This document shows positions 1 through 14,626 of a DNA stretch of 14,626 bases, one piece after another. This stretch comes from a virus (lineage: Duplodnaviria; Heunggongvirae; Uroviricota; Caudoviricetes). Every line of letters starts with the position of its first letter. The first letter of the stretch is position 1. The stretch lies in IMG/VR virus record IMGVR_UViG_3300025087_000051; one strand, given 5' to 3'. The position numbers and the translations under genes are program-made. The notes beneath the pieces were generated by a model that saw nothing but the letters and a program-made list of their open reading frames with translations, had not been told where the DNA came from and did no database searches.

Positions 1-91
1 CTCCAATAATGTTTAAGCAAAGAATAGTTGATAAGTTAAAAACAGGATCAAAGAATATTTAGTAGAAGTTGATTATTGGAGGGAATGAATA

Positions 92-187
92 ATGGGCATT
101 GAAATTTTATCAATTATATTTTTGACTTGGGCTGGATTTTTTACTTGTCTCGGATTGAAATTGACAGGTAAAATTCAATGTGGCTAG
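92..187 (+). CDS. Small hydrophobic protein, 31 aa (MGIEILSIIFLTWAGFFTCLGLKLTGKIQCG)
   Basis: Translated by hand (below track cutoff); GGAGG at 78-82 upstream of ATG; single TM-like segment. Confidence 0.45.
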   Translation: MGIEILSIIFLTWAGFFTCLGLKLTGKIQCG

Positions 188-288
188 TGGTTGGTTTGTT
201 CCCCGATTTGGGGAATATTTATCATTTGTGTTTTTATTTTTTTGTTTATCATTTGGATCGAGAAACAAGCAAAAAATTAAATGAATAA
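178..288 (+). CDS. Possible small hydrophobic protein, 36 aa (MWLVVGLFPDLGNIYHLCFYFFVYHLDRETSKKLNE)
   Basis: Hand translation; overlaps the previous stop and the next start, filling the gap; no clear SD. Confidence 0.3.
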   Translation: MWLVVGLFPDLGNIYHLCFYFFVYHLDRETSKKLNE

Positions 289-514
289 ATATAAAGAAAC
301 CATTGCCGCCGCATCTCTATTATTTATTTTTATTATAATACTTATAATTTTGTTTTTTACAAAAAAAGAAGATTTGGTGCAAGAAATTGTACTTATAAAT
401 CCAGAAATGGGTAGTCACGTAATAGAGATTTCACCAAACAAAAAATATGTTCAAGTAAAAATCATTAACAGTGGGATTGGAACATTTACTGTGTCGTTGG
501 GAATTCAAAAATGA
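281..514 (+). CDS. Small protein with N-terminal transmembrane helix, 77 aa
   Basis: ORF track; hydrophobic AAASLLFIFIIILIILFF followed by a short beta-like region; ATGA overlap with next gene. Confidence 0.7.
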   Translation: MNKYKETIAAASLLFIFIIILIILFFTKKEDLVQEIVLINPEMGSHVIEISPNKKYVQVKIINSGIGTFTVSLGIQK

Positions 515-720
515 CGCACGAATACGAAAACATAAAAAGAATTACCTACAAAACTGATGGAGGACTGGCTATTTTTATCCCTATATGTGAAAAATGTGGA
601 AGATTTGTAAGGGCTGATAAATTAATATGGGCAAACGAAAGTAAAGGATTGAAAGATTGTCCAAATGCAATCTGTAAAAAGTGCAAAAGAACAAAAATGT
701 TATTTGAGGGGTTTTTCTAA
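511..720 (+). CDS. Zn-ribbon protein (CEKC...CKKC), 69 aa
   Basis: Two CxxC knuckles; ATGA coupling to upstream ORF. Confidence 0.8.
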   Translation: MTHEYENIKRITYKTDGGLAIFIPICEKCGRFVRADKLIWANESKGLKDCPNAICKKCKRTKMLFEGFF

Positions 721-894
721 ATGTTCAAGAGCAAGAGATTCGTCAAAGGTTTTAAAAATTTTGACAAAGCAATAAACGAATTAAAAAAAACACACAAAAG
801 AACCAATATTGATTTTATAAATACAATAACAAGTAGTGGACTATCTGGATATTTTTACATCGCAGAAAAAGACACAGGATTACTAAAAGAGTAA
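721..894 (+). CDS. Hypothetical basic protein, 57 aa (MFKSKRFVKGFKNFDKAINELKK...DTGLLKE)
   Basis: Hand translation; ATG directly after the previous TAA; GAGGGG just upstream. Confidence 0.65.
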   Translation: MFKSKRFVKGFKNFDKAINELKKTHKRTNIDFINTITSSGLSGYFYIAEKDTGLLKE

Positions 895-939
895 AAGCAT
901 ATACATTGTTTAAAGGATTTTTCAAAGGAGGAGATTATT

Positions 940-1308
940 ATGAGTAGAATTAGGAATTTTGTATTGGTGAATTTAATAGTAGGTTTAGCAGGATTGAATT
1001 TCTTATTTGCCGGAACGGACACGAGCCAATATGGTGGTGGAAACGATACGATTAAATTTGTAAATCCTGAAAACAAATTAGAAAATCTTATCGGAAAAAC
1101 AATCCATCGTGACGTACCGGCCAAAAACAAAACAGAGTGCGATACCGCTTATCAAAATACACCATATACGATAGATTCTTATAATGAAAATATTGTAAGT
1201 TTAAGAGACGAAAAGGGAAATCTGATAATATTGAATAGAAGTTTATGGGTTGAATACATAGGAATAAAAAATTTAACGAAAAGTAAGAAATGTTTTAAAT
1301 ATCCATGA
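940..1308 (+). CDS. Hypothetical protein with N-terminal signal/TM segment, 122 aa
   Basis: Strong SD AAGGAGG; hydrophobic N-terminus FVLVNLIVGLAGLNFLFA. Confidence 0.8.
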   Translation: MSRIRNFVLVNLIVGLAGLNFLFAGTDTSQYGGGNDTIKFVNPENKLENLIGKTIHRDVPAKNKTECDTAYQNTPYTIDSYNENIVSLRDEKGNLIILNRSLWVEYIGIKNLTKSKKCFKYP

Positions 1309-1333
1309 AAAATTAATTATTTAAAAATTTCCA

Positions 1334-1362
1334 TTGACAACTTTGAAAATTCTTGTTATATA
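1334..1362 (+). promoter_or_regulatory. sigma70-type promoter TTGACA-17 bp-TATATA with extended -10 TG
   Basis: TTGACA 1334-1339, 17-nt spacer, TG 1354-1355, TATATA 1357-1362, AT-rich upstream sequence; intergenic, upstream of the helicase. Confidence 0.75.
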
Positions 1363-1400
1363 TCCTTACACACATGCATAACCTCTTTCTTTCTGTTTGG

Positions 1401-1448
1401 TGCTGTCGCCTTGTTATCCGCCCGTCAAAACTCCTCAAGGCGGCAGCA
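1401..1448 (+). promoter_or_regulatory. GC-rich 13-bp stem-loop in the helicase 5' leader
   Basis: TGCTGTCGCCTTG (1401-1413) pairs with CAAGGCGGCAGCA (1436-1448), one G-U pair, 22-nt loop; no following U-tract. Confidence 0.5.
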
Positions 1449-1486
1449 TCTCCTGAATATAACCAAAAAAATACCAATAAACAATA

Positions 1487-3049
1487 ATGACAAGAGCTAA
1501 CAACTTATCACAACTATTAGAAAATCCTTTCAATCCTTTTCCTTCGGCTATTTTCCCTCCCACCGACAGGCTTCACGATACCGAAAAACTAGAAGTAAAA
1601 GACGTTCCAGAGATTACTTTTTTTAGCATGTTAAATGAAGCAGGAACAGAAAGTATAAAAAAAGAGTATCCATTTCTTCGTGATTATCAGATACCGTCGG
1701 TCGCACTGAGCCAATCAATGAATAAATATGCCTTCTTCTGGCAAAAGGGACTGGGGAAAACCCTTCTTGGTACTATCATAGCAAAGGAAAAATCTACACA
1801 GGGAAAAGTTTTAATCGTTGTGAGGAAAATTACGATTCGCTCTTCTGGTGGTTGGATCGAACATTTTCACTGGATAGCTCCAAAACTTCTATATACTGAC
1901 TTATGCGTTAACAAAAGCGGTAAAAAAGAAGAATTAATAGCAAGAAGAAATTTAATAGATGTTCCGGTATATTTCATCAACCATGAGAAATTCAGATTGT
2001 ATTGGGATGTTATTTGCAAAGGAATAGATACAGTTATTATAGACGAATCAAGTCTATTAAGAAATAACAAGTCTGGGCTTACTAGGGCTTTTATTAAGGC
2101 TGACCAAAAATACAATTTCAAAAATATTTATCCTCTTAGTGGTCTCCCCGCTCCTAATAATCCACACGAATATTTCAACCAGATCAGATTAGTCGATAAA
2201 AATTTGCTCGGTACAAGTTTCGAACATTTCCTCTCTACTTATTTTAGGCATGCCAACAAGAAAAAGGGAGAAATCGGAACTTATATTCTGAAAAATCCTG
2301 AGCAATTCATGGAAAAGCTAAAGTCTGTCTCGATTTATGTTGACGGCAAAAAAGAAGACCTTCCGAAAGAAATAGTTTCACCCGAATATTTTGAATTGAA
2401 TGAAAAACAAAGAAAATATTATGACATTGTTATGAGCGATATACAAGATTATGTTCAAACTCACAAAGACATGGCGATCCAATCACTTCTACCAGAAATA
2501 GCAAAGACGATAAAGGCGTTGGAGATTATTTGTGGCTTCTACATTAATAATACCGAAAACAAGGTTGTTCTTGTTAAGACTGAACTCTATAACACTGTTT
2601 ATGAATTTCTCCGAACCGTTCCGAAAGAAAAAGTATTGATCGGGTGTAATTTCGACATTGAACAAAACATAATGGTTAATTATCTTGTGAGGCGTGGGCA
2701 CTCCGTTGCGTTTATTACAGGCTCACATAGTGATAAGGAACGACAAAGCGCATTAAATGCTTTTCTAAACGGCAACGTTCAATATTTAGTAGCAAAGATG
2801 AAGGTATTAAAATATAGTATTAATTTACCAACGATAGATTATTGCATAACTACTTCTCTGACTCATTCGTTTGATGATTACGATCAATTTAAGGGTAGAA
2901 TTAAAAGAGCGACAGGTAATCAGGAGCATAGAACTGTTTTCCAAATACCGATGATTGCCGAGAATACTGTAGCCGAACCAATATTTAAGGCACTAGAAAA
3001 CAAGGAAGATGTTTCGCAGGCTGTTTTAAATTATTTACTAAGAAATTAA
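1487..3049 (+). CDS. SF2 (SNF2-like) helicase/ATPase, phage type, 520 aa
   Basis: LRDYQ Q-motif, Walker A QKGLGKT, Walker B IIDESS, motif III LSGLP, C-terminal RecA-like lobe (KVLIGCNF, FLNGNVQYLV), motif VI QFKGRIKR. Confidence 0.9.
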   Translation: MTRANNLSQLLENPFNPFPSAIFPPTDRLHDTEKLEVKDVPEITFFSMLNEAGTESIKKEYPFLRDYQIPSVALSQSMNKYAFFWQKGLGKTLLGTIIAKEKSTQGKVLIVVRKITIRSSGGWIEHFHWIAPKLLYTDLCVNKSGKKEELIARRNLIDVPVYFINHEKFRLYWDVICKGIDTVIIDESSLLRNNKSGLTRAFIKADQKYNFKNIYPLSGLPAPNNPHEYFNQIRLVDKNLLGTSFEHFLSTYFRHANKKKGEIGTYILKNPEQFMEKLKSVSIYVDGKKEDLPKEIVSPEYFELNEKQRKYYDIVMSDIQDYVQTHKDMAIQSLLPEIAKTIKALEIICGFYINNTENKVVLVKTELYNTVYEFLRTVPKEKVLIGCNFDIEQNIMVNYLVRRGHSVAFITGSHSDKERQSALNAFLNGNVQYLVAKMKVLKYSINLPTIDYCITTSLTHSFDDYDQFKGRIKRATGNQEHRTVFQIPMIAENTVAEPIFKALENKEDVSQAVLNYLLRN

Positions 3050-3051
3050 TC

Positions 3052-3615
3052 ATGCTTGAAAAGTTCACAAAAAAAGAGCACAAAAAAGAATTAAGATATT
3101 TTAAGGAGTGGTATAACGAAGAAATACAATTTTATATTCTTTCTTATTTGTTGTCGAATCCTAATTATCATGCAGTGCAAAAAATTACAACACATGCACA
3201 CGACAAATGCAAAGGCAAACCATACTACGATGATTTTTGGATGGTATTATACAATACAGATTATTTAGAAATTAAGGGATCGATAGAATTGGAAACAAAG
3301 AATATACCAGACAAAGACAAAAAATATAGAATTACTTCAAAAGGCATTGATTCACTGAAAATGACTTCTGGCAATTTTATAGACTTGGTCAAACTTCTCG
3401 AAGAAAAAGAATCCAAAGAATTAACTGTTTTTAATTTTTTCGATCATTATAATATACAAAAAAATAGAAATAATACTTTTTCTATTTTTAAAAATGATGG
3501 TTCTGTGTTTTATTTAGTTCCCTACTGGCTGAATGATGTTTTTTGGAAATTGATAGAACAGGGTAAAGACGAAATTAGAGAAGAAATAAAAGATACATTA
3601 AAAATTCAACAATGA
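3052..3615 (+). CDS. Hypothetical protein with a possible winged-helix domain, 187 aa
   Basis: ILSYLL helix followed by wing-like KYRITSKGIDSL; starts 2 nt after the helicase stop. Confidence 0.75.
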   Translation: MLEKFTKKEHKKELRYFKEWYNEEIQFYILSYLLSNPNYHAVQKITTHAHDKCKGKPYYDDFWMVLYNTDYLEIKGSIELETKNIPDKDKKYRITSKGIDSLKMTSGNFIDLVKLLEEKESKELTVFNFFDHYNIQKNRNNTFSIFKNDGSVFYLVPYWLNDVFWKLIEQGKDEIREEIKDTLKIQQ

Positions 3616-3622
3616 TATTGCT

Positions 3623-3700
3623 GGCACTGTAGGGGTACATCCAGCGTAGCGGGGTAGTGCGGGAGAGGTCGGAAATCGTTTCGATCTCTCCCAATGCCTA
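3623..3700 (+). ncRNA. GC-rich structured RNA candidate (imperfect HDV-like double-pseudoknot topology)
   Basis: Non-coding GC island in AT-rich surroundings; 14-bp hairpin 3661-3692 plus pairings GCACTG/TAGTGC, TAC/GTA and TAGG/CCTA. The identity is unproven. Confidence 0.45.
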
Positions 3701-3712
3701 TTAATAAAGATT

Positions 3713-4105
3713 ATGAAAAAACATATATATATTTTATTTTTACTTATAATGGTTATAGGTTGTTTTTATTTTCTGGGAAAGGCTTTTCTATACAAAGATC
3801 GTACCGATTGTATTATTAGCGGAATATTTTCTTCTATGGGAATATGTGTAGCCTTGCTGAAAACAAATCTAAAAAATTTTACGTTTTATAAAAAAATCAA
3901 AACAAATAGAATTATTGCTGAATTTTTTAAAAATAATTATCTATCATTGACTAAAGAAGAAAAAGAATACATCACGGAAGAATGCTCCATTCCTACAGTT
4001 ACACAAGACTCTGAGGTACTTTACAAAATAATTAAAAGGCTTGGGCTTTGGTATATAAAAAACAGACTTAGTGAATTTGAAAATAAAAATCCTAAATGCA
4101 GTTAA
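3713..4105 (+). CDS. Membrane protein with two N-terminal TM helices, 130 aa
   Basis: Two hydrophobic segments at about residues 5-25 and 34-50; no SD. Confidence 0.75.
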   Translation: MKKHIYILFLLIMVIGCFYFLGKAFLYKDRTDCIISGIFSSMGICVALLKTNLKNFTFYKKIKTNRIIAEFFKNNYLSLTKEEKEYITEECSIPTVTQDSEVLYKIIKRLGLWYIKNRLSEFENKNPKCS

Positions 4106-4590
4106 TAATCTGGAAAGAACAAATAGAAGATAGGAAAGGTTTGCAGTTTGTTGGCGATATTGGTGTATATCCTAACATAATCGCTCACGATATTGGTATT
4201 AATGACAAAGATCACTTATTTTTTATATATACAGAAATTAGCGCAAACAGTTTTTCTGAATGTAGCGATTTGTTCTATTCTTTATTTGCTCAGTTTTTAG
4301 AAGATGTTGGAGAAATCACAAACAACGACTTGATTAAAACACTCAGGAGGGAAATACGTTTAAGAACAAAAATCAGATTTAAAGACTCTAAGCTTTGTGG
4401 ATACGTAGGCAGTGTTATGGTTTTTTGCTGTAATAAAAGTATTTACAATAATCGTACTTGGATATTAAGAATATTTCCAATATCTGTGGTGTCTCTATCT
4501 ATTGAAAGCGGAAAAATCAAATTGGAGGAGGTGTTGAACCATGAACTTAATATTATATTCCATGATTTGATTTGGAATTCTTTGAAATGA
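4096..4590 (+). CDS. Hypothetical protein, 164 aa
   Basis: ORF track; 10-nt overlap with the upstream gene; globular composition; no family recognised. Confidence 0.75.
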   Translation: MQLIIWKEQIEDRKGLQFVGDIGVYPNIIAHDIGINDKDHLFFIYTEISANSFSECSDLFYSLFAQFLEDVGEITNNDLIKTLRREIRLRTKIRFKDSKLCGYVGSVMVFCCNKSIYNNRTWILRIFPISVVSLSIESGKIKLEEVLNHELNIIFHDLIWNSLK

Positions 4591-4697
4591 TGACAGGACA
4601 ATCCTTGTCGAGCGAAAAAAATTTACTTGTGGGCGACAGCCCACCACAGTTGTTGTGTCCTGTACATGGTGTTGCTTGCAAATTTGTGCAAGAATAA
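4587..4697 (+). CDS. Possible 36-aa microprotein/leader peptide (MMTGQSLSSEKNLLVGDSPPQLLCPVHGVACKFVQE)
   Basis: Hand translation; ATGA overlap with the upstream stop; CPVHG..C motif; the region is also GC-rich and structured. Confidence 0.45.
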   Translation: MMTGQSLSSEKNLLVGDSPPQLLCPVHGVACKFVQE

Positions 4698-4742
4698 CTT
4701 GATTACCCCGCAAAGAAAAACCCACAGCCGTAGGATGAAATT

Positions 4743-4913
4743 ATGAAAATTGTATTTAAAAATAAAAAGCAAATTGAAATAACAGAGGAAGAGGTTCAGT
4801 TAATTGCCAAAAGAATAATTGATGGTTGTGGAAATTTCCAAGTATTTTCAGATAAAAAAAGTGGTAGAGTGATTTCGATTATAAATTTAAGTGAAGTTGT
4901 TTATATAATTTAA
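4743..4913 (+). CDS. Hypothetical protein, 56 aa (MKIVFKNKKQIEITEEEVQLIAKRII...NLSEVVYII)
   Basis: Hand translation; AGGA upstream; beta-helix-beta pattern common in small phage proteins. Confidence 0.7.
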   Translation: MKIVFKNKKQIEITEEEVQLIAKRIIDGCGNFQVFSDKKSGRVISIINLSEVVYII

Positions 4914-4926
4914 TAGGAGAAAATTT

Positions 4927-5175
4927 TTGAATAATAAAATAATAAAAATTGTAGATGAGAATAAAAACGAAATTAAGTCAGATCAAAAAATATGTCATCG
5001 GTTTCAGCCAGTAGTGATTCCATATTCTGCTCAAACTTTAGCAGGTGTTGAAACCAGAATTGATATGAAACAAATCAATTGTTATAAGGAAAAATGTGAA
5101 CTTTGGTATGCGGAAATGGGAATGTGTGCGGAAAAGTACAATTATATTAAAAACAAAGAAGGAGAGGTAATGTGA
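4927..5175 (+). CDS. Cys-motif protein A (paralog of next gene), 82 aa
   Basis: AGGAG SD, TTG start; CxRFQP...CxxxKCxxWxxExxMC. Confidence 0.8.
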   Translation: MNNKIIKIVDENKNEIKSDQKICHRFQPVVIPYSAQTLAGVETRIDMKQINCYKEKCELWYAEMGMCAEKYNYIKNKEGEVM

Positions 5176-5471
5176 CCGATACTAATAACATAGGCAACGA
5201 AAATAAAGCAGCGGAAAAGATGGTTTTAGGATTTTGTAGTAAGTTTCAACCTCAAATAGTTCCGCACGCCGTGGGGCCTGGTAAGACATTAATAAATTAT
5301 AAACCGTATTATTTTCCATGTACCGGCGACAAATGTACTGATTCTTGGTGTCACGAGCATAAGATGTGTAGACATGCTTGTGAACATTTGGAGGCGTTTC
5401 ATCCTTTAGAAGAAGGAGAAGATGAAGAATCTATAATGGAAAACGATGAAGAGGTTTTGCAAGTCCCATGA
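5172..5471 (+). CDS. Cys-motif protein B with acidic tail, 99 aa
   Basis: GTGA coupling; CxKFQP...CxxxKCxxxWxxExxMC. Confidence 0.8.
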   Translation: MTDTNNIGNENKAAEKMVLGFCSKFQPQIVPHAVGPGKTLINYKPYYFPCTGDKCTDSWCHEHKMCRHACEHLEAFHPLEEGEDEESIMENDEEVLQVP

Positions 5472-5857
5472 GACCTGGCGATACTTCTTGGCGATACATA
5501 TTGCGATGTTTAGGTGAGTTAAAAGAAGACGACTGGATAACGAGTAAGGAATTTGGCAATTTATTTTCAGTGCCAGTACGTATCGTAACTAATCATTTTA
5601 AAAAATTAAGAAAATATTCACTTATTGTTAGACAGCCAGACATAGATGCGAGAAGTGTGAGAGGTGGCAATCATTACAAATACCAATTATCTGCATCTGG
5701 CAAAAAAAAGATGGAATATTGGAAGAAATATAAAGATAGTATAGATTTTGACAGGAATAAAATAAAGTGTCCTCGCTGTGATTTCCAGATAAATATTGCA
5801 GAATTAAAATTTTTGTGCGGATTAAATATAAACGAAAAAGGAGGTGATAAATCATGA
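5468..5857 (+). CDS. Winged helix-turn-helix transcription regulator with C-terminal Zn knuckle, 129 aa
   Basis: ITSKEFGNLFSVPVRIVTNHFKKLRKYSLI helix-turn-helix, wing YKYQLSASGKK, CPRC plus a downstream Cys; ATGA coupling. Confidence 0.85.
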   Translation: MRPGDTSWRYILRCLGELKEDDWITSKEFGNLFSVPVRIVTNHFKKLRKYSLIVRQPDIDARSVRGGNHYKYQLSASGKKKMEYWKKYKDSIDFDRNKIKCPRCDFQINIAELKFLCGLNINEKGGDKS

Positions 5858-6252
5858 GTATTGATGCAAAAGATATTAAAGTCGGTGATAGATATTTGTG
5901 TGAGTTTCCAAATAGTAATTTTGTAAGTGATTATCTTGTTGTTGAAATTGTTCTTGCGAATTTACAAGATAAAAAATATGTAAAAATCGTGAATGAATGT
6001 GAAATTGGTGGCAAATGGGTGACTTTGGATACATTATCAAGTTCAATAATAGGAAAATTAGAAGATAAAGACGAATACGATTTAGGCGAAGTGTATGACG
6101 GAATATCTGTGGATGATGAAGAACAGTTGCAATTAGAACATGAAAAAAATAAAGAAAAAATGGATTATTTGCAAGAGTTTGTGGAGGTACAAACCGAATA
6201 TTTAAAGATGTTAATAGGAGAGAAAAAAAATACTGATAATTGGAAAGGATAG
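5854..6252 (+). CDS. Hypothetical protein, SH3/KOW-like N-terminus, 132 aa
   Basis: AGGAGG SD; DIKVGDRYL start typical of small beta-barrels; acidic helical C-terminus. Confidence 0.8.
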   Translation: MSIDAKDIKVGDRYLCEFPNSNFVSDYLVVEIVLANLQDKKYVKIVNECEIGGKWVTLDTLSSSIIGKLEDKDEYDLGEVYDGISVDDEEQLQLEHEKNKEKMDYLQEFVEVQTEYLKMLIGEKKNTDNWKG

Positions 6253-6255
6253 AAT

Positions 6256-6405
6256 ATGAGCATAATATCAAGTATCTGTGCAGACAATGCAAACGAAGTA
6301 AAAGCTGAATGGGCATTAAGATTGGAAGTTGCCATAAAGCATAAGAGTTGGAAAGAAGTAGAAAAAATAAAATCAGACATGGAAGAATATTTGTTTTCGG
6401 AGTAA
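6256..6405 (+). CDS. Small helical protein, 49 aa (MSIISSICADNANEVKAEWALRLEVAIKHKSWKEVEKIKSDMEEYLFSE)
   Basis: Hand translation; AAGGA upstream; exactly fills the gap between neighbours. Confidence 0.65.
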   Translation: MSIISSICADNANEVKAEWALRLEVAIKHKSWKEVEKIKSDMEEYLFSE

Positions 6406-6409
6406 TATT

Positions 6410-8038
6410 GTGAGCGAAACAGTTGATAATCAAATTAAAGGCGAGGTTGGGTTAGAAGATGTTCTCAGTTCTAAGCCGCCAGGCTCGGTCGTTAAAGTTA
6501 ATACGGATGGTACGGTTGAAATTACATCCAAAGAGGGCAAGAAGAAAAAAAGAGAAGTAGAGGCCGAACAAGAATTTGATAATATATTAAAAGCATGGTC
6601 AAAAAATGTTGAACAAGTTGCAGAAATTTGGTTCTATCAGTGTTTGCGCAGTTCTTCCTTTGGTGTTCCTCAAACATTTGTGGGGACAGAACCGTTAGAA
6701 ACTTTTTTTGATGAAGATGGTGAAGAAGTTGAAAATATGGAGCGGTGGTTGGGGCAGAGAGCAGAGGGTGGATTTGCATATACGTGTCAATTACGAATAA
6801 ATGGAAAGCCTGTACCGAAGCAACCAGAACGAAAATATTATTATAAAGAGGATGGTGAAATATTTCGAGAGTTGGGTGGTTTTTGGGGAAATAACGAAAT
6901 GGATGTGAGAGATAAGAAGGGCAAAAATAATGATACAGAAGCGATACTTAGTCATGTTGATAAAACGAATCGAATAATAATGGACATGGCAGAGAACAAG
7001 AAAGAGTCGGTTGATCCGAATGTTATTCAAAGCTTAGTTAGTGCTGTTATAGCAAAGGATACGAAAAAAGATAATAATGATGGAATAGTTCCGGCTTTAA
7101 TGTCGGGATTTACCGCAATTATTCAAGCCGTTGCGGCCAAACCAACCGAACAAAAAAATGATAATGGCCTTTTTCTCGAAATGTTTCGTTCCGTATCGGA
7201 AGGAATGAAAGAGATGGGGCGGGGTACAAATGAATCTATTAACAAAATATCCCAGATGATGCTTGATATGAATCGCATGATGTTAGAGATGCAGACGAAA
7301 AGCATGGAGATGAGAAATAACGATAAGATCGAAACGATGAAGACGATGAATGAAATGCAGGAGAAAATGTTATTATTAGTTAGGGAGATAAAAGAAAAAG
7401 GTAGCGATAATTCTGCTATTGGTGGATTAGATCATGTGAATAAATTTCTCGATCAAGCGTTGAAAACCCAAAGCTTAATGTCTGGATTTAACGCTCAGTT
7501 AATGGGTGGCATGATGAATAGTTTTAAGGATAGTGTCTCCGTAATGAAAGATTTGAAAGATTTGAGGGGCGATGGAGAATCTGAAGAAAAGGAGTCTGAA
7601 ACCGTACTTGATAAAATAATCAATAAAGCTCCTGAGTATATGGAGGCTGGCGCAAAATTTATCGGTTCGATGCGTGGTAGTAATCAATTTCCTATAAATA
7701 ATAATATTCCTGATAATGATATAAGTGAAAAGGAGAACAGTGTGGTAAACGAAAATATTCAAGACGTACCAAGAAATGATGAAATGACTGAGAAAGAATT
7801 ATTAAATGATATTATAGAAGATATTATGGGTTATCTCGAAGATAAAAAGTCACACGAAGAAATAGCGGGTGAGGTCGTTGGTTTATACAGTGGTTATAAA
7901 GATAAATTAATAAGCATATTGAATAAGAATAAAGATGAATTGATGGCAATATTGAATAAAGAAAATCTTAACAGTATTGTTAGTAATTTCGGAGTAATGA
8001 AAAGTATATTGGGGTTAATTAAGAAGAAATTAATATAA
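6410..8038 (+). CDS. Large protein with globular N-terminus, Met-rich coiled-coil middle and helical C-terminus, 542 aa
   Basis: GTG start after GGAG; long ORF; 15 Met in one 64-residue stretch; no catalytic motif recognised. Confidence 0.9.
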   Translation: MSETVDNQIKGEVGLEDVLSSKPPGSVVKVNTDGTVEITSKEGKKKKREVEAEQEFDNILKAWSKNVEQVAEIWFYQCLRSSSFGVPQTFVGTEPLETFFDEDGEEVENMERWLGQRAEGGFAYTCQLRINGKPVPKQPERKYYYKEDGEIFRELGGFWGNNEMDVRDKKGKNNDTEAILSHVDKTNRIIMDMAENKKESVDPNVIQSLVSAVIAKDTKKDNNDGIVPALMSGFTAIIQAVAAKPTEQKNDNGLFLEMFRSVSEGMKEMGRGTNESINKISQMMLDMNRMMLEMQTKSMEMRNNDKIETMKTMNEMQEKMLLLVREIKEKGSDNSAIGGLDHVNKFLDQALKTQSLMSGFNAQLMGGMMNSFKDSVSVMKDLKDLRGDGESEEKESETVLDKIINKAPEYMEAGAKFIGSMRGSNQFPINNNIPDNDISEKENSVVNENIQDVPRNDEMTEKELLNDIIEDIMGYLEDKKSHEEIAGEVVGLYSGYKDKLISILNKNKDELMAILNKENLNSIVSNFGVMKSILGLIKKKLI

Positions 8039-8048
8039 GGAGTGTTTT

Positions 8049-8315
8049 GTGAGCGACGAATTGAAACCAGTAATAGCAGTAGAGGTTGTTGGTAGTGTAG
8101 GTTTTGAAGAAATGTGTAAAGAGTATTTCGATTCTGGTTATATTATGTCTTCTTCCAATTGTTTCATTTTGCCAGAAATGATGCATTTCCAAACAAAATA
8201 TGTTGCTGTTTTTGTATTGCCTGAAGTTTTGGGAGTTGATATGGATGATTGTTTTGAATGTGATAAAGAGGATGAAGGCGATGAGTGGAAAAAAGGTAAA
8301 AAAGAAGAAAATTAA
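8049..8315 (+). CDS. Small acidic protein (loose DUF1737-like pattern), 88 aa
   Basis: AAGGAG SD, GTG start; FEEMCKEYFDSGY...YVAVFV pattern, recognised by eye only. Confidence 0.75.
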   Translation: MSDELKPVIAVEVVGSVGFEEMCKEYFDSGYIMSSSNCFILPEMMHFQTKYVAVFVLPEVLGVDMDDCFECDKEDEGDEWKKGKKEEN

Positions 8316-8409
8316 TACGAAAAAATATAGTCACGAATATGATGATGATTGTATTTGTTCAAAGTGCAGAAACAGATTCAATAAAGTTTTGTTTGGTCTA
8401 TTAAAATAA
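8281..8409 (+). CDS. Possible 42-aa basic Cys-containing microprotein (MSGKKVKKKKIN...CICSKC...LLK)
   Basis: Internal ATG of track ORF 8200..8409 with GAAGG upstream; CxCxxC. Confidence 0.4.
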   Translation: MSGKKVKKKKINTKKYSHEYDDDCICSKCRNRFNKVLFGLLK

Positions 8410-8445
8410 CTAAGGTGTGGGATTTTATATATTTTAAAATTCTTA

Positions 8446-8474
8446 TTGACAAATGACAACGAATATGATAGAGA
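8446..8474 (+). promoter_or_regulatory. Possible sigma70 promoter (perfect -35 TTGACA, weak -10)
   Basis: TTGACA 8446-8451 in an AT-rich gap, with upstream context resembling the 1334 promoter; -10 at 17 nt is TG-n-TAGAGA, lacking the final T. Confidence 0.35.
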
Positions 8475-8665
8475 ATAGCACAGATAATTTCTTATTTGAT
8501 GACGAATATAAAAAATTCGAGAAAACCTTAAAGATTTGGTATTTAAGATTTGTAAAAAACACAACAAATGTTTGCGATCCAAATACTAAAGTTTCAATAA
8601 CATTAACGGCAAATCCGGCAGGTAAATACGTAGGAAAAGAAGTTAAGCTGAATGATAATAATTAA
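8453..8665 (+). CDS. Hypothetical protein, 70 aa
   Basis: ORF track; protein-like composition, but no SD, and the start overlaps the putative promoter. Confidence 0.5.
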   Translation: MTTNMIENSTDNFLFDDEYKKFEKTLKIWYLRFVKNTTNVCDPNTKVSITLTANPAGKYVGKEVKLNDNN

Positions 8666-8716
8666 AAATAAATAATAGTTACCAGTTGTTCCGTTAACAG
8701 GGTACTCGCACGAACG

Positions 8717-8753
8717 AACCCCTGAAAGTTTGATAACTTTCAGGGGTTTTTTT
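8717..8753 (+). terminator. Rho-independent terminator ending the early block
   Basis: Perfect 14-bp stem AACCCCTGAAAGTT/AACTTTCAGGGGTT, loop TGAT, T7 tract 8747-8753. Confidence 0.9.
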
Positions 8754-8756
8754 ATT

Positions 8757-8777
8757 GTCAAAAATTGGTCAAAAATT
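8757..8777. repeat. Tandem 10-bp direct repeat GTCAAAAATT x2 (11-bp period), candidate operator
   Basis: Exact copies at 8757-8766 and 8768-8777, overlapping a possible TTGTCA-16-TAATAT promoter upstream of the right-hand operon. Confidence 0.55.
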
Positions 8778-8827
8778 AATATTAAAATCTGATTTATTCA
8801 AATTTATATGAAAAGGAGAGGTAAGGA

Positions 8828-9445
8828 ATGAAGATAGGTAAAAAAGCGAAAGAAATGTTTAAAATTTTGGGGATTATTGGACTGTCTGCTTGTTTATTCG
8901 TTGGTAATCCATGTAAGGCTGCCGATATTACCCGTGCTACAATTAATATGCAAGACCCTAACGATCCGATGCGAATTGCCGACACGGATGCTTTTTACGT
9001 AGTTGATGTGTCTACGACAGGAACGAATACTACAAATAGTCATGTCGTCAAATTAAACAACATTGATGCGGTATTGCTACAACTTTCTGTAGCAGATATA
9101 ACGGTTGGTTCGGTTAGTTTTAGTCTTGAACAATCACTCGATGGTGTTACGTATGGTTCGGTAACTGCTTCTCAGATGATAAAACTAACAGACACTCTCA
9201 CGACTAGCACTGAATTTGGTTCTGATACTGTGGTATATTTTGCTGGTGATTATTTCGGTACTCATACAGTAACTTTTGGTACTACCACTGTTTACGGTTC
9301 TACAAGCGCAACAAATATTCATAGTTTTTACGCTGTCAGAACTATGGGTGATCGTTTAAGAATTGGTTGTAACCATGTATTGACCGGTACTGATACTGGT
9401 ACTTACAAAGTTGTAATTAAGAAAAGTACAAAAGGTAAACTCTAA
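8828..9445 (+). CDS. Exported beta-rich protein (jelly-roll/spike-like), 205 aa
   Basis: AAGGAGAGG SD; signal peptide (basic n-region, hydrophobic core, CKA|AD); Thr/Val-rich beta pattern with SLEQSLDGVTY. Confidence 0.85.
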   Translation: MKIGKKAKEMFKILGIIGLSACLFVGNPCKAADITRATINMQDPNDPMRIADTDAFYVVDVSTTGTNTTNSHVVKLNNIDAVLLQLSVADITVGSVSFSLEQSLDGVTYGSVTASQMIKLTDTLTTSTEFGSDTVVYFAGDYFGTHTVTFGTTTVYGSTSATNIHSFYAVRTMGDRLRIGCNHVLTGTDTGTYKVVIKKSTKGKL

Positions 9446-9494
9446 TTAATATACTTACATACATTCCTTGATTAATTTTTGGAGATAAAACAAA

Positions 9495-10073
9495 ATGTTA
9501 AAAATCATTAGAAACAAAAATGTAAAATATATCCATACCGAAAATATTAAATATGTCATAGAAAATGCTGAGGGATATTTGGTTTGTATCTCTACGGGCA
9601 AAGAGCAGGTAAAAAAGGATGAATTTGATCTTGAAAAATCAAAATTGAAAAAGTGCGGAGATACTCATTACAACACTGATTATGTTTGCGATGTAGAAGT
9701 AGTAAAGGATCGTACCGCATTTGTCGTTTCGACCAATAATGAAACTGGCAAAAGATTTATCGCTACGGGCGATTTGAAAAATTTGATCGATGGTTTCTAC
9801 GAAGTAAATCGTAACGATGGTACTTCCGTATACATAAATCCTGACAATGTTCATGTTGTGGAGAAGCCATACATTACAGTAACGGCAAAGATAATGAATA
9901 ATGGCGTTATTACAGAAGTTCCAATCGAAGCCGGTGATCAAGTTACGAGTTGTACCGTAACGGCTGTTGGTGGCAAGAAGTTTAAATTCGATGCGCAAGA
10001 AGCGGTACAACTATTATCTTACTATAAAGAAGAAGCAGTTCCGGCTAAAAAGAAAACACCGCCTCCTGCATAA
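9495..10073 (+). CDS. Protein with three LytTR/FlbD-like repeats, 192 aa
   Basis: Repeats YIHTENIKYV / HYNTDYVCDV / YINPDNVHVV, each followed by a beta-hairpin and TGK/GGK; GGAG SD. Confidence 0.85.
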   Translation: MLKIIRNKNVKYIHTENIKYVIENAEGYLVCISTGKEQVKKDEFDLEKSKLKKCGDTHYNTDYVCDVEVVKDRTAFVVSTNNETGKRFIATGDLKNLIDGFYEVNRNDGTSVYINPDNVHVVEKPYITVTAKIMNNGVITEVPIEAGDQVTSCTVTAVGGKKFKFDAQEAVQLLSYYKEEAVPAKKKTPPPA

Positions 10074-11149
10074 TGAATAATAAGCAACTGGTCGCCAAAT
10101 TATTAGAGGAGCAAAGTTCAGGAAGCGACAGAGACAATGATGTTGTGATTGGAAAGATGAGGGCTGTGACTGGTAATTTATTCAAGCGATATAATGTACC
10201 TGAATTTGATTATCAGTCTGAACTTGAAACTTTGAGCCATGCGCTTTCAGATGAAGATAATTACATAAAGGCTAGAAATCTTGTCGGTAAGTCGGTTGAT
10301 TTTACAGATGATGATAGGGTTGACAGACCAGTAATTATCGGTGCTTTTGCTCTTGCGCTTGGAAATAATATTCGGATCGGTGGTAATATTGATAATCCTT
10401 TTATTGTTCAATATATAGAAAAGGATTTCGCCGCTAAAAGCGGTATATCAAATTTTGAAATGGTTGATGGCTTGGGGTCTTGGGTAGTTGTTGGAAAATC
10501 AAGTAGTTATTGGGATGGATATGGTGGGATAGACGTAGAAAAACAGATTAATCTTAATCGTACTTCTAACGCTAATCGAGAAGAAATACATAGCGGGTCA
10601 AAAGGCATAGAAACAACTGCTAAAAAAATGAAAAGTATTACTCAGCAGTATTTGAGTGATGATTATTTTGCAAATGATAGAAAATTGTTACACGGTTGGG
10701 CAAGAAATGTATTAAGAGAAAAGGGTGTATCGAATCGGGGAAATTACATGAAAGTGTTTGCAGACAAATTAACTGATAAAAATGTTGTACGATACATGAA
10801 AGACCCTCTTTATCTAAAACATGAAAGGATTGATAGTCGTGAATGGTTGCAAGTTCCTGGAAGAATTCTCGATTATGGCATAGGAGATTGTGACGATCTC
10901 TCATTGTGTATTGGGCTATTGGCTGGACTGTCTGGATTGGGATTAACGTATAGAGTTGCGGGGTGTGCGCCGAAAAAACCAAAGGCGTATTCACACGTTT
11001 ATGATATTATACATTACGGAAATAGTGGCGGCGTTGATGGGTTTACAGGCTCAAAAGACGTAGTGATTGATATAGTTTATCAAAAAAGAGGTGGGACTTT
11101 TGGAAAAGAACCTAAAAAGTTTAAGTTTTTCGATACAAGAGTGTTATAA
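10073..11149 (+). CDS. Transglutaminase-like cysteine protease/transglutaminase with long N-terminal extension, 358 aa
   Basis: VRYMKDP...E...P..IL...GDCDD (C273), YSHVY (H308), VIDIV (D333): C-H-D triad order of the transglutaminase-like superfamily; TAATG coupling. Confidence 0.9.
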   Translation: MNNKQLVAKLLEEQSSGSDRDNDVVIGKMRAVTGNLFKRYNVPEFDYQSELETLSHALSDEDNYIKARNLVGKSVDFTDDDRVDRPVIIGAFALALGNNIRIGGNIDNPFIVQYIEKDFAAKSGISNFEMVDGLGSWVVVGKSSSYWDGYGGIDVEKQINLNRTSNANREEIHSGSKGIETTAKKMKSITQQYLSDDYFANDRKLLHGWARNVLREKGVSNRGNYMKVFADKLTDKNVVRYMKDPLYLKHERIDSREWLQVPGRILDYGIGDCDDLSLCIGLLAGLSGLGLTYRVAGCAPKKPKAYSHVYDIIHYGNSGGVDGFTGSKDVVIDIVYQKRGGTFGKEPKKFKFFDTRVL

Positions 11150-11164
11150 ATAAAAAACTAGCAA

Positions 11165-11350
11165 ATGAAAACAAGAAAAAATTATTATCCAGACGAGTAC
11201 AGGGAGGAATATGAAACAGGAAGCAATGTCGGTCATGATGTTTATTACTCTTCTTTAATGTCTTATGATAATACACTGAAGTATTTGGATGGTTTTATTG
11301 CTGGATATAAGAACATTTTAAAGAAAAATAAACATCGGTGGGGTGTGTAA
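11165..11350 (+). CDS. Small Tyr-rich hypothetical protein, 61 aa
   Basis: ORF track; YLDGFIAGY helix; weak SD. Confidence 0.6.
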   Translation: MKTRKNYYPDEYREEYETGSNVGHDVYYSSLMSYDNTLKYLDGFIAGYKNILKKNKHRWGV

Positions 11351-11389
11351 GCAATAAGCAAAACGGTTGCGGGTAGCTCCCCTAACTGT

Positions 11390-11461
11390 CCAACAAGTAA
11401 ATAAAAGCCAGAATTATCTCTAACTGTCTGGCGGTTAGAGGTTTTCTGGCTTTTTTGTTGG
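11390..11461 (+). terminator. Long compound hairpin with U-tract (terminator/attenuator)
   Basis: AAAAGCCAGAA 11403-11413 / TTCTGGCTTTT 11444-11454, inner ATCTCTAAC/GTTAGAGGT, outer CCAACAA/TTGTTGG; T6 at 11451-11456. Confidence 0.7.
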
Positions 11462-11504
11462 CTTAAGAATTAAATTAAACGAATCAGAATCAGGAGAATA
11501 AATA

Positions 11505-12377
11505 ATGATTGGACAATTACTATCACTTGGCGCATTGGCGATTGGATTATCAGCACTTGGCAAAAAAGGAGGTGGAGGGGGTGGAGGTAGGGGTGGTAGT
11601 AGACCGTCAAGGCCTGCATCGAGACCTGCATCGAGACCATCAAGACCTGCAAGACCATCAAAATCATCCAGCAGTTCTGCTAAAAAATCTGCGGCAAGAC
11701 AGGCAAAGTCATCGGCTAAAACTGTAAAAGCTGCTAAAACAAGGGCTGTTAAGGCTGTTAAAGCTATCAAGGCTGCACAAAAGAAACAGGCAAAGAGTAC
11801 GAAGAAACAATTAAAAACTACTCTGAAACAAAGAGGTAAATTACTTAAATCAACAGTAAGACAAAGGAAAAAATTAACTACTTCATTAGATAAGGAACAA
11901 AAGAAAAGAATTAAACAGGGGTTGGTCGTTGCTAAGAAAAAGAAAAGGATTGATACTCTGAAAGAAAAGATCAAAAAGGAGAAGCCTGAGAAAGTAAAAG
12001 ATACGGCGGTAGACGAGAAGAAAGAAACGAAGGAAAAGGAAACGGAAGAAACGAAAGAATTGGAATCTGGAACGGACACAGATACGAGTACTGATACGGA
12101 TAGCGGGCAAGAAACGAGTTATGACGAAGGAACAGACTCCGGTAGCGAAGAAGAGACAAGTTATGACGAAAGGACTGATTCTGGTTCTGAATCGGAAGAT
12201 AGTGGATATGAAGAGGAAGAATCGGAAGAGACAGAAGAAGAATATGAAGATGAAAGCGAAGATGAAGACATAGACGAAGAAGAAGAGGAGGAGGAGGAGG
12301 AGGAGGAAGAAAATGAAACGGAAGAAGAGGACAATTATAACTATACGGAAGAAGGCGAAGAAGACGAAACTGTTTAA
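11505..12377 (+). CDS. Bipolar low-complexity protein: hydrophobic N-terminus, Gly run, RPS/RPA repeats, H1-like Lys/Ala region, Asp/Glu-rich tail, 290 aa
   Basis: CAGGAG SD; composition read directly from the translation. Confidence 0.9.
   Translation: MIGQLLSLGALAIGLSALGKKGGGGGGGRGGSRPSRPASRPASRPSRPARPSKSSSSSAKKSAARQAKSSAKTVKAAKTRAVKAVKAIKAAQKKQAKSTKKQLKTTLKQRGKLLKSTVRQRKKLTTSLDKEQKKRIKQGLVVAKKKKRIDTLKEKIKKEKPEKVKDTAVDEKKETKEKETEETKELESGTDTDTSTDTDSGQETSYDEGTDSGSEEETSYDERTDSGSESEDSGYEEEESEETEEEYEDESEDEDIDEEEEEEEEEEEENETEEEDNYNYTEEGEEDETV
11601..11660 (+). repeat. Coding tandem repeat RPS-RPAS-RPAS-RPS-RPA-RPS
   Basis: CCTGCATCGAGA x2 within degenerate 9/12-nt units. Confidence 0.8.
12096..12191 (+). 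repeat. Coding acidic repeat TDSG(Q/SEE)ETSYDE(G/R) x2.5
   Basis: AGTTATGACGAA occurs twice; three TDSG units. Confidence 0.75.
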
Positions 12378-12387
12378 GGAGTAGAAA

Positions 12388-13089
12388 ATGTTTGATTCGA
12401 TTCTCGGAAGTCTTTTCGGTAATAAAAAAACAGAAACGAAAAAAGCTGTATCGAGCAATGTTTTGAATCGAATCAAAAGAAGAAAATTAATCATTCAAAA
12501 ATTTAAAAATATTAATCCGAATGATAATTCAAAAAGAGCAAAAACGGCAAAGGAATTATTAAGTGTTTCGAAAACAGAGGGAGAACGAAAAGCTGCCCGC
12601 AAGTTTTATAAGGATGAAACAACACTTAGTAATCTAAAGAACAAGATTAAAAGTTCTGATTCTATAAACGAGAAATTAAGTCTGGCCAGGCAAGGAAAAA
12701 GATTAGCGACCAAACAACAAAAGGAATTTTGGGAAAATCTTATAAACAAGTTGCAGAAACGAAAACAAGCCAGAACTAGCGCAATAGAAAGTAGAAAAGA
12801 AGCATTGGTTATTACTGATACGAGTAAAGAACAAGACAAAGAAGAAGATAAAGATATGGAAATCGAAGAAAAACAGGAACAAAGCATTGAAGAAAACGAA
12901 TCAGGAGAAGATACAGACAATGATTCTGATAATGATATAGAAGAGACGGAAGAAGAAGAGGAAGAGGAAGAAGAAGAGGAAGAAATAGAAGAACAAGAAG
13001 AAGATGATAACGAAGATATGGATGGAAAAGAAGAGGAAGAACGAGACGATACTTTAGGAAATGATATAAACGATAAAGATGAAAACTAA
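12388..13089 (+). CDS. Bipolar protein: amphipathic N-terminus, basic helical region, Asp/Glu-rich tail, 233 aa
   Basis: AAGGAG SD; MFDSILGSLFG start; K/R-rich to about residue 135, then D/E-rich. Confidence 0.9.
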   Translation: MFDSILGSLFGNKKTETKKAVSSNVLNRIKRRKLIIQKFKNINPNDNSKRAKTAKELLSVSKTEGERKAARKFYKDETTLSNLKNKIKSSDSINEKLSLARQGKRLATKQQKEFWENLINKLQKRKQARTSAIESRKEALVITDTSKEQDKEEDKDMEIEEKQEQSIEENESGEDTDNDSDNDIEETEEEEEEEEEEEEIEEQEEDDNEDMDGKEEEERDDTLGNDINDKDEN

Positions 13090-13111
13090 AATTCAACATA
13101 AGGAATAATCA

Positions 13112-13393
13112 ATGGCAAGTATTGAAGCTGGCAGTAAACAAATAAGTGAAGGGTTGAAAAAAGGTACAGATATTTTAACGAATCTTTTCGATTCAGTAAA
13201 AAAAATAGTTCCTGACAGTGGCTATTCCGCTTCTAAACCTATAAAGAGTGGTGAGACGGTCGAGATACGAGCTGGCGAGAAAAGCACAAAAAGCTCTGGT
13301 GGTTTTTTGGAAAAAATTATGAATAAAAAAGTTCTCGTTCCGATATTGGTGATTGCTGGAATTTATTTTGGTCTTAAAAAATTAACAAGATAA
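13112..13393 (+). CDS. Small C-terminally membrane-anchored protein, 93 aa
   Basis: AAGGA SD; KKVLVPILVIAGIYFGLKKLTR is a short TM segment flanked by Lys. Confidence 0.85.
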   Translation: MASIEAGSKQISEGLKKGTDILTNLFDSVKKIVPDSGYSASKPIKSGETVEIRAGEKSTKSSGGFLEKIMNKKVLVPILVIAGIYFGLKKLTR

Positions 13394-13406
13394 AAAAGAA
13401 AAAAAT

Positions 13407-13646
13407 ATGAAATGGTATGTTGGAGTGCAAAAACCTTACAGTAGTCCCCGTGTTGGTATTGTATTTCCATATAGTGGAAAAGTAACCGAAAAGAAATTTG
13501 GAGAATTAATAGGATATGTTTTTGGTGGATACGGTTCTAAAAAAGAAGCATGGAATGTTGCAATGTATCAAGGATTTATTCCAGTTTCAAAAACGTATAG
13601 ACAGGTGAAAAGTGCAATTACAAATAAACAATATTTTTTAGCGTAA
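13407..13646 (+). CDS. Hypothetical protein, 79 aa
   Basis: ORF track; aromatic/Gly-rich; no SD (A-rich leader). Confidence 0.7.
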   Translation: MKWYVGVQKPYSSPRVGIVFPYSGKVTEKKFGELIGYVFGGYGSKKEAWNVAMYQGFIPVSKTYRQVKSAITNKQYFLA

Positions 13647-13668
13647 TTATTTTTTAAGGAGATTTATT

Positions 13669-14626
13669 ATGCCTCAGTTAACGGTATTGAGCGGTGTTGG
13701 CTGCCCTCCGAGAAGAGGAACGATACGATTGAGAGAAAGATTGAGATCGAGATCGAAACTAAGGACAAGATCAAAAAGATTATTATTAAGATCAAAAAGA
13801 AAAAAAAGAAGAAACAGTAGACTGGGTCTTGGTTTTTTCAAGTGTGCTACAAAAAGTAGAAATGTCGATCCTTCTTCTCATCGTCATTTAAGTAAGTCTA
13901 TGATTAGTCGTCATCACAGAATCAATAGCATAATGAAACGGTTCAAGGTAAAGAAACTGAAATTTAAAGCTACTACGAAAAGAAAAAAAAGAGCAAAGAA
14001 GAGGAAAATTATTAGTCACGTAAGTTCTATTGGAAATCTTTATGGGGGTGTAATGAGTATGCGGAAACGAAGGAAGACTAAAAGGTCGAAGGGGAGAACG
14101 TTGGCACGAAGGGCTGGTGTTCGCAGAGGGAAATGTAAAAAGGTTGGAAAAAGGAGAGTTTGTAGGACTCGAAGGGGGAAAGGACATATTCGTAAAGATA
14201 CGAAAGGACGTAAACATAACTCAACTGGTAAATTTTCAATGAGAGGTATCGGGGGTGTCGGCGGGTTCGGATTAGCTAATGTTGGTGCGTTCAGGGCTGA
14301 TTCTTGCGCTCACAGAGTTTCTAGGGCTGGTTACGGTGGTTGGAGAAAGAAAAGGAGACATAGTAAAAGAAGGTCGAGAGGTCTTTTCGGATTAGGAAAT
14401 ATTGGAATATCAATGCCGAAGGTAAGCTCAATCACATCCATGCTACCATCGTTAAACATTAACAGTTTGAAGAAATACGGTGCGGTTGTTTCCGGTATGA
14501 CCACACCTTTGTTATTGCAACGCTTCCTGCCTAAGAATTTGACATTTGGCTGGAAAGGGCTTTTAACATATTTGGGTCTTGGCGGTGTAACGATAATGGT
14601 TAGCAAGAAAGTACCGTTTATGAAAT
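13669..14626 (+). CDS. Arg/Lys-rich protamine-like putative core (poly)protein, >=319 aa, 3' end outside window
   Basis: Hand-translated and absent from the track because it has no stop in the window; AAGGAG SD then ATG 13669; MPQLTVLSGVGCPPRRGTIRLRERLRSRSKLRTRSKR... open to the edge; four basic blocks, Gly/hydrophobic linkers and a hydrophobic C-terminal part. Confidence 0.9.
   Translation, partial: MPQLTVLSGVGCPPRRGTIRLRERLRSRSKLRTRSKRLLLRSKRKKRRNSRLGLGFFKCATKSRNVDPSSHRHLSKSMISRHHRINSIMKRFKVKKLKFKATTKRKKRAKKRKIISHVSSIGNLYGGVMSMRKRRKTKRSKGRTLARRAGVRRGKCKKVGKRRVCRTRRGKGHIRKDTKGRKHNSTGKFSMRGIGGVGGFGLANVGAFRADSCAHRVSRAGYGGWRKKRRHSKRRSRGLFGLGNIGISMPKVSSITSMLPSLNINSLKKYGAVVSGMTTPLLLQRFLPKNLTFGWKGLLTYLGLGGVTIMVSKKVPFMK

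Follow-up and report, generated by a model that had tools for sequence, protein, structure and literature searches.

The window, which is the whole 14,626-nt stretch of DNA analysed here, corresponds to G000:18443-33068 in the ~78.5-kb genome of an uncultured phage. All listed ORFs in the window are on the + strand, as are the two signals that set off the block of interest. An intrinsic terminator (8716–8749; 15-bp stem with six GC pairs, 4-nt loop, T-run) closes the upstream operon; it is the strongest of seven terminator-like sites, a number to be read against the 6.1 found in shuffled sequences. Next comes a promoter-like site (8755–8782; TTGTCA-16-TAATAT), putatively that of the virion operon, that matches the consensus at only 9 of 12 positions. 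A strong ribosome-binding site, AAAGGAGAGG, precedes the ATG at 8828. An earlier note, made from the sequence alone, had described a strong terminator followed by a co-directional block, and this is indeed the arrangement. The block in the window is probably the leading half of the late (virion) operon.

The first gene of the block (8828–9445) encodes a 205-aa protein, rich in Thr, Gly and Val, whose N terminus carries a signal or anchor segment (hydrophobic residues 11–29), in keeping with its earlier description as exported. It has no Pfam or PHROG match but is conserved in L020, a relative from Hainich groundwater. The 192-aa protein encoded next (9495–10073) is likewise conserved in L020 and without a family match in Pfam or PHROG. 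It had been called a repeat protein; however, its self-alignment score of 25 compares with a shuffle mean of 27.7, and it has no internal repeat. Beyond the gene for a 358-aa enzyme (10073–11149; see below) lies that for a 61-aa small protein (11165–11350), known from its ORF reading only; a weak, sub-threshold match to Sulfatase was taken as chance. Toward the end of the block are genes for a 93-aa protein (13112–13393; pI 9.8) whose C-terminal hydrophobic segment (73–92) bears out the tail anchor assigned to it, and for a 79-aa basic protein (13407–13646; pI 9.9). Both are conserved in L019 and L020. The gene order of the module is kept in the Hainich relatives, and many of its proteins are anchored, i.e., carry a hydrophobic segment. 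What the earlier note observed in this block largely holds, and we rate it as partly confirmed.

Three proteins of the block are strongly charged. Those of 290 aa (11505–12377) and 233 aa (12388–13089), both conserved in L019 and L020, were correctly recognised as bipolar, with maximum net charges per 40 aa of +16/−33 and +12/−29, respectively. The former has a hydrophobic N-terminal anchor (residues 1–19), a Gly run, Ser-Arg-Pro repeats, a Lys/Ala-rich basic middle and a poly-acidic tail; the latter has a Lys-rich N-half and a poly-Glu/Asp C-half. The last ORF (13669–14626) has its first 319 codons in the window and continues beyond it as far as 14979 on L003, encoding 436 aa in all. Its protamine-like character is real, with 85 Lys and Arg against 4 Asp and Glu in residues 1–240, but the true length adds a hydrophobic segment (325–343) and an acidic, Cys-containing tail of DYDDVDG repeats. 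Positions of Cys, His and Gly, including the Cys and His of the Arg/Lys-rich N-domain, are conserved at 46% identity. We regard this as a candidate membrane-anchored, DNA-condensing core protein.

The ~78.5-kb genome was recovered intact from Rifle groundwater and is present in many samples as 78.5–78.6-kb contigs with varying break points; it is circular or circularly permuted. Its close relatives come from Hainich groundwater. Pfam and PHROG scans matched no window ORF to terminase, portal or tail families, in agreement with the earlier note, which would have given up its reading had HK97 capsid or terminase genes appeared downstream. Neither these nor a portal were detected in precomputed Pfam assignments for all genes of the genome, and tail families are absent from the same listing; scanning each large ORF against Pfam and PHROG gave the same picture. 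The only unassigned proteins of at least 400 aa are a Met-rich protein (542 aa), a protein with a metzincin motif (496 aa), the basic 436-aa protein and a beta-helix protein (589 aa). An A32- or FtsK/HerA-type packaging ATPase, which the earlier note had proposed as a check, was searched for in the genome and not found. Elsewhere, the genome encodes an integrase, TnpB and a separate 3D-domain wall-enzyme candidate; its Pfam lists hold no conjugation genes. Downstream of the window are genes for a protein with a tail-fibre-type Gly-rich domain (Gly_rich_2 / tail-fibre PHROG) and for a beta-helix protein. Sec-type signal peptides are present on seven downstream proteins, an unusual trait for the spikes of a capsid that assembles internally.

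The search of the flanks for a double jelly-roll (DJR) capsid protein, also suggested earlier, was positive. Next beyond the window is a gene for a 304-aa candidate capsid-associated protein (L003:15179-16093), and the second gene past the window (L003:16219-17001) encodes a 260-aa protein whose AF2 model (pLDDT 93.3, pTM 0.88) consists of two 8-stranded sandwiches. Its best full-length matches include the coat proteins of STIV, PRD1 and PM2, with VIA-align Z-scores of 11.3 (STIV MCP; 218 residues aligned), 9.2 (PRD1 P3) and 8.8 (PM2 P2), followed by PBCV-1 (8.0) and by FLiP and phiCjT23 (7.7); cellular enzymes of the GH172/DUF2961 type reach scores (11.2 and 11.1) on a par with those of the viral capsid proteins. 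The protein is predicted to form ring-like trimers in which the C-barrel of one copy touches the N-barrel of the next. The homotrimer prediction scored 0.91, against 0.00 for the best control; among solved structures, 20 of 30 one-chain pairs and 1 of 23 single chains attain that mark. Runs agreed in at least 84% of contacts, with partner pLDDT of at least 87. DJR trimers have already been solved, so likeness to them may contribute to this score. Sequence similarity persists between the two barrels, and the family, without a PHROG match, has 1305 representatives in a 50%-identity library. Together, these data strongly support a shell built from the 260-aa protein. In five diverged lineages, the capsid gene pair is immediately preceded by a gene for an Arg/Lys-rich protein, and the order of a protein with an Arg/Lys-rich N-domain and a hydrophobic domain, a 304-like protein and a DJR protein recurs in L011, L014, L023 and L024.

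[quoted passage not shown] The capsid-family HMM matches SSIP-1 gp47 (E = 2.8e-8), and HMMs of the enzyme family match gp34 (E = 3.1e-8 and 1.4e-10) with ADCD and HVY motifs aligned; both SSIP-1 proteins are annotated "structural protein". These matches are short and modest (~29–35 bits), and hhalign gives the capsid family only 57% probability against gp47. Sequence comparison nonetheless strongly supports homology of the 358-aa enzyme to an annotated SSIP-1 virion structural protein. In both genomes, the enzyme gene is upstream of the capsid gene and head-tail genes are absent. Beyond gp47 and gp34, however, no other protein pair is detectable; the AAA_25 P-loop virion protein of SSIP-1, gp40, has no counterpart in the ~78.5-kb genome, which is ~1.8 times larger and encodes Arg/Lys-rich proteins and signal-peptide spike candidates that SSIP-1 does not. 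The sources also differ: low-GC groundwater DNA here, and a salt-lake Salisaeta host (Bacteroidota) for SSIP-1. The earlier note could name no described bacterial system with this combination; to conclude that none matches would go too far, as SSIP-1, a distant relative, is in culture.

Our reading, to which we give a probability of about 75%, is that the block forms the front of the virion operon in a tailless, icosahedral bacterial virus, uncultured and distantly related to SSIP-1. We rate the earlier interpretation as partly supported. That the virus is non-tailed, as first proposed, is well supported by the DJR capsid protein, by the two homologues of SSIP-1 virion proteins, and by a genome in which terminase, portal and HK97 capsid were not detected. 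A tailed phage with head and tail genes diverged beyond detection, its jelly-roll protein being a fibre, decoration or carbohydrate-binding module, would fit the tail-fibre-type and beta-helix proteins downstream and the automatic Uroviricota labels of look-alike Atlas clusters. We think this very improbable, since no ORF of at least 400 aa remains as a possible terminase or portal, the DJR matches are full-length with a predicted ring trimer, and two of the proteins have homologues in the virion of SSIP-1, a tailless phage. Least probable of all is a non-viral, plasmid-like element encoding secreted and membrane proteins. The seven signal-peptide proteins, the integrase and TnpB genes and the failure to find a packaging enzyme are what such an element might present, whereas the capsid-type fold with its predicted trimer, the SSIP-1 virion homologues and Pfam lists free of conjugation genes speak against it.

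The enzyme was correctly predicted to be a transglutaminase-like protein with a Cys-His-Asp triad (Cys273/His308/Asp333). D272-C273-D274, H308 and D333 are invariant across 16 homologues. The 358-aa protein has no direct Pfam match, but its profile aligns with that of a PF01841 protein (hhalign probability, 98.6%), and SSIP-1 gp34 itself passes PF01841. It has a helical N-terminal extension of ~170 aa and no membrane anchor; by contrast, gp34 has a C-terminal anchor at 282–300, the L011 homologue has two such segments, and that of L024 is also anchored, with a weak match to the BTLCP peptidase family C93.

The earlier note had this enzyme mature an adenovirus-like core at xGxG sites. As a protease acting at Gly-Gly-type sites on protamine-like and bipolar precursors, it would, like adenain in adenovirus, be a virion protein (by SSIP-1 annotation), its triad is invariant, and the acidic extensions beside basic domains could be pro-regions. 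The 436-aa protein has 7 adenain-type motifs, slightly more than the 3.05 ± 1.63 expected by chance (p ~0.03), and those at 8–9, 122–126 and 221–224 are conserved at 46% identity. The enrichment is marginal, though: the 290-, 233- and 304-aa charged proteins (three of four) lack the motif, and the capsid protein has four that are presumably structural turns, which makes the pattern unspecific. Among transglutaminase-like enzymes, Gly-Gly specificity is not known to occur. With the anchored homologues also against it, this role is unsupported and seems unlikely, and processing of virion proteins in any form hardly less so. The anchors fit a role in entry or at the cell wall equally well and would place the homologues in a delivery membrane. 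A virion-borne endopeptidase that cuts the cell wall for genome entry or exit has parallels in the lytic enzyme of the PRD1 virion and in PeiW and PeiP, characterised transglutaminase-fold Cys-His-Asp enzymes of viruses that cut cell-wall peptide links; the weak C93 match of the L024 homologue points the same way. PeiW and PeiP are pseudomurein endoisopeptidases, the lysis enzymes of tailed archaeal (methanogen) viruses, and gave no sequence match to the 358-aa enzyme. Given the anchorless, extended window protein and the separate wall-enzyme candidate, we hold a wall-cutting role to be a serious possibility that falls somewhat short of even odds, and wall cutting at entry to be at least as likely as maturation at Gly motifs. 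The charged proteins pose a similar choice. The 290- and 233-aa proteins, perhaps with the arms of the 304- and 436-aa proteins, might be assembly scaffolds or electrostatic membrane–capsid linkers: the basic stretch is paired with a longer poly-acidic tail, which gives a net pI of 4.6–5.0, poor for neutralising DNA, and the bipolar proteins were detected only in close relatives. Predicted topology would also put the basic domains on the shell side of a PRD1-type membrane. The composition of the 436-aa N-domain, its conserved Cys and His and the positional conservation of an Arg-rich counterpart in distant lineages make us doubt this alternative to condensers.

For the tailless virus that we favour, a condensed nucleoprotein core is plausible, judging DNA binding from composition. 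We lean slightly toward a 436-aa protein that sits in the viral membrane, with its Arg/Lys-rich Cys/His N-domain binding, condensing or tethering the genome; the 290- and 233-aa proteins, together with the 304-aa protein's charged arm, might act as charge buffers between the DNA, the membrane and the shell. As no packaging motor was detected, the genome may become enclosed through condensation instead of being pumped in. A topology problem for the core model comes from the positive-inside rule, which predicts that the basic N-domain is retained on the cytoplasmic side of the membrane; within an internal vesicle of the PRD1 type, that side faces the shell and not the DNA. A lipid membrane, DNA binding and any proteolysis are putative features of the particle. 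The signal-peptide beta-proteins and the Gly-rich and beta-helix proteins further downstream may serve in host recognition.

Known DJR viruses share parts of this picture. PRD1 (Tectiviridae), PM2 (Corticoviridae), STIV (Turriviridae) and FLiP/phiCjT23 share the full-length coat match (Z = 7.7–11.3), the ring trimer, as predicted here, and a module with many small membrane proteins; however, genomes of this type are 9–18 kb (PMC6260650, Table 1), not ~78.5 kb. The present genome also differs from theirs in its lack of a detected FtsK/HerA-type ATPase, its sequence-similar barrels and its protamine-like proteins. The adenovirus core, with proteins VII, V and Mu and the adenain protease, resembles the present system in DJR capsid lineage, very basic, presumably DNA-bound proteins, a virion cysteine enzyme, and hydrophobic-x-Gly-x-Gly-like motifs, here in one basic protein. 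The enzyme here, by contrast, has a probable transglutaminase fold and Cys-His-Asp order, not those of adenain or Ulp1-type proteases, and the basic proteins lack homology, three of the four charged ones also lacking the Gly motif. PBCV-1 differs in its eukaryotic host, far larger coat protein, genome several times larger and lack of detectable sequence relation, but it, too, is a large virus with a DJR coat, and has basic proteins associated with its DNA. Chloroviruses, to which it belongs, have an internal membrane and protein-associated DNA (PMC3281028).

The window corresponds to bases 18443-33068 of a 37-kb IMG/VR record that is rated 47% complete. Proteins identical to those encoded in the window are found on contigs of 78.5-78.6 kb from many samples, one of which is a Rifle aquifer scaffold. 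These contigs have differing break points, and we therefore read the genome as circular or circularly permuted, with a length of about 78.5 kb. For the genome survey, one contig of this type was walked, with 78,004 bases joined. Across the complete genome, neither Pfam nor PHROG detected terminase, portal, HK97-type capsid or tail families, and no unassigned ORF of a size suited to a terminase, portal or HK97-fold capsid remains. Only four unassigned proteins have at least 400 aa: a 542-aa Met-rich protein, a 496-aa protein with a metzincin motif, a 436-aa basic protein, and a 589-aa protein that is a right-handed beta-helix (Atlas TM about 0.7). Automatic catalogues label such genomes as tailed phages by default.

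Just outside the window, at L003:16219-17001 (L003 being the longer record that continues past the window), lies the gene for a 260-aa protein from a family of 1305 representatives (E <=1e-3, 50%-identity library). A PHROG match was found for none of 92 members of this family. The AF2 model, built with a 92-sequence alignment (pLDDT 93.3, pTM 0.88), comprises two eight-stranded sandwiches with a short helix in each, so that a single chain holds two eight-stranded jelly rolls in succession, as in known double jelly-roll (DJR) coat proteins. In an exhaustive VIA-align search, the STIV coat protein ranked top (Z 11.3, 218 residues aligned), with cellular GH172/DUF2961 proteins at ranks 2-3 (Z 11.2 and 11.1); scores for other viral coats were 9.2 for PRD1 P3, 8.8 for PM2 P2, 8.0 for PBCV-1, and 7.7 for FLiP and phiCjT23. 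The matches, viral coats and GH172/DUF2961 proteins alike, span both barrels. A Foldseek search agreed, its top ranks being taken by tandem jelly-roll enzymes. Three copies of the 260-aa protein were predicted as a ring, in which the C-barrel of one copy touches the N-barrel of the next; the homotrimer score was 0.91 versus 0.00 for the best control, at least 84% of contacts were shared between runs, and partner pLDDT was at least 87. Of proteins solved as one-chain pairs, 20 of 30 attain this mark, compared with 1 of 23 solved as single chains; the pass may owe partly to likeness because DJR trimers are solved structures. In the predicted homotrimer, six barrels make up a pseudo-hexagonal ring. 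An earlier note on this DNA had claimed a non-tailed virus and had proposed searching the flank for a DJR capsid protein. The 260-aa protein fits, by its model and its fold matches, and with a predicted DJR coat and no terminase, portal or HK97 capsid detected in the complete genome, the non-tailed virus is well supported.

The two barrels of the 260-aa protein are still alike in sequence, with a self-score of 64 versus 30 +/- 5 in shuffles, and may thus go back to a duplication that is fairly recent or has diverged slowly. To our knowledge, recognizable sequence likeness between the two barrels is unusual among DJR coat proteins. L011, a distant relative with a contig of 78,968 bp, has three tandem capsid-family paralogues of 311, 330 and 289 aa (L011:8062-10870), suggesting hetero-oligomeric capsomers in some lineages. 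Two distant members of the family that were checked for gene context sat on contigs under 2 kb. A pattern scan of IMG/VR returned a single locus for the capsid family and nothing for the 358-aa enzyme discussed below. In addition, neither the enzyme nor the capsid protein had a tblastn match among 50,697 phage records, profile searches of PDB sequences found nothing for either family (15 enzyme sequences, 92 capsid sequences), and no integrated relative turned up when species genomes were scanned.

The nearest cultured relative of the groundwater virus is the Salisaeta phage SSIP-1, a tailless, icosahedral virus with an internal membrane, a 44-kb genome and T=49 (PMC6356626, PMC6260650). In reviews, SSIP-1 is nearly without database relatives (PMC6356626, PMC6260650), an orphan with an uncertain coat fold (PMC6260650). 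Among 908 ORFs, the profile of the 260-aa family matched SSIP-1 gp47, annotated as "structural protein" (hmmsearch E 2.8e-8, 28.9 bits), and hhalign of the family against gp47 gave 57% probability (E 1e-4). The best BFVD match of the 260-aa model is an unnamed 256-aa entry (TM 0.67); gp47 likewise has 256 aa. Profiles of the 358-aa enzyme matched a second "structural protein", gp34 (E 3.1e-8 and 1.4e-10); the motifs of the catalytic Cys and His line up. gp34 passes PF01841 (Transglut_core) at 29.6 bits versus a cut-off of 23, as do its counterparts in L011 and L024, the latter another diverged lineage. No other SSIP-1 protein has a match in the groundwater genome, and phmmer of all SSIP-1 ORFs against all genome ORFs gave no match at E 0.01, gp40 included. 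SSIP-1 gp40 (L025:24775-25737) passes Pfam AAA_25 with 42.9 bits and has the Walker A sequence GEKGSGKS; it is a candidate packaging ATPase of RecA/KaiC-like, not FtsK-like, type.

By its predicted coat fold, the groundwater virus belongs with the DJR internal-membrane viruses, and it appears to work like them. Described prokaryotic members are small, with genomes of 9-18 kb for PRD1, PM2, FLiP and STIV; that of SSIP-1 has 44 kb (PMC6260650), and that of the groundwater virus 78.5 kb. The groundwater virus also differs from the DJR membrane viruses in having a conserved Arg-rich protein and exported spike candidates, and in showing no recognizable packaging ATPase; a counterpart of SSIP-1 gp40 (AAA_25) was not found. 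Within the DJR lineage, large genomes and protein-condensed cores had been known from eukaryotic members alone, adenoviruses and giant viruses among them, and our literature search found no description of large groundwater DJR phages or of bacterial membrane phages with protamine-like cores. If the assignment is true, the size range of the bacterial members is extended several-fold, and SSIP-1 is tied to a very large uncatalogued family with 1305 representative clusters. It would also become testable whether the condensed core and the cysteine enzyme of the virion predate the eukaryotic branch or evolved independently of it.

The DNA of the window is low in GC (29-40%), and every sizeable ORF is on the + strand. 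After a terminator at 8716-8749, with a 15-bp stem and a T-run, a promoter-like site and a strong ribosome-binding site precede ATG 8828, where the first operon product begins, a 205-aa protein with a hydrophobic segment at its N-terminus. The second product is a 192-aa protein and the third is the 358-aa transglutaminase-like enzyme (10073-11149). Next come a 61-aa protein; a 290-aa product that is anchored at its N-terminus, rich in Lys/Ala in the middle and poly-acidic at the tail (11505-12377); a 233-aa protein with a Lys-rich part and then a poly-acidic part (12388-13089); a tail-anchored 93-aa protein; a basic 79-aa protein; and the 436-aa protein, which starts at 13669 and leaves the window, its full extent being read from the longer record. 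None of these products has a Pfam or PHROG match. The gene block listed in the earlier note is largely confirmed, with the terminator, the co-directional operon, and the charged and anchored proteins all present; the "repeat protein" is the exception, because self-comparison of the 192-aa protein revealed no internal repeat. Beyond the window, the operon encodes proteins of 304, 260, 193 and 241 aa, a 254-aa protein (Gly_rich_2 / tail-fibre PHROGs), proteins of 220, 287 and 378 aa, and the 589-aa beta-helix protein.

The 304-aa protein (L003:15179-16093), considered as a possible single jelly-roll penton, and its relatives always adjoin the DJR gene; hhalign of this family gave 14.5% probability to the DJR family and no clear match to SSIP-1 gp46. 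Atlas look-alikes, which are leads only, were P2_N/P2_C for the 260-aa protein and Nanovirus_coat for the 304-aa protein (score 0.76). Just upstream of the terminator, at 6410-8038, the window encodes the 542-aa protein, which is Met/Glu/Lys-rich, probably coiled-coil, and without a family match. A 705-aa protein of similar flavor is found at the same position in L011, with undetectable similarity between the two; the 542-aa protein may serve in scaffolding or size determination. Small Cys-rich proteins of 82 and 99 aa, encoded side by side at 4927-5175 and 5172-5471, are apparent paralogues, each with a Cys-x-(R/K)-F-Q-P motif followed by more Cys/His.

The earlier note had also proposed an adenovirus-like condensed core. 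Residues 1-240 of the 436-aa protein contain 85 Lys+Arg versus 4 Asp+Glu, together with 5 Cys and 9 His; a hydrophobic segment at 325-343 is followed by a Cys-containing acidic tail with DYDDVDG-type repeats. The protein is more than low complexity, because Cys, His and several Gly positions are kept at 46% identity. A word-based search with its conserved half retrieved close relatives only (73-100% identity). In four relatives (L023, L011, L014 and L024), with capsid identity down to below 30%, an Arg/Lys-rich gene lies directly upstream of the pair formed by the 304-like and DJR genes. The encoded counterparts start with Met-Pro and have an N-domain with a net charge of +19 to +22 per 40 aa, after which comes a hydrophobic domain rich in Gly/Ala. 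Since hhalign of the 436-aa family against the basic proteins of L011 gave 9% and 46% probability, only architecture and position are common to them; SSIP-1 has nothing comparable. The strongest basic patches of the whole genome are in the 436-, 304-, 290- and 233-aa products, all in the virion module, although the 290- and 233-aa proteins are net acidic, a caution for a DNA-binding reading. On these sequence features, we put the probability that the 436-aa protein is a membrane-anchored DNA-binding or tethering protein at roughly 0.55. A further caution is that the positive-inside rule would keep the basic domains on the cytoplasmic side, and in a vesicle of the PRD1 type this side is toward the shell and away from the DNA.

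The acidic tail of the 436-aa protein (L003:14700-14979) and the acidic N-terminus of the 304-aa protein (L003:15179-15330) have repeats of the same DYDD-x-x-G type, such that the facing ends of the two neighbor genes encode similar acidic stretches. The charged arm is wholly absent from the 304-like protein of L011. The Arg-rich proteins of L024 (8069-8887), L014 (3349-4128) and L011 (6569-7231) contain repeated basic-basic-Asn-Pro (RRNP, RKNP, HKNP), often with Gly next, while that of the window has one KRRN-S-R-L-G-L-G; the basic-basic-Asn-Pro repeats may be sites or just composition.

In the 358-aa enzyme, D272-C273-D274, H308 and D333 are kept in 16 of 16 homologues down to 41% identity, so that C273, H308 and D333 make an invariant Cys-His-Asp triad in that order. 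The enzyme-family profile matched a PF01841 protein with 98.6% probability over residues 153-319, and it also matched the proteins of L011, L024 and SSIP-1 that are PF01841-positive, yet direct Pfam scans of the enzyme and 15 close homologues gave no match. For these reasons, we consider the protein to be, in all probability, a diverged cysteine enzyme of the transglutaminase-core type, extended at the N-terminus by a helical domain of ~170 aa. Its AF2 model (16 homologues) has a pLDDT of 48.7, with the catalytic region below 50. The earlier note had assigned the enzyme to maturation of the core by cleavage at Gly motifs. It is the sole cysteine enzyme in the gene lists, from all of which an adenain / Ulp1-type cysteine protease is absent. 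Adenain-type sites, i.e., (M/I/L)xGx-G or (M/I/L)xGG-x, number 7 in the 436-aa protein versus 3.05 +/- 1.63 in shuffles, a marginal excess; there are none in the 290-, 233- and 304-aa charged proteins, and 4 in the capsid protein itself. Protease maturation at such sites is thus unsupported, and a maturation protease is an unlikely identity for this enzyme. Among viral transglutaminase-fold enzymes, PeiW and PeiP cut cell-wall peptide links. Homologues of the 358-aa enzyme in SSIP-1 (segment 282-300), L011 and L024 have C-terminal membrane anchors. Because of these anchors and the activity of PeiW and PeiP, we rate a wall-cutting entry enzyme above a maturation protease, as a tentative assignment held at somewhat less than even odds. 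Overall, the earlier interpretation is partly supported: a tailless virus is well supported and, with a basic protein conserved in position, a condensed core is plausible, while Gly-site protease maturation is unsupported.

The earlier note had pointed to an A32/FtsK-like packaging ATPase, and none was found in the whole 78.5-kb genome: no gene has a Pfam match to an FtsK/HerA (A32-like) ATPase, and the only Walker A motifs are those of an SbcC-like ATPase and of a helicase, plus two at implausible sites, with none in the virion module. It is possible that a diverged packaging ATPase is present. The many anchored proteins and the kinship with membrane-containing SSIP-1 (PMC6356626) point indirectly to a possible internal lipid membrane. 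Seven operon proteins begin with Sec-type signal/anchor segments, namely the 205-aa protein in the window and the 241-, 254-, 220-, 287-, 378- and 589-aa proteins beyond it, in a run from L003:17705 to L006:13784. The 241-aa (L003:17705-18430) and 287-aa (L006:10001-10864) proteins are paralogues (E about 1e-19). These signal-peptide spike candidates are not shared with SSIP-1, and seven of them are odd because the capsid is presumably assembled in the cytoplasm. An alternative, which we regard as improbable, is that this bacterial DJR virus has given up ATP-driven genome packaging. The membrane-anchored protamine-like protein and the bipolar charged proteins would then condense the 78.5-kb genome on the cytoplasmic face of a membrane patch, the shell would close around the condensed nucleoprotein, and the transglutaminase-fold virion enzyme would subsequently trim acidic pro-regions. 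Because the predicted topology has the basic domains cytoplasmic and the seven spike-like proteins exported, the lipid layer might even lie outside, as an envelope with Sec-exported spikes, an architecture that we do not know from any bacterial DJR virus.

The remainder of the genome encodes a ThyX with an intein, the SbcC-like ATPase, a radical SAM enzyme, three helicases, a DNA methylase, an integrase, two TnpB proteins, AbiEii, a 3D-domain protein, Band_7 and ERCC4. The 496-aa protein (L008:13875-15365) contains HELLHNFGLDHE (HExxHxxGxxH), a metzincin zinc-protease motif, with no family match above threshold, and is a second candidate protease of the genome. The genome is rich in selfish elements, the two TnpB genes included. 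An intein that has an HNH domain splits ThyX (L002:1824-3395), and a LAGLIDADG intein-like insert is present in a helicase of 901 aa (L002:14477-17182).

Follow-up and report, generated by a model that had tools for sequence, protein, structure and literature searches.

The locus considered here raises the question of what is encoded by a long, extremely basic open frame at the 3' end of a stretch of viral DNA, and whether its product is, as a sequence-only reading had proposed, a DNA-condensing core polyprotein matured at adenovirus-protease-type glycine motifs. The whole stretch analysed, 14,626 nt long, is referred to as the window. As that reading had claimed, the frame from ATG 13669 is open up to the window edge (319 codons) and is absent from the ORF track, because it runs off the 3' end. 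When the contig was extended, the frame reached a stop at window-equivalent position 14979 in the parent record, adding 117 codons beyond the window edge.

13656 to 13661, + strand: ribosome-binding site AAGGAG, 7 nt 5' of the ATG, read directly from the sequence.
13669 to 14626, + strand: the target gene, with 319 of its 436 codons in the window, ending at window-equivalent 14979 (G000:C1:32111-33421).

The flagged frame proved to be a genuine gene: it encodes 436 residues, is conserved, and belongs to an uncultured groundwater virus whose genome measures 78.5 kb. Contigs of 78.5 kb, circularly permuted and drawn from several groundwater samples, carry it in identical form, and 12-15 homologues (about 15) covered an identity range of 41-100%. 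The gene is under selection, as judged from its ribosome-binding site and from the many invariant residues that relatives down to 41% identity share in the basic modules. An exhaustive HMMER search added only P0014-P0016 to the family. P0016 is a marginal 90-aa match on a contig of 1 kb. A profile search for relatives gave nothing new beyond the known set, an IMG/VR pattern scan using the family alignment retrieved no relatives, and megablast of the window against phage records gave no match. Pfam and PHROG scans of the protein returned nothing, and neither did profile and sequence searches of the PDB. Even on a cautious reading, the target is an undescribed protein family.

Three conserved, very basic Cys/His modules with Gly/hydrophobic linkers make up the first part of the protein; after them come three hydrophobic helices, then a CxxCx5Cx5C motif, and the C-terminus is an acidic tail. 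The proposal of Arg/Lys-rich blocks almost free of acidic residues held, with 85 Lys/Arg against 4 Asp/Glu in residues 1-245 (net charge +81). The view of separable units joined by Gly-rich linkers held as well, in a genuine, conserved and extremely basic protein encoded in a viral late/structural operon.

13669 to 13701, + strand: conserved N-terminus, residues 1-11, with site 7 (LSGV.G); P2, L4, S8 and G9 invariant.
13702 to 13821, + strand: variable basic block B1, residues 12-51; mean identity 0.30, alignment gaps 34%.
13822 to 14028, + strand: basic module M1, residues 52-120; GLG, FxCxT, RHxRIN and VKKLKFK, then a basic tail.
14029 to 14052, + strand: linker with site 124 (LYGG.V); G122, N123 and G126 invariant.
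14053 to 14238, + strand: basic module M2, residues 129-190; GRTLARR, GKC..RxVC and IRKD..RKH.
14239 to 14286, + strand: linker with sites 191 (MRGI.G) and 194 (IGGV.G); motif in a stretch kept in 11 of the 12 aligned homologues.
14287 to 14379, + strand: basic module M3, residues 207-237; FRADSCAHRVxRAGYGGW, then a basic tail.
14380 to 14415, + strand: juxta-helical linker GLFGLGNIGI with site 239; G241, G243 and G246 invariant, strict motif in 6 of 12 homologues.
14458 to 14626, + strand: first part of the hydrophobic region, modelled as three helices over residues 264-346; pLDDT 80-86, extending past the window end.

The blocks had been described as protamine-like. They are not of protamine-like low complexity, because the module cores are conserved: identity was 0.74 for M1 (C59 and H82 invariant), 0.73 for M2 (C156, C165 and H183 conserved) and 0.88 for M3, the best conserved, with invariant Cys, His and hydrophobic residues among them. 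Motifs had further been expected to be conserved while the blocks drift. This was not the case, with linkers at 0.56-0.75 compared with 0.73-0.88 for the cores; in the alignment, B1 is the sole block that truly drifts and behaves as low complexity. Module order varied within the family: M3 precedes M2 in P0014, and it is the first module in P0015, from which modules are missing.

AlphaFold modelled the whole protein poorly (pLDDT 52), with the basic half disordered apart from small structured elements, namely a helix at 76-91 in M1 (pLDDT about 70) and, in M2, a helix from 124 to 148 and a hairpin of three strands from 156 to 175 (pLDDT 78-87). Residues 264-346 were modelled as three helices. 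This region, previously called membrane-like, is indeed hydrophobic, but only moderately so (Kyte-Doolittle 19-residue maxima of 1.2 and 1.75). It is the most widely retained part of the family. Outside the window follow the conserved four-Cys motif (C365, C368 and C380 invariant) and an acidic tail of 50 residues. A VIA search with the model returned generic helical or membrane chains alone (Z <7, treated as noise), and all Atlas structure rows had a TM <0.25 by query.

Five strict matches to [MLI]xGG.x / [MLI]xGx.G were counted, at residues 7, 124, 191, 194 and 239, exactly as first noted. LGLG at 52-55, which had been named as a further delimiter, is not a strict consensus match, in agreement with what that reading had implied. 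Shuffling the whole protein supported an excess of sites, though a modest one (5 observed, 1.83 expected, P=0.03). Residues 1-245 alone, a region picked post hoc, gave 0.85 expected and P=0.0008, and shuffles preserving local composition gave P=0.017-0.056. Among 82 ORFs in 52 kb of the genome, the target was the sole one with P<0.05; its strict-site density was 1.15 per 100 aa, compared with about 0.15 in other ORFs. The long + strand ORFs of the window contained three other strict matches, where two had been reported for the window.

Of 12 homologues, 11 retain a motif in the 191/194 region, 10 have site 124, eight have site 7 and six have site 239. The forms found at 191/194 were IGGFG, MGGFG, LRGIG and LRGVG; P0011 has LAGQG instead, slightly downstream, and the target copy carries a 3-residue insertion in this linker. 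Site 124 switches type to LLGVG in distant homologues and is missing from two (P0008 and P0009), and site 239 is lost in six. Site 7 is lost in distant homologues, its strict motif being restricted to those of at least 62% identity plus P0014. Invariant glycines are present in every linker. Two other uses of the N-terminal motif were considered and rejected: a lipoprotein signal (LSGVGC), since there is no hydrophobic h-region and the Cys is missing in distant homologues, and a bacteriocin-type double-glycine leader, since P2 is not Gly, Ala or Ser.

These motifs are the basis for reading the target as a core polyprotein. A virus-coded cysteine protease would cut it at [LIM]xGG.x / [LIM]xGx.G linkers, following the adenovirus protease (AVP) consensus reviewed in PMC4246237, into short basic DNA-condensing peptides and a membrane-anchored remnant. 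The excess of strict sites, unique among the 82 ORFs and confined to the basic half, speaks for such cleavage, as do the clustering of invariant glycines in the linkers and the location of four of the five sites in segments with pLDDT <50. The permuted modules of P0014, with [LIM]xGxG at each junction as read by eye, and the deleted modules of P0015 are also in its favour. The incomplete retention of strict sites in the family argues against it, as do linkers no better conserved than module cores, and a loose consensus whose enrichment is borderline at fixed local composition (P up to 0.056).

Cleavage would further call for an enzyme. No Pfam family of the adenain/Ulp1-like (clan CE) type was found on the called genes of the 78.5-kb genome, nor in scans of about 45 proteins, from which a very divergent one could escape. 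Besides a metzincin-like protein, the same scans detected nothing but a transglutaminase-like enzyme. This enzyme lies in the co-directional operon, downstream of a terminator, in which the target also sits and whose gene order is conserved in relatives.

8716 to 8749, + strand: strong terminator-like hairpin, preceding the late operon that starts at 8828.
10073 to 11149, + strand: transglutaminase-like (papain-fold) Cys-His-Asp protein of 358 aa, sharing the operon with the target and lying upstream of it; sole candidate for a protease.
11505 to 13089, + strand: two charge-bipolar proteins of 290 aa and 233 aa (basic half, acidic tail), neither with a strict motif.

Atlas features of the transglutaminase-like protein scored 0.94 to Transglut_core clusters; a direct Pfam match was not obtained. 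The only match in a PDB search was judged to be due to chance. Its triad (C273, H308, D333) is retained in the 41%-identical orthologue of L009, and its positional counterpart in L017, a second, distant 79-kb virus, carries PF01841. The conservation of this enzyme in the same gene module, even in a distant virus lineage, favours the polyprotein. The candidate is, however, from another clan, so the adenovirus consensus is not transferable to it, and it may equally be a cell-wall peptidase; papain-fold lysins occur in other DJR phages (gene maps, PMC5894146). Also against maturation at these sites, the charged neighbours of 290, 233 and 304 aa contain zero strict motifs. L017 has the same module order and encodes two proteins in which a basic N-terminal arm leads into a hydrophobic domain resembling that of the target; these possible distant counterparts have plain basic arms, and the Gly-delimited modules are missing from them.

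The charge-bipolar design common to the two neighbours resembles the logic of a chaperone or scaffold. It would suit a protein that stays outside the virion and either assists assembly, as chaperone or scaffold, or takes part in host takeover by binding the nucleoid, with tail and basic half acting on other proteins or on host DNA. We consider such a role very unlikely, given the position of the gene in a late operon with conserved order, next to capsid-type genes, and the hydrophobic anchor region as the part most widely kept in the family.

The kind of virus was judged mainly from a 260-aa protein encoded two genes downstream of the target, which was modelled as a double jelly roll (DJR; pLDDT 87, pTM 0.84). 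In VIA it matched the major capsid protein of STIV (Z 11.9, 220 residues, 3.9 A), PRD1 P3 (9.9), PM2 P2 (9.2) and FLiP (8.0), and cellular DUF2961-type DJR enzymes matched equally well (Z 12.2 and 11.6). Its trimer prediction reached an ipSAE of 0.91 (best control 0.00), with contacts agreeing by at least 95% between runs and a partner pLDDT of at least 89; the ipSAE mark, reached by 20 of 30 one-chain pairs and 1 of 23 single chains, is only a rough guide here (own alignment, three copies), and the pass may be due to solved DJR trimers that the predictor had memorised. In the Atlas, the nearest clusters carry the label Uroviricota. No terminase, portal or HK97-fold capsid protein was present on the full 78.5-kb gene map or in Pfam/PHROG scans of every large ORF of unassigned function, and the genome encodes one Gly_rich_2 fibre-like protein. 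No Pfam type of the FtsK/HerA packaging ATPases appeared on the gene map, and Walker A motifs, in the roughly 71 kb scanned, were confined to two unlikely sites plus the genes of an SbcC-like ATPase and an XPD-like helicase. Some DJR virus groups (Odin group, FLiP) are without a packaging ATPase (PMC5894146). Among the proteins analysed, none was identified as an SJR penton; the 304-aa protein was tried as a jelly-roll penton and rejected, the comparison of its globular part with the DJR family profile being non-significant. With a DJR capsid-type protein and no terminase, portal or packaging ATPase, the virus is probably a large non-tailed one, which makes the adenovirus analogy apt. Its host appears to be bacterial.

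This capsid context also favours the polyprotein, as eukaryotic DJR-type viruses mature core precursors at Gly-Gly-type sites. Taking all evidence together, cutting into short peptides by a protease acting at adenovirus-like glycine sites is weakly supported, and we regard a core polyprotein of this kind as unlikely.

Most likely, the target is a very basic, modular protein that would bind DNA and be anchored inside the particle. More specifically, we tentatively favour, at a little under an even chance, a structural, genome-associated, anchored core protein of a large non-tailed DJR-capsid virus. It would work as a single chain, with the Gly motifs as linkers. In the N-terminal half, the variable basic arm, followed by three basic Cys/His modules on flexible Gly/hydrophobic linkers, would bind packaged dsDNA and help to neutralise or tether it. 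The central three-helix region could serve as the anchor, fixing the protein either to the membrane inside the virion or to the inner side of the shell. The acidic tail and the four-Cys knuckle may shield the basic half until assembly, or they may interact with basic arms on structural proteins encoded nearby. In the family, modules are reordered or dropped while the anchor region stays, as would be expected of binding units arranged like beads on a string. Further points in favour are the charge and the invariant residues of the basic modules, the AlphaFold model, the place of the gene in an operon of conserved order, the DJR capsid-type gene nearby, the gene map lacking terminase, portal, HK97 capsid and packaging ATPase and, in L017, the same module order with its two similarly built proteins.

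Several points stand against an anchored core protein. The moderate hydrophobicity of the helices leaves membrane insertion uncertain, and the reading gives no specific role to the motif excess or to the placement of motifs at module junctions. The DUF2961-type matches, the Uroviricota-labelled clusters and the lack of an identified SJR penton or packaging ATPase in the genome also count against it. For packaged phage DNA, the general view is that neutralisation comes from ions and polyamines and not from basic proteins (PMC3281028).

The combination of a cationic half with hydrophobic helices would also suit a membrane-active protein for entry and DNA delivery or for lysis. The polycation would bind either the DNA end or the host envelope, which is anionic, and the helices would enter the host membrane during delivery, as in PRD1-like internal-membrane proteins. 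Its neighbours in the structural module include genes for small membrane proteins and for proteins predicted to be exported or spike-like, and DJR phages typically have delivery proteins that remodel membranes (PRD1_DD, PMC5894146). Against this, Pfam, PHROG and PDB searches detected no similarity to known delivery or lysis proteins, a 3D-domain lysin is separately encoded elsewhere in the genome, and the conserved Cys/His modules and the charge of +81 far exceed the needs of envelope binding. We therefore consider an entry or lysis function improbable.

The lineage marked by the target is undescribed and unusually large; its groundwater viruses are probably non-tailed. A bacterial virus would indicate a different mode of DNA packing among prokaryotic viruses if it combined a DJR capsid-type protein with several structural proteins of extreme basicity, of which one is modular and anchored, and had no detectable packaging ATPase. 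Such a virus would also bear on the origin of adenovirus-like and giant-virus cores. To our knowledge, protease-matured basic cores occur solely in eukaryotic DJR-capsid viruses. A bolder proposal, which we see as a long shot, is that DJR bacterial viruses of ~79 kb without a packaging motor condense their genome by membrane-anchored polycationic proteins, the target being matured at phi-x-G-x-G linkers by the papain-fold enzyme of the module; their cores would then be the prokaryotic equivalent, or the forerunner, of adenovirus/ASFV-like protease-matured cores.

Adenovirus pVII and pX (mu) are, like the target, extremely basic proteins of a DJR-capsid virus; they are genome-associated, a role that we infer for the target. 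Matches to the AVP consensus (IVGL.G, MRGG; PMC4246237) are found in the disordered linkers of the target. In contrast to pVII and pX, with which it shares no sequence similarity, the target has conserved Cys/His modules, a hydrophobic anchor, a Cys knuckle and an acidic tail, its host appears to be bacterial, its cleavage is hypothetical and no adenain was found in its genome. African swine fever virus (ASFV), whose particle combines an internal membrane with a DJR capsid, makes the multi-module structural polyproteins pp220 and pp62, precursors that its protease pS273R cleaves at GG.x. They are not polycationic and form the core shell, without binding DNA, and their protease is SUMO-protease-like. 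The multi-module design with Gly-type junctions is common to both systems, whereas no SUMO-protease-like enzyme was seen in the genome of the target.

Virus-coded basic proteins that neutralise packaged dsDNA include A278L, A282L and others of chlorovirus PBCV-1, which act inside the internal membrane, and baculovirus P6.9 (PMC3281028). These come from eukaryotic viruses, and no homology to the target was detected; P6.9 is a small, Arg-rich, low-complexity peptide, whereas the target is modular, conserved and probably anchored. Prokaryotic DJR viruses (PRD1, PM2, Bam35, STIV, the Odin group and FLiP) have genomes that are several-fold smaller. We know of no member of these groups with a +81 polycationic protein or a charge-bipolar protein set, and their internal-membrane proteins have no sequence similarity to the target. 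The Odin group and FLiP share with its genome the lack of a recognisable packaging ATPase (PMC5894146). All of these viruses likewise combine a DJR capsid-type gene with several small hydrophobic proteins.

The frame from ATG 13669 (+) was open up to the window edge for 319 codons, as the sequence-only reading had described, and it was absent from the ORF track for the sole reason that it runs off the 3' end. Within a viral record of 37,024 bases, the window spans positions 18443-33068; the stop codon was reached in that record, giving a protein of 436 residues. AAGGAG lies 7 nt upstream of the ATG. Circularly permuted ~78.5-kb contigs in several groundwater metagenomes carry an identical copy of the gene, which puts the virus genome at ~78.5 kb, circular or terminally redundant. 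Three combined searches yielded ~15 homologue clusters (41-100% identity), all metagenomic and all unnamed. No relative was found in Pfam, PHROGs or PDB, and the family is undescribed.

Residues 1-245 hold 85 Lys/Arg versus 4 Asp/Glu. The remaining features of the protein are:

Residues 264-346: three helices predicted by AlphaFold2 (pLDDT 80-86)
C-terminal of the helices, past the window edge: a conserved CxxCx5Cx5C motif
Past the window edge: an acidic tail of 50 residues with DYDDVDG repeats

In the basic half, the AlphaFold2 model (14 sequences, mean pLDDT 52) had one helix in module M1 (residues 52-120), and a helix plus a three-strand hairpin in module M2 (129-190, pLDDT 78-87). Outside these elements and the three helices, the protein was disordered.

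Glycine motifs had been expected to be conserved while the basic blocks drift, and the homologues did not follow this pattern: mean identity to the query was 0.73-0.88 in the module cores versus 0.56-0.75 in the linkers. Only block 12-51 was variable (identity 0.30, gaps 34%); the acidic tail was at 0.41. Invariant motifs occurred inside the blocks (VKKLKFK, RHxRIN, GRTLA, GKC..RxVC, IRKD..RKH and FRADSCAHRVxRAGYGGW), together with several conserved Cys and His. Judging from the alignment, the basic blocks are thus not drifting low complexity. The conserved Cys/His are scattered over the modules (C59, H82, C156, C165, H183, C213, H215), and they and the CxxCx5Cx5C motif may be metal sites; M3 (207-237) holds just a CxH pair, and is found also without M1 and M2.

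Local alignments of the query modules revealed the order M1-M3-M2 in one homologue (P0014), while another (P0015) started at M3 and lacked M1 and M2. P0014 had seven strict motif matches, and [LIM]xGxG was present at each rearranged junction, as read by eye in the sequence. From this permutation and loss, the basic half reads as separable units strung on a recurring glycine/hydrophobic linker. Such modularity fits a beads-on-a-string binding protein and a polyprotein alike, and does not discriminate between them.

As claimed, [MLI]xGG.x or [MLI]xGx.G is strictly matched at five places, residues 7, 124, 191, 194 and 239; LGLG (52-55) is not a strict match. Composition-matched shuffling of the whole protein gave 1.83 expected matches (P 0.03), and 0.85 for residues 1-245, a region picked after the fact (P 0.0008). 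Shuffles preserving local composition (windows of 15-50 residues) gave 1.64-2.15 (P 0.017-0.056). Elsewhere in the window, the other long ORFs had three strict matches, not two as first counted. Among 82 ORFs (15.8 thousand residues, 52 kb of genome) with 28 strict matches, only this protein had an excess at P<0.05. The predicted excess over shuffled sequence therefore held, but it is modest and the consensus is loose.

These sites are the basis for reading the protein as a polyprotein cut at the Gly motifs into basic core peptides, which we consider improbable. It draws on the modest enrichment, the module shuffling, the glycines invariant in every linker, and the disorder of the linkers, with pLDDT below 50 at four of the five sites. 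However, the strict motif was only partly conserved among 12 aligned homologues: in 8 at site 7, in 10 at site 124 (LYGG switching to LLGVG), in 11 at 191/194 (as IGGFG, MGGFG, LRGIG or LRGVG) and in 6 at site 239. The conserved module cores and the lack of strict sites in the neighbouring basic proteins also count against it.

The gene belongs to a co-directional operon, which runs from an exported beta-rich protein through proteins of 192 and 358 aa, then two charge-bipolar proteins and two small ones, to the modular protein. Features of this locus and its downstream continuation in other records of the same genome are:

8716-8749: strong terminator-like hairpin, after which the operon starts
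10073-11149 (+): 358-aa protein
11505-13089: two charge-bipolar proteins, each with a basic half and then a long Glu/Asp tail
L003:1622-2536, the next gene, beyond the window end: 304-aa protein whose N-terminus is acidic, followed by a Lys/Arg (basic) arm and a beta-rich body
L012:4349-5131 (G000:C1:34658-35443), ~1.6 kb past the window end: 260-aa protein with two jelly rolls in its AlphaFold model

One of the charge-bipolar proteins starts with a hydrophobic segment at its N-terminus and also contains a Gly run and SRP/ASRP repeats, and the coding strand in this stretch shows strong purine skew (AT skew up to 0.48). Upstream, at 6410-8038, a helical-looking 542-aa acidic protein with Met-rich stretches (MMLDMNRMMLEMQ...) had no family match, and a relative's locus encodes a 500-aa counterpart at the same position; it could be scaffold or tape-measure-like. 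Window positions 1-62 are the end of a 289-aa protein (G000:C1:17635-18504) with an RNA_ligase domain (PF09414, E = 2.9e-9).

The 358-aa protein had no Pfam match. Its Atlas feature neighbours were Transglut_core clusters (score 0.94), Cys273/His308/Asp333 were kept in a 41%-identical orthologue, and PF01841 is present in the protein at the corresponding position of a distant virus; together these point to a transglutaminase-like papain fold. A conserved enzyme of this putative fold in the same gene module would suit a polyprotein, but adenovirus specificity is not transferable to it, and it may simply be a cell-wall peptidase. A second candidate virus-coded protease lies outside the structural operon: a 496-aa protein (L014:1633-3123) whose metzincin zinc-binding motif, HELLHNFGLDHE, is perfect and whose Pfam matches are only weak and reprolysin-type.

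The model of the 260-aa protein was confident (pLDDT 87, pTM 0.84), and an exhaustive VIA search grouped it with double-jelly-roll (DJR) proteins: DUF2961-type enzymes (Z 12.2 and 11.6), STIV MCP (Z 11.9; 220 residues aligned, 3.9 A), PRD1 P3 (Z 9.9), PM2 P2 (Z 9.2; 207/269 residues), PBCV-1 (Z 8.9) and FLiP (Z 8.0). Its three-copy complex prediction passed (score 0.91 versus 0.00 for the best control; contact agreement at least 95%, partner pLDDT at least 89), at a mark that, in calibration, 20/30 proteins solved as same-chain pairs and 1/23 solved as single chains had reached, counts that apply only roughly here. This pass may reflect likeness to DJR trimers already solved rather than independent evidence. 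Close structural relatives were unnamed Atlas clusters (583 and 58 members).

A walk through the 78.5-kb genome found no large terminase, portal, HK97 capsid, prohead protease, FtsK/HerA ATPase or adenain, the last a further point against the polyprotein. Walker A motifs (scan of ~71 of 78.5 kb) were confined to an SbcC-like ATPase, an XPD-like helicase and two unlikely sites. According to Yutin et al. 2018 (PMC5894146), a packaging ATPase is likewise lacking in FLiP and in one group of prokaryotic DJR viruses. The DJR protein and the missing terminase, portal and packaging ATPase suggest an unusually large non-tailed lineage, and the virus is probably a large one with a DJR capsid. This is context rather than proof, since cellular DJR enzymes match equally well and the Atlas neighbours carry automatic Uroviricota labels. 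The host is probably bacterial, as the genome encodes a 3D-domain lysin. Gly-type core maturation is known in the DJR capsid lineage (adenovirus protease consensus, PMC4246237), which speaks for the polyprotein.

A separate contig of ~79 kb (L017) encodes a homologue 31% identical to the 260-aa protein, and its positions 3055-10870 repeat the order of parts:

First: a Transglut_core protein, then two very basic proteins
Next: a pair of paralogues in which a short basic N-arm precedes a hydrophobic domain, with DYLTVGN repeats
Next: a homologue of the body of the 304-aa protein (E = 3e-11)
Last: three consecutive ~300-aa proteins, including the DJR homologue, with a similar terminal FxGIA strand

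The last three may be DJR paralogues. The homologue of the 304-aa protein (7323-7976) has no charged arm; compared by profile with the DJR family, the 304-aa protein itself gave no significant match, and its position directly upstream of the DJR gene is conserved. The two paralogues showed weak resemblance to the modular protein in the region of its juxta-helical linker and first helix (BLASTP E = 0.006; hhalign probability 52%, E = 1.5e-4). Gly-delimited modules are lacking in their basic arms, and the strict matches they contain sit elsewhere, again at odds with a polyprotein. On this comparison, what is widely shared is a basic arm joined to a hydrophobic anchor in the neighbourhood of capsid genes, rather than blocks set apart by cleavage motifs.

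We tentatively favour, at somewhat under an even chance, a structural, genome-associated protein. The modular polycationic half would bind packaged DNA in the virion, the helical hydrophobic region would anchor the protein to an internal membrane or shell, and the Cys knuckle and acidic tail could serve in masking or contact neighbouring basic arms. A role in entry/delivery or lysis is unlikely, and a non-virion chaperone or takeover protein very unlikely. DNA-neutralising basic proteins of the virion are known from eukaryotic viruses, whereas in phages they are considered unimportant (PMC3281028).
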